Source: Tubulanus polymorphus (taxonomy: Eukaryota > Animalia > Nemertea). From it: DNA of 64,000 nt. The position numbers were made by a program, and so were the translations under genes. Shown piece after piece: positions 1 through 64,000 of this stretch. Within the stretch, counting starts at the first letter, position 1, and the number at the start of each line of letters is the position of its first letter. Under the pieces are notes generated by a model. The model was not told the DNA's origin. It was given only the letters and a program-made list of their open reading frames with translations, and searched no databases. The stretch spans positions 2,166,416 to 2,230,415 of the forward strand of contig NC_134032.1 in assembly GCF_964204645.1 (NCBI RefSeq), in the 5' to 3' direction.

Positions 1-235
1 TGAAATTGTGAAATCGATGTCATGAAGTAAAGGAGAATATTTAGACTGTGGTTAGCGATTTCAGTTCGTTTTCTTAACGACCCGCAGTTTGGGTTAATCG
101 TTACAATTACGACAAATAAAAAAAAATGGCAAAAAGATCGCCAACCTTGTGATATATAAAGTTATTCAGAAATATCGATGTTTCCAACAAATCTAGGCAT
201 CCAACCAAATTAACCCCAATCAGTCACATGCCGGT

Positions 236-485
236 TCAGACTGTTTGGATCGCTATATCTTTATTAGCATCACAATTATCATTGATATGATAATAATTAC
301 GATAATAGTTATGATTATTACTATCAAAATAATCATTATCAATTCTATGATTATATTTGTTGAAATTTGCTGTAATCTCTGCTGTATTGTTGGGTGTTAT
401 CATAACTTGTGGAGTGAATAAACTGAAGCTGAAACTGGAAGATTGTTTGAATGAACCGGGACCGAAATTATAACGAATTGTGTTC
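236..485 (-). CDS. Putative terminal coding exon of an unidentified minus-strand gene (…RNTIRYNFGPGSF…KDIAIQTV*)
   Basis: Acceptor tttaaatctAG|G at 487-486. The phase-2 join to exon 979-900 (AG|G = Arg) keeps the frame open to TGA at 238-236. Confidence 0.55.
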
Positions 486-899
486 CTAGATTTAAACACA
501 GGATTCCGTTAACTCGACCCTTGATCACACTGTTATATATCTGTACTTCGATTGTTTTAACCGTTAGATTGTTACTCCACAACAAATTTAAAGACCCCCC
601 CCCAGACTGCATGCTTATCCTACGAATGTAAATCAAGACGGCTTCCCCTGGTGGCCATGTTAGATGAGCGATGACCATCAAATTCATTTATGAAGCCCGT
701 ATCGGGCCAACATGACATTCAAGATGGTCCAAAGGGTGGCTATCCTATAAGATGATGAACGGCATTTTCTATTGCAGCGAGACGCATTTCATCCACGTCA
801 TCACTCGCTAACACGCCCCCACCCCCCCATCCCCGATTAACTGTTTATATGTTAGATTTTCAGTTTAAGCCCGATTCAAAAGACCCGATATTTACTTAC

Positions 900-979
900 C
901 TGAACCAAAAGTGTGCAAAATGATGAAACTCAATATCATCGAGTGAAGTATTTTTAGGCGGATACTTTACACGCAGTTC
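900..979 (-). CDS. Putative internal coding exon (ELRVKYPPKNTSLDDIEFHHFAHFWF)
   Basis: Acceptor tattttctAG and a consensus donor CAG|GTAAGT. 80 nt, open in frame 0, phases match both neighbouring exons. Confidence 0.6.
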
Positions 980-1325
980 CTAGAAAATACAGGTATACAT
1001 TTCTCAAATTAGGTTTTGCACTTCCGGGTCCAGTTCCGCAATTCCAAATTGACATTCAACTCTTGAGTTAACTAATTAAAAATGAACTGACTTTAACTCA
1101 GAGTTAACTCCATTCCCTAACGGTGGTTTGTCGATGAGATCTCGAATTTAGGAGCGACTGCACTTAAAGTTTCCCTGATGATTTATGTACCTAACCTAAC
1201 ATAACCATAACACTATTCTTCGTTAACATTAGCGCACAGTGGTCATGTGACCCAACTGCAGTTAGACCCGAATTTTTACATCGTTTGATAAATAGAAGTT
1301 TGTTATTATGAAATAAAGTTCTTAC

Positions 1326-1454
1326 CGCCATAAAATTGGAATCGCCGACAACGCCGAGCAACTGCATGGGCGGAATCTTCGGCGAATTTCCATCAAACCG
1401 ATCGATACATATTTTCAAGACAAGCTCGAAATCCATCCCTTCACGGTAAATGAT
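1326..1454 (-). CDS. Putative internal coding exon (IIYREGMDFELVLKICIDRFDGNSPKIPPMQLLGVVGDSNFMA)
   Basis: Acceptor atatcAG and donor GCG|GTAAG. 129 nt, phase 0-0, inside ORF 1191-1511. Confidence 0.6.
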
Positions 1455-1750
1455 CTGATATGTTTCAAAAATTTCCCGGAACAAACCGACGTAGTTACTT
1501 AAGCGGTGCATCGCGAATTATTGGCCGCACCTGAGTGTGTTAGCGTCGAATATGTCTGGCTTACGAGGTGTGTTTTGACCAGCGACTAAAAGGTCAGGAC
1601 AGTTTTCGACGCGTTGGTCGCTGTTGGTTACGTTTTAAAACCCTGGACAATCCCATTCAATCAGATGACCATTACATACGCGTGACGTCCTAATGACGAA
1701 CCATGACCGAAAATGCTCTTTAATACTCCATTTTTATCGTGCTTCGACAA

Positions 1751-1900
1751 GTCTAAGCTCATTTTAGTTCTATAGCCAATCTAACAGAGCTTAAGACCAG
1801 ACAAAGCTCATTTTAGTTCTATAGCCAATCTAACAGCTTAGGACCAGTCTAAGCTCATTTTAGTTCTATTGCCAATCTTACAACTTAAGACCAGTCCAAG
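1751..1900 (+). repeat. 47-bp minisatellite family A, about 3 units
   Basis: Units of CTAAGCTCATTTTAGTTCTATAGCCAATCTAACAACTTAAGACCAGT. Confidence 0.9.
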
Positions 1901-1902
1901 CA

Positions 1903-2140
1903 GAGGGTAAGGGTTAGGATTAGGCTAAAAGGCTATAGCTAGTTAAAAATTTAGGGTCATCAGTCTGTTAGGTGCCCCTATGGCTCAAGAGGATAGAGCA
2001 CTGCGCTAGTACTAATTACCCGTGGTCGAATCCCAATTTTCGTGGTTTTGTTACTTAAAATTTTCTAAAAGTTCAGCAGTACCGGCACTGTAGAAATCCC
2101 GATCGGAGTACAGCTGCCGGCACTGTAGGTATACGGCGTT
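1903..2140 (+). mobile_element. Degenerate repeat with a tRNA-like segment (about 1974-2035) and short subterminal direct repeats
   Basis: TGGCTCAAGAGG (A-box-like) and GGTCGAATCCC (B-box-like); CCGGCACTGTAG occurs twice; GGGTTAGG-like tract. Family not assignable. Confidence 0.35.
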
Positions 2141-2187
2141 TTATTTGATGCTAATTAGCGTAATTCGTGTATTGTTAGTCTATTATG

Positions 2188-2232
2188 AGTGTATTGTGAG
2201 TGTATTGTGAGTGTATTGTGAGTGTATTGTGA
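2188..2232 (+). repeat. (GTGTATTGTGA)n 11-bp tandem repeat, about 4 units
   Basis: Read directly from the sequence. Confidence 0.9.
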
Positions 2233-2590
2233 TAAGGTATCGGAGAGGGAGAATACGAACAAAAACAGACACAGACGACAATGCGTTTAACGCCAAGCAT
2301 CAAAGAGAGACCCAGATACCTTGACTTAATTCCAGTCACCTTAATCTTCTAAGATAAACATCTATGGGTTAAAAGCATTTGATTGAGCATCGCTTTTGCG
2401 TTATTCAAACACCAGATTGGAGACATATTTTTGCGATATAATTTGCTGAATCCGTTACTAGTGGATTTGCATATATCAAATTGTTGAAATTAACCCGATT
2501 TATTCCAATCATTTTGAATGCATCGATTGTTACGTCATTTTATATGTGAGCGGTGCATACTTTGACGAAATCCGACGACCACACATCGGC

Positions 2591-4003
2591 ATGAAGCTAG
2601 TTAAAGACGATACAAGCCTCGTCGAAACGGACGAAATAGTTGGTAACGACGCCGAATACGGAGCTATCGTCAACCGGTCTTCTCGTACCGGTGACCAGTC
2701 CTGTCGCACCGGTGACCAGTCTAATAGTAGCGGTAACCAGTCCGATGACCGACTTAGTAAGAAGCCGTCGTCGTGTGGATGGTCTTATAACGTACGTCGC
2801 AAGGCGAGCCCTATAGTCATCGTGTCCATTGTCGGATTATCGGCGATGATTTTGAATACAGTCTCGGGAACGATTCTGACCGTCGGCGTCGATCTGCAAG
2901 ATGGATTCCGCAATAACTCGCCGAAAACCGATCGACACATCGCCAAAAATGTGGCGATTATCATAGCCACGTTCGACTCGGGACTGGTGCTAGGGAGCGT
3001 TTTCTGCGGCAGGCTGACGTTCAAATACGGCCACGTCTTCACATTCTGGTTCGGATTGGTAATCGGAATGGCGGCCGTGTCGATTTCCGCGTCCGCGACA
3101 GTTTGGTGGATGCTGGCAATTCTACACTTTTTGGTCGGTATTTCTCAGTCGTTTTTGCAGAACGCCGGTGCTACTATGGTGGCTATCGAATTCGAAAGCG
3201 TTCCGAGAAGGATTTCAGCGATGGCCGCCGTGAATAGTCTCTCGTACAGCGGCATCGGTTTCGGCTACGCGACCAGTCTATACGAAATACGACGGTTCGG
3301 TCGCGCGGTACCGTTTTGGATTCTGTTCGCGGCTCTGGTCGCGGTCGCGGCCATTCGCGCTCTCGTCAAAATAGACAACGCCGGCGCCGGTATTTCAGGC
3401 GATAAACCCATCCAACTGGACGTGATAAAATCGATGTTGACCGACGGACAAACGTTAGCGATATTCGGACTGAAATGTCTCTACATTTTCGTAAGCAACG
3501 TACAATTCGTGTTCGCTCCGTTGCTAATCGTCGAAAGGTCGCTAGACGCGCAGCACTGGCAGATAGCTACAGTCATGCTGGCGTCGGCAACGCTATTCCT
3601 TATTAGTACGAACATCTTCGGGATAATGGTGGCAAGAACTAGACGATACCGTTGGGTCCATTTTCTTGTTCATTGTTTGACGGGTGCGATCTCATTCGTG
3701 ACGTACCCGTTCATAAGCGACGTCTGGCACGCGCTCGGTCCCGATATTCTTTGCACATTGGCGATCGCTCTTTTGAATTGCTTCTATTTCTCCTGGCTTT
3801 CCGATGTGGCCGATAAGAAATTTGAAAGTAATTACGAGACTATGTACGCGATAGATGGCGCTGTGTCTCGTATTGTAGCGCTATTATTGATGTTAATAGT
3901 TGGGGCTGTACAACCATTTGTTGGATACTCGGCTATTTTCATAGGTGTCGGTATTATGGAATTCGTTTACTCTTTCGCCTCGCTTGCTGTGAGGGATATT
4001 TGA
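2591..4003 (+). CDS. Intronless MFS transporter, divergent SLC18A (VMAT/VAChT)-like, 470 aa
   Basis: First ATG is at 2591 (the ORF track starts at a GTG). About 12 hydrophobic segments. VMAT-like motifs: GRLTFKYG~GPLTNRIG, AGATMVA~AGMGMLA, FGRAVPF~VGKTAPF, WQIATVMLASATLFLISTNIFG~[29 protein letters not shown]~YGSVYAI. AATAAA at 4014-4019. Confidence 0.88.
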   Translation: MKLVKDDTSLVETDEIVGNDAEYGAIVNRSSRTGDQSCRTGDQSNSSGNQSDDRLSKKPSSCGWSYNVRRKASPIVIVSIVGLSAMILNTVSGTILTVGVDLQDGFRNNSPKTDRHIAKNVAIIIATFDSGLVLGSVFCGRLTFKYGHVFTFWFGLVIGMAAVSISASATVWWMLAILHFLVGISQSFLQNAGATMVAIEFESVPRRISAMAAVNSLSYSGIGFGYATSLYEIRRFGRAVPFWILFAALVAVAAIRALVKIDNAGAGISGDKPIQLDVIKSMLTDGQTLAIFGLKCLYIFVSNVQFVFAPLLIVERSLDAQHWQIATVMLASATLFLISTNIFGIMVARTRRYRWVHFLVHCLTGAISFVTYPFISDVWHALGPDILCTLAIALLNCFYFSWLSDVADKKFESNYETMYAIDGAVSRIVALLLMLIVGAVQPFVGYSAIFIGVGIMEFVYSFASLAVRDI

Positions 4004-4031
4004 TAGGGCACGAAATAAAATTAAAATCCAG

Positions 4032-4507
4032 GGCCTGGTTTTGTAGACTGCAGTTAACTTTAACCTCGAACGCGTTCTCAAATGTTTTGATACTTTCTCA
4101 GTTTGTATCAAAAATATTGCCGATATTTGGTCCTTAAGTCCTAAAAAATGATAAATTTACAGTGTAAAATCGTACAAACGTGTCATCTATACCACAAAAC
4201 ACTTTATTTCCTGACCAATTTATGATGTTATGTGTGGGCCATAGACCTCAATATCTGCCTGTGATCTCAACTTTCAATTAAGATTACATGAGCTACTCGT
4301 GCCCAAAACGCGGCAGGCGCACAATAGAAAGTTACGCGCATGGTACTTTTATTGTCGCCGACATAGAGGACCGATATTTTGCTAATTGGATTCGGGAGGT
4401 TTAAACCTCCCAAGGTCAATTTACTAAAATTGTGACCTTCAGGGAGATTCTACGAAAGGCCGATCGTTATCAATTTTGGTTGAACTTGATACCATAATGC
4501 TCACTGG
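4032..4507 (+). repeat. About 470-bp repeat (MITE-like terminus plus about 440-bp body); inverted copies at about 9975-10410 and 14016-14522
   Basis: Reverse-complement match, roughly 80-90% by eye. All copies keep the palindrome GGGAGGTTTAAACCTCCC (4394-4411, 10070-10087, 14111-14128). Confidence 0.85.
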
Positions 4508-4639
4508 TTTTAATGTCAAACCATGTAGTCCATATTTGGTAAGTTGTAAATTACGTAAAACCGAAAGAAAAACCCATTATTGGATCCTAATTACACGAAT
4601 TACTTGAAATATCTAATAAATGAAATGTATACACAATAC

Positions 4640-4753
4640 CAATAAGAACAACCTGATTTGATTCTGTTCGGAATTCATTCCTATATTTTCGTCATAAAAA
4701 TCGGAGGCAGTATTTCTCATTGATTTTTTCAACAGCGTCATTTCAGCCATGGA
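4640..4753 (-). CDS. Putative internal coding exon (SMAEMTLLKKSMRNTASDFYDENIGMNSEQNQIRLFLL)
   Basis: Strong acceptor tttttttacAG and weaker donor TTG|GTATTG. 114 nt, phase 0-0, open, joins in frame to exon 1454-1326. Confidence 0.5.
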
Positions 4754-5152
4754 CTGTAAAAAAACGTTACTGATTCCATGGTTAAGCTCGTTTTCGAGTA
4801 AAATATTGCATGTGATTCATTTCTCGTTGTGGTTTTGTCAAAGCTATATTTTCACAGTCCGATCAGTGATACAAATAGCTAGTCAGTTACCAACGGTATA
4901 GCCAATAATCTACAGAACCACCCGAATAGCGAAAATTAGCAAATTGAACCAGTGATACCAGTTTTTGTCATGATTTTATCGAACATGTCATTCAATAATC
5001 GATGTGATCGGGTAAAAACTCGCCCCGTAAAGGTCCCTTTCAGTAAAAATCCCCTAGTTAAATATACCCCAAGGTAAAGGCTCCCGGTAAAAAACCCGAA
5101 TAAAGATTTTCCAGTGTCTAGTTGGATGTTCTTTTCTTGTTCCTCTGTATAC

Positions 5153-5188
5153 CTGTATACCTTCTCTATCAGATAGAAATGTTGTTAA
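5153..5188 (-). CDS. Possible 36-nt upstream exon (LTTFLSDREGIQ)
   Basis: ttgcAG acceptor, CAG|GTATAC donor, phase 0-0. Short enough to be chance. Confidence 0.25.
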
Positions 5189-7062
5189 CTGCAACTATCC
5201 GTTAATCAAACTGTTGAATTATTTTTGATAATCGGGAGTGATGAAAATTAGGAATGAAAATTAACGGTTTAGCTACTTATATTTAGTTTAAAATCATGTG
5301 TTCTGCTTTAACAAATGCACTTTTTTATCTAAAAATATTATCTGACCCGAGTGCCTCAATCAAGGCTACATCAACAGTCCATCTCACTGATTACTTTATC
5401 ACAAATAATCACCAGCCATTGAAATGTTTAATCCTCATACAATACAATACAATTATCTCAAATCTAAATTTCATGAGATAAATGCCCCTAGATTTCATAG
5501 GTTTTATTCCAACTGTTGCGACAGTCATATCAAAACTGTACTATTCATATCAATAGACGTTAAACTGGACTGTTAATATATGAAAAGTCTTTAAGACCAT
5601 ATCATATATCTGAAGTGCGCTATGTTTTGCCTTGCAGTAATAATTTGATTTGTCACATGATTACTCCATTTCTTCATATAATTTCCAAATAAACGAATAC
5701 ATTTCCATTGTTATGTTAAATGACATCAGCAAAAGCAAATAGACACAAACTACTACACTTCTGTGTTTAGGATGGTTTAAGAGATTGGACGCCGATTGAT
5801 ACGAAAAGTAGATTTCATGCAATCATTTTCTTTCTTTAAAATCGTTGCGAATTAACGCGCGAACAGTGTTCGACTCTGGACGAACGGTTAATGGAATTTT
5901 ATCGGGTTAGTCTTTCTATAGCCGACTAGCTATTGAATACCAGTGATTAAGCCATAAGTAAATAAAGAAGTTACTTGGGATGTTTAATCAATTGATGACA
6001 ATGTACAAGTAAAACCAGGCCTATGAGACACCCGTAATGTAAAATGATATCATGCAAGATATTCATATAAGCGTATTTTAGTCCTGATTTGAATGAATGT
6101 ACCCACGTTTTAGGCAATGAATCGAGACTTGGTTTTATCCCATAGCGTCATCGCTAGTACATGCTTGAGATGAGATTGTTGGTTTATATTTTGAACTCTG
6201 TAAAGAAGTTTTGTACATTTAAGCTTGAATGACGCACTGTGATGAACTATTGTACGAAATAACATATTTAATTCAATGAAAGAATCTTAATGCTCCAAAA
6301 GGAATATAAGTGTAGTTAAGATTAATTTTTTTTAATTTATTTTAATGAAAACCGATGATATAAAATAATTTAGCTTATTATCCCCAAAGTAAAAATCCCC
6401 CGGTAAAATATTCCCAATATTTGATTTAACTAACATAAAATCAACACAATTTATTATGTCTAAAAAAACTCAACTCATAGATTCTAGATTTAATTGCACT
6501 TCTGTTAACTAAAGATGATAGTAATGATGTATAGATGTATAATATGATGACCGAACGTTTGATGAGGAATAACTACTGTGGTTAGATACAATTCTCATTC
6601 TTAGGATACGAATCGGTTGATTGAATTCGGTCATTTAAACTACTAGCTAATTTACAGTGGTCACTATTGAAACGATTAATTGAAGTGCCCTTGAAATCAA
6701 GATAGATTCCTGTTGCGTAAATTAACTAATTTTTAAGCGACCACCTTCTATTGTCGGTATTCGGTTAGCTCTTGGTTAGCCAGAAGTTTTACCATACAGA
6801 CTCGGACTTGATGATTGAATTAAATCTTAGAATCAAAATATTGTCACTGGAGTAAATATATATTCCTTATTACACTTTCAGCAGTGATCATATTTTACAT
6901 GTAAATTGAAGGTATTACTGTCATCTAAAGTTAATAAGGTACTAGAATCGCAAAATTTAAGTTGTTCAAAACCAACATGAAAATGAGAAGTAAATACACA
7001 ATATCCATGTATGGTGAATAACGAGACAAATCCCACAATGAATTCAGCAAAAAATCTTCTAC

Positions 7063-7108
7063 GAGCAATGTTTCGGCTAATGCTATTAGCCATCATCAGG
7101 CCCCCGTC
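7063..7108 (-). ncRNA. Minimal type-I hammerhead-like motif (Penelope type), probably degenerate; duplicate at 11104-11149
   Basis: Minus strand reads GGGC-CTGATGA-T-GGCTAA-tagca-TTAGCC-GAAA-CATT-GCTC. Stem III is ACAT rather than the ACGT palindrome. Downstream TCATTGTGGGATT is shared with the 41.7-kb element. Confidence 0.7.
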
Positions 7109-8095
7109 AACATGAAAATATTGATACGTAAATCGAATCCATATCATAAGCATACTATACCACAAGTTAAAAAGAGTTATTTAGTTCGAATTAAAAGATA
7201 GTATGAATAAAATTATGAAAAGATAGTATAAAAAGTTCATTAATTTCATTTATTCTATGAATTTATTTAAAGATTTATTTCAACAAAAGAGATCAATGCA
7301 CGGTTAAATATATTGCAGTTGTATTGTGGATGAATATGTTTGAATAAATATCGTGCTTTCAAATGTTCTTGAAAAATCGCCAAGTGAGGATTTTACCTAG
7401 GGGATTTTTACCTACAACCATCTAAAATGCCCCAGGCCCTAAATCCAGTAGGTTTATGGCGAAAGGTTAAGATTAGGAATGTATTAGCAATATAATTTTT
7501 TGAAACAATATTTGGTCTCCCGATGATTTGATTTGCAGGTCAGACTTATTGTTGACCAAAGTTCTTAAAGTGAATTGCTTTAAAGTAATAAATATCAATG
7601 AAACAATATCATAAATTTTGAAGTGAGTTATTTTGTAATAATCCAATTTAAGTGCACTCCGATGCATGCTAAATTCTTATAAATTCATTTATAAATTTAA
7701 TTTATACATTTTCCCTCCTCACTTATTCATTCTATATTAGTTTTACTAATGAACATAACAGTGGCTTGTGCCTAATGTCAATAAGCAGCGATTGGGTGCC
7801 GCCTCTCTGTGTTAATCTATCACGAAAGATTTAACTCGATTAGAGCCGCTGAAAACGTATTTCTTTGCAGCCTAGAGTTTATGCATACATGTTCTAAATC
7901 AAGACAATATGCTCTATATCAGAGCCTATACTAAAGCATGCACTCATAATTCGTTTAAGAGTCCGAGGCTTAATTGTGAGAGTTGTTATACAATGAGTAA
8001 TTAAATGGTTGGATTACAATGGGAGAGATCATTTCATCAGCCACATCGTTGCCCCAGGGAGTTAGTTATATTCGTTATAGCCAAAATACCTTGAC

Positions 8096-8142
8096 CATGG
8101 ACTCTAAAACGCTTTAATGTCTAAATCGTTTTAGAGTCCATG
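8096..8142. repeat. Small hairpin element CATGGACTCTAAAACG…CGTTTTAGAGTCCATG; related half copies near 9545-9575 and 9909-9925
   Basis: 16-bp perfect inverted repeat with a short spacer; also present in the duplicated copy. Confidence 0.75.
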
Positions 8143-10448
8143 ACTTGACAGAATATAGAAATTTGCCCAGAAAAAGTTATGCATATTCCAACAAAAAAGA
8201 ATCAATAAAGACTTATATTTTGAATTTAAATGAAGAGACAAGTAGTACTTTAAAGGTTAACTATTTATTTCGACGCACGAGCTTTCGCTTCTAATGTATA
8301 GAAGCTTCAATGAGTGAATTATTAGAATTGGTACATTTAGTAAATTCCGGAAACAAAACCTAGTCTTAAGAACTACCATTAACCAAGTTTCAAAGAATTT
8401 TGTTCCCTTATGATATTGAATGGTGTGAAATTGAAGTGTCCCTAATGATATATCTTTATGTAAGTTCAACTAACTTACCCAGTTAGTGATGATAGTTGAA
8501 TAATTAACAAAATAATAGTTGGAATATCGTTTAGGACAAATTAGGATTTTACCGGGTAAGTTTTTTCCTAATAGGCTACCTTTTTGAAGAGCATGCATCC
8601 TGAGATACGTATACAAAAATTCGTTTGATGCTAAATGCAGAGTTTTCACGGTAGAACATATTTGGACATCAATTAATCACGTGAAGGGTAGAAATGACAA
8701 TTTGTCACTGCTGAGCTTATTTCCCTTCACTCAACTTTTTTTAAAGTTTTTTCAATATTCTCTAATCCGACATTATATACGCTGCGTACTAACTGTACAC
8801 AATTTCGGGTTTGGGTTGTTTTTGAAAAAAAACAGATTCCCAGCAAATTGTAATTTTTGGGTTCTTGAAAACGGTCAATATGTTATAGCAGGTTAATGTA
8901 AAACCGCATAGAATAGCTACAATGAACAACATGTATCCAGGAAAATATATATTTCAGAACACGATCGATTTCACTGAATTTAGCCTCATCATGTAGGATA
9001 AAATGAACTTCTGTTGATATTGCGATTGTGCTGTCGTTAGCTGTCCCATAGCTTATTCGACTCGCTATCGAAAGTAACAAAACAATGGTCACATGTGTCA
9101 ATGAACTTATCGCTATTCGAAGTAATGTGCGTATTGAAAAATTTCTCAAGCACTTCGAATTTCCGATTGCTTAAACGCCAAATTTGCATTCGAAATATTA
9201 AGCCGATCTATTCTAATTCATACCTGGTCGTGTTATAAGCAATTCAAGCGTTTAGTTTGTACTTTAAAATAAAATGAAATAGATTGATTGATGAAATACA
9301 AATCAAGTCAAACAAACTCAACTAACTGACTACTACTGAGTTATTTTTATTCGATGAAAGAACATATTCTAGTTAGTTGAAAGAACATATTCTAGTTCAT
9401 TGGCTCGAACCTTGATTATTGTCTAAGTTGTACTATAACTAACATGCCAATGGATGTGTACATGCGCCTCTCTGATTGGCTAGAATCCTTGCATTCGATG
9501 GCGGCATCAGTGAACTAACGGGGAAATTAGAATTGTATGTTTGACCACGGATTCTTTGTTTTTGAGTCCATGGTTTTGGATCTGGTTTTATCGTGAGTTT
9601 GATTAACGTACATTGTAGAGAACAATGGTGGGGATTCGAATAACGTGCATCCTTTATTCAGAAAGAGTATCATTACGTATATACATATAGAAATTATTAC
9701 AATAACTTTAATCAGAATTATCTCATCACGCAGAACCAGTGAAATAGCCGTTGTAAAGCCGCAAAGTAAATTGAATGAATGAGTAGGTGCTCACGCATTT
9801 GTTTCCATTTCATAAGAATCAATTCCAAACAGATGAATCAGATTCGAATTTTTGCTTCTTCGTTATGCGAAGTTTTTTTTTATATCAGAGACTCTTATAC
9901 GATTTAGGTTTTAGAGTCCATGGTTATATGAATATCTTATGATTTCTCAACTTTCATCAAATACTTAGGAATGCCATTGAACGTTTGGGTAAAAAGTTCT
10001 GCTAAATTTGATTACCATCGGCTTTTTAGATAATCTCCACGAAGGTCACAATTTTAGTGATTTGACCTTGGGAGGTTTAAACCTCCCGAATCCAATTTGC
10101 GAAATATCGGTCCTCTTTGTCGGCGGTAATGAAAGAATACATAGAGCGAAGTTTCTATTGTGCGCCGGCCGCATTTTGTTCACGAATAGCTTACGTAATA
10201 AATTGAAAGTTGAGATCATAGGCGGATATAGCGCTCTATGGCCCACGTTCAATTCATAAACTGGTCCGCAAATAAAGTGTTTAGAAGTATAATTGACACG
10301 TTTGTACGATTTTGCGCTGTAAATTTATCATTTTTCAGGACTCAAGGACCAGAAATTGGCAATATTTTTGATACAAACTGAGAAAGTATCAAAACATTTG
10401 GGAACGTGTTAGGACACGAAATCGGCGTGTACATATTCGATGTATACG

Positions 10449-13400
10449 ATATTCCCAATATTTGATTTAACTAACATAAAATCAACACAATTTATTATGT
10501 CTAAAAAAACTCAACTCATAGATTCTAGATTTAATTGCACTTCTGTTAACTAAAGATGATAGTAATGATGTATAGATGTATAATATGATGACCGAACGTT
10601 TGATGAGGAATAACTACTGTGGTTAGATACAATTCTCATTCTTAGGATACGAATCGGTTGATTGAATTCGGTCATTTAAACTACTAGCTAATTTACAGTG
10701 GTCACTATTGAAACGATTAATTGAAGTGCCCTTGAAATCAAGATAGATTCCTGTTGCGTAAATTAACTAATTTTTAAGCGACCACCTTCTATTGTCGGTA
10801 TTCGGTTAGCTCTTGGTTAGCCAGAAGTTTTACCATACAGACTCGGACTTGATGATTGAATTAAATCTTAGAATCAAAATATTGTCACTGGAGTAAATAT
10901 ATATTCCTTATTACACTTTCAGCAGTGATCATATTTTACATGTAAATTGAAGGTATTACTGTCATCTAAAGTTAATAAGGTACTAGAATCGCAAAATTTA
11001 AGTTGTTCAAAACCAACATGAAAATGAGAAGTAAATACACAATATCCATGTATGGTGAATAACGAGACAAATCCCACAATGAATTCAGCAAAAAATCTTC
11101 TACGAGCAATGTTTCGGCTAATGCTATTAGCCATCATCAGGCCCCCGTCAACATGAAAATATTGATACGTAAATCGAATCCATATCATAAGCATACTATA
11201 CCACAAGTTAAAAAGAGTTATTTAGTTCGAATTAAAAGATAGTATGAATAAAATTATGAAAAGATAGTATAAAAAGTTCATTAATTTCATTTATTCTATG
11301 AATTTATTTAAAGATTTATTTCAACAAAAGAGATCAATGCACGGTTAAATATATTGCAGTTGTATTGTGGATGAATATGTTTGAATAAATATCGTGCTTT
11401 CAAATGTTCTTGAAAAATCGCCAAGTGAGGATTTTACCTAGGGGATTTTTACCTACAACCATCTAAAATGCCCCAGGCCCTAAATCCAGTAGGTTTATGG
11501 CGAAAGGTTAAGATTAGGAATGTATTAGCAATATAATTTTTTGAAACAATATTTGGTCTCCCGATGATTTGATTTGCAGGTCAGACTTATTGTTGACCAA
11601 AGTTCTTAAAGTGAATTGCTTTAAAGTAATAAATATCAATGAAACAATATCATAAATTTTGAAGTGAGTTATTTTGTAATAATCCAATTTAAGTGCACTC
11701 CGATGCATGCTAAATTCTTATAAATTCATTTATAAATTTAATTTATACATTTTCCCTCCTCACTTATTCATTCTATATTAGTTTTACTAATGAACATAAC
11801 AGTGGCTTGTGCCTAATGTCAATAAGCAGCGATTGGGTGCCGCCTCTCTGTGTTAATCTATCACGAAAGATTTAACTCGATTAGAGCCGCTGAAAACGTA
11901 TTTCTTTGCAGCCTAGAGTTTATGCATACATGTTCTAAATCAAGACAATATGCTCTATATCAGAGCCTATACTAAAGCATGCACTCATAATTCGTTTAAG
12001 AGTCCGAGGCTTAATTGTGAGAGTTGTTATACAATGAGTAATTAAATGGTTGGATTACAATGGGAGAGATCATTTCATCAGCCACATCGTTGCCCCAGGG
12101 AGTTAGTTATATTCGTTATAGCCAAAATACCTTGACCATGGACTCTAAAACGCTTTAATGTCTAAATCGTTTTAGAGTCCATGACTTGACAGAATATAGA
12201 AATTTGCCCAGAAAAAGTTATGCATATTCCAACAAAAAAGAATCAATAAAGACTTATATTTTGAATTTAAATGAAGAGACAAGTAGTACTTTAAAGGTTA
12301 ACTATTTATTTCGACGCACGAGCTTTCGCTTCTAATGTATAGAAGCTTCAATGAGTGAATTATTAGAATTGGTACATTTAGTAAATTCCGGAAACAAAAC
12401 CTAGTCTTAAGAACTACCATTAACCAAGTTTCAAAGAATTTTGTTCCCTTATGATATTGAATGGTGTGAAATTGAAGTGTCCCTAATGATATATCTTTAT
12501 GTAAGTTCAACTAACTTACCCAGTTAGTGATGATAGTTGAATAATTAACAAAATAATAGTTGGAATATCGTTTAGGACAAATTAGGATTTTACCGGGTAA
12601 GTTTTTTCCTAATAGGCTACCTTTTTGAAGAGCATGCATCCTGAGATACGTATACAAAAATTCGTTTGATGCTAAATGCAGAGTTTTCACGGTAGAACAT
12701 ATTTGGACATCAATTAATCACGTGAAGGGTAGAAATGACAATTTGTCACTGCTGAGCTTATTTCCCTTCACTCAACTTTTTTTAAAGTTTTTTCAATATT
12801 CTCTAATCCGACATTATATACGCTGCGTACTAACTGTACACAATTTCGGGTTTGGGTTGTTTTTGAAAAAAAACAGATTCCCAGCAAATTGTAATTTTTG
12901 GGTTCTTGAAAACGGTCAATATGTTATAGCAGGTTAATGTAAAACCGCATAGAATAGCTACAATGAACAACATGTATCCAGGAAAATATATATTTCAGAA
13001 CACGATCGATTTCACTGAATTTAGCCTCATCATGTAGGATAAAATGAACTTCTGTTGATATTGCGATTGTGCTGTCGTTAGCTGTCCCATAGCTTATTCG
13101 ACTCGCTATCGAAAGTAACAAAACAATGGTCACATGTGTCAATGAACTTATCGCTATTCGAAGTAATGTGCGTATTGAAAAATTTCTCAAGCACTTCGAA
13201 TTTCCGATTGCTTAAACGCCAAATTTGCATTCGAAATATTAAGCCGATCTATTCTAATTCATACCTGGTCGTGTTATAAGCAATTCAAGCGTTTAGTTTG
13301 TACTTTAAAATAAAATGAAATAGATTGATTGATGAAATACAAATCAAGTCAAACAAACTCAACTAACTGACTACTACTGAGTTATTTTTATTCGATGAAA

Positions 13401-14451
13401 GAACATATTCTAGTTAGTTGAAAGAACATATTCTAGTTCATTGGCTCGAACCTTGATTATTGTCTAAGTTGTACTATAACTAACATGCCAATGGATGTGT
13501 ACATGCGCCTCTCTGATTGGCTAGAATCCTTGCATTCGATGGCGGCATCAGTGAACTAACGGGGAAATTAGAATTGTATGTTTGACCACGGATTCTTTGT
13601 TTTTGAGTCCATGGTTTTGGATCTGGTTTTATCGTGAGTTTGATTAACGTACATTGTAGAGAACAATGGTGGGGATTCGAATAACGTGCATCCTTTATTC
13701 AGAAAGAGTATCATTACGTATATACATATAGAAATTATTACAATAACTTTAATCAGAATTATCTCATCACGCAGAACCAGTGAAATAGCCGTTGTAAAGC
13801 CGCAAAGTAAATTGAATGAATGAGTAGGTGCTCACGCATTTGTTTCCATTTCATAAGAATCAATTCCAAACAGATGAATCAGATTCGAATTTTTGCTTCT
13901 TCGTTATGCGAAGTTTTTTTTTATATCAGAGACTCTTATACGATTTAGGTTTTAGAGTCCATGGTTATATGAATATCTTATGATTTCTCAACTTTCATCA
14001 AATACTTAGGAATGCCATTGAACGTTTGGGTAAAAAGTTCTGCTAAATTTGATTACCATCGGCTTTTTAGATAATCTCCACGAAGGTCACAATTTTAGTG
14101 ATTTGACCTTGGGAGGTTTAAACCTCCCGAATCCAATTTGCGAAATATCGGTCCTCTTTGTCGGCGGTAATGAAAGAATACATAGAGCGAAGTTTCTATT
14201 GTGCGCCGGCCGCATTTTGTTCACGAATAGCTTACGTAATAAATTGAAAGTTGAGATCATAGGCGGATATAGCGCTCTATGGCCCACGTTCAATTCATAA
14301 ACTGGTCCGCAAATAAAGTGTTTAGAAGTATAATTGACACGTTTGTACGATTTTGCGCTGTAAATTTATCATTTTTCAGGACTCAAGGACCAGAAATTGG
14401 CAATATTTTTGATACAAACTGAGAAAGTATCAAAACATTTGGGAACGTGTT
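10449..14451 (+). repeat. Copy 2 of the 4003-bp tandem duplication
   Basis: Separated from copy 1 by a unique 38-bp junction (10411-10448). Confidence 0.97.
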
Positions 14452-14539
14452 CTCGGGGCTTATTGAATTAATTATCAATTAACCCCCGGGTTTAAGTTAA
14501 TACTAGTCTATAAAACCGGGCTTAGGTCTATAACAGCTG

Positions 14540-14782
14540 GGTGGGTTTAATTTGACTCTGGATCCAGTTCCACAGTTGTGTGGGTTTAATTTGACTACGG
14601 ACCCAGTTCCACAGTAGTGTGTGGGTTTAATTTGACTGTGGATCCAGTTCCACAGTTGTTTGGGTTTAATTTGACTACGGACCCAGTTCCACAGTAGTGT
14701 GTGGGTTTAATTTGACTGTGGATCCAGTTCCACAGTTGTCTGGGTTTTATTTGACTCTGGATCTAGTTGCACAGTTGTGTGA
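14540..14782 (+). repeat. 39-bp minisatellite family B, about 6 units
   Basis: Units of GGGTTTAATTTGACTCTGGATCCAGTTCCACAGTTGTGT. Confidence 0.92.
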
Positions 14783-15312
14783 GAATAATTGGATTTTGTA
14801 TTCAGGATTTTAAGATGTGTAGGCATGAAAACACGATATACACAATTTTGGCGGCTAGCCCTACCAATATGTCGCCTATGTCACTATAACGTAATGATAT
14901 CACAATAGGAAATTCATATAGTTGCTATAAATTGATTTAGAAAGTTTAAAGAATGTTTGAAAAATAAGAACTTGGCCATTAGTACCCTGGCACTCAGTTT
15001 TGGTATTACAAACATTTTTTCTAGAGAAAATTCAGTGTTTGAATTTCAATTTCAGTATGTGTGTGTTCGCACTCAAAAAGGCCTTCGTTTACAAATTATG
15101 AATTTTGCCTTTATGAGAAATCCTCTTATTCATATGGATTGGTATTATACTATAAATGATCGTTAAGCTGTATTCAGTGTTTCACGCCAGGTGACTGTAA
15201 TTATTTAAATATTCCTAGCGTTCTATTTTATTCTATCATTGCGACGTACATTACCACTACGCTACTATGCTGAAATTCGAATTCGACTTTTAGGTAGGCT
15301 AATATAATACCG

Positions 15313-16770
15313 GTCTAAGTTCGCGTTTGTTCTATATACGATCTAACAATTTCAGACCAGTCTCAGCTCATTTTGGTACTATAACCGATCCAACATTTTA
15401 AGACCAGTCTAAGCTCATTTTGGTTCTATAGCCAATCTAACAACTTAAGACCAGTCTAAGCTCATTTTAGTTCTATAACCGATCCAACATTTTAAGACCA
15501 GTCTAAGCTCATTTTGGTTCTATAACCAATCTATAACGACTTAAGACCAGTCTAAGCTCATTTTAGTTCTATAACCAATCTAACAATCTTAGACCAGTCT
15601 AAGCTCATTTTGGTTCTATAACCAATCTAACAACTTAAGACCAGTCTAAGCTCATTTTAGTTCTATAGACAATCTAACAATCTAAGACTAGTCTAAGCTC
15701 ATTTTGGTTCTATAGCCAATCTAACAACTTAAGACTAGTCTAAGCTCATTTTGGTTCTATAGCCAATCTAACAACTTAAGACCAGTCTAAGCTCATTTTA
15801 GTTCTATAGACAATCTAACAATCTAAGACTAGTCTAAGCTCATTTTGGTTCTATAGCCAATCTAACAACTTAAGACCAGTCTAAGCTCATTTTAGTTCTA
15901 TAGCCAATCTAACAATCTAAGACTAGTCTAAGCTCATTTTGGTTCTATAGCCAATCTAACAACTTAAGACCAGTCTAAGCTCATTTTAGTTCTATAGACA
16001 ATCTAACAATCTAAGACTAGTCTAAGCTCATTTTGGTTCTATAGCCAATCTAACAACTTAAGACCAGTCTAAGCTCATTTTAGTTCTATAACCAATCTAA
16101 CAACGTAAGACCGGTCTAAGCTCATTTTAGTTCTATAACCAATCTAACAACTTAAGACCAGTCTAAGCTTATTTTAGTTCTATAACCAATCTAACAACTT
16201 AAGACTAGTCTAAGCTCATTTTGGTTCTATAGCCAATCTAACAACTTAAGACCAGTCTAAGCTCATTTTAGTTCTATAACCAATCTAACAACTTAAGACC
16301 GGTCTAAGCTCATTTTAGGTCTATAACCAATCTAACAACTTAAGACCAGTCTAAGCTTATTTTAGTTCTATAACCAATCTAACTACTTAAGACAAGTCTA
16401 AGCTCATTTTAGTTCTATAACCAATCTAACAACTTAAGACTAGTCTAAGCTCATTTTGGTTCTGTAGCCAATCTAACTACTTACGACCAGTCTAAGCTCA
16501 TTTTGGTTCTATAACCAATCTAACAACTTAAGACCAGTCTAAGCTCATTTTAGTTCTATAGCCAATCTAGCAACTAAAGACCCGTCTAAGCTCATTTTGG
16601 TTCTGTAACCAATCTAACAACTTAAGACCAGTCTAAGCTCATTTTAGTTCTATAGCCAATCTAGCAACTTAAGACCAGTCTAAGCTAATTTTGGTTCTAT
16701 AGAAAATCTAACAACTTAAGACCAGTCTAAGCTCATTTTGGTTCTGTAACACCACGATCTAACGACTTTA
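15313..16770 (+). repeat. 47-bp minisatellite family A, largest array (about 31 units)
   Basis: Tandem units read directly. Confidence 0.97.
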
Positions 16771-17375
16771 CATCAGTTTTAGACTCAAAACCACTAACGG
16801 AACTCTCCAAATGTGTTTTACTGGGTAAGGTTTAGTTAAGAATTTCTCAAAAGATGTAGGTTAAAAGTAAAAGGCTGGCCTAAATATCGAGCAGTATTGC
16901 GTGCCTGATCAGTAGATAGGTGAAAATTACAAAATCTAGAAAGACCTAAAACAGTATTTAATCGCTGTATATCATAACATAGTTTTATTTCCAGGATAAA
17001 AGGTTCACGGGGTCGGCGTTCTGAGTTCAATGTTCAACGAGGACATGCTCAGTCGAAGTGTTATACAATATAGACTAACATGCACTGGCCTATAGACGTA
17101 GTCTGCGAAGACGTTTCGAACGAAATACGCCGTCATGGAACTAAAACAGAAGTAAGTAAATATTCATGCAAATATAAACACGCGTTATGATAAAATGCGC
17201 TCGGTTTGTTTCATTTCGAAAATGAGATAATCCATCACGAAATAAATATACGCATTTAGCTCGTCAGTGAAGCTAGCTCGTTGACTGGAACCAATTTCAA
17301 CTCGGAGTTATCGCCAACTCGCAACTGTGGAACTGCATCGAGGATGCAGTCTGAAATTGAATTATTATCACCAAT

Positions 17376-17628
<253 letters not shown>

Positions 17629-18682
17629 TGATCATTTGTCCGACTGAAAAGAATCAAACAGTTTGTTGTTCAGGATTCAGTTCCACAGTGTTGCGAGTTC
17701 CACAATTGCGAGTTGAGATTTAGTAACTCGGAGTAAACTCATTTCGAAAATGAATTAACTTTAACTCGCAATTAACTCTAACTCACACAACACCGTGGAA
17801 CTGGGTCCTGTGCCATATAGAAACCCAACCTTGGTTTTCTATCGGTTATATAATCATTGCTACGAAATGTTATCATTCATCATGGCGTGCGGTCGTCGGT
17901 CTCATGCGACGCAACGCGACAATCGCGTTGGAGGCACTCGCATAAAACATTTGACACATAATACAATACAAATTGCTGAAAACTATGAAATCTGGCTGAA
18001 AGATAAGTTTCCAGTTTCTAGGCGCCATTTTGTGGCGGTTCCTCGAGGTCCAAATTGTTGCGGCAATTTGCGCTCATTTTTAACACATAAGTTTAGTTTT
18101 GGGACTACGTGCGTGTATGCTACAAGCGCGTTTGAATCTGAATGCAATAAAGCTCGCGCAGTCAAATTACGTAATTCCAAGGCTTTATTTGAAACATTGA
18201 AATGATTTATCGTCACAGATTTACCGAATATTGAATTGATGACCTAATTGCTAATGCAATAATAGGCGAATTTGTTAAATCCATTCATATTCTAAAGTCG
18301 ATATGAGTGTTGTTTACATTCTTGTTACTGCCACTTTCGGGTCGGGTTTCTAGATTATTTCGAATGTGCTCACTTTTTACAACGAATTAACAACTAATTC
18401 GATCGTAGCCGAATAGCTTTAGCTCCAGTCGATTTTTGGCTAACGTGCATATAAAAACTAAGGCAGTGGAATTCGTCGACGCATTAATGTTTAGTCGCGC
18501 GCGGCCCTTAACGAAACTTTTAACAATATTTTCAAAAGGAATTGTCCAAGTATGCACAAATACGTGTACTTCGTTTCGGCCGGTCGCTTTGGATTTATTC
18601 CTGAGCTGGGACCGGCTTCGATAGACTGGTATTATCGGCTCGAATTAGCAGATGCTAACCCGGGGTTAAAGTTAGAACACTG

Positions 18683-18779
18683 GACCCAGTTCCACAGTCG
18701 TGAGTTAGAGTTAACTCTCAGTTAAAATCAATTCATTTTCAACGAGTCAAATCATAACTCACAACTGTCGAACTGGGTC
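18683..18779. mobile_element. Harbinger-like MITE family C (TIR GACCCAGTTCCACAG); degenerate relative at about 17674-17807
   Basis: Terminal inverted repeats with CTG/CAG (CWG) flanks. Confidence 0.75.
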
Positions 18780-19280
18780 CAGGAGTTAAAGTTGACTCTC
18801 AGTTAAAAGTTAGTTCATTTTCAATTAAGTTAACTTATTTATCTATTAATAGTTATTATTTAGTTATTCAATTAGTTACTAGGAACTGGACCCCGATCAT
18901 TAAAACCTGATCTAGTGTGTTCTCATTATGGTGCTGAAGAAGACGTTAGCTTCGCATTATCAACATGTTTTTTTCAAATCGTCCCTTTACGCTTTTCGGG
19001 TCTATCGGGTTACAACATTAATTATTTAAAAATTTTCTAATTCTTAGAACGCCGGATAAAAAACTAGTTCATATTTTCAGATACGACGCGAGCTTCAATA
19101 TACTGCGTGACCTGGATCCGTTTTATAGACATATTGTCACAATATATCATAACCAATTTAGTTTTAATTTGTGTCCCTAGATTAGATTAGAGGTCGGCAA
19201 TCTTTGACTGGAAGACAATACCGAAAGCCAAATACATCTACGGCCCAGTAGTTGCCGAAACAAACTGAGAAAGTTCGAAA

Positions 19281-21222
19281 ATGCTGCCAAGGAGCGGCGC
19301 CGATGTCGATAAACAGACCCTAGCGCCCTCTGCTGGCAGTACCGAAAACGATGTCAGTAGACAGACGCCGGCGACCTCTGGCGGCGGTGATGAAAAAGAT
19401 CTCAAGCCAGCGAGCTCCGAAAACGGAACCGACGGCCCGAAACGAAACGGCAATACATCGAGAACGCCAACGACCTGTTTCAACGAAACCGGAGCGATCA
19501 TAGCGAACTCTGGCGGCGGTTACGAACACGACGACGACGTCTCGCAGACGCCAGCGGCCCCTGACGGCGGGTACGGATGGCTGATCGTATTCGCGTCGTT
19601 CATGTGCGATTGCATGGCAGACGGCGTCGCCTTCTCGTTCGGAGTTCTGATGGACGAGTTCTTGGACTATTTCCGCGAAAGCAACAGCAAAACCTCCTGG
19701 GTCGGGTCCTTATTTCACGGTATACCGCTAATAGCCGGACCGCTGGCTAGCGCGCTCATCACGCGTTACGGATGTCGGTGGGTTTGCATGGCCGGCGGCG
19801 TGTTAACAAGTCTAGGCTTCATAATAAGTTTCTTCGCTGTAAATATCGATTATTTATGCTTCAGTTTCGGGTTGCTATCCGGTTTCGGTTTATCGCTAGT
19901 CTACACTCCGGCCGTCGTCATAGTCGCGTTCTATTTCGACAAGAAGCGCTCGTTCGCTACCGGACTAGCGGCATCTGGTAGCGGAATCGGTTCCCTCATA
20001 TTCGCCCCTCTGATCGAGTATCTGATCGGTATCTACGGTTGGAAGGGCACGTTATGGATACTCGGCGGTATCATGCTGAATTTCGTCGTTTGCGGCGCCC
20101 TCTTTCGGCCGGTCGAGACGAAATCGCAACGGACGATACGCCGGAACTTGCGGACTTTCGACGAAATTCTTTCTAGGGAAAATAGCGAATGCGGCGGAAA
20201 CGACGCCGCGTCGGATCTGGATAAGACGCTCGTAGCGCGTCATAACGGCCGTAGGCCTAGTCGCAATATGCTGAATCTGATACAGACCTCGGTCGTCAAG
20301 TCGGATATAGAAATACCGACTTTCATCGACGGACGCCCGTATCGTCGCGGGGGAGATCGGGAAGATGGAGGAGCAACCGTCGATTTAGATGAACCAGGCG
20401 CCGCTTCGAGCATCGCGAACGGTCGCCTTCAAAACGGCCAAGTTCGAATCTTCAGCGACAGCGAAAACGAAGAACCCTTATTAGAACCAAACCAGTGCAA
20501 TAAAAATCATATTTCCCATAGATGCGGGCTCGAAAGCGCGCGCCTGACCGCTAAACACAAAAGCCTAGCTCACTGCGTCAGTACCAGCAGGATTATGGTA
20601 CCTTTACCCGACTACCGACGAGGCGCTGTCAGTTTCAGCTGTCCGAACGTTTTCGACAGCGACAGCGAAGTAGAGACCGCTGCGCCCGGTAGAGAGGACA
20701 GACGGGCAGCCGGCTGCTGCGATCGGAAACTCGTGCGCAAAGTCTGGAGCGAAATGTTCGACTTAAACATCCTTAAACAACCGACGTATTTCCTATTTTT
20801 CGTGTCGAATTTCATCTTGTACGTCTGGTACGACGTCGCCTATTTCTTTCTGCCCGAGTTCGCCACGCAGCAGGGCATCAGCGCCCAGAACGCCGCCTGG
20901 AGCGTCGCCATATTGGGCGTGATGAACACTATCGGTCAGATATTCTTCGGCTATCTCGGCGACCTGCCCCGTCTACGCACGGCGTACGTCTACGCCGTTG
21001 CTATCGGTCTGTGCGGCATCGCAACCACGTTCACGCCGCTTTGCACGGATTTCGCGTCGATCTGCGTCTATAGCGCGCTGTTCGGGTTTTTCATCGGCGC
21101 CGACTACGCGCTCTGCTCTGTGATAATCATCGAAATTCTCTCGCTGCAACAGCTGACCAACGCGTACGGTATGATGATGTGCGGTCAGGGGATAGCTAAT
21201 CTCATCGGTCCACCCATAGCTG
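19281..21222 (+). CDS. SLC16 monocarboxylate transporter family protein, coding exon 1 (716 aa in total with exon 2)
   Basis: TM1 signature APDGGYGWLIVFASF, RYGCR, YFDKKRSFATGLA, YGWKG, CGALFRP, long central loop, LIGPPIAG. Donor G|GTAAG at 21223. From memory it resembles the invertebrate chaski-like / SLC16A12-14-like group. Confidence 0.95.
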
Positions 21223-21325
21223 GTAAGTTCACTAAAGTGCGGTGTAGGTTTCCGGATTAAAGATTAACATCAGGTGAATGAAGCAACTAAAGAGTCCAAG
21301 GTTTACTATTAACTTTAAACGTTAA

Positions 21326-21467
21326 ACTCTTAGCTTTTAACTAGTTCATTTGACGCTTTCGCTACTAGTGCATGTAGCTAGCAGCTTCACCAGGTAAATG
21401 ATCGATGAAGCTAATACATTAGTAGCGAAAGCTAGTGCGTCAGATAAATTAGTCAAAAGTTAACAGT
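21326..21467. mobile_element. About 140-bp palindromic MITE-like element in the SLC16 intron
   Basis: Imperfect inverted arms (GCTTTCGCTACTA / TAGTAGCGAAAGC and further pairs), TTAA on both flanks. Confidence 0.65.
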
Positions 21468-21778
21468 TTAAAGTATTTCCGTCGAGTACTGTACCCTTTC
21501 CTATGGTTTTGCCGATATTTTCTAAATTTGGATTGATCGCCAATGGTTTTTCTACGCGACCCGGCCCTGCGGTATTGCATTTAGCCACCGGCGAAATCCG
21601 CCATCTTTTTTCTTGGCGTTCTCGCAGTAGAACGCGTTGGATTTTAATGGTTTCGTCCGTCTGATAAACTAGTTGATCTATAAAGTACAACTCGTCCCTG
21701 CAATTAACTGATATCTATCTCAGAGTAGAGTAAACATCATCAGAGGAACAAAAACACAACAATAATTATTGTGATTTG

Positions 21779-22165
21779 TTCCTCTGATGATGAGGCTTAG
21801 TTAAAGCTTAAGCCGGGCGTTGGTCGACGTTGCGACGCGACGCGATCGTCGCATTGCGTCACAAGTGGCCGCGCAAGTCGGTTGCGACGCGATTGTCAGC
21901 GACTGAGTGCGACTAGTTGCTGCCAGTCGCAACAGCACGCAGGTCGGTTGCGACGGTCGCGTCGCATCGCAGAAAGTAGAACATGTGCGACTCATCGCGG
22001 CTGGCGTCGCTGGAAGTCGCAACCCGTCGCTGGCGGTCGCAAGGTAGCGTAGGTTAGTGAGTCGTTGCGACGCGATCGTCGCTGGCGGTCGCAGTGAGTC
22101 GCGTCGCAGTGAGTCGCAAGCCGTCGCAAGGCCGACCTACGCCCGCCTTTAGAAACTGTCAGGAA
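21779..22165 (+). ncRNA. Hammerhead motif interrupted by a MITE
   Basis: Removing 21811-22151 gives TTCCT-CTGATGA-T-GAGGCT-tagttaa-AGCTTA-GAAA-CT-GTC-AGGAA, with a 5-bp stem I and a GUC triplet. Confidence 0.7.
21811..22148. mobile_element. PIF/Harbinger-type MITE
   Basis: Imperfect TIRs AGCCGGGCGTTGGTCGACGTTGCGACG / CGTCGCAAGGCCGACCTACGCCCGCCT; TTA TSD (21808-21810, 22149-22151); internal GTCGC/GCGAC repeats. Confidence 0.85.
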
Positions 22166-22346
22166 AATAAACTGTTTTACAGATCTAACTGGCTTTTTAT
22201 TTGTTTACTACTCGTCCCGTTGTTTCAATAAAAAAAAGATGAAATTGAAGTAGAGGCTCGCTCCAATTTTAATTTTCTGTTGGTGGAAAATGTAAATTTT
22301 CATCAATCGTAATTCTGAATAAATCTAGATTTTAGAAATTGAATGG

Positions 22347-22927
22347 CCAGTGAACCAACCGGTAACCGATCATTACTCGAGCCCCAGTGAACCAACCGAG
22401 AACTGATCATTACCCGAGTTCTAGTGAACCAACCGAGAACTGATCATTACTCGAGTCCCAGTGAACCAACCGAGAACTGGTCATTACTCGAGTCTCAGTG
22501 AACCAACCGAGAACTGATCATTACTCGAGTCTCAGTGAACCAACCGAGAACTGATCATTACTCGAGTCCCAGTGAACCAACCGGTAACTGATCATTACTC
22601 GAGTCCCAGTGAACCAACCGAGAACTGATCATTACTCGAGTCCCAGTGAACCAACCGAGAACTGATCATTACTCGAGTCTCAGTGAACCAACCGAGAACT
22701 GATCATTACTCGAGTCTCAGTGAACCAACCGAGAACTGATCATTACTCGAGTCTCAGTGAACCAACCGAGAACTGATCATTACTCGAGCCCCGGTGAACC
22801 AACCGAGAACTGATCATTACTCGAGTCTCAGTGAACCAACCGCGAACTGATCATTACTCGAGTCTCAGTGAACCAACCGAGAACTGGTCATTACTCGAGC
22901 CCCAGTGAACCAACCGGCAACTGATCA
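22347..22927 (-). repeat. 37-bp minisatellite family E, about 15-16 units, inverted relative to the 27860-31957 array
   Basis: Units of CAGTGAACCAACCGAGAACTGATCATTACTCGAGTCC. Confidence 0.97.
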
Positions 22928-22935
22928 AAGTAATC

Positions 22936-23080
22936 GCCTCCCTCTCCTGGCTCTCACTCTCCCTCTCCCTCTCCTGGCTCTCCCTCTCCCTATCCTGGCT
23001 CTCCCTCTCCCTCTCCTGGCTCTTCCTCTCCTGGCTATCCCTCTCCCTCTCCCTCTCCTGGCTCTCCCTCTCCCTCTCCT
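22936..23080 (+). repeat. CT-rich low-complexity repeat
   Basis: CTCTCCCTCTCCTGG-like units. Confidence 0.9.
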
Positions 23081-23145
23081 TGTCATTTAAATCGTTTTTT
23101 GTAGTAGTTTCTGTCACAGATATCGATGTTAGCGCCTTGTTTTTA

Positions 23146-23311
23146 AACCCACGCACACGACAATGAAAACAGCTGTGACGGAAACATGTTTCGAGCGTGT
23201 CTACGTGTCGTGTGCGTTTACGAGAAGCGAGAAACACGGTTTCGCGAAACGGCGCCGTTTCCGAGATCAAACATGGTTCTTGGCGTTTCCCTGTGTCGTG
23301 TGCGTTGGGCT
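23146..23311. mobile_element. PIF/Harbinger-type MITE
   Basis: TIRs AACCCACGCACACGACA / TGTCGTGTGCGTTGGGCT; TTA on both flanks. Confidence 0.8.
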
Positions 23312-23372
23312 TTAGAGAACGGTAATTGGAAGCTTCGCGTCTCATTTCGTATCACCTCTTATTTATTTTCAG

Positions 23373-23581
23373 GTTTGCTATACGACTACACCGGGTCGTA
23401 CAACGCTACGTTCATCGCCGGCGGGGTCTGCATCGCTATTTCCGGTTTCATGATGTTCTCCGTTTCGTTGATCGAGAAATGCGACAACGCTCGTGAACAG
23501 CGCCACCTACAGCGAGAACTGGACGAACAACGGCGCCATCTAGCGGATAAAGAATTGTCCGCTGCCGTGCCGCTGGTCTGA
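23373..23581 (+). CDS. SLC16 transporter, terminal coding exon (G|LLYDYTGSYNATFIAGG…AAVPLV*)
   Basis: Acceptor ttattttcAG at 23371-23372. The phase-1 join restores the conserved GPPIAGLLYD motif. Candidate AATAAA signals at 26263 and 26461. Confidence 0.95.
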
Positions 23582-23647
23582 CGAAACTTATCGCGTTAGG
23601 ATTATGAATTTGGCTTCGTTTGGACCTAATCGGTAGTTGGCGTCCAG

Positions 23648-23863
23648 ACCATCGAGATGATCGAAAGCATAAACAGTGGTTTAAGCCGCTTATTGGGCTC
23701 GATAATTCGCAGTTCCTGGGTTCGAATCCCAGCGGTGTCGCATAGTTTTTGATCTAGTCTTTTGAGAAAGCTCGAATATGCTATTAATATCAGGAGTGGC
23801 GCTCAGTGGGTTGAGACCGACCCACTACTAATGCCCTGGATGGGGCTCCGGTTAACAACAAAA
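23648..23863 (+). mobile_element. tRNA-derived SINE-like insertion in the SLC16 3' region
   Basis: AGTGGTTTAAG D-arm remnant, T-arm CTGGGTTCGAATCCCAG, internal hairpin AGTGGGT…ACCCACT, AACAACAAAA tail. Confidence 0.55.
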
Positions 23864-23909
23864 ATACCGAATATGCGATTAGTTAAGTGTTCGACTACTG
23901 GTTAACGGC

Positions 23910-24190
23910 CTGATTGGTTGATTGATTGTTTGAATAGCTGATTTACTAATGAATTGACTGATTGTATGGTCGATTGGTTAATTGGTATTTGCTGGTTGGT
24001 TGATTGATTGGTTGATCGATTGATTGATTGATTGATTGATTTGTTGATTGATCGGTTGATTGATTTGTTGGTTGATCGGATGTTCGATTGCTTGATTGAT
24101 TTATTGATTGATTGGTTGATTGATCGGTCGATTGATTTGTTGGTTGATTGGCTGGTTGATTGGTCGATTGATTGGATTGATTGGTCGATT
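23910..24190 (+). repeat. Degenerate (GATT/GGTT)n microsatellite
   Basis: Read directly. Confidence 0.9.
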
Positions 24191-24876
24191 TATCAGTATG
24201 GCGTATCTTTCAAATCATTGGTGCTGACAGAATATCTGTGTATTACAATCATATGAATAACAAACTAGCTGTGATATTATCGGGACCTTGTGGCTTGATC
24301 AGGGATCAGAAAACAGGTCCCGCGTCAGTATTTAGCTGCTCTCAGGGTCGCTGTACCCTGCATCCCTTCAGACGTACATCGCCGTCCATACAAACAGCGA
24401 TCTTCAACATTTCAAATGAGATAATGAACTGCAGTTTGCAGTGACCTAACGAACACCAACAAACATATTACACATTTCCTCTACGGGGACTAGTAACAAT
24501 GGCGTACCCGCAGCTATCCCACCAGGTGGCGTGACGAGCAGTAGGTTGTTCGTCGTCAAAATTAGTTCATTTTCGATGAACTTTGAACTGATCTTTTTTT
24601 TTCCTGAATCCATATGTTATCGCAGTACCCACCAAATATACAATACTTTCATTCTGCTCATATATCGGACAAAGTCTCCATAAATAATTGATTCATTTAA
24701 GAGAAAAGTTCGTTTTGATTTAATTGAAATGTCGAAGTAACCGAACGCAGACGACCAGCCATCTACTGGCGACACCTGGCGGATCCTCGCCTGCCATACG
24801 GGAATCCTCGATTGCCACAGTGGCACTGCGGGTACCACATTGATAGTGAATGACCAACCGCAGTATTATATCCCTG

Positions 24877-24985
24877 GACCCAGTTCCACAGTCGTGAGTT
24901 AGAGTTAAATCTGGGTTAAAATTAGTTCATTTCCAATGATTTAACTCTCGAGTCAAATCTTAACTCAGAACTGTGGAACTGAGTC
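24877..24985. mobile_element. Harbinger-like MITE family C, full copy
   Basis: TIRs GACCCAGTTCCACAG / CTGTGGAACTGAGTC; CTG TSD on both sides. Confidence 0.85.
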
Positions 24986-25210
24986 CTGTATGATAAAAAG
25001 AAAGTGTTTCTATTTTACAGTTGCTGGGATACTGCTACCCCGATCATTGGTCTCATAGATAATCAAGTCCCTGTGGTTCCCTTGCCATGAATAATGACAA
25101 ATCAGATCGTACAGACTTCAGGTCCAGTCATATGATGGTTGTCCGAAGGGGTACACGGTCCAGGCAACAGATTGCCCGAAGGGGTGAAGGTTACAGGCAG
25201 CAAATTGATA

Positions 25211-25393
25211 CAGTGGAACCTCGTTACAACGAACTTCACAGGACCAGAAAATCTGTTCGTTATAACCGATAGTTCACTGTTATATCTAGTATGAAATTAA
25301 TCAAATGTTCCTACTTGGGACGAAATTCTATATTTGTTGTTGGTTGGTCTGATGAATCGTTGTATCCGAGTTCGTTGTAACGAGGTTCCACTG
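25211..25393. mobile_element. Tc1/mariner (pogo/Tigger-like) MITE
   Basis: 25-bp perfect TIR CAGTGGAACCTCGTTACAACGAACT. TA on the left flank; the right flank is not TA. Confidence 0.85.
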
Positions 25394-25688
25394 CGCGTGC
25401 ACGATTACTAATTTACACGGAATATTATTTCATCTCAGGGTTGTCTACGGGTATACATCAAAAATCATATCTCACGCTCAGGTCCATACAGCCTCGATTG
25501 TGGCTCTGAATTCATCGCCCGAACATAATTATAGTCGGTAAAATGTTCTAGACACTGATTTCGACGCGTACTTTATTCGTAGTTGATCTTGCATAGAATC
25601 CAATTTTGTCCAAGCACAGTTCATGATACCTGGAATGATTCGTATAAGATTCAGCGTGTTTTGCGTTCGGTGTATTTTGCATACAAGA

Positions 25689-26218
25689 ACCAGTTTCACA
25701 GTCGTGACTTAGTCAAAACGTGATCTTGAATCATAAGGCTGGTCTCAGGTTGTTTGATTGGTTATAGAAAATGAGCTGAGACTGGTCTTAACTTGTTAGA
25801 TTCGATATAGAACCAAAATGAACAGAGTTTGTTAAGTTTTTTTGTCGGTTATGAGTTTTAGACTAGTCGTAAGTTGTTAAATTGGTTATGGAACCAGAAT
25901 AAGCTTAGACTGGTCTTAAGTTGTTAGATTGGATATAGAACCGAAATGAGCTTAGACTGGTCTTAAGTTGTTAGATTGGTAATAAAACCAAATTGAGCAT
26001 AGTTTGGTAGGTTTTTTAAGTTGGTTACGAGTTTAGACTGGTCTTACGTTGTTAAATTGGTTATTGGACAAAAATAAGCATAAATTGGTCTTAAGCTGTT
26101 AGATAGGGTTTATACCTGAAATGAGCTTAGACTGGTCTTAAGTTGTAAGATTAGTAATAGAACCATAATAAGTCAAAATAGGCTGGTCTTAAGTTGTTAG
26201 ATTGTAGCCTAGAACCGA
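25689..26218 (-). repeat. Family A MITE end followed by degenerate 47-bp units
   Basis: ACCAGTTTCACAGTCGTGACTTAG terminus, then reverse-oriented family A units. Confidence 0.8.
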
Positions 26219-27859
26219 GATGGCCTAACAGTGGAATTAAATCTAAAATGTCTTGTATCGTCAATAAACTATTTTATTTTCAGTATTTTATGTTATGATC
26301 GTATTTTGCTGTCGTGGTAAGATTCAGTATCGCGGTTTGGAGTTGTTATATCGGGATAAAGAGTTGTATTTGATAGGTGGAATTGTTGTACGTTGTAGCG
26401 ATCGACCTACGTCATTGTTATATACGAACGTGTCTTATAGAATATGTCCAACTTTTATGAAATAAATTCGGCCTCTTACAGAGAAGTTTCATTAAGTTGT
26501 GGTTCGTCTCTTGTGGTGGTTGACCTCAGTCGAAGGGATATATTCATATAATCTGGAGCTCACTAGACTATGCTCTTGTGTAAGTCTTTGAGAGAAGGAG
26601 AGGGTTGGAGATACCTCGCCCTAGACTCATGATGCTGTAGTGGAACCCCCTGGCAAACCACCACCAGGTTTTTTCTAGAACTGAACTTCCTTATTTAGTC
26701 TTCGAACTGGTAAGAATAAACTCCAGATACACCGCCTTTCTTTCTATACTAAGCTATTGGTTCATCTTCCAACCAAAGATATCTAAGTTGAAGCCCCGAA
26801 CAGGGTACACGTACACATATCATTGATTTGGCTCGACTTAAAATGTGTGTAAAAAGTTTCTTACTAATACAATGATCATTCCTGGCATTGGAGGATTTTA
26901 AAAACATTTATCAAACACTCCCAAAAACAGATTTCAAAGGAGCAGGAAATGTAATTTTATTTTTCAGATTCTAATAACGAATAGATTGATCAAAACGGAG
27001 CGAATAAGCGAAAGGAAGTTTGAAAGTGTCGTTTCATGGGGAGCAGGTATGTGCACCAGTGGTTCTAAGAATGAACACACCTTCCAAGACAGCGTCTTCG
27101 GAATCTGTCCAGCAATTCATCGGCCGTCAAATCCTTTTCTTTTGCCACAGTCATGGCCCACATAGACGCGAAAATCCCACAGAGGGGAAGCACGAGTGTG
27201 AACGACTCACCTAAAAATAGATATTCTTCGGTACCAGCTTCATAAACCTAGTCACAGATCCTGTATATTACACTACAAGCGCTACTTGATATATTAGAAA
27301 ATATTAGATTGATTTATGTCTAAAATTGATAAATGTGTGAATAACTTACTGATCATCGTAGATAATGTTTTAAACCCTGGAAAATATTTTCGAAGATATA
27401 TCGGGTTTAAAATGGAGGACTATGACATCCGAAGAAATATAGTAGTGAAAATCGTCACAAAACAGAAAACTGAAACTAGAAATATTCATAATTCATAATC
27501 AACTTACGTGTTCAGTAGAACTATCTGAATTCAGTTGTGAATCTAGTTTTGCCGCGGTCTAATATATAACACCAGCCAGACAGTTGTTTTTCATCGCGAT
27601 CTGGTAACTGAATATTACAATGTAAATTTACAGCGTGTTCGATTCAAGTGATCGATAGAAATTTGAAACCATTTTAGTCGAGTTGAACATTTCAGCAAAT
27701 TCAGCTGCGCTTTATCCTGGTTTACAGTCAGTAAATATCGTCCGTATGTTCTAACTAATAATGTCGCTACTGTGTTTTAACAAATTAATCTCGACTGAGC
27801 TAGAAACAGACCACGTTATGTGTTTTATAGTTAAACCTTTTATTTTGTGTGGTGTTAAA

Positions 27860-30800
27860 ATGACCAGTTCTCGGTTGGTTCACTGGGGCTCGAGTAATGA
27901 GCAGTTCTCGGTTGGTTCACTGGGACTCGAGTAATGATCAGTTCTCGGTTGGTTCACTGGGACTCGAGTAATGATCAGTTCTCGGTTGGTTCACTGGGAC
28001 TCGAGTAATGATCAGTTCTCGGTTGGTTCACTGGGACTCGAGTAATGATCAGTTCTCGGTTGGTTCACTGGGACTCGAGTAATGATCAGTTCTCGGTTGG
28101 TTCACTGGGAATCGAGTAATGATCAGTTCTCGGTTGGTTCACTGGGACTCGATTAATGATCAGTTCTCGGTTGGTTCACTGGGACTCGAGTAATGATCAG
28201 TTCTCGGTTGGTTCACTGGGACTCGAGTTATGATCAGTTCTCGGTTGGTTCACCGGGACTCGAGTAATGATCAGTTCTCGGTTGGTTCACTAGGACTCGG
28301 GTAATGATCAGTTCTCGGTTGGTTCACCGGGACTCGAGTAATGATCAGTTCTCGGTTGGTTCACCGGGACTCAAGTTATGATCAGTTCTCGGTTGGTTCA
28401 CCGGGACTCGAGTAATGATCAGTTCTCGGTTGGTTCACTAGGACTCGAGTAATGATCAGTTCTCGGTTGGTTCACTGAGACTCGATTAATGACCAGTTCT
28501 CGGTTGGTTCACTGGGACTCGAGTAATGATCAGTTCTCGGTTGGTTCACTGGGACTCGAGTAATGATCAGTTCTCGGTTGGTTCACTGGGACTCGAGTAA
28601 TGACCAGTTCTCGGTTGGTTCACTGGGACTTGAGTAATGATCAGTTCTCGGTTGGTTCACTAGGACTCGAGTAATACCAGTTCTCGGTTGGTTCACTGAA
28701 ACTCGAGTAATGATCAGTTCTCGGTTGGTTCACTGGGACTCGAGTAATGATCAGTTCTCGGTTGGTTCACTGGGACTCGAGTAATGATCAGTTCTCGGTT
28801 GGTTCACTGGGACTCGATTAATGACCAGTTCTCGGTTGGTTCACTGGGACTCGAGTAATGATCAGTTCTCGGTTGGTTCACTGAGACTCGAGTAATGATC
28901 AGTTCTCGGTTGGTTCACTGGGACTCGATTAATGACCAGTTCTCGGTTGGTTCACTGGGGCTCGAGTAATGACCAGTTCTCGGTTGGTTCACTGGGACTC
29001 GAGTAATGATCAGTTCTCGGTTGGTTCACTAGGACTCGATTAATGATCAGTTCTCCGTTGGTTCACTGAGGCTCGAGTAATGATCAGTTCTCGGTTGGTT
29101 CACTGGGACTCGAGTAATGATCAGTTCTCGGTTGGTTCACTGGTGCTCGAGTAATGACCAGTTCTCGGTTGGTTCACTGAGACTCGATTAATGACCAGTT
29201 CTCGGTTGGTTCACTGGGACTCGAGTAATGATCAGTTCTCGGTTGGTTCACTGAGACTCGATTAATGATCAGTTCTCGGTTGGTTCACTGGGACTCGAGT
29301 AATGACCAGTTCTCGGTTGGTTCACTAGGACTCGAGTAATGACCAGTTCTCGGTTGGTTCACTGAGACTCGATTAATGATCAGTTCTCGGTTGGTTCACT
29401 GGGACTCGAGTAATGATCAGTTCTCGGTTGGTTCACTGAGACTCGATTAATGATCAGTTCTCGGTTGGTTCACTGGGACTCGAGTAATGATCAGTTCTCG
29501 GTTGGTTCACTGGGACTCGATTAATGACCAGTTCTCGGTTGGTTCACTGGTGCTCGAGTAATGACCAGTTCTCGGTTGGTTCACTGAGACTCGATTAATG
29601 ACCAGTTCTCGGTTGGTTCACTGGGACTCGAGTAATGATCAGTTCTCGGTTGGTTCACTGGTGCTCGAGTAATGATCAGTTCTCGGTTGGTTCACTGAGA
29701 CTCGATTAATGATCAGTTCTCGGTTGGTTCACTGGGACTCGAGTAATGACCAGTTCTCGGTTGGTTCACTAGGACTCGAGTAATGACCAGTTCTCGGTTG
29801 GTTCACTGAGACTCGATTAATGATCAGTTCTCGGTTGGTTCACTGGGACTCGAGTAATGATCAGTTCTCGGTTGGTTCACTGAGACTCGATTAATGATCA
29901 GTTCTCGGTTGGTTCACTGGGACTCGAGTAATGATCAGTTCTCGGTTGGTTCACTGGGACTCGATTAATGACCAGTTCTCGGTTGGTTCACTGGTGCTCG
30001 AGTAATGACCAGTTCTCGGTTGGTTCATTGAGACTCGATTAATGACCAGTTCTCGGTTGGTTCACTGGGACTCGAGTAATGATCAGTTCTCGGTTGGTTC
30101 ACTGAGACTCGATTAATGATCAGTTCTCGGTTGGTTCACTAGGACTCGAGTAATGACCAGTTCTCGGTTGGTTCACTAGGACTCGAGTAATGACTTGTTC
30201 TCGGTTGGTTCACTGAGACTCGATTAATGATCAGTTCTCGGTTGGTTCACTGGGACTCGAGTAATGATCAGTTCTCGGTTGGTTCACTGAGACTCGATTA
30301 ATGATCAGTTCTCGGTTGGTTCACTGGGACTCGAGTAATGATCAGTTCTCGGTTGGTTCATTGGGACTCGAGTAATGATCAGTTCTCGGTTGATTCACTG
30401 GGACTCGAGTAATGATCAGTTCTCGGTTGGTTCATTGGGACTCGAGTAATGATCAGTTCTCGGTTGATTCACTGGGACTCGAGTAATGATCAGTTCTCGG
30501 TTGGTTCACTGGACTCGATTAATGATCAGTTCTCGGTTGGTTCACTGGGACTCGAGTAATGATCAGTTCTCGGTTGGTTCACTGGGACTCGATTAATGAT
30601 CAGTTCTCGGTTGGTTCACTGGGACTCGAGTAATGATCAGTTCTCGGTTGGTTCACTGGACTCGATTAATGATCAGTTCTCGGTTGGTTCACTGGGACTC
30701 GAGTAATGATCAGTTCTCGGTTGGTTCACTGGGACTCGAGTAATGATCAGTTCTCGGTTGGTTCACTGAGGCTCGAGTAATGACCAGTTCTCGGTTGGTT

Positions 30801-31957
30801 CACTGGGGCTCGAGTAATGACCAGTTCTCGGTTGGTTCACTGGGACTCGAGTAATGATCAGTTCTCGGTTGGTTCACTGGGGCTCGAGTAATGATCAGTT
30901 CTCGGTTGGTTCACTGGGACTCGAGTAATGACCAGTTCTCGGTTGGTTCACTGGGACTCGAGTAATGATCAGTTCTCGGTTGGTTCACTGGGACTCGAGT
31001 AATGATCAGTTCTCGGTTGGTTCACTGGGACTCGAGTAATGATCAGTTCTCGGTTGGTTCACTGGGACTCGAGTAATGATCAGTTCTCGGTTGGTTCACT
31101 GGGACTCGAGTAATGATCAGTTCTCGGTTGGTTCACTGGGACTCGAGGAATGATCAGTTCTCGGTTGGTTCACTGAGGCTCGAGTAATGACCAGTTCTCG
31201 GTTGGTTCACTGGGACTCGAGTAATGACCAGTTCTCGGTTGGTTCACTGGGACTCGAGTAATGATCAGTTCTCGGTTGGTTCACTGGGACTCGAGTAACG
31301 ATCAGTTCTCGGTTGGTTCACTGGGGCTCGAGTAATGATCAGTTCTCGGTTGGTTCACTGAGACTCGAGTAATGATCAGTTCTCGGTTGGTTCACTGGGA
31401 CTCGAGTAATGACCAGTTCCCGGTTGGTTCACTGAGACTCGAGTAATGATCAGTTCTCGGTTGGTTCACTGGGACTCGAGTAATGATCAGTTCTCGGTTG
31501 GTTCACTGAGACTCGAGTAATGATCAGTTCTCGGTTGGTTCACTGAGGCTCGAGTAATGATCAGTTCTCGGTTGGTTCACTGGGGCTCGAGTAATGATCA
31601 GTTCTCGGTTGGTTCACTGAGACTCGAGTAATGATCAGTTCTCGGTTGGTTCACTGGGGCTCGAGTAATGATCAGTTCTCGGTTGGTTCACTAGGACTCG
31701 AGTAATGATCAGTTCTCGGTTGGTTCACTGAGACTCGAGTAATGATCAGTTCTCGGTTGGTTCACTGAGACTCGAGTAATGATCAGTTCTCGGTTGGTTC
31801 ACTGGGACTCGATTAATGACCAGTTCTCGGTTGGTTCACTGGGGCTCGAGTAATGATCAGTTCTCGGTTGGTTCACTGGGACTCGAGTAATGACCAGTTC
31901 CCGGTTGGTTCACTGGGACTCGAGTAATGATCAGTTCTCGGTTGGTTCACTGGGACT
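27860..31957 (+). repeat. 37-bp satellite family E, about 4.1 kb, about 110 units
   Basis: Highly homogeneous CAGTTCTCGGTTGGTTCACTGGGACTCGAGTAATGAT units with no spacers. Confidence 0.99.
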
Positions 31958-32044
31958 TTCTTTAAGATTTTGTGGAATTGCTGGATGTTGTTTCATCCGG
32001 GTAATGTACATGTTAGTCTGATTCCGTCAGATATGTATTACTGT

Positions 32045-32392
32045 AACGTGAAGTGTGGATGATCAGTTTTTGAAAGTGTGCTGATAAAATGTCTAATGTC
32101 TGGTGATTGTAGTTCATTTTCAATTAGAAATGTCTCAGGTGAAGCACTGAACACATGTGAAGTGTGGATGTTCAGTTTTTGAAAGTGCGCTGATAAAATG
32201 TCTAATTGATGTTTGTAGTTCATTTTCAATTAGAAATGTCTCAGGTGAAGCACTGAACACATGTGAAGTGTAGACGATCAGTCTTTGAAAGTGTGCTGAT
32301 AAAATGTCTAATATCCGGTGTTGGTAGTTCATTTTCAATTTGAAATGTCTCAGGTGAAGTTCTGAATGTGAAGTTCATGTGAAGTGTCGACG
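32045..32392 (+). repeat. About 106-117-bp tandem repeat, about 3 units
   Basis: GTGAAGTGT…GAAATGTCTCAGGTGAAG recurs. Confidence 0.88.
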
Positions 32393-33106
32393 TTTTTGCA
32401 AAATAGACTGTTTTCGGGTCACCCGCCCTCGACGTTTTCCGTCGTTTCATACGACAATAATATAGACACGACTGTCAGACCACATCGTGTTTGTCGTTTG
32501 TACGTTCGTGCGCTGTATAATTAATTGTCTACGAGATGGCGCCACTTACCTGGAAATCAGAGATCAGCCAGGTAGTGTTCTTTTCTTTAAAAAAAGTCAG
32601 GGATTGTCAGGTAATTTGGTAATAGAGCTGAATATCAGGCTTCAGTCACAGAAATTTGTTGAGGGTTGCTATTTAGTCGCACGTAAAACCAGAGTTTTTT
32701 CCCTATATATGTCTTTTCTGTTTTGTTAATCCATTGGATGCTCAACAGTCAGCAGGGAAAACAATGAACACGTCTGGGAATAGTCAGGGGGAAAGCGAGT
32801 CAATTAAAAGCTGCCAAGATTTTGTCTGTTGGTGAAATACTCGAGTTGTTGCGCAAGTTGAGATAGTTGAAGGAATGTAGAAGTAACATTAACAGGTCCG
32901 TGGGTTCTTTGAGTAAAAACACGAGTAATCTCGGCGAACCCATTTGTATCCCGTGAGCTTGAGGGTTCAAGCTGTGGTCGCAGTACCTTTAGCTATGAAT
33001 GGGGAAACCCCTTACAACTGAGTAGAAAATCCTGTTTCAGCTATGAGTGTTGAAGAATCCTCTCAACATCTCCGAGTCGGGTACCAGTCAGTCGGTTACG
33101 ACATAA

Positions 33107-33464
33107 AGCCTAGCGCACATCGACACTGCGATTGGAGACAACTAGTTGCAAGGCAGTTTTCGGCGCATGAGAGGAACTGGCTGGATACGATCAGTTGCTT
33201 GAATTTGTCGATGTGAGCGAGCTTACGATTGGTAAGCGTCGATCTATCTCCAGTTCCAGCCAGTTGCCCATGTTCTACTTTTGAGCACCTGGTTGTACTC
33301 AATCGCAGTCATATCCGTCGATGTGCGCGCTCTGGATCTCGACGGTCGACACGCGCCACGCAGTTGCTGCAACTGACCGGTTGTAACTAGATTTCGATGT
33401 GCGCGGGGTAATCGTTCGGTAGCAACTAGTTGTCTCCAATCGCAGTGTCGATGTGCGCTAGGCT
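33107..33464. mobile_element. Young PIF/Harbinger-type MITE
   Basis: 43-bp perfect TIR AGCCTAGCGCACATCGACACTGCGATTGGAGACAACTAGTTGC; TAA TSD (33104-33106, 33465-33467). Confidence 0.93.
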
Positions 33465-34075
33465 TAAGGGATACGCTAAAAATCCCGTCATTTTTGGTAT
33501 TAGCTTCTTCATGCGCTCCGTGATTTTAAAGCTAATTTAATATGAATGAGCTCTAATTCACCTCGTGTCCTAATCTACCGAGTCTGATAATTATCGCTAG
33601 CGATTAAACACTTCTATAATGAATTCGTCCCGTACCGAGGCGCGGATGAGTAGTTTTATGAAGTGAGACGGGGAATATTAGCGCAACGACGCGAAGTGCC
33701 AAGCTGCCGATTCGCCATCCGTCGTTCCGTCGATCGGATTTGCATTTTAATGAACGCCGACACGTTACGCGGTGCGTTGAACGGTTTAAAGTAGCAGCGT
33801 CACGGAAACGCGGTGAAAAACGTAAAAACCACCGGGGGAAACGTTTGTAGTTTTTAAAGTCGACTCAAGAATTCAGTTTTTCTTCTCTTGCCCAGGATTA
33901 TGACAGTAGCTGAATATATACACAATTCCATCCGGAGCCACCCCATATTGGAAGGGTTGGCTCCTAATAAAATCAAATGTTCATTATTGTGCTATATACC
34001 ACGGTGACCATCGTGATTTCAGTCTAAAAACGGTCTCAAATCTTAAGTTTGTGTTTAAGACTGTGTAACTATATG

Positions 34076-34858
34076 TCTTAAGTTGTTAGATTGGCTATAG
34101 AACCAAAATCAGCTTAGATTGGTCTTAAGTTGTTAGATTGGTTATAGAACTAAAATGAGCTTAGATTGGTCTTAAGTTGTTAGATTGGTTATAGAACCAA
34201 AATGAGCTTAGATTGGTCTTAAGTTGCTAGATTGGCTATAGAACTAAAATGAGCTTAGACCGGTCTTAAGTTGTTAGATTGGCTATAGAACTAAAATGAG
34301 CTTAGATTGGTCTTAAGTTGTTAGATTGGTTATAGAACTAAAATGAGTTTAGACTGGTCTTAAGTTGTTAGATTGGTTATAGAACTAAAATGAGCTTAGA
34401 CCGGTCTTAAGTTGTTAGATTGGCTATAGAACTAAAATGAGCTTAGATTGGTCTCAAGTTGTTAGATTGGTAATAGAACTAAAATGAGCTTAGACTGGTC
34501 TTAAGTTGTTACATTTGCTATAGAACCAAAATCAGCTTAGATTCGTCTTAAGTTGTTAGATTGGCTATAGAACTAAAATGAGCTTAGACTAGTCTTAAGT
34601 TGTTAGATTGGTTATAGAACCAAAATGAGCTTAGACTGGTGTTAAGTTGTTAGATTGGTTATGGAACCAAAATGAGTTTAGACTGGTCTTTTGAAGTTGT
34701 TAGATTGGCTATAGAACTAAAATGTGCTTAGACTGGTCTTAAGTTGTTAGATTGGTTATGGAACCAAAATGAGCTTAGACTGGTCTTTCAAAGTTGTTAG
34801 ATTGTTTAAATATGACTAAAATGACCTTAGGTCATACGTAAGTTGTTAAATTGGCTAC
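34076..34858 (-). repeat. 47-bp minisatellite family A, about 16 units
   Basis: Reverse-oriented units. Confidence 0.95.
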
Positions 34859-35659
34859 AGTATGGTCTAACATCCAGTGCTACGACTGGCCTTAGAATTC
34901 TAAAAATCTAATACCATGCAATACAACCATAGAATTCTTGCATCAAGACTCGAATATCTGGGCACAATAATTAACTCTGAGCACACAACAGATACACGCC
35001 GCATATTCATCCATACCCACTGCGTATACAATAAACATTTTTACAGATGGGCCATTTTCAAACCATTGAATTCCCGCAATTCTAATGAGTTTTTGAATAA
35101 CATACGTTGCCAATTGTTCAGAATCTTGCACTCAACCCGCCCGTACAATGAACACTGCTTAGCAATTTAAACGTTTTAAAATATTTCAAAAGCCGCACGC
35201 TTTCAATGGAAAGTCAGCGTATAATTTCTTTTTTCGTAGTTTTAGGGTCTCGTGAAAGATAAAGATATAGAATGAGTCTCTTTTCGCTCGCCAGACGAGT
35301 CGGCACGTGTCCACCATGGACCAGAAAATAACCTGAGCCTCCCCCCGTTTTATATATACTTTCAATTATATTCGCGATTTATAGAATCGATACGGGCTCG
35401 ACGACCGGTCTGTTATTACTGCCAGCTGGTCTATTCTCCTATGTCGTAAATCTTTTAAGGGGTAAAAACACGAAACCAGTTATAAATTAACAGAAATTAT
35501 GTATAAATTGCATTGTACCCCTCATTCAACCCAACTAGATGGACCCAGAGGCTATTTCCACAGGGGCTCGTGTTTGTAGTTTGGGGGTGAACTGCAGCTT
35601 AGATTATCTGCAATATTCCTGGTAAAATTGGCTATAACCCCCGGCCGCTAAAAAGACTG

Positions 35660-35878
35660 AAATTGTGCGGGAAACACCTCTAAATGCCGTGGTCCCGTAG
35701 TGAGATTGAATGACCAATCCAATAGGGTTATTCTTTGGAAAACATCGGGTTCAGTGCTGAGTGACAAGCGGGTTTGAGTCCTGCTGGCTGCTTACAGTGT
35801 GCGGGCAACACGGCCGTGGTCGTGGAATAGGGTTCAGTCTTGGGATGGGAAACTAAGATCCAAATGACATAAAGCAAA
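35660..35878 (+). mobile_element. Fragments of a tRNA-derived SINE family (other copies at 36232-36392 and 56638-56810)
   Basis: Shared CTGAGT(A/G)ACAAG(T/C)GGGTT(C/T)GAGTCCT…CAGTGTGCGGG(C/T)AACA…GGCCG core. Confidence 0.7.
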
Positions 35879-36230
35879 CAACTGTGGAACTGGATTCAGA
35901 GTCAAATTAAACCCACACGACTGTGGAACTGGATTCAGAGTCAAATTAAATCCACACAACTAGTGGAACTGGGTCCAGAATCAAATCAAACCCACTCAAC
36001 TGTGGAACTGGATTCAGAGTCAAATTTAACCCACACAACTGTGGAACTGGGTCCAGAATCAAATCAAACCCACTCAACTGTGGAATTGGATTCAGAGTCA
36101 AATTAAACCCACACAACTGTGAAATCGAATCCAAAATCAAATCAAACCCACTCAACTGTGGAACTGGATTCAGAGTCAAATTAAACCCACACAACTGCGG
36201 AACTGGATTCAGAGTCAAATTAAACCCACA
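35878..36230 (-). repeat. 39-bp minisatellite family B, about 9 units
   Basis: Reverse-oriented units. Confidence 0.95.
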
Positions 36231-36231
36231 C

Positions 36232-36392
36232 TCAGTAGCTCAGTGAGATAAGGCGTGATGCTCTATAACATCCACTATCAGTACTGAGTAACAAGTGGGT
36301 TCGAGTCCTACCGGTTGCTTGCAGTGTGCGGGTAACACTTCAAAGGCCGTAGTGTCGATTAAATCAACAATCCAATGTTTTTTGGGAAAACT
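36232..36392 (+). mobile_element. tRNA-derived SINE copy with A and B boxes
   Basis: TAGCTCAGTGAG (A box) and GGTTCGAGTCC (B box); body shared with the 35.7-kb and 56.7-kb copies. Confidence 0.7.
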
Positions 36393-37074
36393 ATATTTTT
36401 CTTCAAGTTTTCTTGCACTTGCTTCAAGTATTGGAAAGAAGGCTATTTTTTGTCATGCGATACTTCGCCTATGCGCGTAAGCCCGACCAGACTACACGTA
36501 TTTCTTTATTTTAATCCGGGGACGATAAATCTTAATCTATAGATCATATTTCGCGAGGCAACAAAAGAAATTCGATGCCAGTAGTACAGATGGTTATTTC
36601 CAGTATCAATAGGACAACCGCTTGAATTCATACTGTTTGTTGGCCAGTAGCGACGAGGATCCGCCGTTCTCCGTTGCAGACGGATAGGAAAACAGCTGAT
36701 CACGATTTAAAACATATTCGCACGGAGACCGCCCTATACCGCCGCTGCGTGAAATAAAGCGGCTTATTTTCATTTAATTCGCTTAGGAAAATAAACTACG
36801 AATTTTCGCCCTATAATAACAGATCGGAATGAGAAAATAGTGAATTTGAACGTAGGATGAATGCTGGTATATATTGCTAGTCGCCTCGGGACAGTTCGCG
36901 GTGTCGTCAGTATACACAGCACAGTGGAATGTTTTATGGGCTATTGGTAAACTTTCACCGTCACACATTAGCCATATATGGAATAAGCATTTTCAATTTT
37001 CAATTTTCAGTTTTAGCCGGTCCTACTTATTCCAATCGACAGTATTCCAGATCCTAAATAGTTCAGGTTTCTCT

Positions 37075-37707
37075 GAACCCCATTCCACAGTTTTGTGGGT
37101 TTGATTTGAAAATGGATCCAGTTCCAAAATTGTGTGGATTTAATTTGACTCTGAACCCAATTCCACAGTTGTGTGGATTTAATTTGACTCTGAACCCAAT
37201 TGCACAGTTGTGTGGGTTTAATTTGACTCTGGAACCAGTTCCACAGTTGTGTGGGTTTAATTTGACCCTGAATCCAGTTCCACAGTTGTCAAATTACTCG
37301 AATTAATTCGACTTTGAATCCAGTTCCACTGCTGCATGAGTTTAATTTGACTCTGAATCCAGTTCCACAGTTGCGTGGGTTTAATTTGACTCTGAAGCCA
37401 GTTCCACAGTAGTGTGGGTTCAATTTGACTCTGAATTCAGTTCCCCAGTTGCTTGGGTTTAATTTGACTCTGGATCCAGTTCCACAGTTGTGTGGGTTCA
37501 ATTTGACTCTGAATCCAGTTCCACAGTTGTCAAATTACTCGAACTAATTCGACTTTGAATCCAGTTCCACTGCTGCATGGGTTTAATTTGACTCTGAATC
37601 CAGTCCCACAGTAGCTTGGGTTCAATTTGACTCTGAATTCAGTTCCCCAGTTGCTTGGGTTTAATTCGACTCTGGATCCAGTTCCACAGCTGTGTGGGTT
37701 TAATTTG
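37075..37707 (+). repeat. 39-bp minisatellite family B array with an internally duplicated variant block
   Basis: Interrupting block GTCAAATTACTCGAA occurs at about 37288 and 37529. Confidence 0.93.
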
Positions 37708-38351
37708 GCAGTGCTAGGTATATCTATGAAAGTCATACAAAGCACCATCAAAACATGTCCACTTTTTGCCGTAAACAATGCTTTGTTTGTATTACAAATA
37801 GTGTTTAGTTACGCGGACGGGGAGGACAATACTCGCTTGTTGAAAGAAAGATGCCCCGATGTTTGTACGAAGATTTTTGTCTAGCGGCGAAAACAACCGC
37901 CCGCATCTCCTCAAATCGCGCTACACCCCTGTGTCTTGTCACCGCGTGATCGCTCGAGCCATTGTCTGCGGATTAACGGTAAAAGTCAATTTCGGAACAA
38001 ACATTACAAGATCAAAATACAAAACAATGTCTGCGTAAAATACGGGTCCGGGTCAACTTTCGATGATAGAATAATGCATGAATAGTTGTTTCGAAACCGA
38101 AATTTGCCAAACCACCTTCCCTAGACCTTCGAGAAGCGAATGGACGATGCTATATAATGATGCCAATGTGTGTGCCTCTCATAATCGCCACGATCGTGAT
38201 CAGATCCACGGGTGTGAATGTCGAGCGTCTGCCAATAAGGCAACCATAAACAAAACATCCTCTATCAAAGTATTTCCCGTTCGCATTTTTAGGCTTTAAG
38301 TCACAGTTTTGTGGCAGCTTCCGAGGTTTCTTCACAGATAAAACAGATAAA

Positions 38352-38542
38352 ACCGCTTGTGGTGGCAGTTGGCAACTGATATAAATCTCAGTGCAATGTT
38401 AACGGACAAAAACCCACTCAGTAGATCTGCAGAAACGGTTTATTTCCTAGAAAAAAAAAACCAGTTTATTTCCTAAGAACTTTAGGAAATAAACTGTTCC
38501 TACAGATCTACTGTGGGTTTTTATTCGTTTACCGCTTGTGGT
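38352..38542. mobile_element. Fold-back remnant made of the tail found after the hammerheads at 22.2 kb and 56.4 kb
   Basis: Inverted arms CAGTAGATCTG…TTTATTTCCT / AGGAAATAAAC…CAGATCTACTG; 12-bp direct repeat ACCGCTTGTGGT at 38352-38363 and 38531-38542. Confidence 0.65.
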
Positions 38543-39503
38543 CTTTCATTAATTGGTCTTAGACTGGTGGAACTAGCCTACAAAACAGAATTTCGATAAA
38601 CAGGAACTTTGAAACTCGAAGCCAGACACGAATGGACAGAGTTCCCTGCTTCAAAATAAGAAAACGTTTCTTCCTCGTCTTCCAGGTTTAACGGCATTTC
38701 TTCCGTTTGCAAAAAGTTCAAAGTCCAGAAATGGTCTTAAATTTTAAGATCGGTATTGGATGAATCATATCATACCATATCGTCGGATTGGATATTATAG
38801 AGTTTAGACGGTCTTAGACCAGTTTTAAAACTAAGCAATGATTCAGAAAAAGCCTCGGGGTAAACGTAGGTTACTTAAGTTATATTTATTTTCATCTATT
38901 TTGAAAAGTGGAACAAAACGGCCGCCGTGGCACCAGAAATCTTGCTAATTGATACGGACAAAATCTGCTTATGTACCTGAACCCACCACTAGAAGATTCT
39001 TAACGAGGTTCGTGTTCTTATCAACATTGAATGCGATTCTTATATGCGATAAGTTTTGAACGGGAATCTGTGCAATGGAACCTAAATCCAGCTATTGATA
39101 GCTTATCACTAGTAACTCCTACAGATAGGCCTCGGCTGGATTCGTCGCTAAATCCACAGGTGACTAAAATGACCCGCCATCAGGTGGAATTCCCAGCCTA
39201 CTTGTCGAAAGTCTTAGGCAGGTTTCGATAAAACGTAATCTGATTTAGGAATAGCAGCAGTTCCGAATTAGAAACTCTCTACCGGCCGCTTCTATCGGGT
39301 TTACAGAATGGGCTATTCCGAAATAAGTTGACAGCGCATTTTGGTCAAAACGAACGAGAATTCTGGTATCATTAGTCAGTAGATTCAGTAGAAACAAATC
39401 GAAATCTAGACGCAAGTTCCACACCTGTGAATCAGCGTTCTCGGAATGAAATTGCTTAGTTAATTTTCAATGAGTTAGCTAATTCAAATCAAGTCAAATG
39501 TTA

Positions 39504-40120
39504 ACTCACAAACTGTGGAGCTGGCTCCTGAGTTCAGAGCTAACTCTAACTCACATCTGTGGAACTGGCTCCTGAGTTCAGAGTTAACTCTTATTCACAT
39601 CTGTTGAACTGGCTCCTGAGTTCAGAGTTAACTCTAACTCACAACTGTGGAACTGGCTCCTGAGTTCAGAGTTAACTCTAACTCACAACTGTGGAACTGG
39701 CTCCTGAGTTCAGAGTTAACTCTTACTCACAACTGTGGAACTGGCTCCTGAGTTCAGAGTTAACTCTAATTCACATCTGTTGAACTGGCTCCTGAGTTCA
39801 GAGCTAACTCTAACTCACATCTGTGGAACTGGCTCCTGAGTTCAGAGTTAACTCTAATTCACAACTGTAGAACTGGCTCCTGAGTTCAGAGTTAACTCTA
39901 ATTCACATCTGTTGAACTGGCTCCTGAGTTCAGAGTTAACTCTAACTCACAACTGTGGAGCTGGCTCCTGAGTTCAGAGTTAACTCTAATTCACAACTGT
40001 AGAACTGGCTCCTGAGTTCAGAGTTAACTCTAATTCACATCTGTTGAACTGGCTCCTGAGTTCAGAGTTAACTCTAAATCACAACTGTGGAACTGGATCT
40101 TGAGTTCGGAGTTAACTCTG
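39504..40120 (+). repeat. 44-bp minisatellite family C, about 14 units (also 62324-62454)
   Basis: Unit CTGAGTTCAGAGTTAACTCTAACTCACAACTGTGGAACTGGCTC matches the MITE-C terminus; a degenerate MITE-C body precedes it (about 39413-39527). Confidence 0.95.
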
Positions 40121-40326
40121 ACTCTGACGACTGTCGTGTGGGCACCCTTCAAATCTAGCTCACTAGAACCTCAAACCACGCTCAGGTGGTACTTGATATT
40201 TACTAACATATTTTACAATTTCTACAATTCATTAGAATTTCTTCAGATTTTAACGTAAGTTCCATATACAGCATGTAATGATTGTCTATAAACTGATAAT
40301 ATACGACTAAGTATAATACAAATACT

Positions 40327-40718
40327 CAGGCGCGGATCCAGGATTATTCCAGGAGGGGGTGTTACGCATATACCACAAGCTGTATAACCACTTGCCAAGT
40401 GGACTTGTTCTATTGGTCTAATGGCTAGCACGCTTGCTTTCTACGTACAAGACCCGGGTTCGATCCCCGGTAAGTGCGCGTAATTTCATTGTCACTTCTC
40501 TTAATCGTAACAGGGGTTCATAAATACGTTAATGTTAAACCACCGACTAAAATCGGTAATAATTTAGTACGGCATATTTTTTGGCCAAACATAAGATAAT
40601 ATGCTACTCGATTATGTATTACTGTCCGTCCACTGTGTCTTAAAGAAAACGATTAAAAAACATTTTGGCAGCAGGGGGGTCACGACCCCTAAAACTGACC
40701 CCTCTGGATCTGCGCCTG
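40327..40718. mobile_element. Non-autonomous TIR element carrying a tRNA-like segment (40406-40477)
   Basis: TIRs CAGGCGCGGATCCAG / CTGGATCTGCGCCTG; imperfect 5-bp flanks ATACT/ATGCT; internal TGGTCTAATGG and CCGGGTTCGATCCCCGG. Confidence 0.75.
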
Positions 40719-41413
40719 ATGCTGGGATTTACGTAATCTAAGGTTAAAGTGTAATCTAGTTTGGCAAATAGAGGCCGCGAACAATCTCGACCGTAGTTCA
40801 GGCAGTACGTTCCACCTGCACCAGCCGTCTCGCGAACCGTCACTGATGTCATCGTCCATTTAATATTATGTTACGATTACGACGAGAAATTCTAACCGGC
40901 GCGGATGAGTTTATAGTTTTATAGTTTTACGACCCGTTTTGTCGGGCGGCCCCCCGTGGTCCGCAGCTGTTGACGGGCGACGAGACCGATTCAACCGGTC
41001 ACGTTCGCTCCACTCCCAGGTGGGCGGCAGGGTATAGATGCCGGTGCATGTCCTGTGAATTCCCAGGCATCCTTCATTCGGCTACCGCTAGCTAGCTGAA
41101 ATGTGATAAAAAGTGTTGAAATGTGTTAATCGTGGCCCAATGCCACCATCAGCTATGCCGCTAGTTGATGTCCTGCAGCAGCTATCCCGCTAGATGGCGT
41201 GCGTATCAACAGATAAAAAAATCGATCAAAATTCGCTTTCAATGAACTTGATTTTTTAGCCATCCACATCGGAAATAAGGCAAAAAGAATCTCTGATAAA
41301 CTCAGATTAATGTTTACGGTTCAAACATAGCACGGATTTTTATAATAGAATTTTAGAAATTATGATAGATTTTATTTGAATCTGCAAAAAACCGGCATCG
41401 TTGTCATACCGCT

Positions 41414-41896
41414 CACTAGCGACACCTGGTGGGTCCCCACTTACAAGCGGAATCCTCCATTGCCGCAGCAGCTAATGTCCTCACGATAGGTAGAACACAA
41501 TATCCGTGTTGACGCGATGAGGAGAGAATCCCACAATGATAATAAAAAGTGTAACTGTTTCTACGTTAATTTTCCTTTAGGTTGTATCATCTCTGATTAC
41601 TTGAATTAGTCTCTTTGTCTCTGGATTGTATATATATCTCATAATTTCTGTAGTATCTCATTATTCCTGAAGATGACTATTAGGATATAGTCGAAACGTT
41701 GAAATAAACTACTATCTCGAAGTTTCATTTTCGGACTTTTTATTATCATTGTGGGATTCTCTCCTCAGCTAATGTCCTACTCCACACTAGCGACACCTGG
41801 TGGATCCTCACTTGCCACAAGTCGAATCCTCTATTGCCGCAGTAGTTGATGTCCTACCACACACTAGCGACACCTGTTGGGTCCTCACTTGCCACG
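41414..41896 (+). repeat. About 75-bp tandem repeat (about 2.5 units) interrupted by the hammerhead insertion
   Basis: CACTAGCGACACCTG(G/T)TGG occurs three times; related sequence at 24765-24820. Confidence 0.8.
41482..41767 (+). mobile_element. Penelope-type/retrozyme-like insertion with an intact minimal hammerhead (41661-41707)
   Basis: TTATTC-CTGAAGA-T-GACTAT-taggat-ATAGTC-GAAA-CGT-T-GAAATAA. 33-bp perfect inverted repeat (41518-41550 / 41735-41767). 11-bp TSD GCTAATGTCCT (41471-41481 / 41768-41778). Confidence 0.85.
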
Positions 41897-42254
41897 ATTG
41901 TCGCAGTCCAACGTGGAGTCCTAAATGGTGATTAGAATTACTAAGGGACCTTAATAGAAAAATGAGTCAGTTGGAATGATATACCATTGCAAAGTTTATA
42001 CGGGCCCAAATATGGTCGCGAAATGTTTTACGGCTTGTATTGTCACGAATATTGTCAATCGTTGTATTAATTGTCCGCTAAAACAAATCTTAAAAAACGC
42101 CTCCTCGTGTAAAAAAAAAACCGCTGCGTGCGGTCAAAATGTGGGTTACTTTCCGGTAACGGAAGTACAATATTGACTCGTCCGTACTCGACCAATCAGC
42201 GCGCTTCGAAATAAAATCGATAAATTCGACGTCTCTTTGTGTGGAATGTATAAT

Positions 42255-42257
<3 letters not shown>

Positions 42258-42303
<46 letters not shown>
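42258..42303. repeat. (TA)n microsatellite
   Basis: Read directly. Confidence 0.97.
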
Positions 42304-42306
<3 letters not shown>

Positions 42307-42480
42307 TAAGATTCGTAGAGTAAATATTATCGATATGTTTACAATGTGTCGCGTGGGTTCAAGGTATGCATTGATTTGCACTTGGTTAAACTTTCAAATA
42401 CCAGTTCTGCGCGTACTTATTTTCTTATTGTTCGCCGAGATACCGTGGACTTCTCGATATCGACTCTTTTGGCCTCACTT

Positions 42481-42815
42481 TCACAGTTGTGTGGGTTTAA
42501 TATGACTCTAGAAGAGCCAATTTCATTCTTCGGGCTTACCGTGATTTAACTCTGAACCCAGTTCTACAGTTGTGTGGGTTTAATTTGACTCTGGATCCAA
42601 TTCCACAGTTTTGTGGGTTTAATTTGACTGTGGATCAAGTTCCACAGTTGTGTGGGTTTAATTTGACTGTGGATCCAGTTCCACATTTGTGTGGGTTTGA
42701 TTTGACTCTGGATCCAGTTCCACATTTGCGTGGGTTTCGTTGACTCTGAACCCAGTTCCACAGTTGTGTGGGTTTCGTTGACTCTGAACCCAGTTCCACA
42801 GTTGTGTGCGGTTTA
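42481..42815 (+). repeat. 39-bp minisatellite family B
   Basis: Tandem units. Confidence 0.92.
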
Positions 42816-44661
42816 ATTCAACTCTAAAATCGTATTCCTTCTGGTCTTTCGACACATTTTTTTTTTTCAAAAGCCATAAAAACCAATCAAAAACCGGTGT
42901 CGCGTAGTCACAGATGAAAAATCAAGAACCTCGACGGAAATTGAACGGGGTCGGACAGTCTGGCGTTCATTTCGAAAACAAAGCTTTTCCGTCGACGAGG
43001 ACGGTTCGATTAGAGAGTCTAAACTGATTAGAATTCACTACTCATTTCCTGCTTGACAGACCGGCGGAATGCGGCCCCGGGCTCCTGGTGAATAAGTCCG
43101 GTAGCGCGGGTTAGCCAACCGTAGCCTATACCGACATATCACTTTAAAACTCTATCCTCTGGCGGGACTGATCTAGACGAAAGGCCGGAGTCCAGAGAAG
43201 AAATGAATAGGCATTTTCATAGGCTACTACCGGGGTCTTACTCCCAGAGCCTGGAGAAATAAATCGAAAATGTGCAATTTCCGGAAGGTGGATTGTCGAA
43301 TATACAGATTTTAACGATCTGCCTGACGAAAAGGGCAACCTGATTGGGTAGGCAGAGATCCGGACCGCAAAGACCCCCAGCCCTTGATGTATATTTTCTG
43401 CCTATGATAATGTATCATGGCTTGAAGTAAATGAATAGAATAACATAATATATTAATATATTCAAGTTTGTGCTTTGCTTAAAAAACTATGATTTAAAAT
43501 CCGATATAGATTTTTGACGTTAATGCAACGCGGATATGAAGCATTATTTTAAGAAATGACTTATGTTAGTTGACAAGAAGGTGGATATTTTGGGAGGATT
43601 TTAAAAACTGATAATCAGGAGTCAATCTATATTAGGTTTTGAAAGCGAGCGCAGCTACAGTTTGAATTCGCTGCTTTGTTAGATGAGCAACTATCGGAGC
43701 AGGGCCCCCTCGCTTATTTCGCCTCTAGCGACTAGGCCCAAAGCTTAAAATCTTCATTTCAATGAATTCGGCAAATTCAAAAATAAACAAGTTTAATATA
43801 TTCGTGGCATTTTCTATTTTGCATCTACGCGATATTTTAAATTGCGATGCGCGCTATATATAGTAATAATGCGAATATTAAAAACGCGCCTATGCGACAA
43901 ATTTTGTACGCTTACCATAGAAATCGACTACAAAGGCACACGGCACCTTCCATGCGCTTCAATTCACGCGTTTTAAAAACATGATTTAACGACACCATTT
44001 TTATCGCCAATAAGCTTAATTTCGTTTCTAAAAACGATACCTCCGATATATTGTTGCGTAACGTTTCGGCGATAGCGATTTTTCGACTATAATGGTTTAA
44101 AAAGAGGAATTATGATAATAATAATTATTATTATCCTAAGATGACCGTGTTTATTCGGCGGACGTGCGGTTCACCGACGCAGGATGATAACATATTCCGT
44201 AACCCTCTAAATCACAAGTTATTTATTTCAATATCAATTTTTACGATTTGGTGACTCGGGAATTGCGACTATTCCCTTCCATAAGCGATGCGTATGGCTT
44301 ATTATTGACTTATTAAGATGGCGGTTGGTTCAATAGACGCTATTGTCAAAAGTTACGGTGTGATTTACAAATCACCTATGGTCATAAATTAATTCTCGAA
44401 GATGTAAGCAATAGAGTTGATGAATTGATAAATAAATGTTTTGGGGCTCAACATTTTAGTACTTTGTACAATGAATTGACCTTGACGGTCTAAGTCAATC
44501 TTCTATATGCAATCTAAATCTTAAGAACAGGTTTAGGTTTTAAGACCACTTTTGGACTTAGATCACGAATGTACAGCTTAGCCCATGCGACACCTACGGT
44601 ACGCGATTCTAAACTCATTTTAGCAAAGCCTACACGGTATCCACACGTGTTTAAAATCCTG

Positions 44662-45572
44662 GGGCTGGTTGCATAATCATGGCTTAGACTTAAGACCAGT
44701 CTAAGACCAACTTAGTTCTATAGCCAATCTAACAACTTGAGACCAGTGTTAAGATTTAAGACCACTTTTGGACTTAAGTCACGACTGTGCAACTGGCCCC
44801 TGGGGCTGGTTGCATAATCATGGCTTAGGCTTAAGACCAGTCTAAGACCAACTTAGTTCTATAGCAAATCTAACAACTTAAGATTGGTGTTAAGATTCAA
44901 GACCACTAACTGACTTAAGTCACGACTGCGCAACTGGCCCCTGGGGCTGGTTGCACAGTTGTGGCTTAAGTCCAAAAGTGTACTTAGATATTAAGACAGT
45001 CCTAAGTTGTCAGATTGGCTATAGAACTAAGTTGGTCTAAGACGGAACTTATGTCTTAGCCATGACTATGCAACCAGGCTATGGGTCCAGTTCCATAGTC
45101 CAGACCTAAATCCAAAAATGATCTTAAATTCAAAGACTGGTCTTAACCTGTTAGATTGGTTATTGAACTATAGAAGGTGGCTTAGACTGGTCTCAAGTCT
45201 AATCAATGACTATGGCCCTAGGCCAAGTTGCACAGTTATGACTAGGTCCAAAAATGGTCTTCAGTCGAAGACTGGCCTTAACTTGTTAGAATGGGCAGAG
45301 AATCAACATGGTATTAGACTGGTTTAAAATCTAAGCCATGTATGTGCAACTGGTTCTATGGTCGATACTCAAGACCAGAAAGACTGGTCTTAACCTGTCA
45401 GATTGGTTATAGAACTAAAATGAGCTTAGACTTGGCTCTAAGTTGTTAGATTGTTTATAGAACCGAAATGAGCTTAGACTGGTCTTAAGTTGTTAGATTG
45501 GCTATAGAACCAAAATGAGCTTAGACTGGTCTTAAGTTGTTAGATTGGCTATAGAACTAAATTGATCTTAGA
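44662..45572. mobile_element. Cluster of 138-bp Harbinger-like MITE-A copies (44662-44799, 44803-44940, inverted copy from 44944, further partial copies) ending in 47-bp units
   Basis: TIRs GGGCTGGTTGCA / GCAACTGGCCC; adjacent copies share a single CTG target triplet. Confidence 0.88.
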
Positions 45573-46302
45573 TCGGTGACTATGGAACTGACTGGACTAA
45601 AAAGTTTTGAGATTTTGATACATGTCTAGTTATCCATATACCAACAACAACTTCTAAATGAAATTAGACATTAAGATGGACTTTTTTTCGAAAGTAAGAT
45701 CAAAATTTTCCATCGTGGAAAGATACACAACGCATTTTAAATATTTAACGGTTAAGGATTTTCAATGAAAACGGTTTTCGATTTTCCAGTCGATTTAAGG
45801 TTGAGTTTACGAACGACAAGTCGCGGCCGGTGTACCTGGAAACACACACACTCTGGTAACAGTTGTACTTTTGTGGTCCGTACTATCAAATCACGCATAA
45901 ACATCTTTGACCGAATCGAGATCGGCGCCTTTAAAATCGGTGGATGAATGGACACAAGCACCTGAAGGTGTTTATATCAGATTCTATCGGGATGTAATGA
46001 GGCGGTATTAAGGAGGCTATTCGTGCGGCCGACGCGTCCGACAAAAAAAACCTAGTAAAGATTTGAATAAATAAAAGGCGAAGCGAACGCGGGCGATTAC
46101 TAGAATTGACGCGACAAAAGGCCGGGTAATTGTTTACTAATTTTGGCGTGCGTCGAGCCGTGAATGGCTTTCAAACAGACAAGTGACGAGTATCTCTGCT
46201 TGTCCCATCCCACCGTCGCAACGACATCGATGTACTTAATGTAGGTTGTGATTTCTTGATTTTGATATCGGGGGTCAATTGTGCATTAAAAATGTAGATA
46301 CT

Positions 46303-46711
46303 CTAGACCAGTCTAAGACCATTTTGATTCTATAACCAATCTAACAACTTAAGACCAGTCTAAGCTAATTTTAGTTCTATAGCCAATCTAACAACTTAAG
46401 ACCAGTCTAAGCTCATTTTGGTTCTATAACCAATCTAACAACTTAAGACCAGTCTAAGTTCATTTTGGTTCTATAAACAATCTAACAACTTAAGACCAGT
46501 CTAAGCTAATTTTTTCTATAACCAATCTAACAACTTAAGACCAGTCTAAGCTCATTTAGTTCTACAACCAACCTAACCACTTAAGACCGGTCTAAGCTGA
46601 TAGTTAGGTAATCTAGACGATCTAACTACTATGGTCAATCTAATTACTTAAGACCAGTAGTAAAAACTGAGACCACTTTCGGACTTGAGTCGCGACGGTG
46701 CGACGGAACCC
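46303..46711 (+). repeat. 47-bp family A array ending in a degenerate MITE-A right end
   Basis: About 7 units, then GACCACTTTCGGACTTGAGTCGCGAC. Confidence 0.88.
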
Positions 46712-47289
46712 GCAGGTCACATCAATGATACAGCGTGTATCGTTTTTGGAACCGGGGAAGAATGTACGCATTCTTGCTCGAAACTGAGCCGTATGCCCCG
46801 GGGCGGTCAGCAACGAAACGAGCGCTCGAAGTATTCAACAAATATAGAATATTTAGTATTAATATAATAACGTAATGATTAATATCGTTACGAAAACAGC
46901 GTTTGATATTTTTCGGTCACTATGACGTCATCGATATGATCATATCGTTTCTATATAGCAAATTAGCGTGTACATACTGAAATAGATTAGAAGTTTGAAA
47001 CCCACTATAAACAGAGTTTGAAAGATTAAAGCAAAGCTTTATAATAAGCCGAAAACCTCGAGAAAACTAGGATATATTCTGACTTTTCAAATGAATTCTA
47101 TGAGCCATTTTCAAAATCAGATTTTGTAAAATGTCAATGTCTGAAACGTTAAACGATATCCTAGTTTTTTTGTTTTACAGTTTATTGATGTAAAACGATC
47201 ACTTGTATATGGAAACATAATAAAGCAAATTTTGTTTACCTAAAATTAGCCTTCGGTTTTAGTTCTTTTGATGGATAAAATTCGCTTTT

Positions 47290-47415
47290 GATCTTAAAAT
47301 AGGGATTGTCCCTGTTATTTATTTGGTTGGTATTTTTTTCGATTGAGTGTCCCCTACAGACCCACCACACTTGCCGGGAGCGAAACAGGGGGTTCGATTT
47401 TGAAATCGGAAATCG
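47290..47415 (+). repeat. Dispersed repeat (other copies: about 49921-50060 inverted, 52028-52077 inverted, 63410-63522)
   Basis: Shared GCCGGGAGCGAAACAGGGGGTT…GAAATCGGAAATC and ATAGGGATTG blocks. Confidence 0.8.
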
Positions 47416-48024
47416 ATGTACAGATATAGTTGTGTGATCGGCGGTCGCTTTTTAAGGCTACAACAAATGATATAACTTGTTTATCCTTTCAGCTTGGTTG
47501 ACAAGTTGACTCAACCGACCGCCTATCCACCTTCCATATTACTTTTTAAAAATCGTGATCAATTTTACCATAACGCCGGATTTTATCGCATTTAAATTGA
47601 ACCGACCGATTAGGAGAAACGATGTATCGTTTTTGTTTAGCCTAATCTTTTAGATTTTGTGGTTTTGTGGTAAACAGCGCGGGTTTTAAACTGATTTAAT
47701 AGTTCCAATGTTCGCTTAGGAAATGAAGATTCCCGACACTGTTACTAAATTAGTTCTAATAAATAAACGTCTTTTTCGTTTAGTTGGATGAATTTGGTCC
47801 AGAATGAAGTCATCGGATATTTCAAGCAATCTATTGTGAATCATCAGCTCACCAGGTTAGTGGTAGAAATCCCCTGAGTGGAAATCCCCTTGGTAAAAAT
47901 CACCTTTGATAAAAAACAGTTTCAGTAATTTATGGCACGCATATCAATGTCAGTGACAAGAGGTTAGGGACAGCAGCAGTAGCAGCACCAGCTGCATGCA
48001 CCAACAGGGGACCTGTTTCACAAA

Positions 48025-48064
48025 GCGACGTTTCGGCTAAAAACTATAAGCCATCATCAGGCGT
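48025..48064 (-). ncRNA. Minimal hammerhead motif with intact core and GUC triplet but weak stem I
   Basis: Minus strand reads ACGC-CTGATGA-T-GGCT-tatagttttt-AGCC-GAAA-CGTC-GC; same stem-II family as 7063-7108. Confidence 0.72.
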
Positions 48065-48775
48065 ACTGGGAACAAAATGGATTGACAAGATATTTGTACA
48101 GGAATGTAACAAAGGAACTGAGTGAGTGATTAAAAGTTGAATACAGATTAAAGCAATTAAAAACGAACACATTAAAGTACACAGAATAAGTAATCGACAA
48201 AATCTTCAAGATTTTGCGAGGTTTTGTCGCAAGTTGTAATGTAACATTGGCGCGCACGTGTGTTTGTTCGGCGATAAAATCAAAATGGCCGCGCAAATAA
48301 TCGCGGCCGAGGTTAATTAGTAATTAGTCGAAGCGGGGTTCGATTAAGAGCAGTCGCTTTGTGCCCGAGTCAAACAAACGCGTCGTTTACTCGACTCGCG
48401 GAGGATATGTGTGTTTAATCGAGGTGTTTAATCATCGCAATTAGCGCACAAAGGGTTAAACATCGTGTTATAGATTTCCCCTCAAAAACGAAACTATTAT
48501 TTACTCACCGATCTCGTAACGAATCTAATAATGACCACTCTTAGTTTAAGTCAAGTGATATTTACGCGTTCGTTGGCGCTTTCTTTCTGGCGATGATTCG
48601 TTTTCTCAGGATAATCCTGCGATCGAATGTAATTGCACGCAAAATGGAATAGAAAGAAAAAAAAAGAAAAAACGAAATTCCCGTAATTACGAGAAGAAAA
48701 TGTACATATGCAAGGTACTATATCGGTTAAGTCGTGACTTAGCTACTGGAACCGGTCAGAGCTTGTACGTAGATC

Positions 48776-49150
48776 AGTCTGAGCTCAATTTGGTTCTATA
48801 ATTTAGCAACTCAAGACAAGTCAAAGCTCATTTTGGTTCTATAACCGATCTAACAACTTAAGACCAGTCTAAGCTCATTTTGGTTCTATAGCCAACCTAA
48901 AAACTTAAGACTAGTCTAAACTCACTTTAGTTCTATAACCAATCTAACAACTTAAGACCAATCTAAGCTCATTTTGGTTCTATAACCAATCTAACAACTT
49001 AAGACCAGTCTAAGCTCATTTTGGTTCCATAACCGATCTAACAACTTAAGACCAGTCTAAGCTCATTTTGGTTCTATAACCAATCTAACAACTTCAGACC
49101 AGTCTAAGCTCATTTTGGTTCTATAACCAATCTAACAACTTAAGACCAGT
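48776..49150 (+). repeat. 47-bp family A array, about 8 units
   Basis: Tandem units. Confidence 0.93.
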
Positions 49151-50652
49151 TTTTGAACTTTTTAAAACTATTTGCGGATTCAATTCGTAATAGTAACTGT
49201 GTCCATGGGTTTCTGCACAACTGGGAATCGGACAACTGGAACAAATACGCAGATATCGAGGGCGATGTATCATTACTGTTTATCTTCAACCTCCTTGAAA
49301 TATATATATAAACGAAATATCATTTTCTCGATAAAGAATCCACGCGGGTTAAAGATTATTACTCGAATCGGAAAGAGCTACGCCTAATTAAACCGACAGG
49401 TCGTCGAATTGTTGATATCGAATTTAACGTAACTTATAGCTTAAAGAAATAAACAAAACCCAGCGATTTGACGAGTGAGGCGATATAGGATAGGTCTTAT
49501 TCGATCGATTTCCATCGTATCCCTATAACAATAACCCATATCGGCGCGATGGCGAACCGACGTAGGTTGTTATATAGGCTGTTATTTCAGATTACCGGAG
49601 AATAGTAAAAATAAACAGTTTGTTTATCACGAAGCGGAACAACACTGGCGCGAATGGAGCGTGTGCCAGTGAATGGCTTGACACGGGCCATATTGCGCCG
49701 AAACCCGCACCAGAAAGGCGTGAAAATGAACGCAATGTTTTTCGAAGGCGCTTAATGATTAGAACTCTTTTTGCCGGAGAAAAACTAAACCATTATCCAT
49801 GCTGGAAGGCTCGGCATTTTCTACCTTGGAATAGGGATGATTTCCCGCTTGCCGGTATATATTCATGACAAATGATTTGATTTCCACATAGTTTTGGTTC
49901 TGTCCCTTACAAACCCACCAGATTTCCGATTTCACAATCAAACCCCCTGTTTCGCTCCCGGCAGGTATGGTGCGTTTGTATAAGGGACAGCGAATTAAAA
50001 CAAATCAAACGAAATCTACCAATCGAATAAATTACAGGGTCAATCCCTATTTCAAGATTAAGAAAACGTGAAAATTTTGAAGGGTTAAGATCATAGCCCA
50101 TTTACATAAGTTTTTTTTTTTAATTATTGGAACATCATGAATAAGTTTAGTTCATCTTCAATGGTTAACCCAGGCTGCTGCTGCTGCTGCCGCTGCTGTT
50201 TCTGCTGCAACTGCTGCCGCTGACGCTGCAGTTCAAGGCATTGATAAGAACCACACGCGCCAGATCAGCGCGGATATCGTATTTTGATACAGGTAGTTTG
50301 AACAATGCGGGTGTTGCGTGTCACGCACGATACGCGCGCGTACTCCGATCTACTGTTTATAGAAAACCGCTGAAATTACAGTTACAACTTCTTGTGAGGG
50401 TAGAGACAGGAGACACCTGTTCCAGCGATACTGTAACAACTTACTTACAGCTCGCACTGAGACTGGATCGCGGCTGCTATTGTATTACTGTTTTCATAGC
50501 GTTATCAGCTAAATATCGATCTATAGTATTTTGATGAAAGGCAGACGTTGTGTTCGCGACCCGTGTATCTACAATGTGGTGCTTTTAATGAAATGAATGG
50601 AATTGTTTTGTACAACGAATATTTCATATCAAACAAAACTGATATAATCATA

Positions 50653-51397
50653 TTTGACTCTAGATCCAGTTGCACAGTTGTGTGGGTTTAATTTGACTCT
50701 GGATCCAGTTGCACAGTTGTGTGGGTTCAATTTGACCCTGAACCCAGTTCCACAGTTGCGTGGGTTTAATTTGACTCTGGATCCAGTTCCACAGTTGCGT
50801 GGGTTTAATTTGAATCTAGGTCCAGTTCCACAGTTGTGTAGGTTTAATTTGACCCTGAATCCAGTTCCACAGTTGTGTGGGTTTAATTTGACTCTGGATC
50901 CAGTTCCACAGTTGCGTGGGTTTAATTTGACTCTAGATCCAGTTGCACAGTTGTGTGGGTTTAATTTGACTTTGGATCCAGTTGCACAGTTGTGTGGGTT
51001 CAATTTGACCCTGAACCTAGTTCCACAGTTGCGTGGGTTTAATTTGACTCTGGATCCAGTTCCACAGTTGCGTGGGTTTAATTTGAATCTAGGTCCAGTT
51101 CCACAGTTGTGTAGGTTTAATTTGACCCTGAATCCAGTTCCACAGTTGTGTGGGTTTAATTTGACTCTGGATCCAGTTCCACAGTTGCGTGGGTTTAATT
51201 TGAATCTAGGTCCAGTTCCACAGTTGTGTGGGTTTAATTTGACCCTGAATCCAGTTCCACAGTTGTGTGGGTTTAATTTGAATCTAGGTCCAGTTCCACA
51301 GTTGTGTAGGTTTAATTTGACCCTGAACCCAGTTCCACAGTTGTGTGGGTTTTAATTTGACTCTGGACCCAGTTCCACAGTTGTGCGGGTTTAATTC
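50653..51397 (+). repeat. 39-bp family B array, about 19 units
   Basis: Tandem units; accounts for the 233-aa repetitive ORF. Confidence 0.96.
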
Positions 51398-52806
51398 GAT
51401 TTTTTTTTTGATGCCTCAGAACCGATACTTGCATTTAAGGCAAACTCGGAGGATGTATTATGATAATCCTGCCTAAGTACCTGTATGTAAACCGACTCGC
51501 GGTGTCTAGTACTATAGCAACAGCTGATCGCTGCGCGGTCGAGTTACGGGACTGTCGATATCAACACCAGTAAATCGATACAATTTTCTAGTAATTGCCG
51601 TGACAAAATTGACACTCGACGCAAAACCGCCAAGAACGTGTTTGAACTCGAAATTTTCACGATCATCTCGATATATTCTCAAGTAAAAGGGCTGCTTTTA
51701 GACGAAGTTACGGAATTTTGAAAAAAATGCACCGTCTTGTAAAAACGTGTTGGACGCAAACAACTCGGTGAAAAATATTTAAAAAAAAGCTTTCTGATTA
51801 GTATCGCGTGAAAAACGTCCAGAGATATAAAATGTATATGAAAATTGACGACATTGATGTTTTCGTGTTCAAAAGGCCAACAGAAATCCTAATCAGTGGT
51901 TTACCGGTTCAGGCTATATGGACGGAATATTAGTTGATCTTGAATGAACTGGTTCCGAAAATTTCAATTATCTATACTTCCAAATAATTAAATTTGACCG
52001 ATGACCAACCAGTTTTATCCGTACTTCGATTTCCGATTTCAAAATCAATCAACCCCCTGTTTCGTTCCCGGCAGGGACTCAATAGATAGCTAGAAATGAA
52101 ATTGGTTAAAATACATGAGAAGGAAAACGATCCCTATATCGAGATGGAAGAAAAAAAGATGATGTCAATGTCCCCAAAAATAAATAATTTTTTGAGGCTC
52201 AACATTTTAGTACTTTGGACGACTAATTGACCTAAGATTGCTGAGTCACAGATGCATGCAGTCTTGGATTATCTAAGACCGATAAGTAAATAAACATATT
52301 CAACATGCGTTTTAAACCGAAGTCAAAATCAAGCCCATATAACACTGTTCTAATGCGATCGATTACAGTTCTCGCGTTCAGAACCAGGGTCGAATCAGAC
52401 CTTATTAAAACGACGAATACAAGCAGTGTGAGTATATCGATACTAGACGATGGAGGCTTCCTCGTTCGCGGAGGACCATTGAAATTTGTTTAGGTCTATT
52501 ATTCTGACCCGACGTATAATAATATAAACAGGTCGATTTATGCAGGTATAATCCATGGTCCATTCAACCTGATAAAAGCTATTGTCGACGAGTGGATGGT
52601 TTTATCGTTATAACCGCTTTGTTTGTGGCCTCCAATTTCGATGTGAAATCGTTTTTGATAATCGCTATTTTATAATCGGCTACCTGCAACTAAAAAGCTT
52701 CCTGGTACTGTGAATTTGGCTTCAAACTAGCAAAATAGCCGTGATCGAATTTTGCCCGGAACGCCTCCAAATATGTCTTTTCGATGACCAAAAATTCTAG
52801 GTCCAA

Positions 52807-53230
52807 GTCGAAACGTTGAATAAACTACACTAGCTCAAGGAAACATTTTAGACTCTTTTTATTCTTAGTGTGCAGGGATTTTATATTGTCTTTACAACAC
52901 GAACTCAGAGTGTTTCATCAATGGTTATAATGAGGACAACATCAGCATTCCTGAAGATGACTATTAGGATATAGTCGAAACGTTGAATAAACTACACTAG
53001 CTCAAGGAAACATTTCATACTCTTTTTATTCTTAGTGTGCAGGGATTTTATATTATCTTTACAACACGGGCTCAGAGTGTTTCATCAATGGTTATAATGA
53101 GGACAACATCAGTATTCCTGAAGGCGACTACTAGGATAAACGTTGAATAAACAATATATCAAGCAAACATTTCGGACCCTTTTTTATTCTGCAGGGATTT
53201 TACAACACGAACTCAGATTGTTTCATCAAT
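52807..53230 (+). mobile_element. Retrozyme-like tandem array: 167-bp monomers with hammerhead motifs at the junctions
   Basis: GTCGAAACGTTGAATAAAC at 52807 and 52974. Intact hammerhead at 52947-52988, internally deleted copy at about 53114-53148, 3' half only at 52807-52821. Confidence 0.85.
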
Positions 53231-54008
53231 TCTACGATTGCTTATACCCGGAAATCGATTATCTAGCTACCCGGAAGCTGTCACACACGCGCAATCTGAA
53301 ACAAACCCGCATCACTAATTTATACTTCTGTTTAAGCAACAACAACAACAACAGCAGCAGCAGCAGCAGCTACAGTAACAGGTGCCTGGTCGGTATACAG
53401 GATGCCCATTTGAATTGAAGCGTCATTTTTGAATGGAAATAGGCTATTATGTGATTGAATATAGCTAATTGTTTAATTCATACAAAATAATTATGCATAT
53501 GGACGATATTTTTACTGATTCGCGCATTTGTTTAGGGATATATACATGTAGGTCAAATTTTCGAGTTCAAAAATTCGATTCTTTAAAGCTTCCATCAGAT
53601 TGAAAATGAACTGATTTCAATTTCCTATCAAATTTAACTATATAACGTGTTTATCCTAAGTCGATTGAAAACGAATTCAATTCAAGCCCGATTTAAAATC
53701 TAAACGGGGTAAAAACAACATTATCGATTGGTATCTAGATAGCCCGTGCACTGACTGAGAAAATATAAGATTTAAAGCCTTGACCATAAACTAAATTGAA
53801 ACATCTGGAAAATTAAAAATTCATTTAGAATTGATAAAATAATTTCCGTTTTTATTTTTTAAATCTTAGAATAGCTGGTTTTAATCTTATCATAAATACA
53901 CACACTAGGCACAAAAAAAGGCCGGATTTTGGTCGATCGCCTCCAAAAGCGGTGCCGAATTAAGAACGTGCAATTAGGTTCGGTAGCGTGCGCGCCACCG
54001 AACATAGA

Positions 54009-54080
54009 GGCTCGGTGGCCAAGTGGTAAGGCGTCGGTCTCGTAAACCGAAGATCCCGGGTTCGACCCCCGGCCGGGCCT
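54009..54080 (+). tRNA. tRNA-Thr-CGT: tRNA-Thr (anticodon CGT)
   Basis: 72-nt cloverleaf: acceptor GGCTCGG/CCGGGCC, anticodon stem TCGGT/ACCGA, CGT at 54041-54043, T-arm CCGGG-TTCGACC-CCCGG. Pol III terminator TTTTT at 54084-54088. Confidence 0.96.
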
Positions 54081-54657
54081 TGATTTTTCGTCGACAAAAT
54101 GTATTTGTCCGATTATGATGACGTTCATAAATTCCCTTCTAAGTAACCCTCATATCCTATTTTTAAAACCTACGGGAACTAATCACAAATATGATTTTAA
54201 TAATAGTAATTACGCGATCTGTATCTCATGGAGAAAAACCCGAATTCTAGATGATGAACTCGATCCAGGGGTTCCAGGATGTTCTATCGAGTAGTAATTC
54301 TTTCAGGAAGGAAAGAGTCTTCTGTGTTTTTGATAGCTGTTTATTGTCTCAAGGCCCCGATGCGCTCTAATTTAAAACGATACTATCACATTTCAATTGA
54401 GCGATTTATTGACAAGGACGTGGTGATTCATATTCATAAATTTGCCCCATTTTCCACGCGCGGATAATGCGGGCCGAGACATTGCAAGCTCGCATATTCT
54501 GAATCTATCGTTTACCAGAAATAGAAAATCTCATTTGATAGAATGCTAGTGATTACTGAGCCATCAACAACGTGGGATTTTTTATCTGAACAACAAGTCG
54601 AGACTCCAGGCCTGAAAGTCCCAATTCTAAACGCGGGTCTAAACTTGTAAGATTAGA

Positions 54658-55020
54658 TAGAACCAAAATAAGCTAAGATTGGTCATAATTTGTTAGGTTA
54701 TAGGTTATAGGTTATAGAACCAAAATAAGCATAGACTGGTCTTAATTTGTTTGATTGGTTATAGAACCAAAATGAGCTTAGACAGGTCTTAAGTTGTTAG
54801 ATTGGCCATAGAACTAAAATAAGCATAGACTGGTATTTATTTGTTAGATTGGTTATATAGAACCAAAATGAGCTTAGACTGGACTTAAGCTGTTAGATTG
54901 GCTATAGAACAAAACGAGCTTAGACTGGTCTTAAGTTGTTTGATTGGCTATAGAACAAAACGAGCTTAGACTGGTCTTTATTTTTTAGATTGGTTATAGA
55001 ACCAAAATGGGCTTAGACTG
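54658..55020 (-). repeat. 47-bp family A array, about 8 units
   Basis: Reverse-oriented units. Confidence 0.92.
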
Positions 55021-56199
55021 AAGCTGACTTAAACCGGTCTTATTATGTTTTCATGGGATAAGGAAAGCATTTTTTTTCACTTTGGAACACTGTAAATTGC
55101 ATCTAACCCATGAACAAATTTTCGAATATACGCCTACAGCATTTTCAGTTATAAAATAAAATAGGCGCACGATCTCTCCCGGTCGCACACATGATTATGG
55201 TATACTAAGGTTCTTGATAAATACTAAGTTTTGAAAACGCTTGGTACCAGCCGCGACTTATTTGTAATTCATATTCATTGTCATCTCTAGTTAACCTAAA
55301 CCATCTTTTCGTCCGCAATGAAGCGCGTAATTTAAGAAGAATCGTTTTGCATTCAGTGACATACTCCGACCAGGCGCTGAGAAAACAAACAGAAAATCAA
55401 GATTATCGAATCATTCAGGCAAATTAGGTCTTATTGACGATGGACACATGTGGCCAGAACTTCACAAAAGAAGTCAGCATTCTAAATAGAAGCCACAGGT
55501 TTCTGCGGAGCCGCCCACCGACCGTTCGGGTTATTATATCGCCGACTCGGGTCCTAATCGTTGTTAAATTTCGCGTGAAACCAGTCGCGTTCGCTTCCCA
55601 GCCAATACCGGAAGTCGTACAGGTTGTTTATGGACCGGTTACGCCCCTATTTTGCCGGTCGCGACGCCACATCAAAGGCGCCCGTTCGCGACGCCGGCAT
55701 CGCCGGCCGAATTTACTATCATTTCGACGAGCGTTCCCGCGACCTAGGTCGTCGCGGAATTGAAGGCCTCGACGCGATCGCTCCCATGTTTTATATACGC
55801 GACAATATATTCGGCTTGTAAAACACGACAGTTTCAAAATAGGCGAAAAAATGTCGATCGTTGACTTCAATAGAAAGCGGTTTGCCGCGACACCGACTCG
55901 GGGCAAATATCGAATCGCTTTTTACAAGTCAATGAGCTCGTTAAAATAGTCGGTTTTGTTAGAAGCTTGTTTTCTCTTGGGAACCCGTTCAACCGGAAGA
56001 CGCTCATGCAAGTTCGGCCTTGTTGGTTTTTTTTCTTCGTTAAGCGCGTAGGAGTTTATAGAAAGTCTATTTGTACCTATTGCATAATCGGTTATTTGGG
56101 AGTGGAATTCTGGCCGAGTTTGGGAAGTTCGCACTTTTTTCCATTTACTGTCGATCATACCCTGAATAGAGCGCGTTATAGTACGATTGTAGAATAGAT

Positions 56200-56445
56200 A
56201 GCGAATAAAGACCCTCAGTAGATTTGTAGAAAAAGTTTATTTTCTAACAATTTCGATGTTAATTCTTAACCCCATCATCAAGAGACAATAGAAGAGACAA
56301 TAGAGAGATAATCAAGAGATAATAGAATAATGAATTACTGGTAATTCAATATTGTATTATTTCGGTCCCTGAAGATGAGATTTAGAATTAACCTCGAAAA
56401 TGAACTTTTTCTACAGATCTACTGTGTTTTTTTTTTATTCGTTAA
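56200..56445. mobile_element. Fold-back element with two divergently oriented, degenerate hammerhead remnants
   Basis: Plus strand CTGAAGATGAG…CTCGAAA (56369-56399); minus strand TTGATGATGGGGTTAA…TTAACATCGAAA; inverted tails CAGTAGATTTGTAGAAAAAG / CTTTTTCTACAGATCTACTG. Confidence 0.65.
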
Positions 56446-56637
56446 CTATCATGTGATCTAGATCAGTTCACTACTAGAATACATTACAAGATCGAAACCC
56501 GCCACAGAATTAGATCAAAAAGTCAAAAACAAATCACAGGAACTTTCTAAAGAGACCGTTCTGTCGAAATTACACAGTAAGCGACCGCTCGTGAAATGAT
56601 TTTTGATAAACCAAGCGGTTTGTTCGCATGCTCGCTC

Positions 56638-56810
56638 TGTCAGTGACGCGAGGCGAGATGCTGTTCTGAGTAACAAGTGGGTTCGAGTCCTGCTGGCGGC
56701 TTACAGTGTGCGGGCAACATTTCAAGGGCCGCGGTCCCGCCGTGAGAACTGCCCAAATAGGGTTTGTCTTGGGAAACCAAAATCCATACGACTAAAGCGA
56801 GCAAGAACTA
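56638..56810 (+). mobile_element. tRNA-derived SINE copy
   Basis: GGTTCGAGTCC B box plus the family body. Confidence 0.7.
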
Positions 56811-56881
56811 TAATTCTAGAGCTACCAGTCTAATCTTAAGACTTAATACCACATTTGGATTTAAACCGAGATTGGGGCCAG

Positions 56882-57019
56882 GGGCTGGTAGCATAGTCAT
56901 GGCTTAGACTTAAGACCAGTGTAAGACTAACTTTGTTCTATAGCAAATCTAACAATCTAAGACCAGTCTCAACGTTTAAGACCACCTTTGGACTTAAGTC
57001 ATGACTGTGGAACTGGCCC
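56882..57019. mobile_element. Solo 138-bp MITE-A
   Basis: TIRs with a CAG TSD on both sides; contains one internal family A-like unit. Confidence 0.9.
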
Positions 57020-58499
57020 CAGCGGCTTAGATTCAACTGTAGTTCCAATGTGAAATTCAAGAACGGCAGATTAATGGATTCGGGATATAGTTCTATGAAA
57101 AAGGAGTTCTGATACGGCACTTTGAAGCGAGCGTCTGTCATCATTAGCCATTGCATTATTTATTGAAACAAAACACATCTAAATCTACTTGGCGAGTATC
57201 ATTTCATAAACAACTTCGTTCTTATCATTGATATCACATCGGGCGCATGTAAACGATATATTTTATGATCTGTTTCGATGGATGCGATGATTGGTTTAGG
57301 TGTTTAGTCGCGCGCGATTCAGGGTCATCCGGAGCGGTGGCTGTTGATTGCCACGGAAATCAACACGGTGAAGATAAAATTAATTAATCGTGTTGTTGTT
57401 ACAAGTGCGTAAAACAATTTCTTGTATTGCGTGTTATCTTGATGCGTTAAATTGTGAATTCTGTTTAATTTCAACTAGAAACCTTTTATACTTGCTGAGG
57501 TCCGCATATCCGATCCAGATTAAAGCCGAGGTTGGTTCAATCTTGGCGAAAAGGACTTTACACGTGGACTAGGCATAAGTGTTAGGTGCCTTGACAACGG
57601 AACATCTCGCGCCCTTTCCACCGATTTTGTAAAAGGCCACTTGTTCCGAGATATTAAGGGTTCGTAACCACCTTTTGAGTCGCGGCGTCGGGTACGAGGG
57701 TTCATTTTTTATTCCAAGGGCTTCACGATGAAGATGTTTCATTCGAAATAACATAACAAATAGACCGCAAACATCGAGGTGTTAGACAGTTTCAATTTCA
57801 CGAAAAGCTTAACTCAAATTTCTAATTTCTTTGACAGGCTCTTCAAATTGCCCTTCATAAAGTCAGTGAATCTTATCGAGTCCAGATTTTCAAATCCATT
57901 TCTGATTTATTCAGGTGCATACTTATGATTTACAGGAAAGTTCCCCGATTCAAGGTGAAAAAGTGCCATTTTTCTTGAAATAGAACTGCCCCTCAAAAAA
58001 GGTCGGCACGGGCCGCAGGGACCTGATGCAAAAGTTTTTGACCCCAGTATCCTGTTGTTTTTTTTATTTGGGGTTAGAAAATTTTTGTGCCAGACCCCTG
58101 TGGCTGCACGGGCGTATATCGGTTATTTCATGTTTTCAATGAGGACATCCATCAAACATTTTTTAAAGCTTAAACTCGTTTGTGACTATAATAGGCCTGT
58201 TTCAGGGACCAGTATGGCCCGTATTATACCCGGGGACCATTGATTCAACAGCGTGTCCATTTTCCTCGAAATGCGCGTTCGTTCTCGGTACGAATTCCGA
58301 GTATTTTCCTTTTCAGATTTTCAATTAGGACAGAAAAAAACGGAATTAAATCTTGATTATTTTTGCGCGTTGAAAACCCGTGTTTTCAGATCGGAATTAA
58401 TCGAATTTTATTCAGACGAACTACCACGTTTGCGCCATTTGACGGTGAAAAAGAGTGACTCAATCGGAGCATAGTTCATCGACTAAAAGTGGTATCGTA

Positions 58500-58870
58500 A
58501 TGGAGCGAGTACCCGCCTGCGTGATTTACACTAGATAAACATTACAAATAAGGCAGTCGATCAAGCGTCGACGCCGACCAATCAGACGCCGCGTCGGTGT
58601 CGTCGGACACGCCCACCGGTCGACGCGATGTCAATTGAAACACGCCGGCCAAAAGTCAACGTCGTAATCATTGAGGGCATTGTAAGCCACACGATTAGAA
58701 GTTAAGAGCTTCCCGCTGCGTACGCGTTCAGATTAACTCAAATACTGCTTCGCGCGAGTTCGGATTTTAATATTCCAACCCGGGGACTGCTACACTGCGC
58801 GCCTGAAAAACTCGTCAATTTCAACACCAGAAGATGACCACGATGCGACCCGCCGCTGGAATTGTACCAG
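58500..58870 (+). promoter_or_regulatory. CpG-rich candidate promoter and first exon (possible coding start MTTMRPAAGIVP, 58834-58870)
   Basis: CCAATCAG at about 58578, CACGCCCAC GC-box at about 58608, AAGATG start context, donor CAG|GTATGT at 58871. No downstream exon identified. Confidence 0.4.
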
Positions 58871-60933
58871 GTATGTTGAGAATTTCTTCGATTTATTTTT
58901 GAAATGATTAAAAAAATCCGATAGCAATTTTCGCACATATTGTGTGTAGCCTTTGTGCGAGTCGAAAATTGTTAAAGTAAACAATTTTTGAAAAGTTTTT
59001 TTTTAAGATTCGACTTATAATAATTTAAAAATTTGTGATAATTTAAAAATTTTTAGCCATAAAAATCTACACGATTAACTGGAAGGTTTTTTGATTTCAT
59101 ATTTCGTAAATAATTCAGGCCTTCCGAACTGTTGGTTCAGAAGGAAGATGCGGAATTGTTGCGTTCAAATCGGGCCCGGTTTTCGCAGGCGAAGACTGAG
59201 CCAAAACCAGGTCTCTATCTTAAGACGGGCTTTAGAATTGGAATGATAAAACGCTTTCGACAATCGTAGCTTTCTAAGGCTTATGCAACCAGATCAGTGG
59301 TTTAAGCCCACAAAAATAAACTGGTTTGATAAACCATTTCATAGTTGCTCACCGTCATTTTGTTAGGGTACTTTTATCCTGAATTGTTGGGTCGTGGTTT
59401 TTCTTTTGAAAAACTATTTTTGATACGCGTTTTAGCATCCTTCATTGGACCAGATATAGATTTTTACAATTTTGGCATCATTTTTAGTAAATTTTGTTTC
59501 AATTGCTTTAATAGTTACTTCACGTTTTAGTCAGACACAAATTGAACCTTAGCTCAAACTTTGACGTACTTAAACCGGTTATACTGCCGAGAGTTTTTCG
59601 TTTGGCCTAATAATCTTAACGATCATGCTTGAATCGAGAGTCATAGTTGAAAGCCTCTATTGAAATGGACACCGAAATAAGCACTTTAGGGCGTGGCGAA
59701 CACAAAAATCTCGATTTACAACTTTCTAAGCCTGCGTACCTTTTTCAAATTCGCTGATTCGTATAATTTCCACAAATAAAAAGAAAACGGTTGTAACTAT
59801 AACATTGGGTAGACATATAGTTAATTAGCGATGCCCGGAGCAGCTAGGATCTCAGGATATAGCAGTTTTGGTGCGTGTTAAACCAAATTTTTTCCTAGCA
59901 AAATTGTTTTGTAGTATAGCGATATGAATTAGATTAGGCCTAAGCAAAAAAATTATCATCATTAGTATTAAGTTTCTAGAATTTTGTAATATATTGGCTG
60001 AGTTTAAAGAAATATATGGTAATGTCACAGTAACAATGTTAGTGGCATTTGCGACTGTTTAGCACCTTACCACACATAACCCCCCTCGAAGTGATAATGT
60101 CATTAACGACCTGCAAACTGAAATATCGACTATAAACGCAGGGTGTAGTTTTATCATATGAATGGATGTGGTTTCATCAAAGCATCTTTTAACCATCAGA
60201 TTGAAAGTAAAATGACTAGTTGCACCAGGATTCGACTGGCTACTGTTTTTACTAGAATCGTTATCAGCATAGACCGGTCTTTAGTTGTTAGATTGGCTGT
60301 AGATTGAATTAAGCCATGCGATTATAGAACACGCCTCGGGGGATGTTGATATGTAAACAAAACCGATTTGATAATATCGCATTTTTCATCGATGATCTAA
60401 TCAATACTGGTATTAACCAGAAAATCTGGGTTCACAGACAGCACTAATGGTCAAAACAAGTCCAGTCCATTTTTGGTATTATTGGTGCCGTATTTATTTC
60501 GGTGTTTTTCCAACAATGTCTCATATAGATCAATATTGTTTCTGGCCCAGGGGTTGAGAACAGCGGCCAAAAACCTCCTAGGGCCAGTAGTATACATGAA
60601 AAGCGAGCGCAGTAGAAAATTGTAAAAAAAAGAACAGAAAACTTTAAATAATTTTCTGAATATCTAAGGTGATTTCAAGAATAAAATTGCCACGCAGAAA
60701 TTCGCTATTGTTTATGTGACTCTTAAGTCGGGTTGTGAAGATTTTATATCGGTAAAAATAGGGGTCCGAGGCCCCCTAAATCCAACTCGGTGAACTTGGA
60801 ATTTTTTCTCACGAAAAGACCAGCCGTTCACGCGTTGTATTGTAGCCACAGCGGGTATCAGTCAGTTTTATCTTCTAGCAATAATTTGTCAAAATTTGAC
60901 TAATTACTGGAATCATTTAATGATGAACTCCAA

Positions 60934-61042
60934 GGCCCAGTTCTATTAACCGGTATTATGTTTAACCCACGGGCTTAACTTAATTATTATCGAATGAGTA
61001 ACCCCCGGGTTAAAGATAATTCCAGTCTATAAAACCGGGCCC
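60934..61042. mobile_element. Palindromic MITE family D (half copies at 4032-4068, about 14452-14522, 18610-18672, 61440-61472)
   Basis: Arms GGCCCAGTTCTATTAACCGGTATTATGTTTAACCC / GGGTTAAAGATAATTCCAGTCTATAAAACCGGGCC. Confidence 0.7.
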
Positions 61043-61134
61043 AAGGTTTTAGATTTCACTTTTTTCGCTACCCGTTATTACTGATACAACTGTTTTGGAA
61101 ATAGACCAATTCCATTCATGGCACTATTTAGAGT

Positions 61135-61394
61135 TTTTTTTTTAATTCATAGATGGACGGGAACTGAAAGAATAATTTTGTGAATACAGTCATTTAGGAA
61201 ACATTCATCTAAAAAACACTTTTTTGTTTTATTATTGCTAAAAGGTAAATCATTAGGGACCAGTTTTTTTTTTTAAATTCATAGATGGGCAGAAACTGAA
61301 AGCATAATTTTGTGAATACCATCGTTTAGGGAACACTCATCTAAAAACATTTTTTTTATTATTGCTAAAAAGTAAAACATTGGAGAACAGTTTT
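61135..61394 (+). repeat. Two diverged tandem copies of a 132-bp unit
   Basis: TTCATAGATGG at 61146 and 61278. Confidence 0.88.
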
Positions 61395-62486
61395 GGTCAC
61401 ATAACTCAATTGAAAATGAATTGAGTTAGTCCCCACAGGCTGAAGTTAATACCAGTCGATAAAACCCGGCCTGGGGGTTTAAAGATAGGTTCGATAGCTC
61501 CTCCCCCCTACGGCTACACCTCTATTCTGATATATCAACAGCGATTCGGCCTAATTTCTATGATTATTATGTTTATCGTTTAATTAAAGGTAGATATTTT
61601 CTCCGTACGCGAATCGGTGAAGCGTATCTCTCGAGATGGCCGCAAGTTTCCGTGTGATCTCGGGCGCCGCGTACCGCCGGGACGATCGATCGCGTCTGAA
61701 ACGACGCGCGGCCATAAAACCGATACCGTTCCGGCGTCTAACCACGTTTAAGGCGCGTCGGTCGTAAACTCGAGCGTCACCTGCGAATTATGAGTCTGTT
61801 TAGCGCCGGTGACCAGTCTTTCTGTCACGGTCACCGGTCCACAGCTGCGACCGGTTAAGTAATACCGCCATTCAAACGCTGATTGTCGCGACAAAAGATT
61901 TGTTTGTAATTATTGGATTTGAGTGGTTTTAGATGACTAACAATGATCCGTAGATAAAGCCGATGACAACGTGTTCCTAAATGAGCTTAAACATAATATC
62001 GCTTGAATCAAGAAGTGTCACACAATAGGATTGTTCACGATGGAATTTATTGAAATAAAACCATATCGTTGCGGCTGTTGACTAACAGCCTTCATCGGGT
62101 GGAAATGATGAACATAGGCTGCTAAACCAGGCACTTGTGCGCTGAGAATCGATGTTATTTTTGATGATATTATTAAATCTGTTTCATGGCTCGCTGCGGT
62201 TTGATGGCAGCCGTGAAAGTGTAGACTTCCCATCCGGTCAGAGATGTGCCGGGCTCTGGTCACGAGGCGCCTCAATCGCATTTCTGAAAACTAAGTTAAT
62301 TCGCATATTTCTGATAGTGGATACTGAGTTCAGAGTTAACTCTAACTCACAACTGTGGAACTGGATCCTGAGTTCAGAGTTAACTCTAGCTCACAACTGT
62401 GGAACTGGATCCTGAGTTCAGAGTTATCTCTAACTCACAACTGTAGAACTGGATTTTAACTTTTGAAAATATTCTAGAGTGGATAT

Positions 62487-62678
62487 GAAAGAGAAGGGAG
62501 AGAAGAGAAAATGATAGTGGAGAAAGAGAGTGGGAAGATTTAGAAAATGGGAGGAGAGAGATGGTAAGAGAGAGAGGGGGAGAGGAGAGATAATGAGAGT
62601 GGTGGGAGAGAGAGGGAGAGGAGAGAGTAGAGAGGGAGAGGAGAGAGGAGAGGGGGAGAGGAGAGAGAGAGGGAGAGT

Positions 62679-62711
<33 letters not shown>

Positions 62712-62803
62712 GAGAGAGTAGAGAGGGAGGGAGAGGAGAGAGGGAGAGTAGAGAGTAGAGAGGGAGTGAGCTAGATGATAGAGAGGGTGAGACCGGAGAG
62801 AGA
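62487..62803 (+). repeat. GA-rich polypurine tract
   Basis: Read directly. Confidence 0.95.
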
Positions 62804-64000
62804 GGGCCGCGTATATCGTTTATCGTACATGTTTATATATCGTTGATAATGCGGCCAAACGTTTGTATATTTTAGAGTCAATTATTTAATGATTCCTAGA
62901 TCGATTTGCGTCAAGTCGATGTGATCGGATACCGACGCGCAGTTTTCTCAGCAGACAGGGGGAAGGTTAAACACGTACGCCGCTTATATATGGGAAAGTT
63001 TTCAAGCTCCCGAAAAAAGAACAGCTCAACTTAATTACGCGACATATATACTACAGCATGGGGATGATTCCATCACATGATAATTGTATATTGAAATATT
63101 TGATTTTATGATAAATCCATTATCAATCATTTTGCATATTCGACCATTGAAATACTTCATTACTTAGGCCTGGTAATTCAATTGTCAGTTAGATTGAAAA
63201 CACAGGAATGCGTCATGGAATTACCCTCGATTATATGGCCGGTGAAGGCATTGCGTAAATGCTTCCTTATGGGCCCCATTTTACTGGAAAGTGCTTCTTT
63301 CCGAGTTAAAAAGTACTTCCTATTGGGTATGAAAATTCCGAAAAAGTACTTTTCAGTACTTATTATTACCGCTTGAAACCCTGAAGAATTGCTTTTTTTC
63401 TGACTTTAGAATAGGGCTTCTCCCTGTTATCCATCTGATTGATAGATTGGATTTTGTGTCCTTTACAAACCTACGACCTGCTTGCCCGGGGCGAAACAGG
63501 GGTTAGATTCAAATTTGAAATTAAGTCATTGAATTGCTATAGGAAAGGATTATAAAGGATTTCAATAATTTTATAATAATTTAGATTTTTCTTTTTAACT
63601 GATTTTTCTTTTTTTTTATCTGATTTTATTTTGATTGAAAAATTACATTGCGAACTACATGACGTATGATTAAGGAAATAAATAGAAAACAAAATGGACC
63701 TTGAGGATATTAAGAATTAAGCGATGTACGAATTAATCAGTTAATCGCGAATTAAGTGGACTTCACTGGATTATCAGCTGTTTGGATCGCTCGGGAGTAG
63801 CCTTTCTAAAATTGCAATTTTTTCGAGATTTCCAAAGGATAACAAAGAACAAGTTTCGAACCAGTTAGGACATTTCCAATTGTATCGTAAAACAATATAC
63901 ATGGGAATATATATTATATAAAGCGGCACGTGCATGGTAGTTATGTAATATGCCATTAAAGTTACACCTAACTCGAGTTCCGTTCACGATCGAAACAACA

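Follow-up and report, generated by a model that had tools for sequence, protein, structure and literature searches.

A 286-bp fold-back insertion in a satellite unit of Tubulanus polymorphus: likely origin by target-primed reverse transcription from an active Penelope-like element

Insertions of endonuclease-positive Penelope-like elements (EN+ PLEs) typically show an inverted 5'-truncated copy together with a tail of 30–40 bp at one end (PMC8557442). The purified PLE protein of the lizard Anolis carolinensis cleaves and extends both strands of its target, and reverse transcription starts from two adjacent internal sites, the tail being the sequence between them; the start sites used on the two strands were no different (PMC11167929). 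Minimal hammerhead ribozymes published for PLEs cleave poorly and only as dimers (PMC4209133), and it was proposed that animal retrozymes derive from the pseudo-LTRs (pLTRs) of PLEs (bioRxiv 10.64898/2026.07.22.740005).

Here we analyze a 286-bp insertion in a stretch of 64,000 nucleotides from the nemertean Tubulanus polymorphus (NC_134032.1, positions 2,166,416 to 2,230,415; hereafter the window). It is highly likely that an active PLE of this genome generated this insertion recently, by target-primed reverse transcription, and left a non-functional copy. Like EN+ PLEs such as Penelope/Poseidon, Neptune and Nematis, its family has partial-tandem pLTRs and frequent 5' truncation, and the insertion shares with them the upstream inverted 5'-truncated copy, the tail at one end (30–40 bp in EN+ PLEs, 36 bp here) and the hammerhead in the pLTR, whereas the window holds a 286-bp fragment only and not a whole element (PMC8557442). 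In comparison to Poseidon PAc from Anolis carolinensis studied in vitro, both strands were apparently primed here as well, judging from the sequence, and there are again two adjacent internal start sites with the stretch between them forming the tail. In contrast, the start sites of PAc are located 111–118 bp inside the ORF and its hammerhead cut lies 26 bp after the ATG, while both start sites used here are upstream of the ATG (PMC11167929). The minimal hammerheads of metazoan PLEs (Cervera and de la Pena, 2014, PMC4209133) have traits in common with the hammerhead of the insertion, which together suggest that it acts as a dimer.

Two further systems invite comparison. In the 5'-inversion of L1 elements by twin priming, an inverted upstream piece is likewise followed by a direct downstream piece, with microhomology at the joint and a single target duplication. 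However, the L1 pieces stem from different, adjacent parts of one RNA, whereas here both pieces start 36 nt apart in the 3' region and overlap, which results in an inverted repeat. Non-LTR (metazoan) retrozymes are resembled by a second locus in the window, a 167-bp tandem array of short units without ORF, each of which carries a type-I hammerhead and is apparently derived from a PLE pLTR. Unlike these retrozymes, the 286-bp insertion is single and non-tandem and carries the 3'UTR of a PLE.

The insertion, its target and its parent element

The preliminary description of the window had reported a 286-bp insertion with an 11-bp target-site duplication and a 33-nt fold-back in a minisatellite unit, and direct reading together with the repeat finder confirmed this structure (Table 1). 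The two duplications match at 11 of 11 positions, and a shared CA in front of them permits a reading of up to 13 nt. The arms of the inverted repeat comprise 33 nt each, are 100% complementary and enclose 184 nt, and the left arm is separated from the left duplication by a stretch of 36 nt. In silico deletion of the insertion and one duplicate produced a junction that reads through one normal 77-bp unit, matches uninterrupted paralogous units at 44 of 48 positions (L077:1482) and also matches the neighbouring unit of the window at 41830. An allelic empty site was sought in the genome assembly with both flanks and none was found, each flank being 100% identical only to itself; the same searches also returned hundreds of paralogous 77-bp units. 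Since the assembly contains no empty allele, we infer the state before insertion from these paralogous units.

Table 1. Positions of the insertion, its parts and related features in the window
Feature	Position	Strand	Basis
Target, about three 77-bp satellite units, one of them split by the insertion	41396-41920	+	repeat finder
Left target-site duplication, GCTAATGTCCT	41471-41481		direct reading
Insertion, 286 bp	41482-41767		direct reading and repeat finder
PLE tail, unit 1-36, reverse complement	41482-41517	-	BLAST; arm followed by these 36 nt in the parent
Left arm, unit 2825-2857, inverted	41518-41550	-	BLAST and repeat finder
Direct 5'-truncated copy, unit 2640-2857 (3'UTR/pLTR end), tail-less	41549-41767	+	BLAST
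Minimal type-I hammerhead	41661-41707	+	core read by hand and covariation
Right arm, final 33 nt of the unit, up to the first start site of reverse transcription	41735-41767	+	BLAST and repeat finder
Right target-site duplication, GCTAATGTCCT	41768-41778		direct reading
167-bp tandem array, units homologous to PLE unit 2749 to 42	52806-53138	+	repeat finder, alignment

As a dispersed satellite, the 77-bp target repeat has many loci on the contigs C6, C9 and C10 (at least 190 matches listed), and it also forms long arrays, e.g. at G000:C6:22208400-22209100 and C9:3985076-3985874. The window itself is rich in minisatellite arrays with units of 37, 39, 44 and 47 bp, which appear repeatedly and in either orientation (15329-16750, 27859-31957, 34075-34830, 50652-51396 and others), the largest of which consists of 111 copies of a 37-mer. 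These minisatellites may represent internal arrays of other mobile elements.

The parent of the insertion is an autonomous PLE with a unit of 2857 bp, for which we used L048:1998-4854 as reference. Its 800-aa ORF (L048:2037-4439) contains a reverse transcriptase domain (Pfam RVT_1, 5.8e-10) and, at the C-terminus, a GIY-YIG domain (1.5e-5), and a DKG motif ahead of the RT is visible in the translation. The usual layout of the parent is a partial tandem, in which a 5'-truncated unit is followed by a full unit and 36 extra nucleotides, as in the map of L048, [1261-2857][1-2857][1-37]; this partial-tandem pLTR structure was observed with target duplications in both L048 and L049. The combination of RT and C-terminal GIY-YIG in one ORF, partial-tandem pseudo-LTRs and a hammerhead in the pLTR identifies the parent as an endonuclease-positive PLE (PMC8557442; PMC4209133). 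The linker motif CX2-5CxxC was not seen by eye in the parent sequence, which would point to the Penelope/Poseidon type. At least 12 copies contain an open frame of 833 aa with 97–98% identity to a 224-aa query, and the parent family is apparently very young and active. Truncation points differed at every fetched locus, and the simple 5'-truncated copies among these loci end either at unit positions 2855-2857 (seven cases) or at the tail (11 cases).

Besides the parent family, at least three further PLE families are present (L051, L055, L056, L058), with 45–58% protein identity in their N-terminal parts. A composite 2.87-kb PLE insertion, consisting of an inverted, internally deleted copy and a fold-back copy flanked by the duplication AGAAATGATAT, was found at L031:1475-4348 (G000:C20) and L032 (G000:C2:12572987-12575860). 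It interrupts an ORF for a family-B DNA polymerase (Pfam DNA_pol_B_2, E 8e-6, just under the curated cut-off) that is possibly part of a Maverick/Polinton. Since the composite structure is identical on C2 and C20, the 156-kb contig C20 may represent a haplotig or duplicated sequence.

When the parent unit was compared to the window by BLAST, the insertion resolved into three segments, [-1..37][-2825..2857][+2640..2857]. Tail and left arm together constitute a 69-nt inverted 5'-truncated copy of the parent 3' end that ends at unit position 36, while the direct copy of 218 nt ends at unit position 2857. Hence the insertion consists of two 5'-truncated copies arranged head to head, with a 2-nt GT overlap as inner junction, and the 33-bp fold-back is only the overlap that both copies have in common. 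The piece that had been described as an inverted repetition of the terminal 33 nt of the insertion is in fact this second, 69-nt copy, whose starting point on the template lies 36 nt 3' of that of the direct copy. In a search of the 268-Mb genome, at least 35 copies were 100% identical to the insertion over 219 nt, covering query positions 68-286 only. At many of these loci, query positions 1-69 occur in inverted orientation immediately 3' of the arm, indicating that the supposed short filler is the reverse complement of the parent sequence following the arm, namely of the 36-nt PLE tail. The inner junction had only a single match in the genome when up to two mismatches were allowed, which indicates a structure formed at this very site and not a family that propagates.

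The uniqueness of the junction also bears on the initial view that the insertion is a distinct non-autonomous element, in the sense of a dedicated retrozyme- or SINE-like element that borrows the 3' module of a PLE and is mobilised in trans. The insertion does lack an ORF, a hammerhead-bearing 167-bp array with the same 41-mer is located 11 kb away, and the proposed descent of animal retrozymes from PLEs (bioRxiv 10.64898/2026.07.22.740005) would fit such an origin. However, the direct part matches the 3'UTR of the autonomous element collinearly over all of its 218 nt, 118 of which precede the ribozyme, with an identity of up to 100%, the structure was found in no other copy, and the 167-bp units are devoid of the upstream body. 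We consider a dedicated non-autonomous element very improbable and replace the initial view with that of a severely 5'-truncated autonomous PLE, given the 100% identity over 219 nt to so many genomic copies.

Fold-back architecture across the family

An inverted 5'-truncated copy on the upstream side was observed in the window and at L002, L005, L050, L004, L019, L021, L031 and L047. Among the fetched loci, the tail is restricted to a single end in each of the ten complete inverted-type insertions, the target duplications of which comprise 12–15 nt including the microhomology at the junction. The arms measure 33, 44, 58, 199 nt or more, depending on the copy, and the length of 33 nt is specific to the window copy.

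A perfect inverted repeat and target duplications of roughly constant size throughout the family (about 11–13 bp) could also be taken as signs of a DNA transposon or MITE whose terminal inverted repeats have 33 bp. Against this speak the 36 nt between left arm and duplication, the arm length that is different at every locus, the uniqueness of the structure in the genome and the derivation of the sequence from the 3' terminus of an element that encodes RT and GIY-YIG and is variably truncated on its 5' side. The reading as DNA transposon or MITE is thus effectively refuted and retains hardly any probability. The variable arms and the left arm that does not abut the duplication bear out the preliminary conclusion that the insertion was RNA-mediated and of Penelope type, and not a DNA MITE. 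An ORF with RT and GIY-YIG domains whose terminal repeat includes the 41-mer spanning the ribozyme was indeed found, with many intact copies.

At the scale of the genome, the junction between arm and tail occurs 326 times. On C1 and C2, 12 (-,+) pairs of hammerheads lie close together; a single exact arm–tail junction was present in 11 of them, and two such junctions in none. Among the first 100 hammerhead matches, close pairs were oriented (-,+) in about 18 cases versus (+,-) in one case, so that the 5' ends meet in the middle. Both sets of counts were obtained by hand reading of coordinate lists. Taken together, about 21 of 22 fold-back insertions carry one tail, and tails on both ends were seen in none of them. 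The idea that the tail-bearing copy is always the shorter one was rejected because L019, L021 and L047 are counter-examples, and consequently a simple model with two enzymes acting on one RNA is unsupported.

The longer fold-back insertions of the family (L005, L050, L021) raise the question whether the window copy was initially longer as well and was shortened later by an internal deletion, with the GT junction as deletion scar. The same end structure would result from such an event, and a microhomology of 2 nt is also compatible with end-joining. On the other hand, arms (33/33) and duplication (11/11) match perfectly and the piece is 100% identical to many other copies, leaving little time for a second event. 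Moreover, equally short joints are found in many other copies, namely in the close (-,+) pairs, as expected if short cDNAs are common primary products. We therefore regard a later deletion as improbable and favor the primary insertion of two short cDNAs.

The near-strict occurrence of a single tail is not predicted by independent choice of the start site on each strand and thus counts against the explanation that we consider best. A possible but rather doubtful solution would be that the two priming events are coupled, e.g. in a dimeric RNP with one protomer for each start site.

The hammerhead motif and the 167-bp array

In the minimal type-I hammerhead of the insertion, helix I would be formed by 41661-66 with 41701-07 and is followed by the core CUGAAGA (41667-73) and a bulged U before G10.1. 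Helix II has 6 bp (GACUAU/AUAGUC), and GAA, a loopless palindromic ACGU, U17 and the second strand of helix I complete the motif, with a predicted cut after 41700. All elements of the catalytic core, C3-A9, G12-A14, A15.1/U16.1 and H17, are present. Three further PLE families carry the motif in the corresponding position, about 140 nt before the ATG, and its helices differ among them by compensatory changes. In an alignment of eight sequences, representing four PLE families plus the satellite, core columns, bulged U and the loop UAG are invariant, eight of ten helix pairs change on both sides and 98.8% of the cells are paired, compared to 22–41% in a control with slid partner columns. As this set holds only about four independent lineages, the support that covariation lends to the predicted helices is good but not overwhelming.

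Searches with the Rfam hammerhead models gave no match at gathering score in the whole window and none at E<=10 in 41400-41850, which is expected for a minimal PLE type that lacks the hairpin of helix III. The earlier claim of an intact hammerhead is accordingly upheld by the manually read core and by covariation, but not by Rfam. No hammerhead was accepted with the strict pattern upstream of L054, L057, L059-L064 and L066; the pattern match at L062 has a 26-nt spacer followed by GAAAAG, shows neither helix II pairing nor ACGU and was rejected.

The 34-nt core of the motif has 1031 exact copies in the genome versus none for a reversed control, and exactly two copies in the window versus none in 100 shuffles. 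In the variant present in the insertion, helix I is bulged by an additional A in its 3' strand, and this variant is nevertheless the most frequent one (545 exact copies), in line with the observation that ribozyme mutants did not impair insertion in vitro (PMC11167929). A single minimal motif that lacks helix III probably does not cleave itself, and the hammerhead in the insertion is a passenger that came along as part of the pLTR.

The second hammerhead-bearing locus of the window, the 167-bp array, contains the 41 nt at 41663-41703 in identical form at 52947-52987, as determined by direct reading. Each array unit extends from 9 nt before the ribozyme core through hammerhead, arm and tail to the ATG. 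Alignment with the PLE gave 74% identity over 160 columns, with 100% in the ribozyme and about 62% elsewhere, so that the ribozyme is indeed much better conserved than its flanks, as had been proposed. The additional proposals of upstream bodies without relationship and of an exchangeable ribozyme module fared less well. The former is only partly true, because homology between the 167-bp unit and the parent extends over about 150 nt on the downstream side of the ribozyme, and the latter is better replaced by common descent, with the 167-bp repeat corresponding to PLE unit 2749 to 42 minus the ORF. From its sequence, the array is best described as a deletion derivative of the same PLE region that has neither ORF nor 3'UTR, and it looks like a retrozyme-type derivative of the PLE. 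A related 167-bp array is also present at L067 (G000:C8:2249000-2250400). About 0.9 kb downstream of the array in the window, a tRNA gene was detected at 54009-54080 (Rfam, 67 bits), the anticodon loop of which, read from the alignment, looks like CGU (Thr).

Proposed order of events and implications

The map onto the parent unit, the RT + GIY-YIG ORF of the parent, the end structures throughout the family and the target duplications are directly visible in the DNA. Based on the published biochemistry of the Anolis PLE, we infer priming on both strands and the following order of events. The GIY-YIG endonuclease would make a staggered double-strand break in a 77-bp satellite unit, with the two cuts about 11 nt apart. 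The 3'-OH of the bottom strand would then prime reverse transcription at the first internal start site, unit position 2857 (...CTCCTCA), possibly assisted by a CA microhomology with the target, and the resulting cDNA of 218 nt would extend through the hammerhead into the 3'UTR. The 3'-OH of the top strand would prime at the second start site, unit position 36 (...CTATCGTG), which is located 36 nt further 3' and 3 nt before the ATG, in this case without microhomology, and would yield a cDNA of only 69 nt. Joining of the two short cDNAs at the GT microhomology and fill-in of the gaps would complete the insertion and generate the target duplication. Such a sequence of events would account for both peculiarities of the structure, the inverted repeat because both cDNAs copied the same 33 nt, and the tail at one end only because two different start sites were used.

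The two start sites follow the predicted ribozyme cut at distances of only 66 and 102 nt. Being so near to the cut, they would allow only very short cDNAs to be copied from a linear monomer processed by the ribozyme, and longer copies of the family would presumably need read-through multimers or circular templates.

By itself, the insertion is ordinary, one dead-on-arrival retrotransposon copy of a well-described kind. Its annotated family, in contrast, accounts for more than 1000 hammerhead motifs that are undetected by Rfam in this 268-Mb genome. The junctions provide clean in vivo examples that agree with the model of two start sites and two strands, which so far comes from one in vitro system. 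The link between the 167-bp satellite and the PLE supports, in this genome, the view that animal retrozymes are deletion derivatives of PLEs. Should the two priming events indeed be coupled, the at least 1000 hammerhead-bearing copies of the family would constitute a natural data set for dissecting that step.
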